DNA of 64,000 bases from an uncultured Gemmatimonadota bacterium (lineage in GTDB: Bacteria; JAAXHH01): assembly GCA_951812955.1 (NCBI GenBank), contig OX638340.1, forward strand, positions 2,720,001-2,784,000. Direction: 5' to 3'. The position numbers and the translations under genes were made by a program. This document shows positions 1 through 64,000 of this stretch, piece after piece; positions within the stretch are counted from its first letter, which is position 1; each line of letters begins with the position of its first letter. The notes under the pieces are model-generated. The model did no database searches and had not been told where the DNA came from. It worked only from the letters and a program-made list of their open reading frames with translations.

Positions 1-401
1 GGACGGCCGACCTGCACTCCTACATGGACCACCTGTACAAGTGGGACATGAACCTCGGCTTGATCGCTTTCGGCGCCGATTTCCTCGACCCGCGCAACAT
101 GCTGGACATGATATGGCACTCCCAGCCCCAGGGTCATGGGCGGCAGGACTGGCACAATCCCGGCTTCGACCGCCTTGTGGACTCGGCGGCCGCGGAACTG
201 AACCAGGAAACACGGTACAGCCTGTACCGGGAAGCCTCGGCCGTCATGGCGGCGGACTATCCCGCCGCCTTCCTCTATCACGGGATGGGCCTGCAGCTCC
301 GGAAACCCTGGCTTAAAGGCTATGCCGTAAACGAAGACGGCACCGTGGGTTCCTTCCGCTGGCACAAGCTGTACATCGCCGAGGTGGACGATGGGGAGTA
401 G
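1..401 (+). CDS. C-terminal fragment of an extracellular solute-binding protein (ABC transporter, family 5 peptide/nickel-type SBP). The 5' end is outside the window.
   Basis: The frame is open from the window edge and the ORF track begins at the first ATG (24). The C-terminal composition (WHSQPQG..., YLYHGMGLQLRKPWLKGY) is typical of family-5 SBP C-termini. Stop at 399-401. Confidence 0.45.
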   Translation, partial: TADLHSYMDHLYKWDMNLGLIAFGADFLDPRNMLDMIWHSQPQGHGRQDWHNPGFDRLVDSAAAELNQETRYSLYREASAVMAADYPAAFLYHGMGLQLRKPWLKGYAVNEDGTVGSFRWHKLYIAEVDDGE

Positions 402-1347
402 GGATATTCTTCGGGGTGAGTGGGGACTCCGGGGTGAACGGAGACTGTCCGCTCTCATTTTCCTTCTCACGCCGCTCCTCCTGGGCGCCTCGGCCCTGTT
501 CTGGATTCCCGGGGCGGCAGTGGCGCAGGAAAGTCCGGTCATCCTCGAAGCGATCAGCGTCCTCCCCGTGGAAGGTCCCGAATCCAACCAGCCATCGGGA
601 CTCTTCGTCCATCAAGACACCCTGTTTACCGTTTCCGACAAGCACGACGATACCATCTTCAGGATTGAACTTCGGGAGGATGCCGCGGTTTTCGTGCCAC
701 ACGTCCGTTTCGACCCACCCAGACCCTTCGGTGTGTTCAGGCTGGACCTGGAAGGCATCACCCGCGATGAGGACGGAAGTTTCTATCTCGTCAGCGAAGG
801 GGCCTTCGCCATTCTGAAGGTCGACGCGGACTCGAAAAAGGCATCCTGGGTCACCACGAACCTACGGGACGTGGGCGCTTCGGCGGGGCTCTTCCAGACC
901 CGCGGCGGTTATCTCGAGGGGATCACGCTGATGGCCAAAGACCGGTTTCTGGTCACCGCCGAACGGCAGCCCTGCGGCCTGATCGAAGTCGACATGGCCC
1001 CCGTGCAAAGGGTCGTGGAGATCGCTAATCATGGATCGACGAACAGTTACACGGGTCTGCACCGGGAGGTCGAAAACGTATACATTCTGCAGCGGAGCAC
1101 CGCGACCATCCGGAAGACCATCCGGTACCTGGACGTGGACAGTCCCTCGGCGATCTGGTCCTTCGCCCATATCGTCAACGACCCGGAATATCTCTATCAG
1201 CACGAACAATTCGGCGCGAAAACGGCAGAGGGACTCGCCATGGACCGCGACCGGGTCTACGTCATCCTCGATAACAACAATGACGCGCGCAGGATGTATC
1301 CCACCGATCACAGGCCCTTGCTCCTGATCATGAAGCGGCCCGACTGA
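391..1347 (+). CDS. Secreted hypothetical protein, possibly a beta-propeller of the SdiA-regulated/phytase-like type.
   Basis: 318-aa ORF with an N-terminal hydrophobic signal-like segment (LIFLLTPLLLGASALFWIPGAAVAQE). Protein-like composition. Family assignment is by resemblance only. Confidence 0.5.
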   Translation: MGSRDILRGEWGLRGERRLSALIFLLTPLLLGASALFWIPGAAVAQESPVILEAISVLPVEGPESNQPSGLFVHQDTLFTVSDKHDDTIFRIELREDAAVFVPHVRFDPPRPFGVFRLDLEGITRDEDGSFYLVSEGAFAILKVDADSKKASWVTTNLRDVGASAGLFQTRGGYLEGITLMAKDRFLVTAERQPCGLIEVDMAPVQRVVEIANHGSTNSYTGLHREVENVYILQRSTATIRKTIRYLDVDSPSAIWSFAHIVNDPEYLYQHEQFGAKTAEGLAMDRDRVYVILDNNNDARRMYPTDHRPLLLIMKRPD

Positions 1348-1357
1348 CGCGCTCCGC

Positions 1358-1425
1358 GGCATGAAACGGCCGGCCACCAGTGCCGCGTATTGAGAAGCGA
1401 CCCGGCTGAAACGGCCGGCCACCAG
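1358..1425. repeat. 25-bp near-perfect direct repeat (gaaacggccggccaccagYgccgcg) present twice, each copy embedded in a short hairpin (cgcggca ... tgccgcg).
   Basis: Read directly in the intergenic region between the 391..1347 ORF and the kinase gene. One mismatch between copies. Confidence 0.6.
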
Positions 1426-1491
1426 CGCCGCGGATCACGAAGCGGCCCCTTTGACGGAACGCCGGATCGTACCCGGCCGGGACAGGCGACC

Positions 1492-2970
1492 ATGATTCCA
1501 GATGCCCGGGACAGGCTGGCACGACTCTTCCGAAACACATTCGGCCATGCACCGGCGCACATCGCCACCCTGGGCGCGGACGGATCGATACGGCGGTACT
1601 TCCGGCTGCAGGGCGAAGATCAAACCGTCATCGGCGCAGCCAACAACGACCGGCGCGAGAACACCGCCTTCCTTTTCCTGTCCCGCCACTTCCGTCGCCA
1701 CGGACTGCCGGTACCCGAGATATACGCCCAGGATCTGGACCAGGGCGTCTACCTGCAGCAGGACCTGGGCGACGAGACGCTGTTCAGCCGGTTGGCCGCC
1801 GCCCGCGCGGAGGAGGGGACGTTTCCGGAACGGTTGGCCGCCGCCCGCGCGGAGGAGGGGACGTTTCCGGAACGGTTGGCGGCGATATACCGGCGGGTTC
1901 TCGACGACCTGCCCCGTTTCCAGGTCACCGCGGCGGAGAATCTGGACTTCTCGGTCTGCTACCCAAGGAGCCGTTTTGACGGGCAATCCATCCAGTGGGA
2001 CCTGAACTACTTCAAGTACCACTTCCTGAAGCTCGTGCCTGTCGACTTTGACGAGCAGGCCCTTGAAAACGATTTCGAACGATTCACGGCGTACCTCTTG
2101 GAAGCCGATACCCGATACTTCCTGTACCGGGATTTCCAGTCCCGGAATATCATGCTGCACGATGGCCGGCCGCATTACATAGACTACCAGGGCGGGCGGC
2201 AGGGCGCCCTTCAGTACGACATCGCGTCGCTCCTTCAGGACGGCAGGGCCGACATCCCGTGGGCAACGCGGGACGAACTCCTGGATTATTATGTCGAGAA
2301 AATCGGAGCGTACGCGGCTGTTTCAAGAGCATCGTTTCTGTCCCACTACTACGGCTACGCCCTGGTCCGTCTCATGCAGGCGCTGGGCGCCTACGGGTAC
2401 CGCGGGCTGTACGAAGGCAAGTCCCACTTCCTGACCAGTATCTCCCATGGCGTTCGTAACCTCGAGGGTCTGTTGGTGCGGGCCGCCCTGCCGGACGACC
2501 TGCCTGAACTGACCCGGGCCTGGTCGCGGATCGTCGACGATCCTGCGCTTCGGCGAATGGGAGCGGTTTCCGGAGAAGGGCTGACCGTCCACCTCTGGAG
2601 TTTTTCCTATCACCTCGGCCTGCCCCGGGACCCGAGCGGAAACGGCGGGGGTTTCATCTTCGACTGCCGGATCGTGAAGAACCCCGGGCGTATTCCCGAA
2701 TACGCGGCCCTGACGGGGAAGGACGCACCGGTGGCCGTATTCCTGGACAAAAATGAGGATGCGCGGACCTTCCTGGGGGATGCGAAGACCATGGTCGACC
2801 GGGCGGTAGAACACCACCTGCGGCGCGGGTTCACCGACCTGACCGTCGCCTTCGGTTGTACCGGCGGCCAGCACCGTTCGGTATACTTCGCAGAGCGCCT
2901 GGCGGCGCACCTGTCGGAGCGTCCGGGCCTGACGGTCCGGCTGAGGCACCGGGAGCAGGAGGATTCGTGA
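1492..2970 (+). CDS. Fusion protein: APH-fold (aminoglycoside phosphotransferase-like, AmgK-like anomeric sugar kinase) N-terminal domain fused to a RapZ/YhbJ C-terminal domain.
   Basis: N-terminal part has the Brenner-type catalytic motif YRDFQSRNIMLH...IDYQG of the APH/choline-kinase fold. The last ~150 aa align with the E. coli RapZ C-terminal domain (FIFDCRIVKNPGRIP...VAVFLDKNEDARTFL...LTVAFGCTGGQHRSVYFAERLAAHL versus FVFDVRFLPNPHWDP...VAAFLDRHTEVHNFI...[25 protein letters not shown]). ORF track begins at a TTG (1390); the likely ATG start is 1492, just before MIPDARDRL. Confidence 0.7.
   Translation: MIPDARDRLARLFRNTFGHAPAHIATLGADGSIRRYFRLQGEDQTVIGAANNDRRENTAFLFLSRHFRRHGLPVPEIYAQDLDQGVYLQQDLGDETLFSRLAAARAEEGTFPERLAAARAEEGTFPERLAAIYRRVLDDLPRFQVTAAENLDFSVCYPRSRFDGQSIQWDLNYFKYHFLKLVPVDFDEQALENDFERFTAYLLEADTRYFLYRDFQSRNIMLHDGRPHYIDYQGGRQGALQYDIASLLQDGRADIPWATRDELLDYYVEKIGAYAAVSRASFLSHYYGYALVRLMQALGAYGYRGLYEGKSHFLTSISHGVRNLEGLLVRAALPDDLPELTRAWSRIVDDPALRRMGAVSGEGLTVHLWSFSYHLGLPRDPSGNGGGFIFDCRIVKNPGRIPEYAALTGKDAPVAVFLDKNEDARTFLGDAKTMVDRAVEHHLRRGFTDLTVAFGCTGGQHRSVYFAERLAAHLSERPGLTVRLRHREQEDS
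1790..1873 (+). repeat. Perfect 42-bp tandem duplication inside the kinase gene, encoding RLAAARAEEGTFPE twice in frame.
   Basis: cggttggccgccgcccgcgcggaggaggggacgtttccggaa occurs at 1790-1831 and again at 1832-1873. Confidence 0.9.
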
Positions 2971-2975
2971 AGGCC

Positions 2976-3728
2976 ATGATCCTCGCCGCGGGACTGGGTA
3001 CCCGGTTGCGGCCCCTCACTGACACCCGGCCTAAAGCCCTCGTGCCGGTGGCCGGCAGACCCATGATTCACTGGGTGATCGCGCGACTCGCCAGTCACGG
3101 CTTCACGGACATCATCATCAATGCCCATCATTTCGCGGCGCAGATCGAGACCTTCGCGGCCGCGTACAAAGGTCCGGGCTCCCCACTGACTGTTTCCGTA
3201 GAGGAGGAGATCCTGGACACGGGCGGCGGGGTGCGGAAGGCCGCGTGGTTCTTCGACCGCGAGGAGCCGTTCCTGGTGCACAACGTGGACGTGCTGACCG
3301 ACCTGGATCTATCCGGCCTGATGAACGCTCACCTGGCTTCGGATGCCCATTCGGCCTATGGGGCCCTGGTCACCTTGGCCGTGAAGAGTAGAAAAAGTTC
3401 GCGTCACCTCCTGTTCGATGAGGCGGGACGGCTGGGCGGCTGGCGTTCGGACGTTACGGGAGAGACGCGCACGGTCCGGCCGATAGCGGGTCCCGTCACC
3501 CCCGTGCCCTTCATGGGCGTCTACGTCATGTCCCCTGCCGTGTTGAGAAAGATGGCCGATCCCGGTCCCTTTTCGATCATCGACTTCTTCCTGGACCAGG
3601 CAGGTGGCGGCGCGCCGATTCGGGCCTATCGGGCTGATGATGCCAGGTGGGCGGATCTCGGAAGCGAGGACCGCATCGCGGCGGCCGAGCGGCTCTTCGG
3701 TACGGACTGGTTCGCGGAGATCGGTTAA
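2976..3728 (+). CDS. murU: Sugar-phosphate nucleotidyltransferase, MurU-like (N-acetylmuramate 1-phosphate uridylyltransferase candidate).
   Basis: N-terminal MILAAGLGTRLRPLTDTRPKALVPVAGRPMIHW is the G-x-G-T-R-L nucleotidyltransferase signature. The ATG at 2976 follows the kinase stop (2968-2970) by 5 nt. Pairing with an APH-fold kinase matches the AmgK-MurU salvage arrangement. The symbol is by context and is tentative. Confidence 0.6.
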   Translation: MILAAGLGTRLRPLTDTRPKALVPVAGRPMIHWVIARLASHGFTDIIINAHHFAAQIETFAAAYKGPGSPLTVSVEEEILDTGGGVRKAAWFFDREEPFLVHNVDVLTDLDLSGLMNAHLASDAHSAYGALVTLAVKSRKSSRHLLFDEAGRLGGWRSDVTGETRTVRPIAGPVTPVPFMGVYVMSPAVLRKMADPGPFSIIDFFLDQAGGGAPIRAYRADDARWADLGSEDRIAAAERLFGTDWFAEIG

Positions 3729-4330
3729 TCCGTTCTCCAGACGAACACATACACGCAAAGGCCAGGCTTACCCGCCATCGGTCGAAATGACTTGAAGCGC
3801 AGCGCGCCAACGGTTATCTTGGTACCGTATCGATCTTCCTATAAACACGCCCTCACCCGAAGGAGGTTTGAATTGGCTGACGCATCGTCCTCCCGCGGCG
3901 CGAGGCAGTGTCTGCGTAGTCTGCTCTATCGCGGTTGTTGCCCCCGCCGAAGTTTTACTCCTACATAACCGGCGACAGCGGGCAAATACGCGGTGAAGAC
4001 GTTTCCTTCAGGATTCGCGCTCGTTGAGCGTCTCCGGTAATCCTCGCGGAACGGTTTCTCCTCCATTATGGCCCGGACGGTCATCTTGTTCGTACCGCCC
4101 GGGGCGATGGCAACTCGTGGATATACGGAATTCCCTGCCCGAAGCCAGGCGGGAATCCTGTCCTGTAGCAGCCTTTCTCCTGCCCCGCGCGGATCGTGCA
4201 TCTATTGATCCGAGCCACGACCCGTCGCTACACGATAGCGAGTCGAGCTGCGAGAAGCGTGCAGAGCGTGTTCAATTTTCAGTGCGCAGGATATCCGCGC
4301 CGGCTCTCCGAAATCAGTAAGGTAGGTACT

Positions 4331-5722
4331 ATGTCCGGCAGAATGAATGGAAGCCCCCCCAAATTCCAGATTTACGATCTCAGGAACTACAGAAAAATAC
4401 CCCAGATTGAGCATCTCCGGGACGAGCTGAAATTCGAAATGGAAGTCGTCGCGCAGGTTCTACCGTTCCGGACCAATTCCCACGTGGTGGAGAACCTGAT
4501 CCAATGGGAGAACATCCCCGACGACCCCATGTTCCAGCTCACTTTTCCGCAGCGGGAGATGCTGTCGCCGGACCACTTCGACGCGGTGGCTGCATTGGTG
4601 AAAAAGCAGGCGGGCAAAGCGGAAATGGCGCGCACGGTGAACCGGATCCGATGGGATCTGAATCCACAGCCCGCGGGCCAACTCGAGCACAATGTCCCCA
4701 GGGAGGACAACGAGAGACTGGATGGCATGCAGCACAAGTACCGGGAGACGGTACTGTTCTTTCCATCCCAGGGACAGACCTGCCACGCATACTGCACCTT
4801 CTGCTTCCGCTGGCCCCAGTTCGTGGGGATCGATGAGCTGAAGTTCGCCAGCCGCGAGGTCGAAAGTCTCATCAGATATCTTGAGGAAAATCCCCAGGTC
4901 ACCGACGTACTTTTCACGGGCGGCGATCCCATGGTCATGCGAGCAAAGAACCTTAGCGTGTATGTCGATGCGTTGCTGAAGGCGGACCTCCCCAATCTGC
5001 ACACGATCCGAATCGGGACGAAATCGCTGGCGTACTGGCCCTACAAGTACCTTACTGACCCGGACGCGGACGACGTGCTGGCGCTCTTCGAACGGGTAAT
5101 TCGCGCCGGTAAGCACCTGGCCATCATGGCCCATTGCAGCCATCCCGCCGAACTGCAACCCGACGCGGTGGCAAAAGCGGTCGGCCGGATCCGTGGTACG
5201 GGGGCAAGAGTTTACACGCAGTCTCCCATTCTGAGGCATATCAACGACGATCCGAACACCTGGGCCGCCATGTGGCGCAAGCAGGTGGACCTGGGGATGG
5301 TTCCCTATTACATGTTCGTGGTGCGAGACACCGGCGTGCAGCGCTTCTTCGCCGTGCCGCTGGTTCGCGCGTGGGAGATCTTCCAGAACGCCTATCAGCA
5401 GGTAAGTGGGATATGCCGGACCGTGCGCGGCCCCAGCATGTCGGCCCATCCCGGGAAGATCCATGTCCTGGGCGTCAGCGAGGTCCGCGGAGAGAAGATC
5501 ATCGCCCTGCAATTCCTGCAGGGACGCAATCCCGACTGGGTCCTGCGGCCGTTCTTCGCCCGGTACGACGAAAGAGCCATCTGGCTGGACGACCTCGAGC
5601 CGGCCTTTGGCGAGGAGTCGTTTTTCTTCGAAGAAGAGTTGGCGCAGTTGTGCGCTGAGGACCTGCCCTCCGGCCAGTGGGACGTGATGGAGTCCCTGGT
5701 GCTGGAAGGCGTGGAGTTTTAG
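4331..5722 (+). CDS. KamA-family radical SAM aminomutase (lysine 2,3-aminomutase-like).
   Basis: CHAYCTFCFRW is the CxxxCxxC radical SAM motif in the KamA-type context (GQTCHAYC...). TGGDPMVM matches the KamA family. The ATG at 4331 is preceded by aaggtagg. Upstream in-frame ORF sequence from 4196 looks non-coding. Confidence 0.75.
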   Translation: MSGRMNGSPPKFQIYDLRNYRKIPQIEHLRDELKFEMEVVAQVLPFRTNSHVVENLIQWENIPDDPMFQLTFPQREMLSPDHFDAVAALVKKQAGKAEMARTVNRIRWDLNPQPAGQLEHNVPREDNERLDGMQHKYRETVLFFPSQGQTCHAYCTFCFRWPQFVGIDELKFASREVESLIRYLEENPQVTDVLFTGGDPMVMRAKNLSVYVDALLKADLPNLHTIRIGTKSLAYWPYKYLTDPDADDVLALFERVIRAGKHLAIMAHCSHPAELQPDAVAKAVGRIRGTGARVYTQSPILRHINDDPNTWAAMWRKQVDLGMVPYYMFVVRDTGVQRFFAVPLVRAWEIFQNAYQQVSGICRTVRGPSMSAHPGKIHVLGVSEVRGEKIIALQFLQGRNPDWVLRPFFARYDERAIWLDDLEPAFGEESFFFEEELAQLCAEDLPSGQWDVMESLVLEGVEF

Positions 5723-5875
5723 TGAACGGGGCAGGGGTCAGGGTACGGTACTTGATGACCTCCCTGGGATCAGCGTTTTTCGGCCACAGCCTCAGCCAGC
5801 TGTTCTTTAGCCCACTGATTAACACTCACGCCGCCCACCTCGGCCGCCTCGGCTACCGCTGCGTGGGTTTCCGGA

Positions 5876-7402
5876 TCAATCCCCCAGCCCCGCATACCGG
5901 CAGACAATCTCCACGGCCTTGACCAGGGTCTTCGCGCCGAGTACGGCGTATTCCTCGATCAGGTTGCCTTCCTGGTCGAGCGTACCCAGGCCGGGACCGA
6001 GGAACATCTTCCCGCTGTAAATCGTGGCCGGTTCGACGCCCATGTGCTCCTGGGCGAGGACGATGGGATTGGTGTTGGCCCACAGGTCTTCCAGGTTGAA
6101 GATCGGGATGCCGAAGGCGCCGTCTTTCCACGTGCGTTCGTAGTTGAGCTCGGTGCCGCCGAGCTGGTAGGTTTTCGTGAAGATCAGGTCGTCGCGGAAT
6201 CGGGAGGGTTCCATCCGGGCGAATTCCTCTACGATGATTTCGTGGAACCGGTCCACGGGATCGGTGACCAGGCGGGGACGGTCGCGGAGGACCTTCAGGT
6301 AAGCGGTCAGACCGACCAGGGTGTCCCGGCCGGGATCACTGAAGGTATAGACCGCCTTGCCGTGGGAGGACAGCTCGCCGTACCGCTGGCCGCCCAGGCC
6401 CATGCCCTTGCGGATCGGGTTTATGACCTCTTCGCGGCCAATCAGCAACCCCGACGCAGGCGCACGGCCCGGCTTGTCCATGCTGTAGGTGATGATGTCG
6501 CAGCCGATGTCCCGGGGATCCATGCCGACGATGGGAATCGATCCTCCCGTGTCCACGATGTAGGGCACGTCGTAGTCCCGGGCCACGTCGGCGAGTTTCT
6601 TCAGGAGGATCGGCGCGCCGTTCTCGTCCTGTTCGCCGAGTCCGTAGCTGGGTGTGTCGTATCCCACCGTGGCGATGCCCGTGAGCAGGGAAGCGTTCCG
6701 TTCGGCGGCCTTCTTCACGTTTCCGATGGTGCCGTCCACGTCCACCCCGGTGAGCAACGAGGTGGGATTATACCGGATGCCGTGCGGATCGTATTTCGCG
6801 CCGGCCATGGGTACGTAGAGCGTCTCGAGGTTCGCCAGGCTCTTGTTCTCGATGCCCAGTTCGCCGCCGGCGATAGTCCGGTCCACGAGAAGGTTCTTGT
6901 ACCGCGGCGGGAAGGCCCGGCCGTAGCCGCCGATCCATTCGTAGTCCTCGCCGTAAGGCATGAGCAGGCGGCCGCGGTAGATGTCGCCGTGGCGCATGGA
7001 GGGCGGAGCGCAAAGCGTCTCCAGGGTCAGGCGCAGCAGCGATTCGCAGGTGTTGGCGGCCACCGCGTCGAACTCATCGCCGTAGACGTCCTTGACGACT
7101 TCCCGCAGTTCGTCTTCGACCACCCGCACCGGGTAGGTCTTGCCGCCCCGGTTGGCTTCCACAATCGCGTCGAGAACGTAATCGGGGAGGTTGCCTGGTC
7201 TCGCCGAACTGCCGGCGTACAGGCCGATGTCCTGCCGTAGCTTCAGCGTGCCGATCTCTTCGCCGTATATCCGGGCCTCTTCGGCGATTTTACCCAAATT
7301 GTCGTAGATTGACTGGTACCACTGGAACTTGTACATGGCTGTTCTTTCTCGGATCCGCACTGCGTTGGACGAGACGGGAAGATCGTCTACGGGCGGTTTC
7401 AC
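5876..7402 (-). CDS. PLP-dependent enzyme of the SelA-like fold-type I family; function unknown.
   Basis: Long ORF with protein-like composition. YSMDKPGRAPASGLLIG resembles the SelA family S-G-D-K PLP-lysine loop. An alternative ATG start lies at 7336 (MYKFQWY). The opposite-strand ORF 6044..7240 has antisense-type composition. Confidence 0.5.
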   Translation of the reverse strand: MKPPVDDLPVSSNAVRIRERTAMYKFQWYQSIYDNLGKIAEEARIYGEEIGTLKLRQDIGLYAGSSARPGNLPDYVLDAIVEANRGGKTYPVRVVEDELREVVKDVYGDEFDAVAANTCESLLRLTLETLCAPPSMRHGDIYRGRLLMPYGEDYEWIGGYGRAFPPRYKNLLVDRTIAGGELGIENKSLANLETLYVPMAGAKYDPHGIRYNPTSLLTGVDVDGTIGNVKKAAERNASLLTGIATVGYDTPSYGLGEQDENGAPILLKKLADVARDYDVPYIVDTGGSIPIVGMDPRDIGCDIITYSMDKPGRAPASGLLIGREEVINPIRKGMGLGGQRYGELSSHGKAVYTFSDPGRDTLVGLTAYLKVLRDRPRLVTDPVDRFHEIIVEEFARMEPSRFRDDLIFTKTYQLGGTELNYERTWKDGAFGIPIFNLEDLWANTNPIVLAQEHMGVEPATIYSGKMFLGPGLGTLDQEGNLIEEYAVLGAKTLVKAVEIVCRYAGLGD

Positions 7403-7420
7403 GCCGGACCGTCGTGGGGA

Positions 7421-8575
7421 TCAGGGTATGCTGGAAATCACTTCGAGGGCCCGTTCCACGTCGGACACCCGGTTGTACAAGTGGGGCGAGAATCGGATCA
7501 CGTCGCCGCGCAACGCGACCATGACGCCGGACTGCTTCAGATGCTTCGCCACGCTGGAGATGTCGTGGCCGGGAAAACGGGCGGTAACAATGGCCGAGCG
7601 TTCGGCGGCGTTCCGGGGGGAAGTGACCTCGGCGCCGATATCCGCCAGGCCGCTGATGAGGTGGTCGGCGAGGACCTGGTTATGGGCGAAGATCTCGTCG
7701 ATACCCGTGTCCACGAGGAATCCGATCGACTTCGCGAACCCGCCGGCCAACCCATAGGCCATGGTGCTGAACTCGAACCGGGACGCGTCCTCCGGGTAAT
7801 CCGGCGGATCGGTGCTGATGTCCCAGATGTCGACCTGGCTCCGAAAGCCCACCAGGCCGGGTTCGAGGCTCGTGGCGAGATGCGGAGCGAGGTACATGAC
7901 GGCGATACCGAAAGGACCGCACAGCCACTTGTATGCTCCGGCGGCAACGGCGTCGATGCCCATGCCGGGTGCGTCGATGGGGACGGCGCCCGCGGACTGC
8001 GTGGCGTCCACGACGAGCAGGGCTCCGTGCCGGTGCGCGATCTCGGCAAAAGCGGCGAGGTCCCAGCGCTGGCCGCTGCGGAATTCGACGTGGGACAGGG
8101 CCACTACGGCCGTGTTGTCGTCAATGAGGTCCCGGACGCGGCCGGGATCGACAGTACCTCCCCCCCGCGCGTGCGCCAGCCGGATCTCACAGCCCGTGTG
8201 GTTGGCGACCCGTCTCCAGGGGTAGACCGAAGCGGGGAAGGATACGTCCGTGCTGACGACGTTGGTTTCCGGTCCGGGCATGACCGCCCAGGCGAGGGAA
8301 CTCAGGAGCTCGGTGGTGCTGGACCCGGCGGCGATGTCGGTCGGCGACGCGTTGAAGAGCCGGGCGGCCTGCCGGTGCAACTCATCGAATACCGTGGCTT
8401 CGGCTTCTTCGTCGAAGTGGTTGCTGCCGTTCTCGGCGACGTCCCGGTACCATTCGGTGATCGCGGACGCGGCCGGACGGTACATGGGCGTTACGTTCGC
8501 CGCGTTGATGTAGGTGCAGGTCTGTGCTACGGGAAACTCATCGACCGGAACCAGCGGATCGAGGGACTGTGGCAT
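7421..8575 (-). CDS. Class V aminotransferase/desulfurase-family PLP enzyme.
   Basis: AGAYKWLCGPFGIAVMY places the PLP lysine in class-V context. Length is 384 aa. The large plus-strand ORF 7481..9835 has antisense composition. Confidence 0.75.
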   Translation of the reverse strand: MPQSLDPLVPVDEFPVAQTCTYINAANVTPMYRPAASAITEWYRDVAENGSNHFDEEAEATVFDELHRQAARLFNASPTDIAAGSSTTELLSSLAWAVMPGPETNVVSTDVSFPASVYPWRRVANHTGCEIRLAHARGGGTVDPGRVRDLIDDNTAVVALSHVEFRSGQRWDLAAFAEIAHRHGALLVVDATQSAGAVPIDAPGMGIDAVAAGAYKWLCGPFGIAVMYLAPHLATSLEPGLVGFRSQVDIWDISTDPPDYPEDASRFEFSTMAYGLAGGFAKSIGFLVDTGIDEIFAHNQVLADHLISGLADIGAEVTSPRNAAERSAIVTARFPGHDISSVAKHLKQSGVMVALRGDVIRFSPHLYNRVSDVERALEVISSIP

Positions 8576-8593
8576 GGTAAGGCCTCCCGGCGA

Positions 8594-9772
8594 TCAACCG
8601 GCGGCCGCGTCGCGCTCGTTCACTGTTCCCGCGTCCTCTTCCTCGGCGACCTGGCGGAGCAGGCTGGCAATCCGGCGCAGTCCCTCGTTCAGGTAGTCGG
8701 ACGGCAGGCCGTAGCTGATGCGGAGATGGTTAGGTATGCCGAAGTAGTCCCCTGGACCGATGAGCACCGACTTCTCCTGGATCAGTCGATTCGCCAGTGT
8801 CGCGGAATCGGCCTTCAGGTTGTACCGGACGAAGGAAACGGCCGTTGCCTGGGGCGGAACGAGACTCAGGATGTCCGAGTTGTCGCTGATCCAGCCGTGG
8901 TAGTTCTCCCATCCCCGCCGGATATAGCCCCGCGTCCTTTCGAAGATGGCCTGCCGCACGTCCGGGCGCAGCGCCAGCGGCGCGAGGAAATGGTTGGACA
9001 ACTTGGCGGTGCTCAAAGTCAGGTACTCGTGGCGCTTCCAAAGCTCCCTGAGCAGGTCTTCAGGACCCACGAGCCAGCCGATCCGCAGGCCGGGCATGCC
9101 GAAGGACTTGGACATGCTGCCCGCCGCGATGACCCGGTCGTACCGACCGTAGAAGGTGGGCGAAACCTCCTCCCGCTCCCGCTCGGACCCGGCGTAGATC
9201 TCGTCGGCGAGCAGGTAGGCGCCGCTGCGTTCGGCCGCGCGGACGACGGCGTCCATTTCGGATTCCGTCAGGATCTGCCCCGTCGGGTTGTTTGGGTTGC
9301 AGATGGAGATCAGTTTCGTTTCGTCAGATACGGCGGACTCCAGGCTGTCGGTATCGAGCGCCCATCCCCGGTCGGGATCGAGGGTGAACGTCCGGCGGAT
9401 GGCGCCCATGTTGTGCGCGAGCCCCCAACTCTGGAGGTAGCATGGCACCTGGACCGCCACCTCGCCCCCGCCTTCCAGCAGCGTCTGGAACGTGATGTAA
9501 TTGGCCTCGATGCATCCGATGGTCACCAGTACGTTATCGGCCGTGGCGCCGGGGTAGTACTGGGCAATGGCCTCCCGCAGTTCAGGCGAACCGTTGGCGT
9601 ATCCGTAGCCCAGTTCGGTATCCAGCATGCGGTCCAGGATATCGGGATCGTGGGCGATCAGTTCCCTGACCTTGACCGGGTGCGCGCCGCTCTCGGACAG
9701 GTTGTATTCCACGACCTGTTCCCAGTCCGACATGATGCGTTCCAGGTCAAAAGTCTGGAAGGTCGATGCCAT
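8594..9772 (-). CDS. Class I/II aminotransferase.
   Basis: SMSKSFGMPGLRIGW is the class-I aminotransferase PLP-lysine motif. ICNPNNPTG is the typical NPTG box. Confidence 0.8.
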   Translation of the reverse strand: MASTFQTFDLERIMSDWEQVVEYNLSESGAHPVKVRELIAHDPDILDRMLDTELGYGYANGSPELREAIAQYYPGATADNVLVTIGCIEANYITFQTLLEGGGEVAVQVPCYLQSWGLAHNMGAIRRTFTLDPDRGWALDTDSLESAVSDETKLISICNPNNPTGQILTESEMDAVVRAAERSGAYLLADEIYAGSEREREEVSPTFYGRYDRVIAAGSMSKSFGMPGLRIGWLVGPEDLLRELWKRHEYLTLSTAKLSNHFLAPLALRPDVRQAIFERTRGYIRRGWENYHGWISDNSDILSLVPPQATAVSFVRYNLKADSATLANRLIQEKSVLIGPGDYFGIPNHLRISYGLPSDYLNEGLRRIASLLRQVAEEEDAGTVNERDAAAG

Positions 9773-9927
9773 GTGCTTGCTCCTTGGTTTGATGGGCCGT
9801 CAGTGTTCGGTGCGCCGGCCATGTCGGCCTGCTAATCCGGTCAGCCTGGTCAGTGTGGCCGGCCAAGTCAGCCTGGCCGGCCGTGTCAGCCCGCCAGTCC
9901 GGCCGCTCGGTCATTCCGTCCGTCTGT

Positions 9928-10875
9928 CTACTTTACGGCGTGGTATACGGCCTTGGATATCTGGATATCCTGTACGGCGACGCCCGTCGAATCGGCGATC
10001 GTGATCTGGTCGTCGGAAGTGCGGCCGAGGGAAGGATTCTGAATCACGTTCCCGAGCTCGACCACCTTGTCCTCGGTTATGGCGCCCGCCATCATCGCCT
10101 GGGCGATCTCGCCCCGCAACCTGCACTGGGGGATGCTGTCCGCCACGACCACGTCGGCCTTTACGAGCACGCCTGGATCCAACTCGATCTTGTCCGGCGT
10201 ATCCGATCCCATGGCGGTGATGTGGGTCCCGGGCCGGACCTGCTCGGCGGTCAGCAGCGGCGACAGGGACGGGGTGGACATGATGATGAGATTGCTTGTC
10301 GCCGCCACCGCGCCGGCGTCATCCGTTGTCTCGACGGAGTATCCCTGGGCTTCCATGTCACGCATGTAGGACGCCTTGCTCTCGTCGGAACGTCCCCACG
10401 CGATCACGTCCGTGCAGTCGACGACACCCTTCAGGTACTCAACCTGCATGCGTGCCTGCAGGCCCGTACCGAAAACGCCGATGCGGCTGACGTTCTTCGG
10501 CGCGAGGACCTTGGCCACGACTGGCCCCATGGCGGCCGTACGTACGTTGGTGAGGTAGCCCTGGTCGAGCAGGAACGCCACCGGCTGGCCCGTTCTCTGA
10601 TTGAAGACCAGCATCATGCCCTGGACGCGGGGGAGGCCCACGTTCGGATTATCGCTGAAACCGGAGGCCAGCTTGATAACGTAATAGTCATCGTTGTTGA
10701 TCGCGCCGTACTTGATATGCACGTTCCCTGGAGGATCCTCGAAGTGCATCTCGCCGACGGGCGGCACCTGCACATTTCCCTGCGAATATGCGACGAAACC
10801 GTCCTCTATATCCTGAATGACGTCAATGCCCTCTACGGCTTCCTTGATTCGGTCCAGTTCGACGATGAGCGGCAT
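9928..10875 (-). CDS. Ornithine cyclodeaminase/mu-crystallin family NAD-dependent enzyme.
   Basis: 315 aa. The Rossmann segment IGVFGTGLQARMQVEYL and overall OCD-family layout are present. Co-directional with the upstream aminotransferases. Confidence 0.75.
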   Translation of the reverse strand: MPLIVELDRIKEAVEGIDVIQDIEDGFVAYSQGNVQVPPVGEMHFEDPPGNVHIKYGAINNDDYYVIKLASGFSDNPNVGLPRVQGMMLVFNQRTGQPVAFLLDQGYLTNVRTAAMGPVVAKVLAPKNVSRIGVFGTGLQARMQVEYLKGVVDCTDVIAWGRSDESKASYMRDMEAQGYSVETTDDAGAVAATSNLIIMSTPSLSPLLTAEQVRPGTHITAMGSDTPDKIELDPGVLVKADVVVADSIPQCRLRGEIAQAMMAGAITEDKVVELGNVIQNPSLGRTSDDQITIADSTGVAVQDIQISKAVYHAVK

Positions 10876-11084
10876 GGTTGAACTCCTCCTGGCAATCTGG
10901 TAAACCTGAGTATTTGCCCGGTGCGAAAGGCAATCCGGATTATTTATAAAAATGAGCAGACAAGTTAACGGATGCGCGGGCCGAAGTCAACCAAAACCGC
11001 GCGGATATCGCGCCCGGAACGACCTGCTCGGGCACGCCTGGACGCTCTCCGCAGTTCACCGGCAGGGCGGGGGATATTGTATTG

Positions 11085-11113
11085 ACAAAAACGGCTTCAT
11101 GTCTCACAATACG
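11085..11113 (+). promoter_or_regulatory. Sigma-70-like promoter (TTGACA - 17 nt - CACAAT) upstream of the ABC ATPase gene.
   Basis: ttgacaaaaacggcttcatgtctcacaat was read directly, about 45 nt upstream of the ATG at 11158, and follows an AT-rich stretch. Confidence 0.4.
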
Positions 11114-11157
11114 GGAGTCTTCCCTACATGCCGGCAGGTCCCAGGAGGAGTACTTAC

Positions 11158-12258
<1,101 letters not shown>

Positions 12259-12274
12259 CCGCGGGGCGCCGCCT

Positions 12275-12350
12275 GGTCCAGTTCACCCCGGGTCTCCCGT
12301 ATGATCATGCACCGGTCCAGTTCACCCCGGGCCTCCCGTTTTATCCCGCA
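12275..12350. repeat. Imperfect ~37-bp direct repeat x2 (ggtccagttcaccccgggYctcccgt...) followed by a hairpin (ccgcacc ... ggtgcgg) in a convergent intergenic region.
   Basis: Read directly between the ABC ATPase stop (12258) and the DUF58 gene end (12404). Confidence 0.5.
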
Positions 12351-12403
12351 CCGGACTTTCCCTTCCAACGGTGCGGCCCCCGTTACCGTATGAGAAGCCG
12401 GCG

Positions 12404-13348
12404 TCAGCCCAGGTGGGCGCGTTTGGCGAGGAAGGTCAACAGGGCCTGGTCGAAGGGCGTGCCCGTATCCAGGCTGAGATAGTCCGCCGCGTTTTCCCGA
12501 CAGACACGGGTATAAACTTCGTCCTGCTTCTCCAGGTCGCCCAGGTACGCTTCGCGGATCGCATGCGGGTGGGTATATACTTCTTCACCGGTTTCCATGT
12601 CGCGGAAGCGGGCGGGCTGCCGGAATGTAAAGTCCTTCTCGGCGGGATCAAGGAGGCGAAATACGATCACTTCATGCTTCCGATGGCGAAAATGCCGGAT
12701 GCTGTCGACGATGTCCCCGGGTTCGTCGAACAAATCGGAAATGACGATGATCAACCCGCGCCGCTTGATCCGTTCCGCCAGCGAGTGAAAGGTCGCCCGG
12801 CTTCGTGTTCCGGACCCGGGCACCGCGGCTTGCAGCCGCTGCAGAATGACGTGCAGATGATTGCGGACCGACCGCGGTGGCACGTATTGCCTTATCTGCT
12901 CGTCGTACAGCACCAGGCCCACCGAGTCCTGCTGGCTCAGCATGAGGTAGGTGAGGGCGGCCGCCAGGTACCTGCCGTACTCCAGTTTGCTTATACCCGC
13001 GGATCCGTATTCCATCGACGCGCTGACGTCCAGGAAGATATAGGATTTCAGATTGGTTTCTTCTTCATATTCCTTGATATAATACCTGTCGGATTTAGCG
13101 AAGACCTTCCAGTCGATATGCTTGATCGGATCGCCCGGCATGTACTGCCTGTGTTCCGCGTATTCGACGCTGAACCCATGGTAGGGGCTGCTGTGCAGTC
13201 CGGCGATGAACCCTTCCACGACCAGTCGCGCCTTAAGGTCCAACCGGGCGAGCCGGGACACGGTCATCGGATCGAGGTATTTGCGGTAATCGGGCGTATT
13301 CATGGTTATTGGCAGGCGTGAAGAGGGATCAGGAGCCTGTCGTTTCAT
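12404..13348 (-). CDS. DUF58 (VWA-like) protein, partner of the MoxR ATPase.
   Basis: HIDWKVFAKSDRYYIKEYEEETN and LIIVISDLFD are DUF58 hallmarks. The gene lies immediately downstream of a MoxR gene. An alternative ATG start is at 13303. Confidence 0.7.
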   Translation of the reverse strand: MKRQAPDPSSRLPITMNTPDYRKYLDPMTVSRLARLDLKARLVVEGFIAGLHSSPYHGFSVEYAEHRQYMPGDPIKHIDWKVFAKSDRYYIKEYEEETNLKSYIFLDVSASMEYGSAGISKLEYGRYLAAALTYLMLSQQDSVGLVLYDEQIRQYVPPRSVRNHLHVILQRLQAAVPGSGTRSRATFHSLAERIKRRGLIIVISDLFDEPGDIVDSIRHFRHRKHEVIVFRLLDPAEKDFTFRQPARFRDMETGEEVYTHPHAIREAYLGDLEKQDEVYTRVCRENAADYLSLDTGTPFDQALLTFLAKRAHLG

Positions 13349-14333
13349 CCATCAGTTGCGTGATGATGTCGTCGGCGGAGACTCCGTCCGCGTCGGCGTT
13401 GAAATTGGTCACGATGCGGTGCCTGAGCACGGGCAGCGCCAGGGCGCGCACGTCTTCCGGAGTGGGCGTATAGTTTCCCATGAGCACCGCCCGGGCCTTC
13501 GCGCCGAGGATCAGGTACTGGGAGGCCCGGGGTCCGGCGCCCCAGCTGACCCGTTCGCGGATGAAAGGTGGCGCGTCCGTCTCGTTCGGACGGGTCATGC
13601 GGGCCAGCGAAACGGCGTACTCGACGACGTGGTCCGCCACGGGCACTCTTCGGATCAGCTGTTGCAGTTTATTCACGTCGTCCCCCGTCAGGATATGTTC
13701 CGGCACGGCCTCCTGAACGCTCGTCGTACTCCGGGCGATTTCGATTTCTTCGGTGCGGGACGGATAATCCATGTAGATACTGAACATGAAACGGTCCAAT
13801 TGGGCCTCGGGCAGGGGATAGGTTCCTTCCTGCTCGATGGGGTTTTGGGTCGCCAGGACGAAAAACGGCTCGTCGAGCCGCATGGATTCCCCCGCGGCAG
13901 TCACTTCGTGTTCCTGCATCGCCTGCAATAGGGCCGCCTGCGTCTTGGGCGGCGTGCGGTTTACCTCGTCCGCCAGAATCACGTTCGCGAAAATCGGCCC
14001 GCGGATAAACTTGAACTCCCGGTGACCGGTCGACCGATCCTCTTCCAGGATTTCCGTTCCCGTGATGTCGGACGGCATCAGGTCCGGCGTGAACTGAATG
14101 CGGCTGAACTTGAGATCGAGCGTCCTGGAAAGCGTGTTGATCAGGAGCGTCTTGGCCAGTCCCGGAACGCCGATCAGCAGTGCGTGGCCGTTTGCCAGTA
14201 GGACGGTCAGGAGCTGCTGTACCACCTCCTGCTGACCGATGATGACCTTGGATATTTCAGCCCTTATGCGATCTCCCGCCTCCTGTAATTCCTCGACGAT
14301 TTCCAGATCGCCGTGCCGCTGTTCGTCTGCCAT
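13329..14333 (-). CDS. MoxR-family AAA+ ATPase.
   Basis: Walker A GVPGLAKT, ILADEVNRTPPKTQAALLQAMQE and FFVLATQNP are MoxR signatures. Confidence 0.85.
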   Translation of the reverse strand: MADEQRHGDLEIVEELQEAGDRIRAEISKVIIGQQEVVQQLLTVLLANGHALLIGVPGLAKTLLINTLSRTLDLKFSRIQFTPDLMPSDITGTEILEEDRSTGHREFKFIRGPIFANVILADEVNRTPPKTQAALLQAMQEHEVTAAGESMRLDEPFFVLATQNPIEQEGTYPLPEAQLDRFMFSIYMDYPSRTEEIEIARSTTSVQEAVPEHILTGDDVNKLQQLIRRVPVADHVVEYAVSLARMTRPNETDAPPFIRERVSWGAGPRASQYLILGAKARAVLMGNYTPTPEDVRALALPVLRHRIVTNFNADADGVSADDIITQLMDETTGS

Positions 14334-14564
14334 TTATGTTTCCTTGGTGGTTAGTCCCGCGCAACGCATGAGCGTTTGAGATGCTCCGGGTGCCGGTAGA
14401 CCGGACTGCCCCGATTCGACGCCCGTCAAGATACAGGGGGGTGAAGCCGCCAATCAAGTAGAATAGAAACCAGCCGCCCGGTCCCGGGATGCCCGCAGCG
14501 GGCACTTTCGACGGGGATTCCCGTACGGAACCCAAGTTCCTTCGGATCGGACGATTGCGGCCGG

Positions 14565-15656
14565 TCAATCTTCCCAGGCCGTCCGGGGACCGTCCACGTA
14601 ATCCAGGTACCGGTCCGCGACGGCCGCCTCGTGCGAATCGCCGGTGTGAATGACGACGCGCCATCGGAAGGTGGTTTCTGAATCCGCCGCGCAGTGGTGG
14701 TCGTCCCAGACCATCCAGCAATTCGCGGCGAACAGTCCATACCCTCTCACGTGCCAGGCTGTGGGGTACCGGAGGTTGTCCGAGTGGTCGAAGACGGCGA
14801 AGCCCGCGGTCTCGTCTCCCACCGGGCCGCAGTAGTCCATCCAGTGCGCCCGCCGGGACCAGCAACCGGTCTCGTCGTCCGCGCCGTAGACGTTGCGCAT
14901 CCGGCCGTCGCCCGAGGCGTTCATGGAGGGGTTGACGCGGATGCTCAGGAACCCGCCCTCTTTCGTGGAACCGATGGTGACGGGACCCCGATCGGCGAGG
15001 AGGGTGAAGAGGACGTCCAGTACCACGGCGTCGCGCCCGGTGTCGAAGAGGCGGTACCACCTGCGGTCGGACATCAGCGGCCGTTCTCCCTCGTACCAGG
15101 TGTTGCCCGTGGCGATGGTAAGCGACAGGGGGCCCTGATGGATCGACATTTCGTCCTGTACGGTCCGTCCGAACCCTGGCCGGTCGAACTCTCCCCAGCA
15201 ATCCACCCCGTTGATGGCGCCCTGCATCAGGGTGAGACCCCGCTGCCAGGGATGCTCCCCCTCGCTGTAAGCCGGCAGGGGTTCCCTCAGCATGTTGACG
15301 CCCCCCGGCGTAAGAATGGGATTGATGAAGGGCTTGGGATATCCGGCGCCGTGGTGAAAGGTCATGAACGGCGATTCGCCCAGAGACACTTCCACCCGGT
15401 CCTCACGGCAAACATGTTCAATGCCGCAGCGGGGCGCCGTGTTCTTGGCGGCTGCCGCGACCCAGGTTGAGACCTCGCCCACTTCCATCGATGGCAGGAT
15501 GGCGTGATATATGGCGGACAGGGGATCCCGTTCGGCGAAAAGGGTGGAACCGCCGCTTCCGGTAAGCCGAAGCACCGGCGCGTTACAACCATCGGGCGCC
15601 GGTATGGCAGCCAGTTGTTCTCTTCTGGATCGCGGCGAAGTCAGGGTCAGTTTCAT
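14565..15656 (-). CDS. Hypothetical protein, possibly of the PmoA-like/DUF6807 family.
   Basis: Protein-like composition. ORF track starts at 15752, but an ATG at 15656 (MKLTLTSPRS) is more plausible. Family is suggested only by resemblance (WHVRGYGLFAAN). Confidence 0.4.
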   Translation of the reverse strand: MKLTLTSPRSRREQLAAIPAPDGCNAPVLRLTGSGGSTLFAERDPLSAIYHAILPSMEVGEVSTWVAAAAKNTAPRCGIEHVCREDRVEVSLGESPFMTFHHGAGYPKPFINPILTPGGVNMLREPLPAYSEGEHPWQRGLTLMQGAINGVDCWGEFDRPGFGRTVQDEMSIHQGPLSLTIATGNTWYEGERPLMSDRRWYRLFDTGRDAVVLDVLFTLLADRGPVTIGSTKEGGFLSIRVNPSMNASGDGRMRNVYGADDETGCWSRRAHWMDYCGPVGDETAGFAVFDHSDNLRYPTAWHVRGYGLFAANCWMVWDDHHCAADSETTFRWRVVIHTGDSHEAAVADRYLDYVDGPRTAWED

Positions 15657-15812
15657 GAAACGTATCGCTCCCTTGTTTAAACGTGTCGTTTCCTTGTATG
15701 GTTTATCGTATTTGCCCGGTTCCGTGGCGCGGACACGTACTCGTAAAAACATCGCATTCCGGAAATCTGCACGGCCCGGCGTCCTGGCAGTAAGGGAAAA
15801 GCCCGGTATCCC

Positions 15813-17183
15813 TTACTTCAATGTGGCGATCATGCGCTCCCGTACCAGGGACCGTATCACGTCGTCGAAAGCGTCGAGGGTCAACGCGATGTCCTCGTCG
15901 GTATGGGCGGAGGAGGTGACGCCGCCCGTGTAGGAGACCAGGTCGATGCCTCGGGCGAGCAGCATCTTCTGGAAGGCGGCGACCACGGGAGCCGGGATCC
16001 CTTTAAGGACGTTCACGTCGCGGGTGACCAGCCGTTCCCGGCCAGAAGCGCCGCTTCCCGGGAAGGCCTCCAGGTAGACGTGGAAGATGGACACGTCCCC
16101 GTAAACGTAACCGGCGACGCCTTCCTCGCGGAGGATGTCGTCCATGCCCTGCCGGAGCCGTTCGGCCAGCCGGTTCGCCCGTTCGTGCGGCAGACCGGTG
16201 GCCACGCGTTTCAGGGTGGCGATGCCGGCGGCCGTGGATACCGGGTTGGCGTTGAAGGTTCCCAGGTGATGGACCCGTTCGTACCGGTCCCGGTGTGCGT
16301 CACCTGTGTAGTCGAACACTTCCATGATGTCGGCACGGCCGGCGACCACGCCGCCCGGCATGCCGCCGGCCACGATCTTGCCGTGAAAACTCATGTCCGG
16401 CGTGATCCCCGAGTATTCCTGGTAGCCTCCAGGCGCGTAACGGAACCCCGTAATGACCTCGTCGTAGATCAGGAGCACGCCGGCCGCACGGGTCAGATCG
16501 CGGAGTTTCTCATTGAACTCCACGGACAGGGGTCCGGTACCCCAGGAGGCACCTGACGGCTCCAGCATGACGGCGGCGATATCCCGGTCCTTCTCCAGTA
16601 CTTCGGCCACGCGGTCGAGTTCCGCCGGGATAACCTCGATCGTATCGAGCACGGCCGGAGGGATGCCCGCCGAGACTGGCTGGTCGAAGGGGATCATGGC
16701 CCCCTTGCCCACCCCGTCGTGCCATCCGCTGAAATGTCCCTCGAAGCGCAGCACCCTGGTCTTTCCTGTGTAGGCCCGGGCAACGCGGAGCGCGAGCATG
16801 CTTCCCTCGGACCCCGAGTTCACGAAACGCACGCGTTCGGCGCAGGGGACCAGCTTCCGGATCAGTTCGGCCCACTCCAGTTGCATCGGGTGGTCGTTCC
16901 CGAAATGAAAGCCGAGTTCGAGGGCGTCGCCCATGGCCCGGCACACATCCGGCGGAGCGTGACCCAGCAGCAGCGCGGCGTTCCCCATGCCGTAGTCGAT
17001 GTATTCACGGCCGTCCTCGTCCCACTTGCGTGAGCGTGCCGCATGGGACATGTACAATGGCAGGGGATGGCCTCTGCGCAGGTCGTGACCCACACCGCCG
17101 GCCAGCGATTCCATCGCACGCGAATACAGTTCCACGGACCGCGGCCGGGTCTTCCGAAGCGCTTCGATTTTTGCGTCACCCAT
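15813..17183 (-). CDS. Class III aminotransferase of the glutamate-1-semialdehyde 2,1-aminomutase family.
   Basis: GSEGSMLALRVARAYTG, YDEVITGFR and a PLP-lysine context (SFHGKIVAGG) are present. The track's start at 17189 is TTG. An in-frame ATG is at 17181-17183. Confidence 0.8.
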   Translation of the reverse strand: MGDAKIEALRKTRPRSVELYSRAMESLAGGVGHDLRRGHPLPLYMSHAARSRKWDEDGREYIDYGMGNAALLLGHAPPDVCRAMGDALELGFHFGNDHPMQLEWAELIRKLVPCAERVRFVNSGSEGSMLALRVARAYTGKTRVLRFEGHFSGWHDGVGKGAMIPFDQPVSAGIPPAVLDTIEVIPAELDRVAEVLEKDRDIAAVMLEPSGASWGTGPLSVEFNEKLRDLTRAAGVLLIYDEVITGFRYAPGGYQEYSGITPDMSFHGKIVAGGMPGGVVAGRADIMEVFDYTGDAHRDRYERVHHLGTFNANPVSTAAGIATLKRVATGLPHERANRLAERLRQGMDDILREEGVAGYVYGDVSIFHVYLEAFPGSGASGRERLVTRDVNVLKGIPAPVVAAFQKMLLARGIDLVSYTGGVTSSAHTDEDIALTLDAFDDVIRSLVRERMIATLK

Positions 17184-17268
17184 GTGCAATCCTCACTTGA
17201 GCCGTACGACCGTGATGAGGCCGGAACCGCTAATCGCTTCAACCACTTTGCCGGGTACGAGCGGACAA

Positions 17269-18708
17269 TCAGCGCAACCTTTCAATCAACGCCAGCGTGC
17301 GGTCGACGACCCGCCGCTCCGAATCCGGGTGGATGGCCGTGGGCATGCTGTAGGCCTGGAACAGCAGATCGGGTACGCCGTACCAGCGCTTGCGAATGTC
17401 CCAGCCGCCCGCTGGGAAATCCTCCGCCCTGGGTAGGTAACATACGCATCCGTTGGTGTAACCCAGCGCCAGGGTATGGAGGAAAGGCGAACCGGCCTTG
17501 ATGGCCAGGCCGGTTTCGAAAAAGGTCTCCGTGCTGTTCGCGGCCAGGACGATATCGTTGATTCGTATGGCCTGGACCACGACGTCGATCGAAGCGCCAC
17601 CGGCTTCGACGGCGGCGACGAGCCGGTCGCTCCAGTCCGCGAATCTGGTGGTCACGAGGAATTCCCATACTTCGCCTCCCCGGGAGGCGACCGTATCCCG
17701 GGCCTGGTGACATTCCGCCCTGATGGCCAGGGCATCGGAGTGCGGGGGCAGGTCGATGAACCCGAGCGAAAGGCTTTCGTCCGCGGCGGCCAGAACGGTG
17801 CATGTTGCGCCGGTGACCGGTTCCCAGGGCCAGACCGAAATGCGGGAAAGCGATCCCATGCGCCGGCGTTCCCCGCGCTTCCTGTGCGTGTGGATCGCCG
17901 CGGCGGTCTTGACGACTTCGGCCCCCAGCGTGGACCCGATACGGTCTTTTTCGTCCCTGCAGTCGGCCTCCATGATCAGGCCGCCCCGCGGCATGATGTT
18001 CCCGCCGCACCCCTGGAGAAAGAGCGAAAGCCCCCCGATCGCGTTTTCGACCAGGGTCCTCGCCGCGCCCGGGAAATCGGGCGAAGCCACCATGGACCGG
18101 GGTCCTATGGTCACCGGGTGGCATCCGTAGGAGAACACGGTGGCAATGGGACGGCCATCCAGATTGTCCACGCGCAGGACACCCACGTCCGGATCGGTCG
18201 AATGACCGGGTACTTCGCCGAGGAAAACCTCGCCGTCGGGATCGGTTTCTCGGCGGTATACCCCGATGCCGCATTCGCCCCGTCCCGCGCCGATGCGCGC
18301 AGGAACCTTTCGTTCGTCCGCTTCCCGCGCCGCCTCCTCGATCCAGCCGCACAGGTCATCCTGGTAACGGGCCTGCAGGGCGATCTGCTCGGGTTCATCG
18401 GGGAACCACTCCGGCATGGCGGGCGAACTGTGGGTGTGGTTCAGGTTGATCATGACGTGGGAGGAGGCGGTTCCCACCGCTTCGGCAACGCGTTCCCGCA
18501 GACCGTTCATCACGGGCAGGTCCATCCACCCGGTATCCGAGGCGACGATCACGACCTTCGCCTTTCCGTCCGAAAGGACCAGCGCCGTGGCCGACAGGTC
18601 GCTTTCGATCGCCTGGACGACCCCTTCCCTCGAACTGAAGCCGAAGGTCCGGATACCCCGTGGGGGATTGATCACGCGCCGGGCGGCGCCGGCGTAAAGG
18701 TCAGGCAT
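17269..18708 (-). CDS. Hydrolase resembling neutral/alkaline ceramidase family proteins.
   Basis: 479-aa ORF with protein-like composition. The N-terminal layout (AARRVINPP...VLSDGKAKVVIVASD) resembles ceramidase_alk N-termini. This is a resemblance-only call. Confidence 0.4.
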   Translation of the reverse strand: MPDLYAGAARRVINPPRGIRTFGFSSREGVVQAIESDLSATALVLSDGKAKVVIVASDTGWMDLPVMNGLRERVAEAVGTASSHVMINLNHTHSSPAMPEWFPDEPEQIALQARYQDDLCGWIEEAAREADERKVPARIGAGRGECGIGVYRRETDPDGEVFLGEVPGHSTDPDVGVLRVDNLDGRPIATVFSYGCHPVTIGPRSMVASPDFPGAARTLVENAIGGLSLFLQGCGGNIMPRGGLIMEADCRDEKDRIGSTLGAEVVKTAAAIHTHRKRGERRRMGSLSRISVWPWEPVTGATCTVLAAADESLSLGFIDLPPHSDALAIRAECHQARDTVASRGGEVWEFLVTTRFADWSDRLVAAVEAGGASIDVVVQAIRINDIVLAANSTETFFETGLAIKAGSPFLHTLALGYTNGCVCYLPRAEDFPAGGWDIRKRWYGVPDLLFQAYSMPTAIHPDSERRVVDRTLALIERLR

Positions 18709-18714
18709 GTCGCG

Positions 18715-19563
18715 TTATACCGGCACATGCGGTTGCATGAGGTCTTTCGTGAAGATGGTCTCGGTCAGGCAGTCGACCTGGTTGCAGTCGAACCACGTCA
18801 TGTACACGAATTCGATGGACAGGCAGCCGCCGTAGTCCAGCCGTTCGAGCCGCCGGGCAATGTCCACGAAATCGATGGTGTTCTCGTCGAGCCTGGACTG
18901 CAGTTTCCCGGGCCGCGCCGCACGGATGTGGAAATGGTCGGTATGGGCGAGGAGCGGGTGGATCCGTTCCTCGGGGATGTACTGCATGACGAAGTGCGAG
19001 TAATCCAGGGTGACCGTGGCCCGCGGCGCCCGCTCCAGCAGGGCCAGCGCCCGTTCCGGCGTGTCGACGACGGACTGTACGTGGGGTTCGAAGCGGACCG
19101 TGACTTCCCGTTCTCCCGCCAGTTCGGCCAATTCGTTCATGGCTTCCACGGCCGTATCGAGATTCTCCTCGAAGGAACGATCCGGGTGGTGCATGCCCGG
19201 ACTGATCGTGAATCCCGGGATGCCTACGGCCTCGCAGAAGCGGATGATCCCCTCGAATGATGTCCTGTTCAGCTTCCTCACCGCCGGGTCCGGGGCATTG
19301 AAGGACCGCTCGTCGAGAGATGCGCCGAACTGGGGAAAGTAATCGACGGCCTCCAGTTCGTATTTCGCCAGCAGGCGTTTGACCCGGTTCGCGTGACTCA
19401 GCGGGTCCGCACCCACTTCGTCCGGTTCCAGGCTGCATCGGCCCCGGTCGTGGAATCCGGCGATGTCCACCCCCTTGAAACCGATGGCCCGGGCCAGCGC
19501 GAACGTGCCTTCCAGGTCCAGGTATTCGAAGGAATGGTTGCTAAGCGTCAGCCGCATCGGCAA
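18715..19563 (-). CDS. Sugar phosphate isomerase/epimerase (xylose isomerase-like TIM barrel).
   Basis: 282 aa. Characteristic metal-site residues are spread over the barrel (E in FEPH, HxD, IEF). Confidence 0.7.
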   Translation of the reverse strand: MPMRLTLSNHSFEYLDLEGTFALARAIGFKGVDIAGFHDRGRCSLEPDEVGADPLSHANRVKRLLAKYELEAVDYFPQFGASLDERSFNAPDPAVRKLNRTSFEGIIRFCEAVGIPGFTISPGMHHPDRSFEENLDTAVEAMNELAELAGEREVTVRFEPHVQSVVDTPERALALLERAPRATVTLDYSHFVMQYIPEERIHPLLAHTDHFHIRAARPGKLQSRLDENTIDFVDIARRLERLDYGGCLSIEFVYMTWFDCNQVDCLTETIFTKDLMQPHVPV

Positions 19564-20404
19564 CTCCCAGCAGGTTGTTCCAGCATTTCCACCGTATCTG
19601 GCGTTCCTTGTAGTGATCGCTCTGCCCGACGCCGATCGGGTTGCCGAAAGACAGGACGTTCTTGGGGTCTTCCCGTTTCCCGCCCCAGGCGGTGGGTACG
19701 TTCATTACGTCGGGATCGTGGTTCCAGGTCGGCGCCTTGTTGTCCCGGACCCTTCTGAACAGGAACTTGATCATGTGGCGCTTGACCGGCGTGCGATTGG
19801 CCGCGGTGCCGTGCCAGAGGTCGTAGTGGGTCAGGGCAAAGGTCCCGGCCTTTAACACCATGGGCACCTGGCCGCGGATGTTGGTATAGGTGGCCATGCG
19901 GTCCGTCGGCGCGTTGCGGAACTGCGTGCCCGGGACGATGATGGTCGGACCCATCTCCGGTGTGATGTCGGTGGGGTAAAACAGCCCGAGCAGCCGGTCG
20001 ATACGCGTGTCCCGACTGTTGGTGCTGTCCTGGTGCCAGGACATGTGTCCGGTGTGCGGCTGCTTGCAATGCCAGTGCCGGTGTCCCATCACTTCGTAAT
20101 CCTCACCGAGCAGGCTGGCGAGCGCGCTTTTCACGGCGGGATGCTCGATCACCTGCCACAGGTCGGGGACGACTTCCGCGATGGCGTCGCCTGGATTGTA
20201 GTCCAGGCCGTCCAGCTGGCCGGCCATGCGCTCGTTGAGTCCCTCGGGAAGATCGAGTTCGAGCAGATGATAGCCGTTTACGATAAACTCGACCATCTCC
20301 AAATCGGTGAGCAGATGGGACATGTCTGTTCCATTTTCTCGCCGTTCCGCGTCGGCGGGCAGCGATTCCGCCCTCGACTCCGCTTGCAGTTGGTTCTTAT
20401 CCAT
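19541..20404 (-). CDS. PhyH-family Fe(II)/2-oxoglutarate dioxygenase.
   Basis: HWHCKQ...HQDS provides an HxD facial triad candidate, and the distal histidine is at HYDLWHGTAANRT. ATG at 20402-20404 (MDKNQ). Upstream in-frame sequence is low-complexity. Confidence 0.65.
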   Translation of the reverse strand: MDKNQLQAESRAESLPADAERRENGTDMSHLLTDLEMVEFIVNGYHLLELDLPEGLNERMAGQLDGLDYNPGDAIAEVVPDLWQVIEHPAVKSALASLLGEDYEVMGHRHWHCKQPHTGHMSWHQDSTNSRDTRIDRLLGLFYPTDITPEMGPTIIVPGTQFRNAPTDRMATYTNIRGQVPMVLKAGTFALTHYDLWHGTAANRTPVKRHMIKFLFRRVRDNKAPTWNHDPDVMNVPTAWGGKREDPKNVLSFGNPIGVGQSDHYKERQIRWKCWNNLLGVADAADA

Positions 20405-20696
20405 CCCGGACCTCCTCCAGTTTCTGCAAGATGAACTCGTATCCCACGACGTCCAGGTCCCTGTCGTCGATGGGCGCCTGTAGATGGGGAAACTGCACGA
20501 TCTGCCAGCCGTCGACGAGCGCGTCGTGCACGGTGTTGTAAGGCCAATCGGAGACATCCGCCGTGATTTCCGCCCTGTAGTCCCTGACCGGTTCTACAGG
20601 CGTATATCCCAGGATATCGGAGAAAACGCTGGGCGTCCGCGCATGCAGGTACAGCAGCCGCTGCCTGACGCCGGGATTTGAAGAGGAAGAAGACAT
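20397..20696 (-). CDS. Small hypothetical protein (~100 aa).
   Basis: ATG at 20694-20696 sits directly downstream of an AT-rich stretch and overlaps the dioxygenase start by 8 nt, suggesting a co-operonic arrangement. No recognisable motifs. Confidence 0.35.
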   Translation of the reverse strand: MSSSSSNPGVRQRLLYLHARTPSVFSDILGYTPVEPVRDYRAEITADVSDWPYNTVHDALVDGWQIVQFPHLQAPIDDRDLDVVGYEFILQKLEEVRDG

Positions 20697-21121
20697 ATCT
20701 ATGACGCGCTCTGCGCAAGACGTTTGGATCGCGTTACGTTCATATTGAAAAGAATAAGATAAGCGTCCGGGGTCTCCAGTCCAAGAGAATCGCATACGGG
20801 GATTAGACATCCAGCAAAGGAGTCAAGGCGCCACCCCGTTGGGGCCTGAAATTCACCTCAGAGGGAGACTACGATTGTTAATTGACAAACCGAATAATCC
20901 ATATTGGAATTAATCCATAAAATGATATATTTGGAAAATGAACCGAAGTCCGACATCATCCTGTCTTACGCTTGGAAAACAAAGCAATAACGGAATCCAT
21001 GTCACGCACCTTGATGGCGGATCTTCCACACCAGGTCCATGGCGTTCCGTTTCAGTCAAGACAGGGAAAGATGCTTTTATAGACAGGTACAGATGCTCTT
21101 TAACGAACTGAGGAGAGGCAA

Positions 21122-21844
21122 ATGGATGCACCGAGTGGAAGGCGCGAGACACGTTACGGGATACCAGAGGCTGATCAAGTGATATTCAATCGCCATTACA
21201 TTATTGGTTATTCCTACTATTTTCGCCAAGCCAAGTGGGCACTTGAAATTGTCGATCGTGATCATACCGGACTGGATCGGGCCGATAACTTCCGTCCCGA
21301 TTACCGCGTGCCGGAGATGTTTCGCGCAGACCTCGCAGATTACACGGGATCCGGTTATGATAGAGGGCATCTGGTGGCAAGCGCCAATCAAAGGGAAGTG
21401 GAATTGCAAAACAGCGAAACCTTCTTGCTTTCCAATATGTCTCCACAAGTTCCGCGTTTTAACCGCGGAGTGTGGAAGGAACTTGAAGGCGCGGTAAGAG
21501 CGTTGAATGAACAGGAAAAAATACTGGAGACCTACGTCATTTGCGGTCCTCTTTTTCACTTTGACAAGGCGACCGAATTGATCGGGGCCGAAGATGACAA
21601 CGGCGTCACGCTCCCCATTCCCCACGCATACTTCAAGTCCATCCTGACCGAAAACAACCGGGGAACGTTGGATTTCTGGTCTTTCATCCTGCCCAACGAA
21701 GATATTGATAGGCCGCTTAAATCATTTCTCGTTCCGACGAGAAAAATCGAACAATATGCGGGCATCTACATCTGGAACCGCCTGCAAGGCACGTCCATAG
21801 CACGAAAAAAGAGAGTACAGAAAAGACGTATGTGGAGATTCTAA
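21122..21844 (+). CDS. DNA/RNA non-specific endonuclease (NUC1/Serratia-nuclease family).
   Basis: DRGHLVASANQ is the catalytic DRGH motif and SNMSPQ is the N of the Mg-binding site. No signal peptide. The gene and its flanks are visibly lower in GC than the surroundings. Confidence 0.8.
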   Translation: MDAPSGRRETRYGIPEADQVIFNRHYIIGYSYYFRQAKWALEIVDRDHTGLDRADNFRPDYRVPEMFRADLADYTGSGYDRGHLVASANQREVELQNSETFLLSNMSPQVPRFNRGVWKELEGAVRALNEQEKILETYVICGPLFHFDKATELIGAEDDNGVTLPIPHAYFKSILTENNRGTLDFWSFILPNEDIDRPLKSFLVPTRKIEQYAGIYIWNRLQGTSIARKKRVQKRRMWRF

Positions 21845-21935
21845 GTCAGCATCGATGTTGAATCTTGCGAGGCTGTCTGTGCAATCTATTCATCGCTTAT
21901 TGCTTTTCGCCTCAAGCGATTCACCACACCCTCCG

Positions 21936-22670
21936 TCACCCTCCCCTACCAGGCGGCCAGGTAGCGAAGTACTCCGGCGCCCAGCGCCTGGCGAGGTGGA
22001 AATCGTGTCGATGACAGGCCGCCAGGGGCGGCGCCGTCTCCGCGTCGATCCAGGCCTCGGCGCCTGCGAGTCCGGGAAATTCCAGGATCCAGGCGAACTC
22101 GCCGTGGGTACCGGCGCCCATCATTTGGAAGACCTCGCCATGTAAGAGTCCGTGGTCCAGGCTTACTTTCCGCATTCGACGCCATCGCGCTTCGTCGTGC
22201 GCCCCGGGGTCATCAAGACCCGCGCCTCGATGACGTCCGTCGAAGGCCAGCAGGACGATCGAAGCAGGGTTGGCTGAAAGGGGCGGGATCGCCCTCGGAT
22301 CTGCGCCCGGGACCACGAGGGGCTCGGGCTTTCGAGGCATCCAGGCCAGGGCCTCCGGCCGCCAGCGGCGGGCAAGGGTATAGTCGTAGAAGCCGTAGCG
22401 TCCGTATGGGGGTTCCGTTTCGGCCGACATCCAGGCCTCGGCGCCGGCGAGGTCCGGGAATTCGATGGTCCAGAACCGCTCCCAGTTCCCTCGGGGTCCC
22501 AATAGCCGATAACCGTGGATTCCGATCAGGCCGTAGCGTTCGGAGACCGAAAGCATCAGGTCGACGTGCAGACGCTCGTAGTCGGTCCGCCGGGTCTCGT
22601 CGAGTTGATGCCATTCCGGCAGGCGACCACCGCGAAAGAGTATGAACACGCTATCGTCCCGTCCGGTCAT
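21936..22670 (-). CDS. Hypothetical protein built from two homologous ~100-aa halves.
   Basis: The two internal repeats align (...FPDLAGAEAWMSAETEPPYGRYGFYDYTLARRWRPEALAWMP versus ...FPGLAGAEAWIDAETAPPLAACHRHDFHLARRWAPEYFATWP). ATG at 22668-22670. Confidence 0.5.
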   Translation of the reverse strand: MTGRDDSVFILFRGGRLPEWHQLDETRRTDYERLHVDLMLSVSERYGLIGIHGYRLLGPRGNWERFWTIEFPDLAGAEAWMSAETEPPYGRYGFYDYTLARRWRPEALAWMPRKPEPLVVPGADPRAIPPLSANPASIVLLAFDGRHRGAGLDDPGAHDEARWRRMRKVSLDHGLLHGEVFQMMGAGTHGEFAWILEFPGLAGAEAWIDAETAPPLAACHRHDFHLARRWAPEYFATWPPGRGG

Positions 22671-22794
22671 GAAAGCCTTCCTCTCGATTTGGCTTAAGAA
22701 CGGCGACAGTCCGCGGTTATCCCTCGGACCGGTCGGTACGTCAATAGTAAAACACGCGGACCGTCCTTCCCGCATCCACTGGAACGATGTCCCG

Positions 22795-23868
22795 TCAGCC
22801 ACCCATATCGGAGAACGTCCCGGCCTCCGGCAGTCCCGCCACGGTGCAGTTCACGCCTGCGACACGATTCGCGAGACGGGTTGCCCGGGCGGGGTCCTTC
22901 GAAGCCAGGTACTCGGTTACGAAGCCGGCGGCAAAGGCGTCCCCGCAGCCGGTGGTGTCGACCACGTCACGGACCGGCTCCGAAGGGATGGCAAAGGCCT
23001 TCGATTCGCGGTCTTCCCGGTAAACCGTGACAGGACCGAGGGGCCCCCGGGTAATAACGCATACCGAGGGACCGAGAGAAATCACGGACCGTCCGAAGGC
23101 GATGAAATCATCGACCGATTCCAACGTGCCGCCTGGTCCGCCTGGTCCAGTCGCATCAAACCGTCCGCGCAGTCCCCCCGGTTCGCCCGCATCCAAGGAT
23201 CCGCCCGTTCCGCCCGTTCCGCCTGTTTCCCCCGGTTCGCCCGCATCCAGCGATCCGCCCGTTCCGCCTGGCGCCGCCGCTTCGTTACCTGTACCGGCCA
23301 GCAGACGAGCCTCCACTTCGTTCATCTGAACGACGTCGAACATCTCGATCCATCGCCGCCAGTCCGTGGGTGCCCGTCTTCGCCGGTAGCCCTCCGCGTC
23401 GATACCCAGACAGAGGTTGTGCACATCCAGGTAACGCAACCCGGAGGCGCTGCCCCGTATCGTCTCCATGGTCTTCAGGCTGATATCGTCGCCTACGATG
23501 AAATTCACCAGCAGGGCGTCGAGATCAAGGAAAGGTTCGATCTGTTCGAGGGGAATGGGTCCGACATGGTTGGTCAGCTGCTCGACTTTCTCCATATTTT
23601 CGTCGTAACGTATCCGGTTTCGGCTGGTACCCGATGGGGAAAGGGAGATTCCGCGGGTGCTCACGGCGGGACGTGGATCCAGGATGGCGCGCATGGCGCC
23701 GTAACGCTCCGCTCCGATCCGGCTGATGGGATACAGTTCGTCCCCTTCGCTCACGAGGTCTGCCATTACGGTGGTGTTGTACAATATGCCGCCGAGGTCT
23801 TGAATCTGACGGCCGCCGGACATGAAGATGGTGTCGTGGTTGATGAGGCCTATGATGCCAACGCGCAT
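22795..23868 (-). CDS. PfkB/ribokinase-family sugar kinase with an internal Gly/Thr-rich repeat insertion; possibly an HldA/HldE-domain-I-like heptose-7-phosphate kinase, given the adjacent heptosyltransferase.
   Basis: DTTGCGDAFAAGF is the PfkB signature near the C-terminus. The inserted segment is AAAPGGTGGSLDAGEPGETGGTGGTGGSLDAGEPGG. Confidence 0.75.
   Translation of the reverse strand: MRVGIIGLINHDTIFMSGGRQIQDLGGILYNTTVMADLVSEGDELYPISRIGAERYGAMRAILDPRPAVSTRGISLSPSGTSRNRIRYDENMEKVEQLTNHVGPIPLEQIEPFLDLDALLVNFIVGDDISLKTMETIRGSASGLRYLDVHNLCLGIDAEGYRRRRAPTDWRRWIEMFDVVQMNEVEARLLAGTGNEAAAPGGTGGSLDAGEPGETGGTGGTGGSLDAGEPGGLRGRFDATGPGGPGGTLESVDDFIAFGRSVISLGPSVCVITRGPLGPVTVYREDRESKAFAIPSEPVRDVVDTTGCGDAFAAGFVTEYLASKDPARATRLANRVAGVNCTVAGLPEAGTFSDMGG
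23150..23290. repeat. Imperfect tandem DNA repeat (~60-bp unit, ccggttcgcccgcatccaRSgatccgcccgttccgcc...) encoding the Gly-rich insert of the PfkB kinase.
   Basis: Read directly. Two near-identical units. Confidence 0.6.
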
Positions 23869-23880
23869 GTGTTTTCCGAA

Positions 23881-24918
23881 TCAGTCTGTGACAGGGGGTA
23901 CAGGTTTCCCGAGATAGACGGCCACGGCTTCGACCACCTGCTCCGCGGTGATGCCGCGCATGCAGTCGTGGGTCCCGATGGGACAGCGATTTCCGCCATG
24001 GGAACTGCACGGCCGGCAGTCCAGTGGCGTCTCGACGACCCGGTGCCCGTGTCCGTAAGGGACAAAGCCAAATGCGGGTACCGTCGGTCCGAAGACGGCT
24101 ACAACCGGCGTGTTCATGGCGGCGGCCACGTGGCCCATTCCGGTGTCGTTCGATACCACGGCGGAGCAACGGGCGGCGAGCGCTGCCGATTGCAGCAGGG
24201 TCAGCAGTCCGGCCGTATTTATCGGATCGACGCCGGACTCGGCGGCGATTTCGGCGCAAAGTGGCCGGTCCTCGGCACTGCCGAAGAGCACGGCACGGTA
24301 CCCGTATGTTTCGGCGAGACGGCGGATCAACTTCGCGAAACGGCCAGGCAGCCATTGCTTGGTCGCCCAGACCGATCCGGGACTCACCCCGCAAATATGT
24401 TCGGACGGTGCAATACCCGATTCCCGCATCAGCGAATCCACCCTTTCCCTGTCGTGGTCATCCGGGTAAAGGGCGGGGTGTATCCCGGCCGTATCCACCT
24501 CCCATGAAGCGAGAAGAGAGAGGTTACGCTCGACTTCGTGGACGGCCCGGTAGTGGACCCGGTCCGTAAGGAGCATCCTGCCCGCGCTCCGATCGAAACC
24601 CACCCGGACGGGTACGCCGGCCAGGTAAGCCAGCAGCGCGCTACGGAACGACCGGTGGGGGATCAACGCCGCGTCGAAGGAAGCGCCACGCAACCCGTGG
24701 GCAAGGCGAAGCAGTTCCAGGGGTCCTTTTTGCAGGCCTTTCTTGTCGTAAATGACGATGTCGTCGACGTGGGGATTGTTCCGAAGCAGATTCGCCGTTT
24801 CGGGCCGCACTACGGCTCCGACGCGGCCGGCGCCCAGCCGCGTCCTGGCCGCTTCGATCAAAGGGGTGGACAGCACGAGGTCGCCCACGAATGCGGTTTG
24901 TATGACGAGAATGCTCAA
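23881..24918 (-). CDS. Glycosyltransferase family 9 (ADP-heptose:LPS heptosyltransferase-like).
   Basis: Starts MSILVIQTAFVGDLVLSTPLIEA. A GT9 C-terminal nucleotide-binding region is present (NDTGMGHVAAAMNTPVVAVFG). Confidence 0.8.
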   Translation of the reverse strand: MSILVIQTAFVGDLVLSTPLIEAARTRLGAGRVGAVVRPETANLLRNNPHVDDIVIYDKKGLQKGPLELLRLAHGLRGASFDAALIPHRSFRSALLAYLAGVPVRVGFDRSAGRMLLTDRVHYRAVHEVERNLSLLASWEVDTAGIHPALYPDDHDRERVDSLMRESGIAPSEHICGVSPGSVWATKQWLPGRFAKLIRRLAETYGYRAVLFGSAEDRPLCAEIAAESGVDPINTAGLLTLLQSAALAARCSAVVSNDTGMGHVAAAMNTPVVAVFGPTVPAFGFVPYGHGHRVVETPLDCRPCSSHGGNRCPIGTHDCMRGITAEQVVEAVAVYLGKPVPPVTD

Positions 24919-24962
24919 CCCGTTGGGATCCCTGGTCGAAACGCGGACTCAAAGGCGCGCGA

Positions 24963-25628
24963 TTACTTCCTGAGCGAATTCAACAACGCCTGGAACTCGC
25001 CTTCCGCGCTCAGGACGGTCTTTTCCGGTCCGGTGAGTTTGAGGAATACGTTGCCTTCCGGCGCTTCGATGATGGCGCCGAGCATCTTGTAGCCCGGTTT
25101 TTTCGCGGTGCCGGACTGGAACATGGGGCCCATGGAGGCGAGGTACGTACCCGCCAGGGACACCGTGGTCACGGCCAGATCGTTTATGTTCGACTTCCGC
25201 TCGGCCGGTGAGGACGGTCCACCGGATTCCGTCTCGAACTGGTCCTTCCATCGCTGCAGGTTCAGGTCAACGCTGCCTCCCTGTCCCTGGCCGAAAAAGA
25301 ACACGGCGCATTCACCGGGTTCGTCGTCCCCTTGGGCCATCGGAATCAGATAGGTCGCCACGCGCATCATTCGGGGAGGTTGCGGTTCCCATCGCGAGGG
25401 CACGGTCCAGGCGACGCCCGCGGCTTCGCCCGACGTCGTATTCTCCTGGGCATTCATCGTCGCGGGGACGTCCGCTCTCTCAGCGACGGCGGGAATCGTA
25501 GCCGGTGGTGGGGGATCGGCCGGCGGTTGCTGCGACCGCGGATCGGATTGTTCTCCACCGTTTCCGCAGGCCGTTGAGATTCCGAACAGCATAACGGCGG
25601 TAATAGCAACGAGGGGATGGCGTGGCAT
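24963..25628 (-). CDS. Hypothetical lipoprotein.
   Basis: ATG at 25626-25628 gives MPRHPLVAITAVMLFGISTAC (lipobox ISTAC), followed by a Pro-rich linker. Confidence 0.5.
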   Translation of the reverse strand: MPRHPLVAITAVMLFGISTACGNGGEQSDPRSQQPPADPPPPATIPAVAERADVPATMNAQENTTSGEAAGVAWTVPSRWEPQPPRMMRVATYLIPMAQGDDEPGECAVFFFGQGQGGSVDLNLQRWKDQFETESGGPSSPAERKSNINDLAVTTVSLAGTYLASMGPMFQSGTAKKPGYKMLGAIIEAPEGNVFLKLTGPEKTVLSAEGEFQALLNSLRK

Positions 25629-25642
25629 GTAACAGGTCTCCT

Positions 25643-26548
25643 TTACTGTACGTGATTTGAATCCGCGGGCGCCGGGGTCTTCCACCGCCGGTGTACCCAG
25701 AACCAGTGATCGGGATAATCCAGGATGTACCGGGCCAGCACGTCCGTGTACGCCTGTGTAATCCGTACGATATCGGCCGGTTCATCACCGGTCGAAATCG
25801 CTTCGATCGGGGTTTCGAAGCAGACCCGGTGGCGTTCCGGGCCGGATCGAATGATGAAACAGGGCACGATGGGCGCGCCCGTGCGCAGCGCGAAGAGTGC
25901 CGGTCCCTGGTAGGTGGACGCCCCTGATCCCAGAAACTCGACGAACACGCCGCTGGCGCCCGCGTCCTGGTCCGCAAGCAGCCCGACACATTCGTTTCGC
26001 CGCAGTGCCCTGAAGATCGCAGGCGGCGCGGAATCCATCGGGGTCACCGCCATGCCCAGTCGCTCGCGCCCCTCGTGCACCAGGCGGTCGACGGCGGGAT
26101 TGTGCAGCTTCTTCGCGACGACGGTAATGGGATAGCCGAGAAAGGCGACCGTCGCGCCAAGTAACTCCCAGTAACCGAAATGGCCGGTGACCAGGATGAC
26201 CCCGCGCCCCCCCTGGCGGGCACGTGCGACGTGTTCTTCTCCCGAGATCGCAAGCTGGTCCCGCAGGTCCGGCGTCCTCCCCGCGAGCAAGCGGGCGTGT
26301 TCCACGGCCGTCCGGCCCAATTGACGGTATACAGACCGGGCCGTGGCCTGGCGCCTGTCGCCATCCCCGGTTTCGCCGTAGATTCGGACCAGGTGCTCCA
26401 TGACCATCTTCTTCCGTATGCCGGTCACGTGAAAGACCAGGTCTCCCAGGATATCACCCACCCGCGTCGCCCGGACAGGAGACAACCGCCTTGTCAGCGA
26501 CATCAACAGCCGGAGTCCCGCGTATTCGGCCAGGTGCGAGAGTCTCAT
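25643..26548 (-). CDS. Lipid A biosynthesis acyltransferase (LpxL/HtrB lysophospholipid acyltransferase family).
   Basis: VTGHFGYWE is the HX4D/E acyltransferase motif of the LpxL family. Length and hydrophobic N-terminus fit. Confidence 0.7.
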   Translation of the reverse strand: MRLSHLAEYAGLRLLMSLTRRLSPVRATRVGDILGDLVFHVTGIRKKMVMEHLVRIYGETGDGDRRQATARSVYRQLGRTAVEHARLLAGRTPDLRDQLAISGEEHVARARQGGRGVILVTGHFGYWELLGATVAFLGYPITVVAKKLHNPAVDRLVHEGRERLGMAVTPMDSAPPAIFRALRRNECVGLLADQDAGASGVFVEFLGSGASTYQGPALFALRTGAPIVPCFIIRSGPERHRVCFETPIEAISTGDEPADIVRITQAYTDVLARYILDYPDHWFWVHRRWKTPAPADSNHVQ

Positions 26549-26636
26549 TCGAAAGGGACTCTCAATTGCGCACGATCACTCCGTTCGATATCACCGTCCT
26601 GTTCGGTGCCTGCAAGGTTCCGACGGTGGGTAGCGA

Positions 26637-27650
26637 TCATTCATCCCGCTCCCTGGACATGATCCACTCTTCATTCTTCCTTCGCCAGTCGTCTTCGTCC
26701 GTGCGCCAGTCGTTCACCTCTTCGCGCGCCCAGCGGCGCAGCGTTGCCTTCCTCCGTCTTCGGATCTGAATGAACGCGAGAAGACAAAGGACGCCGAACA
26801 GAGGTGCGACGACAAGGGTCAGGCTTTCACCGAGCAACATGCGCCAGCCGTAATTGCGTTCCATAAACGCCAGCCAGTCTCGCTCGAAACCCACGATACT
26901 CATTCCGAAGGCGTCGAAACAGGCCTGGTCGATGGAGCCGGTCCGCCTCAGGCTGTCGAACAGGGTGTGCAGTCCCGCTTCACCGTATCGCCGGAGTATG
27001 TACTGCACGGCGAGCGCGCTTTCCTGGTAGGCCAGTTGAGCCCGGTGTTCGGGGAACTTGTTCACGCCCTGGATCGCGCCCAGAGAGACCAGGTTCCCGG
27101 ATACGACGGCGACGACCAGGGACGCCCGGTCCCAGAATCCCCAGTCCCGCGCCATGTGCATCGCGAATCCCTCGTCCAGCCAGCGGGGAATGTCCGCGCC
27201 GCGAAGCGCGCTGTGCAACATCACGTGGGCCAGCTCGTGCACTACCAGTTCTTCGGAACCGTCATACGTACCGGTAATCCGGGGAGACTTGAGTACCATG
27301 AGCCTTCGGTGCGGAACGGCATAACCCGCGCCCCAATCAGGTATGGCGCCGGGTGTGTAGGTCAGGAAGGCTTCCTGCGTGGGGGCGATATGGACGTGAA
27401 TGGTATCGGCAGCGGGCAGGCCCAGCGTGGCGCGCAGATGAGGCGACGCCTCGCGCACGACGCCCAGCACGTGTTCCACGAAGGAGGAGTCGGCGGACTC
27501 GAAAGTAACACGAACGCCCATGTCGTTTCTCACGGACTGTTCAGCGCCGGCTCCGAGGCCCGGCAGCGACAAAAGCACTACGCAGGCCAATCCAAGGCAC
27601 CAGGATCGAAGACGGCCGGAATCGCGATGTGGCGCCTTGTCGACGGGCAT
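26637..27650 (-). CDS. Zinc metalloprotease (HExxH, MA-clan-like) with an N-terminal signal and a C-terminal TM anchor.
   Basis: VVHELAHVMLH motif and a C-terminal hydrophobic stretch (LTLVVAPLFGVLCLLAFI). The ATG at 27648-27650 gives MPVDKAPHRDSGRLRSWCLGLACVVLL. The ORF track's upstream extension overlaps mnmA in another frame and looks non-coding. Confidence 0.55.
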   Translation of the reverse strand: MPVDKAPHRDSGRLRSWCLGLACVVLLSLPGLGAGAEQSVRNDMGVRVTFESADSSFVEHVLGVVREASPHLRATLGLPAADTIHVHIAPTQEAFLTYTPGAIPDWGAGYAVPHRRLMVLKSPRITGTYDGSEELVVHELAHVMLHSALRGADIPRWLDEGFAMHMARDWGFWDRASLVVAVVSGNLVSLGAIQGVNKFPEHRAQLAYQESALAVQYILRRYGEAGLHTLFDSLRRTGSIDQACFDAFGMSIVGFERDWLAFMERNYGWRMLLGESLTLVVAPLFGVLCLLAFIQIRRRRKATLRRWAREEVNDWRTDEDDWRRKNEEWIMSRERDE

Positions 27651-27657
27651 AACAACC

Positions 27658-28869
27658 TCATTCGCGTATGATACCGCCTCCCAGGACCGTCTCGCCGTCG
27701 TAGAACACGACGGACTGTCCCGGTGTAACCGCCCGCTGAGGATATTCGAAAGCGACCTGCGCGACACCGGGCTCACAGGCCGTGATGACCGCGGGCGTTG
27801 CTTCCTGACGGTACCTGATCTTGGCCTGGCCGCGTACCTCGCCCACCGGGGTAACGGTGGACTGCCAGTTGACCCCGTCCGCGATGAGCCGGTCGCTGCG
27901 GAGATCCTCGTCCTCGCCCACCACGATCGTATTCGTATCGGGCTGGATGTCGACCACGTACACCGGATGTCCCGCGGCCAGGCCAAGTCCCTTCCGCTGT
28001 CCGATCGTGTAGAGCGGATGTCCCCGGTGTTCACCCAGGAAGCGGCCGTTCGTGTCCACGATCGGTCCCGGCCGTATGGGATCTTCAATGTCCAGCAGCC
28101 CTTCGTCCATTGTCACGGGGTGTTTCGCAGTCCACTCTTTGAGAAACCTCTCATGGCCCCTGTCCTGGATGAAGCAGATCTCGTAACTGTCCTTCTTGCC
28201 GGCCACCCGCGGTGCGAGACTTTCGGCGATATTCCGCGTCTGCGCCTTCGTGAGCATGCCGACGGGAAAGACGCTGCGCGCGAGCTCGTCCTGGGTCATC
28301 TCCCACAGGGCGTAGGATTGATCCTTATTTCCGTCCAGGCCCTGCTTCAGTACGTATCGGCCCGTGATTTCATCGATCGCCACCCGGGCATAGTGTCCGG
28401 TCGCCACGTAATCGGCGCCGAGCTCCGCGGCCCGGTCGAGCAGAACGCCGAACTTGACCTTGCTGTTGCAGGCCACGCAGGGATTGGGCGTGCGCCCCTG
28501 CATGTACTCGGACACGAAATTGGATATGACGCCCCGTTCGAACTCCTCGCGGAAATCCACCACGTAGTACGGGATATCGAGCCGGCCGGCCACAACCCGC
28601 GCGTCGTTCCGGTCCTCGACCGTGCAGCAGCCGTGCTCGAACCGCGCATTGCCGCCCACGCTGTCGTAGTCCCACAGGTGCATCGTGACGCCGATGACCT
28701 CGCAGCCGGCTTCCTTGAGCATCGCGGCCGCCACGGAGCTGTCCACGCCGCCGCTCATGGCCACCACGACCGTCGACCCTTTCGGCGGCAGCCGATTGAT
28801 GGACGGGTCGAAGGTTGATGCGGTGTCGAGTCCGCCGGGATCAGTAGGATTGGCGTTTGCCGGCTTCAT
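27658..28869 (-). CDS. mnmA: tRNA-specific 2-thiouridylase MnmA.
   Basis: PP-loop VVVAMSGGVDSSVAA, catalytic cysteines (NPCVACN..., CF) and full-length MnmA layout are present. ATG at 28867-28869 (MKPANAN). Confidence 0.9.
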   Translation of the reverse strand: MKPANANPTDPGGLDTASTFDPSINRLPPKGSTVVVAMSGGVDSSVAAAMLKEAGCEVIGVTMHLWDYDSVGGNARFEHGCCTVEDRNDARVVAGRLDIPYYVVDFREEFERGVISNFVSEYMQGRTPNPCVACNSKVKFGVLLDRAAELGADYVATGHYARVAIDEITGRYVLKQGLDGNKDQSYALWEMTQDELARSVFPVGMLTKAQTRNIAESLAPRVAGKKDSYEICFIQDRGHERFLKEWTAKHPVTMDEGLLDIEDPIRPGPIVDTNGRFLGEHRGHPLYTIGQRKGLGLAAGHPVYVVDIQPDTNTIVVGEDEDLRSDRLIADGVNWQSTVTPVGEVRGQAKIRYRQEATPAVITACEPGVAQVAFEYPQRAVTPGQSVVFYDGETVLGGGIIRE

Positions 28870-29254
28870 ATTCGTCTTTCGGGTTCGCGTCCTGACGGTT
28901 CCGGTAATCTTCGATTGCCGTCCGCACGCCGTCCGCGGCCATGGCGGAACAATGCATCTTGGTCGGCGGAAGTCCGCCCAGGGCATCTGCGATCGTTTTG
29001 TTTTCGATAGCTGCGGCCTGTTCGGTCGTCCTGCCGATCAACCATTCGGTGACCATGCTGCTTGCCGCAATAGAAGCGGCGCAGCCGAAGGTCCTGAACT
29101 TTGCGTCCGTGACGGTCCCGTCCGCGATCCGCAGATACAACGCAATGGTATTCCCGCTGATGGGGTTGCCCGCGTTGCCCACCCCGTCCGCGTCCGGCAG
29201 GTCTCCCACGTTGCGGGGAGAGCGAAAGTGATCCATCACGGTGGATGAGTACAT
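28841..29254 (-). CDS. iscU: IscU/NifU-like Fe-S scaffold homolog carrying a non-canonical first motif.
   Basis: Has the NifU_N layout with RNVG, GCAASIAASS and HCSAMAAD motifs. The canonical PACGD is replaced by PISGN (Cys to Ser, Asp to Asn), confirmed on the DNA (cccatcagcgggaat). Confidence 0.7.
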   Translation of the reverse strand: MYSSTVMDHFRSPRNVGDLPDADGVGNAGNPISGNTIALYLRIADGTVTDAKFRTFGCAASIAASSMVTEWLIGRTTEQAAAIENKTIADALGGLPPTKMHCSAMAADGVRTAIEDYRNRQDANPKDEYEAGKRQSY

Positions 29255-29264
29255 GAGACACGCC

Positions 29265-30437
29265 TTAACCGGGTACCTGCGCTGCGGAAACTTCTCGAAG
29301 GCGGGATACGATGCCGGGCAACCTGCTCATGACGTAGTCCACGTCCTCCATGGTATTGTCGTGCCCGAAGCTGAACCGGACCGAACCGAGTGCGGTGCGT
29401 GGGTCTCGGCCCAGCGCCAGCAACACGTGGGAAGGTTCGATGGCTCCCGATGTGCAGGCCGATCCGGTGGATACGGCAATTCCCGCGAGATCCAGGCTCA
29501 TGATCAGCGAATCGCCTTCCGCGCCGGAGAAGGAAACGTTCAACGTACCGGGCAGGCGCCGTTCCGGATGCCCGTTAATCCGCACGCCGTCGATCTCGAA
29601 CCGGATGCGCGCTTCCAGGGCGTCGCGCATCTCGGACAGATTCCGGAATTCGCGTTCCCGTTCTTCGGCGGCCAGTTCGGCGGCCTTGCCCAGCCCCACA
29701 ATGCCCACGGTGTTCTCCGTGCCTGATCGCACGTCGTTTTCGTGATGGCCGCCGTGGGCCGTGGGTTCGATCTCGACCCCATTGCGGATGTAGATGGCCC
29801 CCACGCCCTTGGGACCGTAGATCTTGTGGCCTGAAAGCGAAAGGAGGTCCGCATGCATCGCCTCCACGTCGACAGGCAGCTTGCCGGCGGACTGTACCGC
29901 GTCGGTGTGGAAGCACACGCCATTGTCCCGGGCGATCCTTCCGATTTCACCCACGGGCTGGACCGTGCCGATCTCATTGTTCGCGTGCATGATGCTGATG
30001 AGTATCGTATGGTCGGTCAGGGCGTCCGCCACCTGGCCGGGATCGATCCGGCCGTATTCGTCCACGGGAAGATAGGTCACTTCGAAGCCTTCCCGTTCGA
30101 GAAACCCGCAACTGTTCAGCACGGCCGAATGCTCTATATTCGTCGTGATAATGTGCCTGCCGAACGCCCTGCGGGTGTAGGCGATGCCCTTGAGCGCCAG
30201 GTTGTCGGACTCGGTGCCGCCGCTGGTGAAATAGATCTCACTGGGTCTTGCATTCACCAGGCCGGCTACCCGGGACCGCGCCTCTTCCACGGCAGAACGC
30301 GCCTCCTGTCCGTACCGGTGTATACTCGATGCATTGCCGAACCGGACTCTGAAGAACGGTTCCATCGCATCGTACACTTCGGGTCTGACCGGCGTGGTCG
30401 CGTTATGATCCAGATAGATGCTCGCCATGCAGATCAT
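29265..30437 (-). CDS. iscS: Cysteine desulfurase (NifS/IscS family).
   Basis: SLSGHKIYGPKGVGAIY is the PLP-lysine motif and SGSACTS the active-site cysteine loop. ATG at 30435-30437. Confidence 0.9.
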   Translation of the reverse strand: MICMASIYLDHNATTPVRPEVYDAMEPFFRVRFGNASSIHRYGQEARSAVEEARSRVAGLVNARPSEIYFTSGGTESDNLALKGIAYTRRAFGRHIITTNIEHSAVLNSCGFLEREGFEVTYLPVDEYGRIDPGQVADALTDHTILISIMHANNEIGTVQPVGEIGRIARDNGVCFHTDAVQSAGKLPVDVEAMHADLLSLSGHKIYGPKGVGAIYIRNGVEIEPTAHGGHHENDVRSGTENTVGIVGLGKAAELAAEEREREFRNLSEMRDALEARIRFEIDGVRINGHPERRLPGTLNVSFSGAEGDSLIMSLDLAGIAVSTGSACTSGAIEPSHVLLALGRDPRTALGSVRFSFGHDNTMEDVDYVMSRLPGIVSRLREVSAAQVPG

Positions 30438-30548
30438 GATCTCCGGGAAAGGGTGGAATCCAGCCCGATCATCAAGCGTGCCAAACGCCCCCTGAAACCG
30501 TTGCCACCTTAGCGCCCAACGGTCTTTGAAATTAGAGATAATCCATTG

Positions 30549-30621
30549 AAATGTCAAGCGTTATCGGGGTTTCACGGCATTCGCGCATTCGGGGAATGCT
30601 TACCGTCATCGCTTGACATTT
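30549..30621. promoter_or_regulatory. 12-bp perfect inverted repeat (aaatgtcaagcg ... cgcttgacattt) forming a pair of divergent TTGACA-N17-TAnTTT promoter-like elements between iscS(-) and the lipoprotein gene(+).
   Basis: Read directly. Each arm carries TTGACA followed 17 nt later by TAGTTT (plus strand) or TAATTT (minus strand). Confidence 0.35.
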
Positions 30622-30678
30622 CGGTCGAAAATCAGTAGTTTTCGTGTAACGATTATCCAGACCGGACAGGAGTAGCGC

Positions 30679-31308
30679 ATGCGTGAATTGACGTATTCAG
30701 CGGGACTGCTGGCGGCCATCCTACTGACGGGATGTACCCACAGCGTTAAATTGAACCCCCAGATCGGTCCCACGGCGAGTATTGCCAAGCCGGTTGAACT
30801 GAGGGTCGGTCTCTATATCCCGGAAGATGTCAGGGGGTACGTGATTACGGACAGGCCGGACCTCGAAAAGTTCGTGTTCGAAGTCGGCGAGTCCCTCGAA
30901 TCGATCGTTACCAGGTCGGCCGAACGTGTCTTCTCTCACGTTTCGATCATGGATGCGCAGCCGACGAGCGAAGTGATCGAGGAAAGAAGTCTTGACCTGG
31001 TCGCGATCCCGAAGGTCACGTCGGCCATGATGACGCTGAATCAGGAAGAAGGTCCGTTTCAAAACGACGCCCGGGGAAGTACGCTGCTCTCGTTGGAGTT
31101 GACGTTCTACGACGCGGAGATGATCCTGTACGCCACCGTAGGGGCGTCAGGCATGGGGATCGCATCGGAACGCATGGGCTTTTTCAGCAGGGGGCAGCGG
31201 GAATACGCCGTGTCCGTCGAAAACGCTCTGACAAACCTCAGCAACGACCTGGTGCGTCAGATGTACGGCAATTACGACATCCGCAAGAAGGGCGAGGGGC
31301 CGGAATAG
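30679..31308 (+). CDS. Hypothetical lipoprotein.
   Basis: MRELTYSAGLLAAILLTGC carries lipobox LTGC. RBS ggag precedes the start. Confidence 0.55.
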   Translation: MRELTYSAGLLAAILLTGCTHSVKLNPQIGPTASIAKPVELRVGLYIPEDVRGYVITDRPDLEKFVFEVGESLESIVTRSAERVFSHVSIMDAQPTSEVIEERSLDLVAIPKVTSAMMTLNQEEGPFQNDARGSTLLSLELTFYDAEMILYATVGASGMGIASERMGFFSRGQREYAVSVENALTNLSNDLVRQMYGNYDIRKKGEGPE

Positions 31309-31376
31309 CGCCGGAACCAGGCCGCGATGGACAGAATTTCGCCAGACTGACTTTCGTCAAACCCGGGTAACCTGAT

Positions 31377-32090
31377 ATGGCAGGATTCTCCCGCCGAGAC
31401 CGTTGGATTTACAGTCTCTATGCCAGGTGGTGCCGATACCGCACCGCGCCGTTCAGCCTGTCCGAAATCCGCAATCGGCCGGTCCGGCTGCTTGTTTGCC
31501 TCCCGTCGAATCCCGAAGAAGCCCGTAAAGCGGTCGAAATCATCCCGGATCTGATTGCGTGTCTGGAGGCGGAGTCCGTTTCCGTGGTCGGCGAACCCGG
31601 GTCCGTTGCATATTGCGACCTGACGGATGAACGCATCAGCGTGGCACCATTGGACCGCGGCGCCCGATGGTGGTTCGGCCTGCCGTCCTCGGGGTTAGTG
31701 GACCGGTTGTCGGAAGAGGGGTTCAACCTGGCCGTCGATCTCAATCCTTGCGCTGAACTGCTTCCCGCGGTCCTGTGCCTGAGAACCGGCGCGCCGATAC
31801 GTCTGTGCCTGGACGATCCGCAACGCAGGTGCGTATTCAACGTGCAGGTCCTGCTCGCGGGAAAACATGACGGGGGCGGTAAGGACGCTGATCCGAGCGA
31901 GGCCGGTAAGGACGCCGATCCGCTGATCACGCCGGATCCTGCCCGGTCCGAAACACCCCTGGCCGGAATCGGCCCCTCTTCCGGGGACACGCCCTATGCT
32001 AGCCTGTTGCGGGTCGTACAGGCCGCCGTCCGTCCCGTGTCTCGTCCCGTATTTCAACTTGACAGTACGCCCCGAAGCCGGGATATTTAA
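31377..32090 (+). CDS. Hypothetical protein.
   Basis: 237-aa ORF co-directional with the downstream TPR genes. Contains a short imperfect tandem repeat (GGKDADPSEAGKDADP). Confidence 0.4.
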   Translation: MAGFSRRDRWIYSLYARWCRYRTAPFSLSEIRNRPVRLLVCLPSNPEEARKAVEIIPDLIACLEAESVSVVGEPGSVAYCDLTDERISVAPLDRGARWWFGLPSSGLVDRLSEEGFNLAVDLNPCAELLPAVLCLRTGAPIRLCLDDPQRRCVFNVQVLLAGKHDGGGKDADPSEAGKDADPLITPDPARSETPLAGIGPSSGDTPYASLLRVVQAAVRPVSRPVFQLDSTPRSRDI

Positions 32091-32172
32091 CGTAGTAAAT
32101 GGACAGGCCTTCCGTTTCCCATTCAACCAGGAATGGCTTGTCAACCAACCAAACCGATCCCGCCCTGGTCTT

Positions 32173-34686
32173 ATGTCCGCCCAGTCTTCGCGACCGCACC
32201 GGTGTCGTACCATCCTCGCCGGAATACTCCTGTCCTGCTGCCTGCTGAGTTCCACGGCAGTCACGATGACGTCTGACGCGCAGCCGGAATCCAGGCCTGT
32301 CGACACCCTGGATGCACTGCTCGCGGAAGGCATATCCCTCTACGATCAGCAGAAATTCGAGGAAGCGAAAGGGGTCTTCCAGGAAGCGGTGCGCCTGAAG
32401 AGCAGGTCAGGGGAAGCCCGCTACTGGCTGGGTGTCGCCCATTATGAACTGGGCGACGACAGGGAAGCGGCGAAACAACTGCGAATCGCCGTTCGGCACG
32501 AGCGGAAGAACCCGGATGTGCACTTTGCGCTGGGCCGGACGTATATGCGCATGAAGAACCGCATGGTCGACGCGCGCAAAAGCTTTAAGCAGGCCCTCCG
32601 GTACGATCCGGCACACTCTGAGGTGCACTACTTTCTCGGGATCGCGTACCTGACGCAGAGCAAGCGGGATCCCGCGGCTCCGCTTTACGTCCTGCAGGCC
32701 CGGAGATCATTCAGCCAGGCGGCTGCGGCGAATCCGCTGCACCCGGACGCCTACTACCGGTTGGGACTGTCCTACGAAAACCCTTCACGGGATTACAAGA
32801 AGGCGCTGGCCTTGTTCTACCGGCAGCTCATGGTAAAGCCCGATCACCGGGATGCGCTTTATCACCTGGAGAGATGCAGCTACCTGCTCAAGCAGTATCA
32901 GCAAGGCATCGATCTGCTGATGCAGGTGGTCGAAATCCACGGCGGCGACGTGCCGGACTACGTTCACACGTTGATCAACAAACTCAAGGCCACGATGCTG
33001 CAGTCCCAGAACCGGTTTGCCGAAGCGGATCAGGCCTACGAGGAATTCCTGGCGAAGGCAGAGCCGGAGGTACGCGTACACTACATGGACCTGGCCTACG
33101 TGGCGTCGGAGGAGGAATACCGGCAATACCGGGCTTTGGAAACGCAGGAAGACAAAGCGGAATTCAGACGCAGGTTCTGGGCGGCCCGCGATCCGAAGCC
33201 GGCCACCGCCGTGAACGAACGGCTGGTCGAACACTACCGGCGGGTCATGCATGCGCGTGAGCATTTCTCGGCGGGGCAGCAGCCATGGGATCGCCGCGGC
33301 GGAATCTACATTCGTTACGGGGAACCCGACGATCAGCAGCATTTCATCATGCAGACCGGCGAGAATGCCCTGAAGAACTACCAGCCGACCGGAGACGCCC
33401 GTATCGATGCGATCCGGGAGCGCAACTTCATGTGGAGATACCGTCTGAAGGTCGACAACGCCGGTTCGGAGTGGAGTGATCCGGCATTGCGCAGCACCCG
33501 CGATCCCGAAGCGGGAAATTACCTGCCCGAACTGGAGGAACAGCGCGTTTCAAGCTTCAACTACTTTCCGCCCAAGTCCGCGAAAACGCAGGCCCTTGGC
33601 TTCCTTGCCGAAAGCTGGGTATACCTCGAGCACGATCTCGAGTTGTTTTTCGTCGACCAGGTAGGGGTAGGCAAGTATGACTACCCGCTGCAGGTGCACG
33701 AGACGAACATCGCCGAAGCCGTCGTCCAGGACAATTATCACCCCAGGCGCCTCGCGGCCGCACTGATCAAGAAGACGCCGGAATCTTACGCCTTCGACTA
33801 CGGCGGCGTTCCGCTGCGGTTAATGTATGACATCGTGTCCTACAAGGGGAGCGGCGACCTGGCCGAAGTGGAAATCGCCTACATGGTTCCTGCCGAACAA
33901 CTGGAAACGGTGAATGACGGGCGGGGAATGCGCACCTGGTTCGACGGACACGTGGTGTTTCAGGATGACGAGTACAACCGCGTAGCCCAGACCTCCAGGC
34001 GTATCGGACCCATTGATCGGCCGCTTGTATCGGAGTCCGGAAGGGACGCGGGAATCGAACTGCACATGGGCATGATGGAGATGGAAGCGCCGCCCGGCAG
34101 CTACCGCGCCGCCATAGAGGTGCAGGACGAGGCCACCCGGCGTATCGGTATATTCGAACAGGCGTACGCCGTTCCGGAATATGACGGCGAAGCGCTGATG
34201 ATGAGCGATATCAAGCTGGCGGTGTCCATCGCGCCGGTCGACTCGATCCACGGCCCCTTCATACGCAACGGGCTTGAAATCGTACCGAATCCGGCGCGCA
34301 TGTACCAGCGCAGCGATCCCGTTCACTTCTACTACGAGATATACAATCTTACCCAGGCGGAATCCGGGCGAACGGCTTACCGGGTGGAGCTGGAAGTCAA
34401 GAACAAGGACCGGCCGCAGAACGTCTTCTGGCGTTTTCTGAAGGGTATAGACCGGCTGGTGCGGCGTTCGGACAACGAACAGTCCGTGCTCATGGTATTC
34501 GAAAACGAAGGAGACCGTCCGGACGAGTACAGTTACACCTCCATAGATACGGGCGCGACACCCACCGGCGCCTACGAAATGACGGTTCGTGTTCGGGACC
34601 TGCATTCCGGACAAACCGCCACACGGACGAAAGTCTTCGTCGTGACCAATGACCGGGTTTCGAAATCCGAGGCGCGCTCGGAATAA
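32173..34686 (+). CDS. Secreted TPR-repeat protein with a large C-terminal domain of unknown function (paralog A); possibly related to the GWxTD-domain family.
   Basis: The ATG at 32173 gives a signal-like N-terminus (ILAGILLSCCLLSSTAVT) and TPR repeats (YWLGVAHYELGD...). A conserved block RFWAARDPKPATAVNERLVEHYRR...PWDRRGGIYIRYGEPDD is shared with the next gene. Confidence 0.65.
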   Translation: MSAQSSRPHRCRTILAGILLSCCLLSSTAVTMTSDAQPESRPVDTLDALLAEGISLYDQQKFEEAKGVFQEAVRLKSRSGEARYWLGVAHYELGDDREAAKQLRIAVRHERKNPDVHFALGRTYMRMKNRMVDARKSFKQALRYDPAHSEVHYFLGIAYLTQSKRDPAAPLYVLQARRSFSQAAAANPLHPDAYYRLGLSYENPSRDYKKALALFYRQLMVKPDHRDALYHLERCSYLLKQYQQGIDLLMQVVEIHGGDVPDYVHTLINKLKATMLQSQNRFAEADQAYEEFLAKAEPEVRVHYMDLAYVASEEEYRQYRALETQEDKAEFRRRFWAARDPKPATAVNERLVEHYRRVMHAREHFSAGQQPWDRRGGIYIRYGEPDDQQHFIMQTGENALKNYQPTGDARIDAIRERNFMWRYRLKVDNAGSEWSDPALRSTRDPEAGNYLPELEEQRVSSFNYFPPKSAKTQALGFLAESWVYLEHDLELFFVDQVGVGKYDYPLQVHETNIAEAVVQDNYHPRRLAAALIKKTPESYAFDYGGVPLRLMYDIVSYKGSGDLAEVEIAYMVPAEQLETVNDGRGMRTWFDGHVVFQDDEYNRVAQTSRRIGPIDRPLVSESGRDAGIELHMGMMEMEAPPGSYRAAIEVQDEATRRIGIFEQAYAVPEYDGEALMMSDIKLAVSIAPVDSIHGPFIRNGLEIVPNPARMYQRSDPVHFYYEIYNLTQAESGRTAYRVELEVKNKDRPQNVFWRFLKGIDRLVRRSDNEQSVLMVFENEGDRPDEYSYTSIDTGATPTGAYEMTVRVRDLHSGQTATRTKVFVVTNDRVSKSEARSE

Positions 34687-34724
34687 TACTCGTCTTCATC
34701 CGCGCGCTTCAAGGACGGCGCAAC

Positions 34725-37097
34725 ATGTCCAGCTTGAGCATACTACCCCCCCTGCTTGTCCTGCTACTGCACGTAACGTGGTTGCCGCCCGTCGCCGCCC
34801 AGGAAGCGGAATCCCTCCTGGATCGGGCAAGGACACTGTATGGCGAAGGCGAATACCGGCGGGCGGAGTCCACACTGAGAGGCCTGCTCGAACGGCAACC
34901 CGGATCGCCGCAGGCCTTGCTGTGGCTGAGTCGCACGCTCGACCGGCTGGAACGGTATGACGAGGCCGAGCACGCCGTCAAGGAAGCGCTGAGGGCCGAC
35001 AGCGCTTCCCCGGAACCCCTCATACAACTTGCACGGGTCTACATGCTCAAAGACAAGAATAAAGAAGCGCGGAAGGTCCTGGACGAGGCCGAGAAGCTGG
35101 CGCCTGACAACGCGGACGTATTCTACTATCGCGGGCGCACCTATGGAAAGGTCAGGCTCTCGTTTTTCCGGCCCGGGACGGCCGAGCGGGAATCCCGGAT
35201 CCGGGACGCGTCCTTTCGGCGCGCCATCGAGTTGAACCCGATGCATCCCGATGCTTTATTTCAATTGGGATACGACATCGAAGAGAACAGAAACGATCCG
35301 GCAACCGCGATTGACTGGTATTTAAAGCAGGCGTCCGTAAATCCAGGACATGACGAAGCGGTCAAACGCCTGGCCATCTGTGCCATAAAGGCGAAGGACT
35401 ACCTGCAGGGATACCTGCTGCTGCAGCAGGTCGCCACGGCACAGGGTTCGGCCGTCAACCCCCTGATCGAAGGACTTGCGGGACAGCTCGAAGCCTACCA
35501 CTACCATACCCTCGACCAGCACGAACGAGCTTTCGTGGCCATGCGGCGATACGTCGCGGTCCTGTCGGAAGCCTATCCCGAAGAAGCGGCCGAGTTCAAG
35601 GATCTCTCTCTGGTGGCATCCTCGAAGGAAGCCGAAGCCTTTCGCGAAGCGTCGGAACAGGAAAGGACAGCGTTGTGGCGGACTTACTGGGCAGCCCGCG
35701 ATCCTGATCCGACCACGCGCATCAACGAACGGCTGGTGGAACACTACCGGCGGATGATCTATTCCAGGCTGCAGTTTTCAGGGGGCAAGGATCCCTGGGA
35801 CCGCCGAGGCGAGATCTATGTCCGGTTCGGTCATCCGGACGACCGTCAACAGTTCATCCTGAAATCCGGGGAGGACGTGATCCAGGCGATTTTCCCGACG
35901 GGGATCCGGGACGTGGACATGATCCGCGAACTCAGTCGGCAGCGACTCAATATGCAAGTCAGCACCGGGGCTCCGATCCAGGATTTCGGCGAATTCAGCG
36001 CGCGGGCCGGACGCGAGACCAAATCGGTCGCTTTCCCGACGGAAAGCTGGGTTTACGTCCCCTTCGGCCTGGAGATATTCTTCACCGACCAGCGTAATTC
36101 ACAGGTCTTCGACTACCCGCTCCAGGTGATTGACCTGCCTGACCTGGCGGGTAATTTCGGCACGACGGACCGACTGGCGTACAACTTCCTGAATACGCCG
36201 CGAAAACAGGCGGAGGAATTGGTCAGAAAGGTGTCCGAATACCATCGCCACGACTACGGCGGAGATCCACTCAACTTCGTATACTACCTCGCGTCATTCA
36301 AGGGCACCGATGGCGGGGTGGAGGTGGAAGTGGCCTACAGCGTTCCCTCGGTCCAGCTTGGCAACGTAGAAGATGGTCTCGGAGAACGGACCTGGCTGTC
36401 CGGGCGCCTCGCTCTCCAGGACATGGACTTCAACTTCGTTCAGGGGTTGCCTTTCAAGATGGGACCGCTTCGCCGCCCCGTGTCTGAGCAGGAAAATCTG
36501 CAACTCAGTACAGGAGCGTTCCGGTTCAGCGCGCGGCCCGGGGAGTACCGGTCCGCGGTTTCTCTGCGGGATTCGATTTCGCAGAAGTACGGCATCTTCA
36601 CGTCGCCGCTTCAAATTTCGGATTACAGCGCCAATCAGATGCTGCTGAGCGACATAAAGCTCGCCGCATCCATCGTTCCCACAGATGGAACGGGACTGCT
36701 CGTTCGCAACGGCCTTTCCATTACCCCTCACCCGGCACGCATCTATTCCCACGCGACGCCGGTGTACTTCTACTACGAGATCTACAATCTGGAACGGAAT
36801 GCCGACGGCCGGACAAGATTTCGTACGGAGCTGGAGATTGCCGCCAGGGAACCCAGACGGAACCTCGTATTCAGGCTCTTGACCAACCTGGGCCGGCTGG
36901 TCGGCCAGAGTTCCGATGACCAAACGACCTACACGACCTTCGAAGACGAGGGCACGTGGGTAGACGACTTCAAATACACGTCGATCGAAACGGAGGAACT
37001 GGATCCGGGAACCTACACCCTTACGCTGACCGTCACGGATCTCCATACCGGAGAGAAGGACATGAAGATGGTTGAATTCATAGTGGTCCGGGGATGA
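34725..37097 (+). CDS. Secreted TPR-repeat protein with a large C-terminal domain of unknown function (paralog B).
   Basis: Signal peptide (LLVLLLHVTWLPPVAAQEA) and TPRs. Shares with paralog A the blocks WRTYWAARDPDPTTRINERLVEHYRR...PWDRRGEIYVRFGHPDD and YFYYEIYNL. Confidence 0.65.
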   Translation: MSSLSILPPLLVLLLHVTWLPPVAAQEAESLLDRARTLYGEGEYRRAESTLRGLLERQPGSPQALLWLSRTLDRLERYDEAEHAVKEALRADSASPEPLIQLARVYMLKDKNKEARKVLDEAEKLAPDNADVFYYRGRTYGKVRLSFFRPGTAERESRIRDASFRRAIELNPMHPDALFQLGYDIEENRNDPATAIDWYLKQASVNPGHDEAVKRLAICAIKAKDYLQGYLLLQQVATAQGSAVNPLIEGLAGQLEAYHYHTLDQHERAFVAMRRYVAVLSEAYPEEAAEFKDLSLVASSKEAEAFREASEQERTALWRTYWAARDPDPTTRINERLVEHYRRMIYSRLQFSGGKDPWDRRGEIYVRFGHPDDRQQFILKSGEDVIQAIFPTGIRDVDMIRELSRQRLNMQVSTGAPIQDFGEFSARAGRETKSVAFPTESWVYVPFGLEIFFTDQRNSQVFDYPLQVIDLPDLAGNFGTTDRLAYNFLNTPRKQAEELVRKVSEYHRHDYGGDPLNFVYYLASFKGTDGGVEVEVAYSVPSVQLGNVEDGLGERTWLSGRLALQDMDFNFVQGLPFKMGPLRRPVSEQENLQLSTGAFRFSARPGEYRSAVSLRDSISQKYGIFTSPLQISDYSANQMLLSDIKLAASIVPTDGTGLLVRNGLSITPHPARIYSHATPVYFYYEIYNLERNADGRTRFRTELEIAAREPRRNLVFRLLTNLGRLVGQSSDDQTTYTTFEDEGTWVDDFKYTSIETEELDPGTYTLTLTVTDLHTGEKDMKMVEFIVVRG

Positions 37098-37211
37098 GGG
37101 GTTCGAGGTGGCCGATCACGTTCGCGGGATCATTACGTTTGGTTTTCTGATGCGCAGGACGGCCGGCAATCAGCCGGTACGCTTGGCTGATGTTACAAGC
37201 GGGTCGCGGCA

Positions 37212-40200
37212 TCAGGCTCGCTTCTGGCGAACTCCAGGTGCGATCAGGCGGTAGAGCGCGGGGGTTACGAACAGGACGAGAACCGTGGATATTGCAAGGC
37301 CGCTGAGGCCGGTGTAGGACAGGCTGGTCCAGAGATCCCGCGTGGAGGGATGTCCGGTGATGAGCAGCGGTGTGAGCCCCACGAGCGTCGTCAGGGACGT
37401 GATCAGGATGGGACGCAGGCGCTGTCCGGCCGCGGTTATGATCGCCTCATCGAGGAGCATGCCGCTTCGCTGAAGGCGGGCCATGCAGTCCACGAGCAGG
37501 ATCGCGTTGTTGACCACGATGCCGATCATGAAGACGGTGCCGAGATAGGCGCCGCGGTCGAAACTCAGATCGAAATACCAGAAAACAAGGAAAATGCCGG
37601 TCAGCCCCATGGGAACCGTCATCAGAACGACCAGGGCTCGACGGAACGATTCGAACAGGGCCGAGGTAATCAGTAAAACAAGCGCGACGGCCAAGCCTAG
37701 GGCGAAGTTCATTTCACCTCGGTCAGCCTGATCGAAATCCGACCAGTTTGGCACGTCGATGCGGTAGCCCGGCGGTAGATCGACCGACGCGAGAAATGAT
37801 CGGCGGTAGCGGTCGGCCAGGCGGATAGTTCCGACGAACTCATAAGATATCCATCGCTCGTACTGTTGCTCGCTGCGCAGAATGTCCGTCGAAACGCGCT
37901 TGAATGCCAGTACGCCGGCGTCCCCGGCGTTAATTCGGCGATCCGCGCCGCCTAGCGGGATGCGTTCGAAGCCGGTGGTTTGCTCCTTGCGGGCGACAAG
38001 CATTCGATAGGGCACGCGACGACCCTCGATCAGGAGTTCGCCGTCCGGCTGGTGTCGGTCGGTGTACGGGAACAACGCCGTGCTCAAGTCGTTCAGTCTC
38101 ATGCCGGCCCGCGCCAAGACCCGTTGCGACGGTTTCAACTGTAGCTCGTAGTATGGACCGCCGCTCCCGAACCCCCCACGGGGCGAATGGGTGATTTCGA
38201 CGTTACGCACGCGGCGGTGTCTGCCCAGTTTCAAGGCGAGGCGCTCGGCGTGATTCCGCAGGTCGTCGAAATTGTACCCCCGAAGCCGGTAGTTGATAGA
38301 AACGGCCCTTTCGCCACCCGTTGAAAACCCCTGGCCGTAACCGTAAACGCCGATATCCAACCCTCCGAACCGGGTGGCCATGTTCTCCATCTCCGCTTCC
38401 ATGGCGTAGGGCAATGGCGACCGGGCGGTCCTGTCGATGAAGAGGGTGTGCACTCTGGCCCGCGTTTCCTGTACCGTTGCGGTCACCTGGACGCCTTTGC
38501 CCCCCACCGCCAGTGCATATCGTTCGAAAGCTACCGCCACCGAATCCACGGTGGCGGTTTCCATCCCCGGGGGGCCATATATGACGACATCGATATAGGT
38601 GTAGGCGCCGCCCCAGGAGAACGACGGTCCTTTCCACACGTCTGTAATGAAGAGATACACGCTGAGACCGAAGCCGGTCACGATAGCGACCGCGATCGGC
38701 CATCGCCACCGGATCATTCGAGCGACGACGCCTTTGTACCACCGGCCGATGCGCGTTGATTTCCGCGATCCGGCCTGCAAAGTGGCACCTCGGTCCAGGA
38801 GGCGCCCGATCACGGGCACCCAGATGCCGGCGACTGCCACGGAAGCCAGGAGCGTCAGTCCGAGACCGAGCGCGAAGGGACCGATGTGTTGCTTCAACTC
38901 GTTTGAGAGATAGATGATGGGGACGAGGGCGACGACGGTCGTCAGCGTCGTCGCTGCGACGGGTATCAACATTTCCGTCGTGCCCTGCACCGTCGCACTG
39001 TCTCGATCCTCGCCTTCCTCGCGTCGACGTCGGATGTTCTCATACACGACCACCGCGTTGTCCACGAGTATACCGAAAGCCAGGGCGAGACCCGATATGG
39101 TCAACAGATCGAGACCCAATCCGAGTGCCTTGAAGCAGATCATCGCGCCAAGCGCGGAGAGGGCAATGGTGGAGAGGAGTATGACAACCGTCCGCAACTG
39201 ACGCAAAAACAGCAGCAGTAACAGGACGATAGCGATCAGGGCGACGGACACGCGCAGGGCGATGTCCCGCAATGCCAGGCGCACGTCGTCGCTGCGGTCG
39301 ACGATCAACGACAGGACGACGCCCGAAGGCAATAGATCGCCCAGGGTCTCCATTTGATTTTTTACGCGGTCGGCCACGTTGAGCATGTTGGTACCGGGTT
39401 GCCTGGCGATCTCTACGGTGATCGCCGGCAGCCCGTTCACCCGGGACACGCCCTGGGGAGTCGAGAGGGTCCACCGCGTCTCGGCTAGATCGCCAAGACG
39501 CAGGACGCGATCGCCGTCCGAGGTAACGGGCAGTCGGGCCAGGTCGTGTATCCCGACCGCCAAGGGCGCCGTCCACAAAGGGACCGACGCGCCACGTCGA
39601 CGGAGGGTGCCGGCGGCGTGGGATTCGACGCCCAGGCGCAGGGCCCTGTGGAAATCCGCAGGAGACAAGCCGGTATTTTCCATGCGGCTCGCGTCGAGCA
39701 GCAAGTGCAGTTCCTCTTCTCTGCCTCCGATGACCTCGACGTCCGAAACGCCATCGACGGCCAGCAGCGCAGGGCGGATATCCTCCAGCGCCAGTCGACG
39801 TAGCGCATGATCGGTCACAGGACCGGACAAACGATAGCTCATGAAACCATCCAGATCTCGGAAAATCTCGGGCGGTGCCTCGGATACGCGCGGCCGAACG
39901 TGGGGTGGCAGGTCTGGACGCAGGACGGCAAGCCGGTCCACGACGAGGGCGCGCGTGACGGCGACAGGAGCAGCCGGGTCGCAGCCCGCCTGAACGCGCG
40001 CGTTTCCTTCCCTGGAAACAGAGCGGACTTCGACGATGCCGGGAACGGAGGCCAACTCCGCTTCAATAGGCGCCGTCACGTGCTTGACGACGGCTTCGGA
40101 AGAAGCGCCGGGCCAGTCCGCCGAGATGACGAGGGTTGGGTAGTCTATGTCGGGCTGCAACGACAGGGGCAGTTGCGCTAAGGAAGCGACGCCCAGCGCC

Positions 40201-40268
40201 AGGACGACGAGGCCCGCCGCGCCGACGGCGATGGGACGATGAATTGCAGAGGAGAGAAATCTATCCAT
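37212..40268 (-). CDS. RND efflux transporter permease (AcrB/CzcA/HAE family), second of a tandem pair.
   Basis: 1018 aa with a 12-TM RND layout and two large periplasmic loops. ATG is 6 nt after the stop of the upstream RND gene. Confidence 0.9.
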   Translation of the reverse strand: MDRFLSSAIHRPIAVGAAGLVVLALGVASLAQLPLSLQPDIDYPTLVISADWPGASSEAVVKHVTAPIEAELASVPGIVEVRSVSREGNARVQAGCDPAAPVAVTRALVVDRLAVLRPDLPPHVRPRVSEAPPEIFRDLDGFMSYRLSGPVTDHALRRLALEDIRPALLAVDGVSDVEVIGGREEELHLLLDASRMENTGLSPADFHRALRLGVESHAAGTLRRRGASVPLWTAPLAVGIHDLARLPVTSDGDRVLRLGDLAETRWTLSTPQGVSRVNGLPAITVEIARQPGTNMLNVADRVKNQMETLGDLLPSGVVLSLIVDRSDDVRLALRDIALRVSVALIAIVLLLLLFLRQLRTVVILLSTIALSALGAMICFKALGLGLDLLTISGLALAFGILVDNAVVVYENIRRRREEGEDRDSATVQGTTEMLIPVAATTLTTVVALVPIIYLSNELKQHIGPFALGLGLTLLASVAVAGIWVPVIGRLLDRGATLQAGSRKSTRIGRWYKGVVARMIRWRWPIAVAIVTGFGLSVYLFITDVWKGPSFSWGGAYTYIDVVIYGPPGMETATVDSVAVAFERYALAVGGKGVQVTATVQETRARVHTLFIDRTARSPLPYAMEAEMENMATRFGGLDIGVYGYGQGFSTGGERAVSINYRLRGYNFDDLRNHAERLALKLGRHRRVRNVEITHSPRGGFGSGGPYYELQLKPSQRVLARAGMRLNDLSTALFPYTDRHQPDGELLIEGRRVPYRMLVARKEQTTGFERIPLGGADRRINAGDAGVLAFKRVSTDILRSEQQYERWISYEFVGTIRLADRYRRSFLASVDLPPGYRIDVPNWSDFDQADRGEMNFALGLAVALVLLITSALFESFRRALVVLMTVPMGLTGIFLVFWYFDLSFDRGAYLGTVFMIGIVVNNAILLVDCMARLQRSGMLLDEAIITAAGQRLRPILITSLTTLVGLTPLLITGHPSTRDLWTSLSYTGLSGLAISTVLVLFVTPALYRLIAPGVRQKRA

Positions 40269-40274
40269 GGACGG

Positions 40275-43200
40275 TCAGTTCTCATTGGCGGCGCGGACCG
40301 GTCCGGCCAGCAGTCGGTAAGCGAGGGGTACTACGAACAGGGTCAGCGCGGAACCTATGATCAATCCGCCGATGAGTGTACGCGCCAGTGGCGCGCCCAG
40401 TTCACCGCCCGCGCCGAACCCTGCGGCCAGCGGCGCGACACCGCAGACCGTGGTCACGGTCGTCATTAGAATCGGACGCAATCGGCGCCGGCCTGCCTCG
40501 TGAATGGCCTCCCTGCGGGAAAGTCCTTCTCTTTCGGCACGCACGATGAAATCGACTTTCAGGATCGCATCGTTCACGACGATACCGACAAGGACGATAG
40601 CGCCGATCCAGGTGATGACGTTGACGCTCGCCCCCCACAGGCTAAGGACGACGACAGCGCCCGCCAGCGCCAGGGGAACGACGGCGATGATGATCCACGG
40701 AAGGCGTAGCGATTCGAACTGGGCCGCCAGGATCAGGAGTACGATCAGAATCGAGAACGCCAGCGAGATCAGCATGGACCGATAGGCTGTTCGCAACGTC
40801 GACTGGGCGCCGCCGATATCGACTTCCAGACCGTCCGCCCGGTTGCTCGTCCATCCCGCGTCCGCCAGCAGGCCCCGTATGCGATCGGATACACCGATCA
40901 GGTCGTCACTGTCGATATCCGCGTTTACGATCGCTACGGGCGTCTGGTCGACGCGATACAGTTCGCCTGCGACTTCGACTGGTTCGACCGTTGCCAACGT
41001 GCGTATGGGAACCCGGCCCACGGCCGTATCGATGGGTTCGTCCAGAATGGCCTGCAACCCGGGCTGTTCCTCCTGGCTTCCCCGCACCACGATGGGTATG
41101 CGTTCATCGGTTCGGTTGAACATGGTCGCCGTCCGTCCATCCATGTAGGTACGCAACGCGTCGGCGATCTTCGCGGGCTCCACGCCGAGTTGCGCGGCGC
41201 GGCGTTCATCCACCACGACGCGATAGCCCGGTCGTCCTTCGACCCCCTGAAGGACGACATCAGCCAGCGGCAACCCGGACGCACTCAACAACGACCGCAG
41301 GACTTCCGCAACGTTTCCGGACGTGTTTTGATCGTCGCGTCCGTCGCTTCTGCGCGTGAGCACCTTGATGGATACGTCGGGTTGGTTTCCGATCAGCGCT
41401 GTCGACATGGCGGTGACCGGCGGTTTCATTTCGACCGCGGTTCCCAGGTGAACCGGAATCTGCCTCCTCAAGGTCGCCATGGCCGTTTGGACGTCGGTCG
41501 CGGTTTCATCGAGATAAACCTGTATCTGCGCCTGTTCAAGTCTCATGGCCCCCGGCGCCGACCCCGGCACGAAGGAAGACACGGCTGCGCCCGCCGTGGT
41601 CAGCGTGCCGCGCACCCCCGGGAGGGAGCGAGCGATGTCGGACAGTTCGCGTGCGGATTCCAGGGTGGCTTCCAACGAAGAACCCTGCGACAGCGAAAGT
41701 TCCATCCAGAACGCACCTTCATCGACTTTCGGAAAGAATGCCCGGGGAAGGGACCGACCCAGGTGCGCAGCGGCTGCCAAGAAAACCAGCAACAGGACCG
41801 AAGTCCGTATCGGATGATCGATGATTGCGTCCACGGCGCGGCGATACATATCATGGAACCTGGAGGACCGCGACGATACGCGGGTGGCGTCGCGCCGCGT
41901 CCATCGGGCCACGAGGGTAGGGAGCAGGGTCAGCGCCACGACCCACGCGAGCAGGAGCGTCACGGTGACGGCCAGCGCCTGATCCCGGAATAACTGTCCC
42001 GCGACGCCCGGCGTCAAGGCCATCGGCAGGAATACCGAGACGGTGGTGAGCGTAGATGCGGCCATGGGCAGTGCCACCTCCGTGGCGCCGCGTCCCGCAG
42101 CCGAATTCGCGTCGAGGCCGGTCTCCCGGTGCCGCGCGATGTTCTCGACGGAGATGATGGCGTTGTCCACCAGCATGCCGACGCCGAGTGCCAGGCCACC
42201 AATGGACATGACGTTCAATCCCACGTCTAGCGTGTCGAAAACGAAGAAGGAAGCGATAACGGCCACCGGCATGGCGATTGCTACGGGGATAGCGTAACGG
42301 ACGTTCCGGAACCAGAGAAGCAGGGCTAGGAACGCCAGCACGCCGCCGCCGGCCAGTGCCGTCAGCGCACCCCGGATGGACCGCCGGACGAAGTCGGCCT
42401 GATCGAATGCCGAGGTCAGCGCGATATCCGGATATTCGGCGTAGAATCCCACTATCACCCGATTAACATCGTCGCTGGTCGTCAGCAGATTTGCGTCCGC
42501 GGTCTTCTGGATCAGGACACCGACGGCGGGCATCCCGTCGAACAGTACGGCCCCCAGCCGCTCGCGTTCGCCCATCTCCACCTCCGCCACGTCGCGTAAA
42601 CGTATCGGTGCGGCCCCGGGTTCGCGGATCAGCACGGCTTCGCGCATATCCTCCAGGGACCGGAATGCGCCGTCAATCCTCAGGGCGTAGCGGTAGTTTC
42701 CGCGACGAAGGAGACCGGCGGGCTTGTCCTGATTATATGCCGCCAGCATTGCGTGTACGGCGTCCAGGGTCAGATCGTACGCGGAGAGACGGGTGGGGTC
42801 TATCGTGATCCGTACCTCCGGCCCGGCGCCGCCGATCACCCTGGCGCGGGCGACGCCCGGCGTCTGTTCCAGCCGGGGTCGCAGTATACGCTCTCCCATC
42901 TGTTGCAACGTAGCCAGGGAAGGTCCATCCTCCCCTGATCCGGATCTGAGCGCCAGGCCCATCATGGGCGCGTTGTCGGGATCAGTATCCAGAACCACGG
43001 GACGGTCGCTGTCCTCGGGCAGGTTAAACCGTTGCGCGTCCAGCCTTTCGCGCACGATCTGGACCGTGTTTCGAAGATCGGAGCTCCAGGCCAGTTCGAC
43101 GGTCACGAGGGATTCGCCCTCCCTGGAGATGGACCGCACCCGTTGTGCGCCGGGCAGGTTCCGCAGGGTTGATTCTATGGGTTCGGTGATCTCCCGGACG

Positions 43201-43376
43201 ACCAGACCCGGCGGGGCGTTGGCCCAGGTCGTCCACACGGTGACGGCGGGGATCTCAAGGGGCGGAAGCAGATTGACGGGAAGACGGGTCAGGGCGATGA
43301 GTCCTACGAGTACGGCGGCGCCCATAAGGCAACAAGTGGCGACAGGCCGTTGAACGGCAAGGCGGGAGAGATTCAT
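40275..43376 (-). CDS. RND efflux transporter permease (AcrB/CzcA/HAE family), first of a tandem pair.
   Basis: 1033 aa with RND-typical TM blocks (e.g. LALGVGMLVDNAIISVENI). Confidence 0.9.
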   Translation of the reverse strand: MNLSRLAVQRPVATCCLMGAAVLVGLIALTRLPVNLLPPLEIPAVTVWTTWANAPPGLVVREITEPIESTLRNLPGAQRVRSISREGESLVTVELAWSSDLRNTVQIVRERLDAQRFNLPEDSDRPVVLDTDPDNAPMMGLALRSGSGEDGPSLATLQQMGERILRPRLEQTPGVARARVIGGAGPEVRITIDPTRLSAYDLTLDAVHAMLAAYNQDKPAGLLRRGNYRYALRIDGAFRSLEDMREAVLIREPGAAPIRLRDVAEVEMGERERLGAVLFDGMPAVGVLIQKTADANLLTTSDDVNRVIVGFYAEYPDIALTSAFDQADFVRRSIRGALTALAGGGVLAFLALLLWFRNVRYAIPVAIAMPVAVIASFFVFDTLDVGLNVMSIGGLALGVGMLVDNAIISVENIARHRETGLDANSAAGRGATEVALPMAASTLTTVSVFLPMALTPGVAGQLFRDQALAVTVTLLLAWVVALTLLPTLVARWTRRDATRVSSRSSRFHDMYRRAVDAIIDHPIRTSVLLLVFLAAAAHLGRSLPRAFFPKVDEGAFWMELSLSQGSSLEATLESARELSDIARSLPGVRGTLTTAGAAVSSFVPGSAPGAMRLEQAQIQVYLDETATDVQTAMATLRRQIPVHLGTAVEMKPPVTAMSTALIGNQPDVSIKVLTRRSDGRDDQNTSGNVAEVLRSLLSASGLPLADVVLQGVEGRPGYRVVVDERRAAQLGVEPAKIADALRTYMDGRTATMFNRTDERIPIVVRGSQEEQPGLQAILDEPIDTAVGRVPIRTLATVEPVEVAGELYRVDQTPVAIVNADIDSDDLIGVSDRIRGLLADAGWTSNRADGLEVDIGGAQSTLRTAYRSMLISLAFSILIVLLILAAQFESLRLPWIIIAVVPLALAGAVVVLSLWGASVNVITWIGAIVLVGIVVNDAILKVDFIVRAEREGLSRREAIHEAGRRRLRPILMTTVTTVCGVAPLAAGFGAGGELGAPLARTLIGGLIIGSALTLFVVPLAYRLLAGPVRAANEN

Positions 43377-43612
43377 GATCGCTCAGGTATAGTGGCCGTC
43401 CGCGATACGATAGACCGCGATTCGGGGGTTGGGCTCGCCGTCCTCAACGGGCGCCATATCGACCCGTACATTTCGTCGTCGAGATCAGGCGGCGTGTCGC
43501 GTACCCACTCCAGGTTGGAATCCCGCGCGGTGGCGGGGTCGGAAGATACAACCAGAAGGGCGAAGATCATCACGGGGATAACGAGTTTCAACACGTTGTC
43601 TCCTCTCGTCAC
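43373..43612 (-). CDS. Possible small (79 aa) secreted/membrane protein between the MFP and RND genes.
   Basis: A GTG start overlaps the MFP stop (GTGA), and its stop overlaps the RND start (ATGA). N-terminal hydrophobic stretch VLKLVIPVMIFALLVV. It could equally be a chance ORF in high-GC DNA. Confidence 0.25.
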   Translation of the reverse strand: MTRGDNVLKLVIPVMIFALLVVSSDPATARDSNLEWVRDTPPDLDDEMYGSIWRPLRTASPTPESRSIVSRTATIPERS

Positions 43613-44820
43613 TCCATCATGCTCACGCTCACCGGGACGTCATGGGCCAGCGTGACGTTTCCGGTAACGGCCACTGTATCGCCTTCGGCGAGTCCGGAGG
43701 TGATTTCTCGCCAGTCGTCTGCCTCCCGGCCCAAGGCGACGTAGGTCCACTGGGCCCGTCCATCCCGTATTCGAAAGACCAGGGGGCGCTCGTCGCGGAC
43801 GACGATGGCGCCGGCGGGCACGGCCAACCGGTTCTCGTAGAGCGTACCCTCGATTCGGATCTCGGCGTACATGCCCGGTTTCAGCCGGCCGTCGGCGTTG
43901 GGCAGGTCGGCCTCAACGTAGCCCGTGCCCCTTTCCTCGTCCACAGCGGGGTAGATACGGGCGATGCGGCCTTCGAAGGATTCTTCCGGCCAGGCGACAA
44001 CCCGAATCCGTATGCCGCGGCCGATGTCGACTGCGCCTAAGTCGCTTTCCAACACGGCGGCCTTGACGCGGATACGGGACACATCCATGATCGTGAGGCA
44101 GGTTTCCCCGGCGGCGACCTGTTGACCTTCTTCGACGAGTCGTTCTGCGATGATGCCGGAATAGGGGGCGTTGATGGCGGTTTGTTCCAGGTCCAACACG
44201 GCGCGAGCATGAGCGATCTCCGCTCCGGTAAGGCCGGTATTCTGCGCGATGAGATCATACCTGTGATCCCCGGAGAGTAACTGCACGGCTTCGTAGTCTC
44301 TGCGGGCGGTCTGAAGCGCCGCCTGATCGATTTCCTCCCGCTCGATGGCAGCTTGCGCCTTGCGCCAGGCGTTTCTCTTGGTGTGTGTCCAGGTCGTATC
44401 GGGCGCCGTGACTTCGGTAGTGTCGGTGATGAATAGCGCGTACCTGTACCGGGCGTCCATGAGCGCCGAACGGGCTTCGTCCACCTGGATGCGGAACCGT
44501 TCTTCTTCCAGTCGTGCCAGGAGTTGGCCCTCATTGACAGTTTCGCCCTCGCGTACCAGGACGCTTTGGATTCTGCCGCCTACCCCCGCGCTCAGATCGG
44601 TCCGTCGTCCGGCCAGGAGACGACCGGAGGCCACGATCGTCCTCGTCAGCGTCCTTTGGGTTGCTACCGCGGCTTCCACGGGGAAGGGCTGCGGCTCGGT
44701 TTCCACCGGGACGGCACCCATAGGCTCGTTCGAAGTACCGGTCGGTTCGGGTCGCAGGAATATGACCGCCGCGACAATGGCGAGGATGACGATAATGAGG
44801 ATGGGAATGATCGTTTTCAT
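43609..44820 (-). CDS. RND efflux periplasmic adaptor (membrane fusion protein, HlyD family).
   Basis: Signal anchor (MKTIIPILIIVILAIVAAVIFL), a coiled-coil hairpin region and a C-terminal beta-barrel domain. Lies upstream of the two RND permeases. Confidence 0.85.
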   Translation of the reverse strand: MKTIIPILIIVILAIVAAVIFLRPEPTGTSNEPMGAVPVETEPQPFPVEAAVATQRTLTRTIVASGRLLAGRRTDLSAGVGGRIQSVLVREGETVNEGQLLARLEEERFRIQVDEARSALMDARYRYALFITDTTEVTAPDTTWTHTKRNAWRKAQAAIEREEIDQAALQTARRDYEAVQLLSGDHRYDLIAQNTGLTGAEIAHARAVLDLEQTAINAPYSGIIAERLVEEGQQVAAGETCLTIMDVSRIRVKAAVLESDLGAVDIGRGIRIRVVAWPEESFEGRIARIYPAVDEERGTGYVEADLPNADGRLKPGMYAEIRIEGTLYENRLAVPAGAIVVRDERPLVFRIRDGRAQWTYVALGREADDWREITSGLAEGDTVAVTGNVTLAHDVPVSVSMME

Positions 44821-44823
44821 GGA

Positions 44824-45273
44824 TTATCCTGAATGATTGGCATTCCCCATGAATATCATACGATGCTCGAGAATCAACTTCCGACGTATGGGTTTGCCGG
44901 GTGAATAGCTCAGATACCCCCCGAAGCCTCTTTCTCTTGCGTACACGTGCGCGACGGGTTGGAATTGTGCTCGATACACACTGTAATAGAACACCATTTG
45001 AATGGGACGGATCAGTCTGACCAACAAACTGGCCTTGATTGTGCGTCGAGGGAAATGTACGTCGCCGTCGTCATTGGTTGTCCTATCCTGGCTGCTATAG
45101 GTTTTTTCAAGGGCGAAGTGCCGCCAATACTGGTGTACGTCAACACCTTTCAGCGGGTAACCGTCCCTGTCGAACACAGTAACGCTCCAGGCAGGTACTA
45201 CGGTGGACTCTACAGGATAGCCTATTACAACTGCTGTGACAAGAATGATCACTGTCACAAAGTATTTGCGCAT
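44824..45273 (-). CDS. Hypothetical membrane-anchored/secreted protein.
   Basis: MRKYFVTVIILVTAVVIGYP signal anchor. Overlaps the upstream MauE-like gene by 19 nt. First gene of a lower-GC segment. Confidence 0.4.
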   Translation of the reverse strand: MRKYFVTVIILVTAVVIGYPVESTVVPAWSVTVFDRDGYPLKGVDVHQYWRHFALEKTYSSQDRTTNDDGDVHFPRRTIKASLLVRLIRPIQMVFYYSVYRAQFQPVAHVYARERGFGGYLSYSPGKPIRRKLILEHRMIFMGNANHSG

Positions 45274-45731
45274 TTAAACGCCTCCCTTATTGAAAATGGA
45301 ACGTGACGCGCGTAGACAAGACTTGAAGCGGCCGCCAATATGAACGTATTCCGAACCAGCACTTCGGCAATGGAGACGTTTCTTAAGTCATCGCCTAATC
45401 CGAAACAACCGCACGGCAGGTCTGCCCCGTAATACAGCCCCCAGGCCAGCGCGCCCATAAAGGACAACATCAGCAGCACAACGATCATCGCGCTATATCG
45501 GATCCATACCCCAATCACGAGACATAAACCGGTTGAGATTTCGATCCAGGGCAACGCAAGGGCGAAAGGGACTGCCAGCGGCTCGGGTACAATGTCATAC
45601 GACCGCACGATCTGCGCGAAGAGTTCGAGCTCCGGCATCTTGGCCAACCCTGCCCAGATAAAGATACCCCCTACCACTAAACGCAGCGCCAGGAGACCGA
45701 AGGGAACTATACGATCGTGTCCGCTTGCCAT
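45255..45731 (-). CDS. MauE/DoxX-like polytopic membrane protein with a CGCFG motif.
   Basis: Four hydrophobic helices. LPCGCFGLGD resembles the conserved Cys pair of the MauE (methylamine utilisation)/DoxX-like families. Confidence 0.5.
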   Translation of the reverse strand: MASGHDRIVPFGLLALRLVVGGIFIWAGLAKMPELELFAQIVRSYDIVPEPLAVPFALALPWIEISTGLCLVIGVWIRYSAMIVVLLMLSFMGALAWGLYYGADLPCGCFGLGDDLRNVSIAEVLVRNTFILAAASSLVYARHVPFSIREAFKCANTL

Positions 45732-45755
45732 GATTCATTTACCCCCGATGCATTT

Positions 45756-46844
45756 CTACAATGTGTCGAGAGGTTGCCTGAGCGTGTATGTCACTACGGC
45801 GGGATTGGATGACTCGTCGGCGGGTTCCACCAACATGTACAGACGATCTTCCCGTGTGAAGAGCGCGTCCGGACCTCCCATGAAATCCGGCATCTGGAGA
45901 CTGCTCGCGATCTGGTTCAGATCGGCATCGTACAGATCCATGAAGACGCGGGACCCTTGCGGGTCGGCGAATACTGCGCCCAGCCACCGATCGCCGATTC
46001 TAAGGAGTTGATAGAACTGGCTCCATGAACGCATATACTCCTGCCGTTTCCGCATGTCGTCCAGGACCATCGCGTCGGGCGGGTCCCGCGGAGGCACGTA
46101 GAAGGGCGATCGACCCTGCGCGGTTTTCACGAGTTCGCCATCGGGCGTGTATTTCCTCACGGTATATTCGTACGGGGTCGCGACGTAGAGAAACCGCCCG
46201 ACCGATACAATCCCTCCACCCCGTGAAGCCGCGGCGACATTGTAGTTCTCGGACTGAGGGGCGAATTCATTGAGCGTATCGCCCTGATCGTTCAATTCGT
46301 GCACCACGTGAATTGCGCCGCTGGTATTCACGTATCCGAAAACCCGACCCTCGGCAGTTACGTGTATATCTTCCAATCGCGGCGAAGGCGAGAAGCTGTT
46401 CCTGAAAACATAGTCGTTCCCGTAGATTGAAATGCGTGACAGCGTCATGTCGTAAAGTAAAAAAACTCCATCTCGCGTAGCCGCCAATGCAAGGGGATAG
46501 CGATACTCGCCGGGACCATCGCCCGGAGCGCCGAGGTGTTTTTTGCCTCGTCCCTTCCCATCGAATACGTCGACGCGAGTGGTAACGAAGTCCAGCACGA
46601 TGCAATCACCGTTGGACGCCACGGCGCCGATCTTGGGCAAAGGACCGAGCAGGAACTCATCGCTCGAATCGAGATTGATCCTCGATTCCACCCGGTAGAC
46701 ATCGTCGAATGTCAACGGTCGCTCCTGGCTCGCGCATGCCAACGGTCCGCACAGTCCGCATAGTATGAACAGCGCAATGGCAGAACGCGAAGCGGGACAC
46801 CATCTTGTAACGGGTGTAAAGGAACTGAGGTTTTTCGTGCTCAC
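45756..46844 (-). CDS. Beta-propeller (NHL/6-bladed-type) lipoprotein, paralog 1.
   Basis: Signal plus lipobox (LCGLCGPLACAS). Repeating beta-strand blocks. 35-40 percent identical by eye to 47566..48717 (e.g. GGGIVSVGRFLYVATPYEYTVRKYTPDGELVKT versus GGGILLLGSHLYVITPYEYELRKYDLGGKLIRT). Confidence 0.6.
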   Translation of the reverse strand: MSTKNLSSFTPVTRWCPASRSAIALFILCGLCGPLACASQERPLTFDDVYRVESRINLDSSDEFLLGPLPKIGAVASNGDCIVLDFVTTRVDVFDGKGRGKKHLGAPGDGPGEYRYPLALAATRDGVFLLYDMTLSRISIYGNDYVFRNSFSPSPRLEDIHVTAEGRVFGYVNTSGAIHVVHELNDQGDTLNEFAPQSENYNVAAASRGGGIVSVGRFLYVATPYEYTVRKYTPDGELVKTAQGRSPFYVPPRDPPDAMVLDDMRKRQEYMRSWSQFYQLLRIGDRWLGAVFADPQGSRVFMDLYDADLNQIASSLQMPDFMGGPDALFTREDRLYMLVEPADESSNPAVVTYTLRQPLDTL

Positions 46845-46889
46845 GGTGCGTATCCTTTCTATGTCGCGTTGTGCTTCGCCGTCGTGGAA

Positions 46890-47531
46890 TCAACCTTGTG
46901 CCGCGATGGTATTGATGTAGACGCCAAGCTTCTCATAGAAAGTGACGGTTCCCTGTTCGTCCTGATAATCCGAGTAATTCGCCAGTAGAACTCGATTGTC
47001 ACGTCCCAGAAACACGATCAAGGGGTATCTGTTGTAATCGAACCTCTTTAACAGATGTGATTCGGCGTCCATTACGGCAACGTCTTGAATCCGGTATTGT
47101 TTCAGATGAGAGAGAAAATGGGTCTCTTGAAAATCGGAAAAAACCATAATGGCGTCTATGTTTCTTTCCCTCAAGCGACTACGATACTCGTTGAACAACC
47201 GAAGCTCCATGTCCAGACAGCGGTTGCAGTTCGTTCCCGCAAAATGGTAGATCAGCTTATAACCGCCCGTATCCGAAAACAGGTCTCTGAACCTGGTGTT
47301 GGCGCGCTGCAATCGAGCTAGATCCGGTCCCAGACCAGCGCCTTCAAGCGCATGTTCATGGATGGTCAATTGTTCGCCTATGCTCATGGTCACCTTGTTC
47401 TTCCACGTGCCGTTTTCGGCGGTTAACTCCGATACTCTTTGGAACAGCACGATATTCAATGTGAGCAAGGAAACAATTCCGGCTAAAAGCCATTTTCGAG
47501 GTATGTCGAGACTAACCGCATTCGATGACAT
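46890..47531 (-). CDS. Membrane-anchored thioredoxin-fold protein with a CNRC (CxxC) motif (TlpA/MauD-like).
   Basis: N-terminal TM (LLAGIVSLLTLNIVLF) followed by a thioredoxin-like beta-alpha-beta core around HFAGTNCNRC. Confidence 0.5.
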   Translation of the reverse strand: MSSNAVSLDIPRKWLLAGIVSLLTLNIVLFQRVSELTAENGTWKNKVTMSIGEQLTIHEHALEGAGLGPDLARLQRANTRFRDLFSDTGGYKLIYHFAGTNCNRCLDMELRLFNEYRSRLRERNIDAIMVFSDFQETHFLSHLKQYRIQDVAVMDAESHLLKRFDYNRYPLIVFLGRDNRVLLANYSDYQDEQGTVTFYEKLGVYINTIAAQG

Positions 47532-47565
47532 GCGGACACCTCCTACGGGCTTTACTGTAATACGC

Positions 47566-48717
47566 TTAACCCGATGATTTGAGTTCGTAGACGACTACAG
47601 TTGGATTGGGCAGATTCTTAACGTCCTGCGACAACACGACGGGTGCTTCTGAACGCAGCAGATAGAGTCGGTCACCCCTGGAGACGATCCCCTGCGAACC
47701 ACCGCCAATGTGCTCGGGCAATTGCAGGTCGCCGGTAACGTAATTGAGATCTGTGTCGTAGAGATCCAAAAACACGCGACGCTCATTTGGTTCGGCCAGG
47801 ACCACTCCTATCATCTCGTCTCCTATCTTCAACAGTTGTCTTATGTGGCTCCACGTGGCGTGGTACGCTTGTCGTTTGCGGAGATCGCTCGAAATTTCGT
47901 GCTCATCAAAGTCTGTCGAAGGCGGCACATAGTGCGACGATCTGCCCCGTACCGTTCGAATCAGTTTTCCACCAAGATCGTACTTCCGAAGTTCGTACTC
48001 ATAGGGGGTGATTACATAAAGGTGTGAACCAAGCAGCAAGATACCTCCCCCTCTGGATTCTCCCACGGTACTGAACTCCTCGTATTGATCGGCGAAACTG
48101 TTCTTGATCTCTCCTGACCTAGTGCACTCGTAGACTACCCTATCGGCCCCCTTCCTGCTAGCGACACCACTCGTATAGCAAAAGAAGCGATCGTCGGCTG
48201 TCACGATAATCTGACCCAGGAAAAGAGGAAGATCGACACTGCTGTTGAACGTAAAATCTTCGCTGTACTCCTGGATTCGCAGAAGATCTCCATCGTATAC
48301 GTAGTACCTGTGTGTTTGATCGCTATAGTAAAGGTTATCGGGGTAGAGGTATTGGTCCGCATTCGTCCCAAGACTTCCAATCTTCGCCTTGCTTCCGCCC
48401 TTGGAGTCGAATACAAGTATCTGTCGAACCCCGAAGTTATCCAACACAATGAAATCGCCCTGTTCGTTTATCGCGCTGAACCAGGGCAAAGCGCTCAGCG
48501 TGAAGCCCGAATCATTGGCAAGCGGGATCTGACGTATTTCTGTATACACTTCCAAGAAAGACTGTTTATCTCCATAGGAATCGGCGAGATGAGCAATGGA
48601 TGTATTGCGGGCTTCTTCCATCGAACCATGAGTACTCTGACACGCCATTGCTCCCATGAAAAACACCATTAGCGAAAAGGACAGCAACCGTAGCGTTTCA
48701 TTCGTTCGCTCTGACAT
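47566..48717 (-). CDS. Beta-propeller (NHL/6-bladed-type) lipoprotein, paralog 2.
   Basis: RBS aggaggg before the ATG. Signal plus lipobox (FFMGAMACQS). Paralogous to 45756..46844. Confidence 0.6.
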   Translation of the reverse strand: MSERTNETLRLLSFSLMVFFMGAMACQSTHGSMEEARNTSIAHLADSYGDKQSFLEVYTEIRQIPLANDSGFTLSALPWFSAINEQGDFIVLDNFGVRQILVFDSKGGSKAKIGSLGTNADQYLYPDNLYYSDQTHRYYVYDGDLLRIQEYSEDFTFNSSVDLPLFLGQIIVTADDRFFCYTSGVASRKGADRVVYECTRSGEIKNSFADQYEEFSTVGESRGGGILLLGSHLYVITPYEYELRKYDLGGKLIRTVRGRSSHYVPPSTDFDEHEISSDLRKRQAYHATWSHIRQLLKIGDEMIGVVLAEPNERRVFLDLYDTDLNYVTGDLQLPEHIGGGSQGIVSRGDRLYLLRSEAPVVLSQDVKNLPNPTVVVYELKSSG

Positions 48718-49170
48718 GGTTGGATTCCCTCCTCATTAGCTTGCCTTTAACAGTACAACCGGAAAGTGCTCGCTTCTTAAGTTGACGCTTATCGTGAATC
48801 GAACCACCACAATCCTATCGGTCAGGCTTGACTACGCTCAAGGCCAGGTATGAGCGCTAAATGGAGAACAATGATGAGATGTCGAGGGCTGGCAGTGGTA
48901 CACGTTATTTGCTACATGTACCCAATTGTATACTTGATTGGCTCCTGCCGGCTCCGTGGACAACGCCAGCATGCTCATTGCGCCGGCCATCGTCAATGCA
49001 CCGACGAACATTACACGAGTGAAGATGCTTCTGATTGAAGTTTTGATGACCGTGCTCCTTTCATTGTGCCTTTCCGGTTGTACTGTGCAATGAATAAAAT
49101 GACACCTGACCGATAGTCATCAACAGATACATATTGGAAGTGGAAACGGCTGGATATTTAGGGTAAAACC

Positions 49171-49692
49171 CTACACCTCCATAATCTCCACCAGTTCGTC
49201 TTCAGGATACGGGAAATGCCCCTGGGTACCCCGGTTGACCCGGGCCATGCGCTCCCCGAACACCATGTCTTCTCTGATCAATTCCGAAGTCCTGTGAATG
49301 CACTCCAACGTTGGGATTCCTCCTGTCGCGATCGCTGCTTCGGCTTCCTCCAGAAGAGCCGTCATGTCGTAAAACATCTTGATATTCGGCGACAGCATCT
49401 TGCGAGCCTGTTCCGGCAGTGAGGCGCGTAACTCCAGACAGAGATCGAGGGCTTTCAGAAGATGTTCCCTCGCGATTCGAAAGCACTTCCGTGCTTTACT
49501 CAGTGAAGCGCGATACGGCAGGATATTTCCCGCCAGGCAGGCGCCCAGATCTTCTATTTCCTCCAGGGCGCCAAGTCCCATGAAATAGTGGCCCCATCCC
49601 GTAAGTGTGAGCGGATAGATCCGGTGTTCGAAGGCTTCTTTGAGCTCCACATTGTCTGGCATCGGCGGAAGTGGGCAGGTCCAATCAGACAT
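49171..49692 (-). CDS. Hypothetical cytoplasmic protein (173 aa).
   Basis: Protein-like composition. Co-directional with the regulator genes. No recognisable motif. Confidence 0.4.
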   Translation of the reverse strand: MSDWTCPLPPMPDNVELKEAFEHRIYPLTLTGWGHYFMGLGALEEIEDLGACLAGNILPYRASLSKARKCFRIAREHLLKALDLCLELRASLPEQARKMLSPNIKMFYDMTALLEEAEAAIATGGIPTLECIHRTSELIREDMVFGERMARVNRGTQGHFPYPEDELVEIMEV

Positions 49693-49790
49693 TGTAGGCC
49701 TCCTTCAGTACATCAATTGGTGAAGAGACTCGCGGAGATGGAACACTGGAACGATCTACCCATTAAAGAAAGGAAAGCCGGACCGGTTAT

Positions 49791-49809
49791 CTATAGGGTG
49801 TATCCCTAT
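49791..49809. promoter_or_regulatory. Palindromic box ATAGGGTGTATCCCTAT (candidate LuxR/NarL-family operator), copy 1.
   Basis: Inverted-repeat arms ATAGGG/CCCTAT, about 100 bp upstream of the 49692 start codon. Confidence 0.35.
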
Positions 49810-49890
49810 TTGCTCGTTTTTTTTCACCGGAATCGAAAAAACCTGATTCCGGTCTTGAAGGAGTAGAGCGTCTCCTTTAAACGAACGTGT

Positions 49891-50526
49891 TCATTCTTCC
49901 ATTTTGATCAGACCAAGTTTGATCGCCGCTCGGATCAGATCGGGAAGGCTGTGCGTGTCTAGTTTCGCCATCAGATTTATGCGATGATTCTGCACGGTTT
50001 TTATACTGATTCGCATGGTTTCGGCTATCTGGCGATTGGATCGCCCCGATACGATCAGTCGAAGGATTTCGCGCTCACGGGGAGTAAGCCGGGGCGGTGT
50101 GCCATGGGGGTACTCCTCATACAGGTAATCGGCATGATCCATGGCCCGGGATTGGTACGTAACGCCCCTGCAAACGGTGCGTATCGCTTTGACCAACTCT
50201 TCGCCCGCTGATTTCTTGAGCACGTAGCCCCTGGCGCCGTTGTCCAGCGCTTTCCGGATCAGTGCGGGATCGGAATGCATCGACAGCATGACCACCCGGA
50301 CCTCGGAAAACGACGCGCGAATCCGCCTCGTCGCTTCGATACCGTTGATACCGGGCATCTCGACGTCCATCACTATGACGTCCGTTCGGACTCGATGCAC
50401 GGCATCGATCGCCTCCCGGCCATCCACGGCCTCGGCGACTATTCGAATATCGGACTCTTTTTCGAGCAGGTCCCGCAGCCCCTGCCGAATCAGATGATGA
50501 TCGTCTGCAATCACTACGCGTATCAT
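49891..50526 (-). CDS. LuxR/NarL-family response regulator (REC + HTH).
   Basis: Starts MIRVVIADDH. Phospho-acceptor context VIVMDVEMPG. The C-terminal HTH LTPREREILRLIVSGRSNRQIAETMRISIKTVQNHR is present. Confidence 0.85.
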   Translation of the reverse strand: MIRVVIADDHHLIRQGLRDLLEKESDIRIVAEAVDGREAIDAVHRVRTDVIVMDVEMPGINGIEATRRIRASFSEVRVVMLSMHSDPALIRKALDNGARGYVLKKSAGEELVKAIRTVCRGVTYQSRAMDHADYLYEEYPHGTPPRLTPREREILRLIVSGRSNRQIAETMRISIKTVQNHRINLMAKLDTHSLPDLIRAAIKLGLIKMEE

Positions 50527-50610
50527 ATGATGTTCGCGATCTCCTCTTCTGGTCGTTACATGACGAAATCCGTCGTTTGCTCAATACTAACAACAAAAAG
50601 GGGGACTATC

Positions 50611-50630
50611 CATAGGGTGTTTCCCTATGT
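50611..50630. promoter_or_regulatory. Palindromic box CATAGGGTGTTTCCCTATG (candidate LuxR/NarL-family operator), copy 2.
   Basis: Same ATAGGG-N5-CCCTAT architecture as copy 1, about 90 bp upstream of the response-regulator start at 50526. Confidence 0.35.
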
Positions 50631-50722
50631 TCCGCTTTTTCTTACGGTATTGGGGGGCTGAAGTGGCGAGAGAGATAGACTGCGGCCAACCGGATTGCTA
50701 CCAAGCGGGGAAAGACGACGGT

Positions 50723-51376
50723 TCATTCATCCAGGAAAGCGAGACGGTGCTTGAGGGCCAGGAGTATGAGATCCGGCAGATTGTGGACTTTCAACTTCTT
50801 CATCAGGATCGCGCGGTGTTTTTCCACGGTCTTGTCGCTGATGTTCAGGACCTCCGCCGCGGCCTGATTGGTATGTCCCTCGACGATGAGCTGAAGTATC
50901 TCCCGTTCGCGGGATGAAAGCTGCTCCAGAACGGCCTTTGACTCATTCGCCGATTCCGTCTGCAGGAATCCCGATAGCACGGTTTGAGCAATCGAAGGTG
51001 AAAGATAGATTTCGCCCTTGTTGGCGGACCGGATGGCGATCAGGAGTTCCTCCACGACGGATCTCTTGAGGAGATACCCGCTGGCCCCGCATCTGAGCGC
51101 CTGGCGCACCACGTCCTCATCCGAATGCATGGATAGTATGACGACGCGGGTATCGACGGACAGCGTCTGAATCCGCCGCGTGGTCTCGATACCGTTCAGC
51201 AAAGGCATGGCGATATCCAACATGGCGACGTCCGGTCTCTTCCGTTGTACCAGGTTCAGGGTCTCGTGACCATCGGCCGCTTCGCCGACAACTTCCATAT
51301 CCTCGGCCTTTTCGATTAGAGACACGATGCTTTGACGGACCAGTTGGTGATCGTCGGCAATAACGATCCTGATCAT
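50723..51376 (-). CDS. LuxR/NarL-family response regulator (REC + HTH), second copy.
   Basis: Starts MIRIVIADDH. Contains VAMLDIAMPL and the HTH SSREREILQLIVEGHTNQAAAEVLNISDKTVEKHR. Its start overlaps the kinase stop (ATGA). Confidence 0.85.
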   Translation of the reverse strand: MIRIVIADDHQLVRQSIVSLIEKAEDMEVVGEAADGHETLNLVQRKRPDVAMLDIAMPLLNGIETTRRIQTLSVDTRVVILSMHSDEDVVRQALRCGASGYLLKRSVVEELLIAIRSANKGEIYLSPSIAQTVLSGFLQTESANESKAVLEQLSSREREILQLIVEGHTNQAAAEVLNISDKTVEKHRAILMKKLKVHNLPDLILLALKHRLAFLDE

Positions 51377-54087
51377 TTCTCCTCCAAAGGAATTGTAGCG
51401 ACCAGACGGGCTCCCGCGCCTGGTTTCGAGTAAACATTCATGCGGCCATTCAGCGATTCAAGGCGTTCCTGCATATCTATCAAACCGATTCCTGTTTCAT
51501 TCTGATCCGAAAGTGTATCTGCAAGATCAAAACCCTGGCCGTTATCCTGTATCGATAGTTGTACGACTTCGCCATTGCGTTTCAAGCTAACTTCCACATG
51601 AGAGGCTTGTCCGTGTTTGACGCAGTTCGTCAGCCCTTCCTGCAGTATACGATACAGGCAGATATCGATTGGATTGGAGATTTCCGTAGTATCCATGCCA
51701 ACGTATGAGACCGGCATTTGAGTTCGTTGTGTTAAACTCTTGCATAGTCCTTCCAATGCTGTATTCAGCCCGACTGTATCCAGTGTCGGGGGACGGAGAT
51801 TATGGGAGATCGCACGTAGTTTCTCCAGCGTCTCGTCGGTTAGCGCCACGGCGTCGCTCAGCCGTTCTGCCGTATGATCGGAGACCCCGGACAACTCGTT
51901 CCGGGTTATTTCAAGGCTCATCTTCAGCGCCGTGAGCGCTTGTCCCGTATCGTCATGGAGATCCCGCGCCAGCCGGCTTCTTTCCGATTCCTGAATGTCG
52001 ATGAGTCGTCTGGAGAGTCTCTTCAATCCCAGGGCCTGATGCCGTAGCGATGTTGCCATATCGAGGTTCTTCAACGCCAATTCCAATTCGGCCGACAGGA
52101 CCAGCAACTGTTCTTTTTCATCGCTGTTGAACGGTTCTTCGCTGAGTTTTGCACCCAGTGCAATACATCCTTGACGGTCAGATCCTTGTCCGAGTACGAC
52201 CATGAGTTCGCACCCGGTGTCTCTCATACTTTCATTTGCGTACAGTTCGCGATACTCGACCAACGATTGCTCGGGGGGTATCGATCGCAGAAGGCCTTCG
52301 ACCTTGCCGGCTGCTTCAGTGAAGAACGTTTCATTTCTCTTGAGATCCTGCTCCGGCTTCTCACGCACTGCGTACCATCGGACCGAAAGCGATTCCTGAG
52401 GACTTTCTGCAAGGTATATCGCCAGATAGCAAACGTCCAATCCCTCCAGCAACTCTTGCCCGGTGGCGCTCAAAAGCGCATTACGATCCTGGTATTGCGT
52501 TAAGGATTGCTCGAGTCTGAAAAGGCGTTGTCGGTTTTCATATTCATCACGCAAAAGATATTGATTCAGTAAGCGGATGACGGGCGTCTTCACCCAGGTC
52601 CACCCTCCGACGAGTATCAAGGTGAATCCAGCGGCAGCGCTGGCGATCAGAAGATCGGAGGTTTCCATACCGGTCGGCCACACGGATATCAGTTCAAATA
52701 GTGCGATTAACGTCCAGAAGCTGAATATGAGATATATGCTCTTGGCATTGGCCAGGTAACGCAGACCACTTCCGAAGACGAACTTCAGGCCGAACACTCG
52801 GTGTGCCAGAATGGTATAGACAAAGGCGAGCGGCAGTCCACACTGCAGTACTACGTGGATGATCCGATCGAAGAGCCAGACTAATACCGGCAGGGCGGCC
52901 CCCCTTATTGGAATCAGGTCCCAACTGGCCAGAAGTGTACCAGGTTGCGTAATAGTCCACACGGGAGCCAAAATGAGGGCCGAGATGAATCCTGCCTTGA
53001 TGATATGCAGTCGCGTGCGTTGCTGATGCCGCGCGACGGAACGTTGGGCTATCATAAGACATCCCGCGGCGATGACAACGAGGGTGGGCAGCGCGGGAAC
53101 GGGCACTGGTTCAACGATTTCCGTGATGATACCAACTCCTGCGTGGTCCCACCCATAGGTCAGACTCAGCAAATAGATCAGACGGCACGATAGCCAGACA
53201 ATCAGGGGCGTCAGGATGAACCACCGGTTTTTGAGCAGCCATGATCCGAAAGCCGTCGCACTGGGGAAGACGGCAAGAATCCGAAACATGAGAACGATTT
53301 CCAGTAAGGATGCCGCGACGATGGCGAATATGCTGAGGAACAGTACCCAGTCCGGCCATCCGGCTATCATGGGATGGAAAGCGGGCGAGGAGGAAAGCGC
53401 CATAGCGAGGAAGAGCAACGCGCATCGAAAGGCAAGGGGACTGTGCGGACTCCTGAACCCCATCCAGGTTCCGAAGACCAGCAGGACCATCGGTAAAATC
53501 AGATACGGCCCCCGTTGGAACCACGTCATCGCGCCTACGCCCAGTACGAGTTCCTCCTGATTGACCTCGACTGCGTATCGTACCTGTTCCGTGGCCTCAA
53601 GCGTGAGTATACCAGCGTGCATGCTGCCGTCGCGAAGCCAGGCAAGATTGAAACGTTCACCGGGCTTGCTCCGCAAACGCGCCTGGAAATAGGCTTCGGG
53701 ACGTGTCCCGAGATCCGTGCCATCAATAGAGATCACCAGGTCACCCGGTCGCAATCCGGCTTTGTCCGCAGGGCTGTCCGCGTCTACTTGCGTGACGGTA
53801 ATACCGCCGTCCTCGCGTATGCGAACGAGGTGGAACCACGTGCCCTCCTGCAGATTGCTCACCGCACTTTTCGTGAGTCCCTTCGTCTGTATCATTTCAT
53901 TTCCGAAGAACTGGATACCCGGTGACCAGTGCTCGATTTGCGTGAACCGTACCAGCGTCCACGTGACCAGTCCTAAATGCATACACGTGAACATGACCAG
54001 TGCGCTGAGTGCGACGTATCGGCGGATGAGTGTCTTCAACCGAGAGCTACTCAATTGCGAGGGAATTGTATTTGAAGAGTCATTCAT
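51373..54087 (-). CDS. Sensor histidine kinase: N-terminal PDZ domain, multi-TM region, HisKA_3 (NarX-type) dimerisation domain and HATPase_c.
   Basis: PDZ segment VTQVDADSPADKAGLRPGDLVISIDG. About 8 hydrophobic helices. H-box ERSRLARDLHDDTGQAL. N/G boxes (LQEGLTNCVKH, DNGQGF...GIGLIDMQER). ORF track starts at a TTG (54159); the ATG is at 54085-54087. Confidence 0.8.
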   Translation of the reverse strand: MNDSSNTIPSQLSSSRLKTLIRRYVALSALVMFTCMHLGLVTWTLVRFTQIEHWSPGIQFFGNEMIQTKGLTKSAVSNLQEGTWFHLVRIREDGGITVTQVDADSPADKAGLRPGDLVISIDGTDLGTRPEAYFQARLRSKPGERFNLAWLRDGSMHAGILTLEATEQVRYAVEVNQEELVLGVGAMTWFQRGPYLILPMVLLVFGTWMGFRSPHSPLAFRCALLFLAMALSSSPAFHPMIAGWPDWVLFLSIFAIVAASLLEIVLMFRILAVFPSATAFGSWLLKNRWFILTPLIVWLSCRLIYLLSLTYGWDHAGVGIITEIVEPVPVPALPTLVVIAAGCLMIAQRSVARHQQRTRLHIIKAGFISALILAPVWTITQPGTLLASWDLIPIRGAALPVLVWLFDRIIHVVLQCGLPLAFVYTILAHRVFGLKFVFGSGLRYLANAKSIYLIFSFWTLIALFELISVWPTGMETSDLLIASAAAGFTLILVGGWTWVKTPVIRLLNQYLLRDEYENRQRLFRLEQSLTQYQDRNALLSATGQELLEGLDVCYLAIYLAESPQESLSVRWYAVREKPEQDLKRNETFFTEAAGKVEGLLRSIPPEQSLVEYRELYANESMRDTGCELMVVLGQGSDRQGCIALGAKLSEEPFNSDEKEQLLVLSAELELALKNLDMATSLRHQALGLKRLSRRLIDIQESERSRLARDLHDDTGQALTALKMSLEITRNELSGVSDHTAERLSDAVALTDETLEKLRAISHNLRPPTLDTVGLNTALEGLCKSLTQRTQMPVSYVGMDTTEISNPIDICLYRILQEGLTNCVKHGQASHVEVSLKRNGEVVQLSIQDNGQGFDLADTLSDQNETGIGLIDMQERLESLNGRMNVYSKPGAGARLVATIPLEEK

Positions 54088-54307
54088 GTCAACATACAGA
54101 TTGCTTTTCGAGAAGCATCCTGAAGCAATTTCGGAAAACAGGTGGACTTGACTCAACAAGCAAGTTTACTCGATCCAGGCCCGATACACCACCGGCGGTT
54201 TTCCCCGATCTCTGTACGACGACATGACCGCTTACATACAGCGGCCGGAACAGTGGCGTCACGTTCATGGGGTCGGTACGAGGTCGGGGCATGTCAGGGA
54301 AGGGATA

Positions 54308-54703
54308 TTAGCCGTCCGGTTCGGCGACATAGGTGTAGAGGATCGTTCCATCCCGGTCAAGCTGGAAGACCTCGTACCGCTTGGAGGGCGAGTATAGAAT
54401 ACGGCCATCAGGTGTTTGCGACAGATGGTTAAAGTTGGTTCGCACAGGTATGGTTGGTTTGCCGCCTATCACGAACTTACCGATTCCGTAACGAAGATTA
54501 CCGCCCATTTCGTAAACGGCGAAAATCGGTTCGTCCCATACGGAATTCACGGCGATCTCTCCGTCGTTCCCGGCCAGGATTCCGCTGGGAGGCAACAGAT
54601 TCTCGATGCGAAAATCCGAGAGGTGCGCGCCGTTCATCGTAAAGACCGTAATACGATTGTTTCCCGAGTCAAGAACAATGACTTTCTCATTGGATATGGC
54701 CAC
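54308..54703 (-). pseudogene. Truncated NHL-type beta-propeller gene fragment (decayed paralog).
   Basis: The 131-aa ORF has NHL-like blocks (VIVLDSGNNRITVF). Its upstream continuation (DADGRFFLADDRHHTIWVVESSG) is in a different frame at 54760-54840, so it is frameshifted. Confidence 0.5.
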
Positions 54704-54889
54704 ACCTAGAGGTCGATTCAGCTCTCCGGGACCAGACCTCCCATACTATTCCGATGAGAAACCGCCCCTGATGATTCGACCACCCAGATCGTGTGATGCC
54801 GGTCGTCAGCCAGAAAGAAACGGCCATCCGCGTCCATGTTTTCATGATGTCTGTGACCGATAGTATCTGGGCATTGGGCGGATAGTTAA

Positions 54890-55566
54890 GCTTGCCGTAA
54901 CCTGGGGCAATCGGCCTCGTAAGTCGCGATGACGGTACCGTCCCACTTCATTCTGAATACGGGGTATTCCTTGACCGCAGAATATAGAATATGACCCTCA
55001 GGCGTCTGGTTGAAATGCTGATCGCCCTGGTCCTATCCAACAGTCTGGTCTGGCACTCTTTCACCTCGGCTTCCTACAACGCTACCACACAAATCGTAGA
55101 CCGTAAAAAGTGTTTGCCCCCAGAGAGAATTGACCGCGATCTGGCCGTTCTTGCTCGCCAGTATTCCGGATGTCATTTGAAATTCCAACCGGAAGTCGTC
55201 TAAATACATACCATCCATCTTGAATATCATTACCCGGCTATTGCCGGAATCGTTCACGATGACTTTGTTTTCAAATACAGCTGCTCCTCCTGGACGCAGC
55301 AGTTCACCGGGGCCGGCCCCGTCCCGGCCAATGCGGCTGATCAGTTTGCCCTCTGAGTCACAAATCCAGACTGTATTCTGCTGCCCGTCCGTCAGGTAAA
55401 ACCGGCCGTCGTTGTCCCGTATCAGGTCTCCGATTTTTCCAGCAATCTCATCTTCAAGATCCAGCGGAATTGCACTGACTTTCTCGACTGCGAATGGCTG
55501 GGCATTTGCGGAACCCAAAAGTAACCACCATGATACAGGTTGATACAACCATGATAAGAACGGCAA
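54890..55566 (-). pseudogene. Second decayed NHL-type beta-propeller gene (frameshifted near 55033).
   Basis: The 177-aa ORF 55033..55566 (signal-like N-terminus, VIVNDSGNSRVMIF) stops where its paralog continues. The matching C-terminal peptide (TPEGHILYSAVKEYPVFRMKWDGTVIATY) is encoded in another frame at 54900-55030. Confidence 0.5.
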
Positions 55567-55592
55567 AGTCGTTTACGCCTTTCTTCAAGAAT

Positions 55593-55796
55593 TCACGTGT
55601 AAGGCGCCTCATTCCCACAACCGTACCCGGACCGGCACGTGTGGGCCAGTGTAGTGTTGCCGGTGTCGGCCACCGTGTCGCCCTCGCTGATCCCTGAGGT
55701 CACTTCCCGCCAATTGTCGCCTTCCTTACCCAGGTTGACGTACGTCCACTGGGCCCTTCCACTACGAATTGAAGTAAGAATACCCGGGAATCCCAC
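55593..55796 (-). pseudogene. Remnant of the 3' end of a second RND membrane-fusion-protein gene.
   Basis: The 67-aa ORF IRSGRAQWTYVNLGKEGDNWREVTSGISEGDTVADTGNTTLAH aligns with the C-terminus of the MFP at 43609..44820 (IRDGRAQWTYVALGREADDWREITSGLAEGDTVAVTGNVTLAH). DNA is about 80 percent identical over the aligned part. No upstream MFP body. Confidence 0.55.
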
Positions 55797-57289
55797 TACA
55801 ACCCCGGCCGCTCCACGTCCTCAGCCGCCGGTCCCTGCAGGTTGACGTTGTCCGTGGTGGGCCAGCGCACGGTATACTGTGCGGAGCGGTCCCGCTTGTA
55901 TCCGGCGTGCCAGTAGTTGCTGGCGGCCAGCCACTCCAGCAGGTCTTCCTTCATCTTCGTCTTGATCCCCGCATACGCATCGTCGTCCCACCGGTTCCAC
56001 AGCTCCCCGGGATCGCCTTCCAGGTCGTATAGCTCGCCCTCCTCCTGGCCGATGTAGTAGACCATCTTGTGGGTCGGGCCGCGCATCATGATCTGGTAGT
56101 TGTCCTCGCAGAAGACATAATCCCGCGGAACGACCGCTCCATCCGGGTCGGCGTAGGGCATGAGGGAACGCCCTTCCAGGTAAGTGGGGACCGGAACGCC
56201 CGCCGCTTCGAGGATGGTGGGGCCCAGATCCATGAGGGAAACCAGGTCGCTTACGTGGTCGCCCCGGCGCCGGCGGTCCGGGTAGCGGATGATGAGCGGA
56301 ATGTGGGTGATGGTGTCGTACATGAGCCACTTGTAGGCCATGGCGTGGTCGCCTAGATTCTCGCCGTGGTCCGAACAAAAGACGACCAGCGTGTTGTCCA
56401 GGTAGCCTCTTGCCTCCAGGGCGTCCATGATTTCGCCCATCTTCTCGTCCACCGTGGTGACTTTCGCGTAATAGTGGCGGCGCATGCTATCGATGCGGTC
56501 GTCGTTCGCCAGGTACATGTTGATGCCGGATTCGTGGCCGGCCGTGGAGAACATCTTCTTCAGCGCTTCATGCTGTCGCGGTTTCTCCGCCAGTTCGTTC
56601 TCCCGGGTTACCGGCCGGGGTATCTCCACTCCGTCGTACTGGCTCAGATGGCGGGGCAGCGGGTCCCAGGGTTCGTGGGGACCCGTAAAGCCGATTTCGA
56701 GGAAGAAGGGTTTGTCGCCGCGGTGGTTGCGGATCCAGTTGAGCGCCGAATTGCCGATGAAGACGTCGCTGTGGAACCGCTCTTCCTCGTGCCACGGCAC
56801 GCCCTGCAGTTTCGTCCACCAGTCCGGGTCGGTCTTGTGCCGGTCGTTGGGCCGTTCCACCCCGTGGAAGGTCATGTACCGGCCCCAGTCGTCGTCCGCG
56901 CCGCCGCCGGCCAGGTTCATGTTGGTCGGATTCTCGACGACGACCCGTTCGTGGAACCCGCCGGGCATGTCCCGAGGCATGAAATGCATCTTGCCGATGC
57001 TGGCGCACCAGTAGCCGTTATCCGCGAGGTCCTGCACCCAGTTGCGGTGGAGTCCCCAGGGCTGGAAACTGTAGACGCCCGTGTTATGGGGGTACATGCC
57101 GGTGAAGATGGCGGCCCGCGAGGCAACGCAGGTGGCGCCAGGACAGTAGGCCTGCCGGAAGGAAACCCCTTCCCGGACGAGCCTGTCGTGGGCCGGGGTG
57201 GTCATGTGGGGATTGTCCCAGCCGCGGATCGTATCGACGCGCTGCTGGTCGGTCATGATGAGGATGATATTCGGGCGATCCGAGGGCAT
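55796..57289 (-). CDS. Sulfatase-family (alkaline-phosphatase superfamily) protein with a variant C-x-A-x-R motif and no signal peptide.
   Basis: N-terminal IILIMTDQQRVD metal-binding block. CVASRAAIFTGMYP stands in place of the canonical CxPxRxxxxTG. The C-terminal sulfatase core is present (HGENLGDH). Confidence 0.8.
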   Translation of the reverse strand: MPSDRPNIILIMTDQQRVDTIRGWDNPHMTTPAHDRLVREGVSFRQAYCPGATCVASRAAIFTGMYPHNTGVYSFQPWGLHRNWVQDLADNGYWCASIGKMHFMPRDMPGGFHERVVVENPTNMNLAGGGADDDWGRYMTFHGVERPNDRHKTDPDWWTKLQGVPWHEEERFHSDVFIGNSALNWIRNHRGDKPFFLEIGFTGPHEPWDPLPRHLSQYDGVEIPRPVTRENELAEKPRQHEALKKMFSTAGHESGINMYLANDDRIDSMRRHYYAKVTTVDEKMGEIMDALEARGYLDNTLVVFCSDHGENLGDHAMAYKWLMYDTITHIPLIIRYPDRRRRGDHVSDLVSLMDLGPTILEAAGVPVPTYLEGRSLMPYADPDGAVVPRDYVFCEDNYQIMMRGPTHKMVYYIGQEEGELYDLEGDPGELWNRWDDDAYAGIKTKMKEDLLEWLAASNYWHAGYKRDRSAQYTVRWPTTDNVNLQGPAAEDVERPGL

Positions 57290-57386
57290 CCGCGGGCTCC
57301 ATGGTGAAAATGATCAGGGAAGAAGCGCGATTTACGAAGGACGGGCCCCGGTGTGGTCGGCCCGACCCGAACGTCGACAGACCGGG

Positions 57387-58757
57387 CTATGCCACTCGGT
57401 CCTCCATCGCGCCGTTTTCGCCCGCTTCTGACCGGGGATGCAGCCTGTTCACCTCGGCCTTGATGATACGTTGCCCTTCGACTTCGCGTACCACGATTCT
57501 GGCATTTCTGAATGGCACTTCCTCACCGGATTCGGGCACCCGGCCGAGTTCATTGAAAATCAGGCCGCCTACGGTTTCGAACCCGTCCGGCGTGATATCG
57601 AGATCCAGGATGTCGTTCAGCGTATCGATATTGAGCCGGGCATGCACGATGTACGAGCCGTCGGGCATCGCCTCATACATGGGGTCCTCGTCGTCGTATT
57701 CGTCCTGTATCTCGCCGACGATCTCCTCGAGCAGGTCCTCCAGGGTCACCAGCCCCGCGGTGGTCCCGTGTTCGTCGACGACGATGGCCAGATGGATCTT
57801 GTCCTGCTGGAACTCCTTCAACAACTCGGCGGCTTTCTTGGTCTCCGGCACGACATAGGGCGGACGGAGCAACGCATCCAGATCCTTCTCTCCTTCCGGA
57901 TCTTCGCTGAGTTGAAGCAGATCCTTGGCGTAGACGACCCCCACTATATCATCGACGGAATCGCCGTAGATTGGAATCCGCGAGTGTCCCATCTCACGGA
58001 TGAGTTCCAGCAGTTCCGGTACGGGCCTGGACCTTTCGGCGCATACCATATCCACTCTCGGGACCATCACCTCGCGCACGCTGGTGTCGTGCAATTCGAT
58101 GATGCTGCTGATCATCTCCTTGTCGTCGGGTTTCAGCTCGCGGGTTTCTTCCAGCTCGAGTACCCGGTGCAGTTCGTCGTCTAACCAGTAAGGATTGCGT
58201 CCGCTGCTGAAAAGCCCCGCGCGTGCCATGCGCCGGTTGAGTAACAGCAGCGGCGTAATCAGTGGCCAGAACAGCCAGTAGCTGATGAGTACGAGTACGG
58301 CCGAGACGCGAACGGTCGGCTCGGAGTAGCGCGACACGATCAATCTCGGCAGCCATTCGATGAGCACCAGCAGCAGCCCGATGGCGAACAGTCCCGAGAA
58401 GGTCAATGTGAGTGCCGATCCGATTGATTCGGTGAGCGGCGGGGTCAGGAAAAGGGCTACCACGGAGATCACGACACCGGCCGTGGTAATGATTTTCCCG
58501 ATCAGCAAGGTAGTGAAAAGGCGTTCCTGATTGTCCAGCCACCGGGTAACGCGGTTGGACTGTCCACCCTCGTGGGCGGCCTTAAGTTCCTGGAGCGTAT
58601 TTTTGGGCAGGCTGGAAAACGCGGATTCCGCTCCGGTCAGGAGCATGGCGTAGATGGTGCACCCTGTGAGGACAAGCCATTCGACCAATAGGGGAATGTC
58701 GTCATCCACAACATTTTTCTCCCATGTGACCTTCCGGAATCCCGCTGGCGGCCGCAT
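57387..58757 (-). CDS. corC: CNNM/CorC-family transporter (DUF21 TM domain + CBS pair + CorC_HlyC).
   Basis: N-terminal 4-TM DUF21, a CBS pair (VREVMVPRVDMV...) and a C-terminal CorC/HlyC transporter-associated domain. A possible alternative GTG start at 58709 would reduce the overlap with ybeY. Confidence 0.8.
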   Translation of the reverse strand: MRPPAGFRKVTWEKNVVDDDIPLLVEWLVLTGCTIYAMLLTGAESAFSSLPKNTLQELKAAHEGGQSNRVTRWLDNQERLFTTLLIGKIITTAGVVISVVALFLTPPLTESIGSALTLTFSGLFAIGLLLVLIEWLPRLIVSRYSEPTVRVSAVLVLISYWLFWPLITPLLLLNRRMARAGLFSSGRNPYWLDDELHRVLELEETRELKPDDKEMISSIIELHDTSVREVMVPRVDMVCAERSRPVPELLELIREMGHSRIPIYGDSVDDIVGVVYAKDLLQLSEDPEGEKDLDALLRPPYVVPETKKAAELLKEFQQDKIHLAIVVDEHGTTAGLVTLEDLLEEIVGEIQDEYDDEDPMYEAMPDGSYIVHARLNIDTLNDILDLDITPDGFETVGGLIFNELGRVPESGEEVPFRNARIVVREVEGQRIIKAEVNRLHPRSEAGENGAMEDRVA

Positions 58758-59172
58758 CCGCCGAATAGACCCGTTCCTTCTCCCGCATCACTTTGCGCTG
58801 TGACGCGTTGTGGTGGTCATATCCGAGCAGATGCAGGCACCCATGGACCACGAGCCGATGCAACTCGTCGTCCAGGGACACATGATAACGGTCGGCCTGG
58901 TCCCGGGCCCGGTCGACGGAGATGTACACGTCGCCCAGGGTTTCCTCTTCCGACCCGGGTTCGTCGTCCATTTTGAACGACAGCACGTCCGTTGCGCGAT
59001 CCAGATGGCGGTACCTGTGATTCAACTGCCGGATATAAGGGTCATCGACCAGTACAACGGTCACGGCCGCATGGTCTCGGCCCTCGCCCCGAAGTACCCG
59101 GCAAGCTGCACTCCAAAGCGCCTCGCGCCGAACGTCCGGCGCGGGCAGCACGGTCTCGATATCGATATTCAA
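58702..59172 (-). CDS. ybeY: rRNA maturation endoribonuclease YbeY.
   Basis: HGCLHLLGYDH is the zinc-binding H3xH5xH motif. ~150 aa. TTG start as given by the ORF track. Confidence 0.85.
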   Translation of the reverse strand: MNIDIETVLPAPDVRREALWSAACRVLRGEGRDHAAVTVVLVDDPYIRQLNHRYRHLDRATDVLSFKMDDEPGSEEETLGDVYISVDRARDQADRYHVSLDDELHRLVVHGCLHLLGYDHHNASQRKVMREKERVYSADAAASGIPEGHMGEKCCG

Positions 59173-59190
59173 GCGTCGTCGCGGGTGGAA

Positions 59191-60156
59191 TTACAGATTT
59201 TCACAGCGTTCGTAGGCCTTGATGATGTCCTGCACGAGCCGATGCCTGACCACGTCCGTTTCCGTCAGATAGACGAAGGAGATACCCCGTATGTCCGCGA
59301 GCACATCCTGCACGTGTACCAGTCCGGAAACTTTGTCCTTGGGCAAATCGATCTGGGTTATATCGCCCGTGATGATCGCCTTTGAGTTCGCTCCCAGACG
59401 GGTCAGGAACATTTTCATCTGCGCCGTCGTCGTGTTCTGGGCTTCGTCGAGTATGACGAAGGCGCTGTTCAGCGTACGGCCGCGCATATACGCCATGGCG
59501 ATGATTTCAATGGTCCCGTCTTCGATGAGGCGCCCGGCCTTGTGGTTCGGGATCATGTCGTGCAGCGCGTCATAGAGCGGCTTCAGGTACGGGTCCACTT
59601 TTTCCCGTGGATCGCCGGGAAGAAACCCGAGACTCTCTCCCGCTTCCACGGCCGGCCGCGCCAGCACGATCCGGTCGACTTCTCCCCTGCGGAGGGCCGA
59701 GATGGCCATCGCGACGGCCAGGTAGGTCTTCCCCGTGCCCGCGGGTCCTATGGAGAATACGATATCACATTTCCGAACCTGGTCCACGTACTGCTGCTGA
59801 TTGGGACTCCGCGCGTGGATCCGTTCCTTCCGGGAAAGCACTTCGATGCCATCTCCGGCAGGCGGACCCTGATCTCCTCCGTTTTTCTTTCCCAATCGCG
59901 TTGCCCGGATAATGTCGTCCACTTCCTGTGTCCTGCCCTGCTGGACGGACTTGATCATTTCGCGCAGCACGCTGGTGATCTGCCTTACCTCTTCCGCTCT
60001 GCCCGTGATCACGACTTCTTCGCCCCGGGCCGTGATTTTCGCGTCGAATTCGCTTTCGATGGCACGCAGCCTGGAATCGTACTGGCCGTAGAGCGCGAGG
60101 GGATCGATACCCTTGGCCGATAATCGATGCGTAACCGTGTTTTTCAATGATGGCAT
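59191..60156 (-). CDS. phoH: PhoH-like ATPase (YbeZ).
   Basis: Walker A GPAGTGKTYLAV, Walker B FVILDEAQN and the PhoH C-terminal block are present. ATG at 60154-60156 (MPSLKN). Confidence 0.85.
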   Translation of the reverse strand: MPSLKNTVTHRLSAKGIDPLALYGQYDSRLRAIESEFDAKITARGEEVVITGRAEEVRQITSVLREMIKSVQQGRTQEVDDIIRATRLGKKNGGDQGPPAGDGIEVLSRKERIHARSPNQQQYVDQVRKCDIVFSIGPAGTGKTYLAVAMAISALRRGEVDRIVLARPAVEAGESLGFLPGDPREKVDPYLKPLYDALHDMIPNHKAGRLIEDGTIEIIAMAYMRGRTLNSAFVILDEAQNTTTAQMKMFLTRLGANSKAIITGDITQIDLPKDKVSGLVHVQDVLADIRGISFVYLTETDVVRHRLVQDIIKAYERCENL

Positions 60157-60347
60157 AGATTGGCAGGTCAATACATGTACGGTGCGACTCGCCTGCCTGT
60201 TCCCATTAGCCCTGAACAGGCAACGCCTTTCGCCTCGTTTCTGTAACTGAAATCTACGGGAAAAGCCGGCCGGTGTCAAGCGGATTCCGCCTGCCTTGCC
60301 GGCGATGGACCACCACCTGTCGGCGGGACCGGCGTGATGCACCGGGG

Positions 60348-60878
60348 TCAGCCGGAATGCGTCCCGATCCCAAGGCTGGCGAGCAACCCGTCGAAATTCG
60401 TCACGATCCCGTGTATTTCGCCCATGACCTCCGCGGCGGATGTCCGTACGCGATCCGCCGTCCGCCGGTCGATCAGTCCCTTGTCGCAGGCCTGGCGCAG
60501 TTCATCTTCGTCCAGTATCCGGCTGTCGCCGTCCGGGAAGAACCACAGGTCCAGCAACTGGTCGTCGTATTCCACGCGGTCAGGTCCGATTCTGACCCGG
60601 TCGCAGAGGTGGACGTAGTGCCCCGCGAGGTTCCCGTCCGGCCCGATCATCTTCCAGAGTACGTAGGGAAGCCCTTCCTCGTAGTAGGCCAGGGTCAGCG
60701 TGCCGGAAGGTATCCGGATGTCCCTGTGGCGGTACGCCCGGTCGGAACGGTAGGAAATGACCATGCGGTTGCCGCCGTGGTGGAGCAGGTCGCACGGGAA
60801 GGACTGGTCGGGCTTGCCGAGGTTGTGCTTGATCTCCGTAACGGTGGCGGTCATGGAGGGATTACGCGATCCGTTCAA
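60348..60878 (-). CDS. Hypothetical protein (176 aa).
   Basis: Protein-like composition. No recognisable motif. Confidence 0.45.
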   Translation of the reverse strand: MNGSRNPSMTATVTEIKHNLGKPDQSFPCDLLHHGGNRMVISYRSDRAYRHRDIRIPSGTLTLAYYEEGLPYVLWKMIGPDGNLAGHYVHLCDRVRIGPDRVEYDDQLLDLWFFPDGDSRILDEDELRQACDKGLIDRRTADRVRTSAAEVMGEIHGIVTNFDGLLASLGIGTHSG

Positions 60879-61389
60879 GGACTTCCCGCATTTCCTTCAC
60901 GAGGGGGCCGTTTCCGTTCTGCCTGTACCAGGTGCGGATGCGGGGGTAGATTTCTTCCATGGGGATCTTGCCCTTGTTGTCCCGCATGATCGCCTGGCAC
61001 TCCTCCGGCCGCGGTCCCCAGCGGGCCAGTTCGTTCAGGCCGTCGTCCATGAAGATGAGATAGGGAATGGCCCGCGAACCGTCGGTGAGGTACCTGTCCA
61101 TGATATCGAGGTTCTCGTCCCTGCGGAAGATCCTGTACGCGATGGAGGGACTGCGCTCCAGCAAGCGGATGATGGGCGGGAGGCTCTGTACCACGTCGCC
61201 GCACCAGTCCTCCCCGAGGATGAGCACCTTCAGGGGCGTGGCAAAGCCGGCAAAGAAACCCGCATCCTCCGGATCCAGCGACATCTCCCGGTAATTCTCG
61301 TTGAATCTCTCGAGATTCTTCTCGCTGTTCCGCATGTAGTCTTCCCAGCTGAATCCCGCGGCGAATCGATCGTCGGAAACTACGGACAT
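60862..61389 (-). CDS. Thioredoxin-like family protein (single-Cys WCGD motif).
   Basis: ILGEDWCGDVVQSLPP sits in a thioredoxin-fold context. 175 aa. Confidence 0.45.
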   Translation of the reverse strand: MSVVSDDRFAAGFSWEDYMRNSEKNLERFNENYREMSLDPEDAGFFAGFATPLKVLILGEDWCGDVVQSLPPIIRLLERSPSIAYRIFRRDENLDIMDRYLTDGSRAIPYLIFMDDGLNELARWGPRPEECQAIMRDNKGKIPMEEIYPRIRTWYRQNGNGPLVKEMREVLERIA

Positions 61390-61438
61390 GGCAACTCCAG
61401 GCTGTTTACAGGTTGAAATGAAGCGGGGTGCATATACA

Positions 61439-62005
61439 TCAAATGAACCACTCGGTGCGTTCCGAGGCGGGTACTCTTTTCTGCGCGGGGACCTGCGAAG
61501 GATAGCCGGTGTAGAGGAAACCGATGATTTCTTCCACCTGGGGATCGATATTCAGTAGCCTCAGTGTATCGGGATCCCGTATCAGCCCTCCCGTGCTCCA
61601 CTGCATGCCGATGCCTTCCTCCCAGGCGGCCAGCGAGATGTTATGGATCGCGCAGCAGGTGGCGGCGTAATCCTCCCGCGCCCGGAAGTCGTCCTCGTCC
61701 TTCTTGCAGACCACGCCGATGACGACAGGCTTGGACATGATCTTGGCATACCCCTTCTCGGTGGCCTTACGCAGTATGCCGGTATCGTCCGACTTGGTTT
61801 TCTTCCGCTGGATCTTGCAGTAAATTTCTGCCAGGTACTCCTTGGTTTTCCCCGTGACGACCAGGAAGCGCCAGGGTTCCGTCAACTTGTGGTTCGGCGC
61901 CCACACGGCCGTTTCAAGTACCCGGGCGATCGCCTCGCGGGGGACCGGTTCGGACTTGAACTCGTATATAGACCTTCTGTTGCGGATTGTGTCGAATACG
62001 GTCAT
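61439..62005 (-). CDS. Nitroreductase-family flavoprotein.
   Basis: N-terminal RRSIYEFKSEPVP...APNHKLTEPWRFLVV is the nitroreductase FMN-binding signature. Confidence 0.8.
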   Translation of the reverse strand: MTVFDTIRNRRSIYEFKSEPVPREAIARVLETAVWAPNHKLTEPWRFLVVTGKTKEYLAEIYCKIQRKKTKSDDTGILRKATEKGYAKIMSKPVVIGVVCKKDEDDFRAREDYAATCCAIHNISLAAWEEGIGMQWSTGGLIRDPDTLRLLNIDPQVEEIIGFLYTGYPSQVPAQKRVPASERTEWFI

Positions 62006-62026
62006 TTGGTTCCCGGTCCATTGAAG

Positions 62027-62224
62027 CTACTTCGGGACCGAATCCTCCACCTGGATCGACTCCACCTGGATCAGATCGCCTTCTTGCTGCGCGCCGGAGC
62101 CGCCGTGGGCGCAACTCGAGCATCCTTTCCTGCCCCGGGACGTGAACTGCCGCGTGAAGGTGCGGACGACAAAGGCAGCCGCGAGTCCAACGGTTATGGC
62201 GACGATCAGGGTTTGAAGATCCAT
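62027..62224 (-). CDS. FeoB-associated Cys-rich small membrane protein.
   Basis: 65 aa: one N-terminal TM helix (LIVAITVGLAAAFVV) then GCSSCAHGG. Lies immediately downstream of feoB. Confidence 0.55.
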   Translation of the reverse strand: MDLQTLIVAITVGLAAAFVVRTFTRQFTSRGRKGCSSCAHGGSGAQQEGDLIQVESIQVEDSVPK

Positions 62225-62303
62225 GATTATAAGATAACGGGGAAATGGTTATATGCCAAATGGTCCAGGGGCGGGTTACCCGTGCCCAATGGTCCAAGGT
62301 GGG

Positions 62304-64000
62304 TTACCCGTACCCCAGGAGACGTCCCCCCTGGTAGACAATAAAGGACCCCACATAGGCCAGGGCCGTCATGTACAGGACCATGACGATGGGCCATTTC
62401 CAGCCTTTGGTCTCTCGCTTCACGATGGCGACCGTGGCCATGCACTGGCAGGCCAGGGCGAAGAAGACCATGAGGGCGACCGCGACCAGCGGCGTGTAAA
62501 CCCGTTCGCCCGTTTCCGGGTCCACCTCGTTCTGCAGGGCCGACCTGAGATCGACCGAAGTCTCGTCGGCCTCCTCCACGTTGTAGATCGTGGCCATGGT
62601 GCTGACCAGCACTTCCCGGGCCACGAAGGAAGTGATCAGCCCGATGCCCACCTTCCAGTCGAACCCCAGGGGTTCGATGGCCGGTTCGATGAGTTGACCG
62701 AGCTGGCCGGCGTAACTCTGTTGTATGCGCGACCTGGACGACATGGAGTCGAAGTCGTCGGGTTGTGGGTAGGAGGCGAGGAACCAGAGGACGACCGATA
62801 TGGCGAGTATGATCTGGCCTGCTTCCGTCACGAAGACCTTCGCCCGTTCGAACATCTGCAGCAGAACCCACTTGAGAGAGGGACGCCGGTAGGGCGGCAG
62901 TTCCATGACGAAACTGGTGGAAACGGCATCCTTCATAAAAAACCGCTTGAACACCAGCGCGGCGCCGATGGCGACGACGATCCCGAATATATACATGGCG
63001 AACAGCATGAGCCCCTGGAGCGTAAACACGCCTAAGATCGTCATGGATGGGAAGAACGCGCCGATCAGCAGGATATACACGGGCAGGCGGGCGCTGCAGC
63101 TCATCAGCGGCGCGATCATGATCGTGATGAGGCGGTCCTTCCAGTTCGAGATCGTCCGGGTCGCCATGATGCCCGGTATCGCGCAGGCGAAGGACGAAAG
63201 CAGCGGCATGACCGAATGGCCGGACAGTCCCATGCTCTTCATGAAACGGTCCATGAGAAATGCGACACGGGCCATGTAGCCCGTGTCTTCGAGCAGGGCC
63301 AGGAAGAAGAATAGAAAGAGAATCTGGGGAAGAAAGACCAGCACGGCGCCGACACCCGCTATGACGCCGTCCACGAGCAGGTTACGCAGCAGGCCTTCAG
63401 GCAGGAATTGGTAGACAAAGGCGCCCAGGGCGCCGATCCCGTCCTCGATCAACGCCATGGGCGCTTCGGCCCAGGAAAAAACAGACTGGAAGACCAGCGC
63501 GAACACCATCAGCACGATGGCGGGGCCGGCGGCACGGTGGGTGAACACCCGGTCCAGCCGGACGCTCAGGCTGGCCTGGGCGTTTCGTTCTTCCCGAACG
63601 ACCTTCGAATACAGTTCGTCGATCTGGTCATACCGGAGTATGGTCTCCAGCATCCGCCAGGGCACCTGCATCTCGTCCAGCCTGCCCCGCGTCTGCTCCA
63701 CGATGCGTTTCAGGTCTTCCTTGCAGGAGGGATCCTGGCGGCCTTCCATCCACGTCTGAAGCGCCTGGTCGCTTGAAGTCACGCGCAGCGCTTCCGAAGT
63801 CTGCGCCACTTCGTTCAGGTTCGTATGTTCTGCAAACCAGGCCGCCGCCGGGGAGAGCGCTTCGTCGAGCAGGCCGCCCAGCAGGCGCCGCCTCGGAAAC
63901 CGTTCGGCGAAGGAGACGTTGGCCCTGCCTGATTCCGAACCGGTTGGCGCCGGTCCGGCATCCATCGGTGATCCGGGCGTGGTTTCTTCCGGCGATCCGG
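62304..64000 (-). CDS. feoB: Ferrous iron transporter FeoB (membrane domain and linker); the 5' part lies beyond the window end.
   Basis: FeoB C-terminal permease blocks (GVGAVLVFLPQILFLFFFLALLEDTGYMARVAFLMDRFMKSMGLSGHSV). The frame stays open past 63965 to the window edge. Confidence 0.85.
   Translation of the reverse strand, partial: GSPEETTPGSPMDAGPAPTGSESGRANVSFAERFPRRRLLGGLLDEALSPAAAWFAEHTNLNEVAQTSEALRVTSSDQALQTWMEGRQDPSCKEDLKRIVEQTRGRLDEMQVPWRMLETILRYDQIDELYSKVVREERNAQASLSVRLDRVFTHRAAGPAIVLMVFALVFQSVFSWAEAPMALIEDGIGALGAFVYQFLPEGLLRNLLVDGVIAGVGAVLVFLPQILFLFFFLALLEDTGYMARVAFLMDRFMKSMGLSGHSVMPLLSSFACAIPGIMATRTISNWKDRLITIMIAPLMSCSARLPVYILLIGAFFPSMTILGVFTLQGLMLFAMYIFGIVVAIGAALVFKRFFMKDAVSTSFVMELPPYRRPSLKWVLLQMFERAKVFVTEAGQIILAISVVLWFLASYPQPDDFDSMSSRSRIQQSYAGQLGQLIEPAIEPLGFDWKVGIGLITSFVAREVLVSTMATIYNVEEADETSVDLRSALQNEVDPETGERVYTPLVAVALMVFFALACQCMATVAIVKRETKGWKWPIVMVLYMTALAYVGSFIVYQGGRLLGYG

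Follow-up and report, generated by a model that had tools for sequence, protein, structure and literature searches.

A low-GC island in an uncultured Gemmatimonadota bacterium: a possible four-gene extracytoplasmic cassette handling a small two-cysteine peptide

The window, a 64,000-nucleotide stretch of an uncultured Gemmatimonadota genome, contains a run of minus-strand genes in which beta-propeller lipoproteins are interleaved with redox-type membrane proteins, and it raises the question of which of these genes form a unit and what that unit acts upon. A sequence-only reading had proposed an acquired or rearranged extracytoplasmic thiol-disulfide module under dedicated two-component control, and could match the combination to no characterised system. 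Every ORF named in it was found, on the minus strand and with unchanged coordinates, and its family assignments were borne out by profile searches and, for the Trx fold, by a structure model (Table 1); for the combination as a whole no matching system was found. The small peptide gene and the two decayed propeller genes had been missed. The interpretation preferred here, with a probability of roughly 45%, is that four genes at the core of the island make up an extracytoplasmic cassette, in which a small Sec-exported peptide is handled by three envelope proteins that form a split NHLRC2/SOQ1-like thiol-disulfide machine.

Table 1. Features of the island and its edges (window coordinates)
Feature	Position	Strand	Details
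Intact MFP gene	43609-44820
149-aa exported or anchored protein	44824-45273	-	DUF6795 only, weak (1e-3)
MauE/DoxX-family membrane protein	45255-45731	-	PF07291 1.6e-26, 93.6 bits
Propeller B	45756-46844	-	Lipoprotein with lipobox PLAC; PF17170 37.6 bits
Membrane-anchored CNRC thioredoxin-fold (Trx) protein	46890-47531	-	Active site C102-N-R-C105
Propeller A	47566-48717	-	Six-bladed NHL/DUF5128 with helical insert; PF17170 30.8 bits (cut-off 22.9)
Small exported peptide	48838-49047	-	Directly upstream of propeller A
173-aa cytoplasmic protein	49171-49692	-	dN/dS 0.12
Response regulator, NarL/FixJ class	49891-50526	-	REC + GerE HTH
Second response regulator, NarL/FixJ class	50723-51376	-	REC + GerE; 47% identity to the first
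Sensor kinase	51373-54087	-	PDZ_6 5.6e-13, HisKA_3 8e-15, HATPase_c 3e-14
Propeller pseudogene, frameshifted	54188-54837	-	~330-aa NHL/DUF5128 type, as in the L008/L009 tandem arrays
Truncated propeller gene	54904-55566	-	Same ~330-aa type; remaining ORF 177 aa (55033-55566)
MFP relic	55593-55796	-	3' end of second MFP gene; 70% aa identity over 47 residues

The drop in GC that had been noted is real. The island genes have a GC of 0.48-0.57 and a GC3 of 0.55-0.71, against 0.58-0.64 and 0.74-0.86 in the flanking genes. By its composition the island is foreign, and its location has been rearranged, in line with the suggestion of acquisition or rearrangement; the supposed remnant of a second MFP gene does encode an MFP C-terminus. 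It and the 3' end of the intact MFP copy form a 129 nt direct repeat (43643-43771 and 55642-55770, 73% identity). By blastx, the propeller pseudogene is 37-54% identical to array members of the related loci L008 and L004, split over two frames, with 83% identity over a short 29-residue piece. The truncated propeller gene matches PF17170 (7e-13) and NHL (1.4e-5), and blastx agrees.

For comparison, 37 related loci were assembled, many of them near-duplicates. The order peptide, propeller A, membrane-anchored Trx-fold protein, propeller B recurs across them. Strict co-conservation of the propellers with the Trx-fold protein is seen across genomes. The Trx-fold gene is present in the window and in 31 of the 37 loci. 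The peptide gene accompanies it in 27 of these 31, lying immediately 5' of propeller A at every locus with an undisturbed arrangement; the other four are one variant lineage (L005, L016 and L024) and a decayed copy (L020). Propeller arrays that have no Trx gene (L008 and L009) have no peptide gene either. The hosts are Gemmatimonadota-like, Acidobacteriota/Aminicenantes and Nitrospirota MAGs, with a patchy distribution. The cassette always has a GC 10-15 points below that of its host, and mobile-element genes often adjoin it; among its neighbours are transposases and a serine recombinase, as well as toxin-antitoxin genes. It is probably horizontally mobile, and the four-gene core is rare and apparently undescribed.

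In the window the peptide gene has 69 codons if read from an ATC at 49047, or 57 from an ATG at 49011. The ATC is an ATG in relatives, gene calls in L001-3 give 69 aa, and 49047 is preceded, at a distance of 7 nt, by a ribosome-binding sequence, AAAGGAG; with ATC in place of ATG, expression may be reduced here. The product has a cleavable Sec-type signal ending in EPAGA and a predicted mature peptide of ~33 residues, NQVYNWVHVANNVYHCQPSTSHHCSPFSAHTWP, with the C-terminal motif [WYF]HC-x7-8-C-x-[PT]-x-S-x3-[WY]. The H, C, C and S of this motif are invariant in 16 aligned sequences, and together with an AxA-type cleavage site they are kept in ~22 distinct sequences. Between the window and L001 the dN/dS is 0.12. 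On the strength of this value and of the ~22 conserved sequences, the ORF is judged to be a genuine gene. More than 20 loci have a homologous ORF just 5' of propeller A, and homologues fall into 13 database clusters, none with a functional name, the three named ones being 'hypothetical protein'. No family in Pfam or NCBIfam matches the peptide, and PF14055 is also unmatched.

Compared with L004, the peptide and propeller A of the window are 67% and 76% identical, with a dS of at least 0.8, while the neighbouring genes are 84-93% identical with a dS of ~0.3. Judged from these sequence distances, the peptide and propeller A co-diverge as a fast pair, which favours the preferred interpretation. 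Such behaviour would also fit a Sec-dependent, bacteriocin-like antagonistic peptide with a dedicated disulfide catalyst, in which the propellers serve as immunity or binding proteins and the cassette is a horizontally spreading competition module. The low GC relative to every host, the patchy spread, the mobile-element and toxin-antitoxin neighbours and the presence of two peptide genes at some loci are consistent with this, and there is a precedent in the sublancin genes sunA-bdbA-bdbB, an operon that encodes thiol-disulfide oxidoreductases and in which the two disulfides of the product need BdbB (PMC6391423). The mature peptides, however, range from neutral to acidic and are neither cationic nor amphipathic; genes for outer-membrane export, for processing and for a small membrane immunity protein are all missing from the core cassette; and searches of PADLOC and other family libraries gave no matches. 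An antagonistic role is therefore doubtful.

The Trx-fold protein matches Thioredoxin_8 only below threshold (20.4 bits against 27) and ResA likewise (E 1.7e-3, 18.3 bits against a cut-off of 170). Its AlphaFold2 model (pLDDT 92) has a TM helix at 15-33, a long helix and then a TlpA/DsbE-type Trx fold, and among the folds nearest to it are the Trx domains of NHLRC2 and SOQ1. In the family the first cysteine is near-invariant; the second is S, A, T or N in many members, and two representatives have neither. With the second cysteine so often replaced, simple DsbA-like oxidation cannot be the chemistry throughout the family. As a rule, TlpA/ResA-type proteins act as reductants. The protein was also considered as a MauD and rejected, there being no NCBIfam MauD match.

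The MauE itself is genuine, with a CXC-FG active site (C107-G-C109-F-G) between predicted TM3 and TM4. MauE can substitute for DsbB in E. coli, for which its CXC motif is needed, and the site has been shown experimentally to be DsbB-like (preprint 10.64898/2026.03.05.709764). By this analogy, the MauE of the island is a probable quinone-linked disulfide generator. Among the 37 loci it adjoins the cassette in only two lineages, that of the window and L023, the latter with a different arrangement, and it does not belong to the conserved core. The 149-aa protein, with a dN/dS of 0.17-0.21, is present only in the window lineage; the overlap of its start with the MauE stop by 19 nt suggests translational coupling. 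The sensor kinase (TM1, periplasmic PDZ, ~9 TM segments, cytoplasmic linker, HisKA_3 and HATPase_c) occurs in L001-3 but not in L004 or L008. The 173-aa gene, for which no family was found in Pfam, NCBIfam or PADLOC, is confined to the sublineage with the kinase and regulators and is likewise absent from L004. As L004 retains both the cassette and MauE, the kinase and the two NarL-type regulators would be a later regulatory addition in this sublineage. Of the sequence-only reading, the extracytoplasmic, thiol-disulfide-related module is supported; MauE and the two-component control lie outside the conserved core.

Propeller A is N-terminally anchored and probably a lipoprotein. It has invariant polar residues (D142, E197, TPYEY237-241, Y263, S290 and D318) and nearly invariant H286 and H291, a cluster that hints at catalysis beyond binding. 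Propeller B, a paralog with 40% identity, retains TPYEY but has neither His of the H..WSHI motif; the second propeller of most other lineages belongs to a shorter and more divergent subtype. A C180/C198 pair is common in propeller A, and it is conceivable that the Trx protein and MauE are dedicated to the oxidative folding of the propeller lipoproteins, the small ORF being incidental or a minor partner. Private Dsb pairs for one periplasmic beta-propeller enzyme have a precedent in the DsbL/DsbI pair of E. coli arylsulfate sulfotransferase (Grimshaw 2008, as cited in PMC6067686). This is very unlikely here, given that C180 is found in 21 and C198 in 16 of 27 sequences, leaving the pair incomplete in 6 to 11, that propeller B has no conserved pair, and that the peptide tracks the Trx gene, in its absence from the arrays as in its presence. 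With an invariant cysteine pair, the peptide is the likelier thiol client.

The propeller A cluster (D, E, Y, H, S) would also suit a propeller enzyme whose small subunit, cross-linked or bearing a cofactor, is made from the peptide as precursor, following the logic of methylamine dehydrogenase. In mau clusters (mauB-mauE-mauD-mauA) a propeller heavy subunit and a Cys/Trp-rich light subunit are encoded with MauE and MauD, and the gene content here runs parallel: propeller, MauE, Trx-like protein and small exported Cys/Trp-containing protein. Invariant aromatics adjoin Cys1 of the peptide and lie near its C-terminus. Yet the locus has no homologue of MauA, the seven-bladed MauB, MauD or MauG, encodes no oxidant-generating cofactor enzyme, and most cassettes are without MauE, making this quite improbable.

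A metal-handling peptide is similarly improbable. Here H-C...(H)C would bind Cu or Zn, with the thiols kept reduced for metallation by the TlpA-like protein and, in this lineage, a link to the neighbouring MFP/RND efflux genes. TlpA keeps thiols reduced in this way for ScoI/CoxB, and the Trx fold is TlpA/ResA/Sco-like. A His precedes Cys1 invariantly and Cys2 often, the window peptide has five His, and in this lineage the cassette and propeller arrays lie within an MFP-RND locus. Bufferins, Sec-exported Cys peptides with a DoxX gene that act as copper buffers, provide a precedent (PMC11626156). Against this, the residue before Cys2 varies (H, G, N, S or C), RND or MFP linkage was found at none of the 37 loci outside this lineage, the cassette has no MNIO/DUF692 or other metal-site-building enzyme, and MauE, being an oxidant, points to a disulfide and not free thiolates.

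Under the thiol-disulfide model, the cassette probably matures or holds the peptide outside the cytoplasm. The exported, signal-cleaved peptide would bind its cognate propeller A on the top face. By analogy with the Trx/NHL cleft of NHLRC2 and SOQ1, the active-site cysteine of the Trx protein would face the peptide site and might there form or isomerise the C-x7-8-C disulfide loop. In this lineage the adjacent DsbB-like, quinone-linked MauE could re-oxidise the Trx protein, as proposed for MauE and MauD; elsewhere the host's general system would do so. Propeller B may be a non-identical partner, for example in a heterodimer or as a holder. The looped peptide could be a propeller ligand or small subunit, a signal, an antagonistic peptide or a metal binder. 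Points against the model are the variable second Trx cysteine, the reductant role usual for TlpA/ResA-type proteins, the lack of MauE in most cassettes, the hint of catalysis in propeller A and the ATC start in the window.

Several known systems share parts of this arrangement. Bacteroides DUF5128/DUF4221 propeller genes are accompanied by NVEALA-type small proteins. Their exported six-bladed propellers (PDB 4raa BF0058, 3s9j BVU_1028) are only 12-13% identical to those of the cassette. As in mau clusters, a CGCFG MauE has as neighbours a CxxC protein, membrane-anchored and of redoxin fold, and a small exported protein with Cys residues, but MauA, MauB, MauD and MauG orthologues are missing, MauE is accessory in two lineages only, and the propellers are six-bladed NHL types whereas the methylamine dehydrogenase heavy subunit is seven-bladed. 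Like the sublancin and ASST-DsbL-DsbI operons, the cassette places a single client beside its own Trx-fold protein, in this lineage with a membrane disulfide generator too, although this is a MauE and not DsbB-type as are BdbB and DsbI; its client is Sec-exported, with no ABC/peptidase exporter, and the cassette has propellers as well. Bufferins are a rare case of a Sec-signal Cys peptide in a dedicated operon, possibly with a DoxX/MauE-superfamily membrane protein. Unlike those RiPPs, which have MNIO, DUF2063 and DoxX, the cassette has no MNIO or DUF2063 gene, its peptide is unrelated to DUF2282, and the candidate partners are all extracytoplasmic. Bacterial NHLRC2 homologues had no conserved neighbours in the seven genomes examined by its authors (PMC6107167). 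Profile searches detect no sequence similarity of the cassette to NHLRC2/SOQ1, and the active site reads C[NDR][RN]C or CxxS where theirs has CC(I/V)NC. NHLRC2 and SOQ1 are fused Trx-like and NHL beta-propeller proteins; in the cassette these domains are separate genes, with two propellers and a co-encoded, dedicated small peptide.

The core of the island is a cassette of four genes, encoding a small exported peptide with two cysteines, propeller A, a membrane-anchored thioredoxin-fold protein with the motif CNRC, and propeller B. A total of 37 loci, retrieved with homologues of propeller A and of the peptide, were annotated with custom-built profiles. The thioredoxin-fold gene is present in 31 of these, as well as in the window, and 27 of the 31 also have the peptide gene. 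The four that do not are a decayed copy (L020) and three loci of a variant lineage (L005, L016 and L024), where propeller A, the thioredoxin-fold gene and propeller B are kept, no peptide is detectable, and propeller A is truncated at its N-terminus and has no anchor there. The order peptide, propeller A, thioredoxin-fold protein, propeller B is found in approximately 13 independent lineages. The co-occurrence statistics rest on this number, since only 7 genome and 14 metagenome loci were found with the propeller A alignment, which was used because the thioredoxin alignment has no stretch conserved enough and its locus search gave nothing. The hosts are the window lineage, whose nearest relative with a name is a Gemmatimonadota MAG; Acidobacteriota, among them Candidatus Aminicenantes/Saccharicenans; and a MAG labelled Nitrospirota.

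The gene list of the sequence-only reading, all on the minus strand, is borne out by the ORF map and by Pfam and NCBIfam scans. However, that reading overlooked the key gene, the one for the small peptide. Its tiny size makes gene callers and first-pass readers miss it; in three related contigs, gene callers annotate it as 69 aa. All of the island genes are under purifying selection, with dN/dS of 0.12 to 0.39 against the closest relative, and the peptide itself has a dN/dS of 0.12 over 69 codons against the related locus L001. The 173-aa and 149-aa proteins have nothing meaningful in Pfam or NCBIfam, even at E values up to 10. A 19-nt overlap with the end of MauE hints that the 149-aa gene is translationally coupled to it; the two occur together in the window lineage alone. 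There are no Rfam matches over 43 to 58 kb and no matches to the PADLOC defence models for the seven island proteins scanned. Promoter and terminator counts do not exceed those expected from shuffled sequence, which precluded drawing operon boundaries, and no obvious attenuator was found after the peptide gene.

Features of the window and of the loci (L numbers) compared with it
Feature	Location	Strand	Basis or remark
Kinase, PDZ + HisKA_3 + HATPase_c	51373-54087	-	Pfam/NCBIfam scan
Two REC + GerE regulators	50723-51376, 49891-50526	-	Pfam/NCBIfam scan
173-aa protein	49171-49692	-	No family match
Small peptide gene	48838-49047	-	In 450-nt gap upstream of propeller A; good RBS
Peptide first codon	49045-49047	-	ATC
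Propeller A	47566-48717	-	PF17170
CNRC protein (thioredoxin fold)	46890-47531	-	ORF map
Propeller B	45756-46844	-	PF17170; 40% identical to propeller A
MauE, CGCFG	45255-45731	-	PF07291, E 1.6e-26
149-aa protein	44824-45273	-	ORF map
Decayed propeller copy	54188-54837	-	Frameshifted
Decayed propeller copy	54904-55566	-	Truncated
MFP remnant	55593-55796	-	MFP C-terminus
Second low-GC patch	20800-21900		GC 0.51
ORF in second low-GC patch	21122-21844	+	DRGH and SNMSPQ motifs
Diverged peptide/propeller A pair	47566-49047; L004 9687-11152		Window compared with L004
Variant without peptide	L024 7025-9582		Example of the variant lineage
Third propeller and 83-aa ORF	L006 7978-9278		Saccharicenans type; also L007, L018
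PhoH-YbeY-CorC genes	Beyond 57300 (from L001 1-2767); L006 6-5983		Near cassette in both
Propeller arrays	L008 12399-18701; L009 12421-16588		Low GC; no thioredoxin or peptide gene
Two peptide genes, L017	4649-4873, 7561-7785		Same family, different genes
Two peptide genes, L022	139-429, 458-676		Same family, different genes
SPASM-like Cys-motif ORF and AraC-type regulator	L023 121-1071, 3561-4659	-, +	ORF radical-SAM-like, by eye

Approximately 22 distinct peptide sequences were found overall, of which 16 were aligned. In these 16 the N-terminus is basic and is followed by a hydrophobic stretch of about 20 residues and an AxA-type cleavage site, often with xPP after it. The core is 30 to 36 residues and ends in [WYF]-H-C-x7-8-C-x-[PT]-x-S-x3-[WY], with 0 to 4 more residues thereafter; the H, both C and the S are invariant. 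Some loci, L017 and L022, carry two different peptide genes of the family. The first codon is ATC in the window and ATG in relatives that are 92% identical, although the RBS is intact. Expression of the window peptide may therefore require initiation at a rare codon, or else at an internal ATG at 49011, and the latter would strip the signal peptide of its basic n-region.

The family makes up 13 clusters in a collection of 5.8 billion sequences, none with a functional name and three named as 'hypothetical protein', and no model in Pfam or NCBIfam hits it with E values of up to 10 allowed. As a short gene with a conserved core beside conserved partner genes, it resembles a RiPP-type precursor, and Pfam and NCBIfam scans find no radical SAM, MNIO, YcaO, LanM or RRE genes in the cassette. 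One rival to the thiol-disulfide client is a peptide that binds metal, after TlpA/Sco or the bufferins (PMC11626156); this rival is weakened because the second His varies and because an oxidant is present. Saccharicenans-type loci have, upstream of the cassette, a further (third) propeller and a secreted 83-aa ORF that contains six Cys and could encode another type of small client.

In the structural model the CNRC protein is predicted to be of the TlpA/ResA/DsbE type, with a thioredoxin fold, a CxxC at the start of helix 1 and a membrane tether. Its Pfam scores are below gathering (Thioredoxin_8, 20.4 bits against 27; Redoxin, 14.5 against 26.6). It has no match to a MauD model for MauD-type redoxins in NCBIfam, the only match being to ResA PRK03147 (E 1.7e-3, 18 bits against a cut-off of 170). 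A word-indexed search with this protein finds close relatives only; the wider family, from an exhaustive phmmer search, is separate and small, with 40 clusters among 1.84 billion representatives. Some of its members have CxxS variants of the active site. Proteins that are TlpA-like usually act as reductants, and together with the CxxS variants this means that the thiol chemistry may run in either direction.

Both propellers match PF17170 above the gathering score and have a six-bladed NHL fold. In propeller A there is an invariant D/E/Y/H/S cluster. The Cys pair of the propellers was considered as the redox client and rejected, as the pair is not conserved. This also weighs against a rival explanation, modelled on ASST-DsbL-DsbI, in which the thioredoxin-fold protein is dedicated to the oxidative folding of the propellers.

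The locus L004, a relative that keeps the cassette and MauE, differs most from the window in one pair of genes. For the peptide and propeller A, dN is 0.22 and 0.16, respectively, with dS of at least 0.8, against a dS of approximately 0.3 for the neighbouring genes. This indicates that the pair has been exchanged or is evolving as a unit, and an allelic replacement of both genes is suggested. A Sec-dependent antagonistic peptide with immunity conferred by the propeller, after the sunA-bdbA-bdbB model (PMC6391423), remains a rival to the peptide as client.

The dip in GC claimed for the island is real, with GC3 of 0.55 to 0.71 in the island genes against 0.74 to 0.86 in the MFP, RND, sulfatase and next downstream genes. 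The cassette is 10 to 15 points below its flanks in the hosts examined, whether these have 40% or 62% GC, except in the high-GC locus L019, where the difference is a few points at most. Transposases, a serine recombinase or toxin-antitoxin genes often adjoin the cassette. The low GC, the mobile-element neighbours and the patchiness across phyla support horizontal spread. The PhoH-YbeY-CorC housekeeping genes near the cassette in both the window lineage and the Candidatus Saccharicenans locus could be a coincidence or a common insertion hotspot. The second low-GC patch of the window contains an ORF with motifs that we take to be typical of DNA/RNA non-specific endonucleases.

The remnant of an MFP gene noted beyond the kinase is the C-terminus of such a gene, in a 129-nt direct repeat (73% identity) with the 3' end of the intact MFP gene. 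Between it and the kinase are two decayed copies of a propeller of about 330 aa, of the NHL/DUF5128 type, which the sequence-only reading also overlooked. In two related loci, L008 and L009, four to six propellers of this type stand in tandem between MFP and RND. With such arrays intact elsewhere, the window appears to retain a relic of an older layout, and the segment of decayed copies and MFP remnant looks like a fossil of 'MFP, propeller array, RND'.

The kinase and regulators have the domain composition of the NarX/NarL class, the equivalog cut-off never being reached. In the kinase one N-terminal TM segment is followed by the PDZ domain and about nine TM segments, so that the PDZ domain is predicted to be periplasmic. 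A role for this domain in reading the peptide C-terminus is speculative: W-P, the last two residues in the window, is not a typical ligand for PDZ, and only one sublineage has the kinase. L004 lacks the kinase, both regulators and the 173-aa gene and otherwise keeps the genes from the peptide through to MFP. The interpretation proposed for the island from sequence is upheld in part: the ideas of thiol-disulfide handling and of acquisition stand, but the two-component system and the MauE/MauD framing are peripheral.

MauE is an unambiguous member of its family (93.6 bits against a Pfam cut-off of 27, over profile positions 5 to 127 of 128), and also weakly resembles HvfX/DoxX (2.4e-5, 24.6 bits against a cut-off of 80). 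Its CXC-FG motif, C107-G-C109-F-G, is in the TM3-TM4 loop, after the third hydrophobic segment. K31 and E64, picked out by inspection, are candidates for the conserved Lys of TM1 and Glu of TM2 near the quinone site, and L023 likewise has a K and an E. MauE proteins can replace DsbB in E. coli, where both Cys of the CXC are required, and CXC-FG is the family signature (preprint 10.64898/2026.03.05.709764). MauE and the 149-aa gene are together beside the cassette in the window lineage only, and MauE is found again, alone and in a different order, in L023. With only these two lineages having it, MauE was rejected as a core component. In L023 the arrangement of MauE, propeller, peptide and propeller A is neighboured by the SPASM-like ORF and the AraC-type regulator.

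From the linkage of the genes, their folds, motifs and selection, we infer a series of contacts and chemical steps. The exported peptide would be bound by propeller A, and its disulfide loop would be formed or shuffled by the Cys of the thioredoxin-fold protein. MauE, where it occurs, would be the source of oxidising equivalents, in the way suggested for its pairing with MauD, and in this sublineage the PDZ kinase and regulators would control the operon. MauE, recently proposed as a general DsbB analogue, is here perhaps recruited to a dedicated client. It is improbable, though worth stating, that the cassette makes a new class of ribosomal peptide matured wholly outside the cytoplasm, in which one or both propellers would be enzymes acting on the HC...C...S...W core through the D/E/Y/H/S cluster of propeller A, with the thioredoxin-fold protein steering the thiols. 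Such propellers could cross-link a Cys to an aromatic residue or build a quinone-type cofactor, giving a natural product, small subunit or peptide cofactor without parallel in the known RiPP classes. Modification of the peptide by the propellers, if it occurs, would add a periplasmic pathway to the Sec-dependent one of the bufferins.

The components of the cassette are all from known superfamilies, and the idea of a thiol-disulfide system devoted to a single client has precedents. What appears to be new is an unannotated peptide family and a rare thioredoxin family locked together with NHL propellers. The peptide family, the thioredoxin subfamily and their fixed tie to NHL/DUF5128 propellers are undescribed in Pfam, NCBIfam, PADLOC and the searchable literature, where searches for DUF5128, PF17170, NVEALA and BF3164, and for papers linking NHL repeats to RiPPs, found nothing. 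The island differs from a bufferin/MNIO system in that MNIO (DUF692) and DUF2063 are absent among its ten proteins scanned. It differs from a mau cluster in having a peptide with no family match in place of the MauA light subunit, and six-bladed NHL/PF17170 propellers in place of the seven-bladed MauB heavy subunit. The peptide could instead be a small subunit that carries a cofactor, as in MADH. Like the three rivals named above, this reading accounts for some of the facts; it is weakened in that MauE is the sole mau orthologue present.

NHLRC2 and SOQ1 are the only well-studied proteins that combine thioredoxin and NHL domains. The human protein NHLRC2 is essential and is mutated in FINCA disease, and its client has proved elusive. 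Along with SOQ1, it is among the structural neighbours of both the thioredoxin and the propeller models. The likeness is structural only and does not extend to orthology, as NHLRC2 and SOQ1 are single chains with CC(I/V)NC, whereas the window has separate genes and the motif CNRC. In NHLRC2 the thioredoxin active site faces the propeller cup, and a conserved cleft is proposed to bind a ligand or partner; its bacterial homologues have no conserved gene context in the seven genomes examined (PMC6107167). In SOQ1 the lumenal thioredoxin-like domain is redox active and works with the neighbouring domains on a protein client (10.1101/2024.11.01.621559). Coupled with the strict linkage of peptide, thioredoxin-fold and NHL genes, these structural neighbours suggest, by analogy, that the cassette is a split version of the NHLRC2/SOQ1-like architecture. 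The peptide is a candidate client for this combination of thioredoxin and NHL domains, which is of relevance to NHLRC2.
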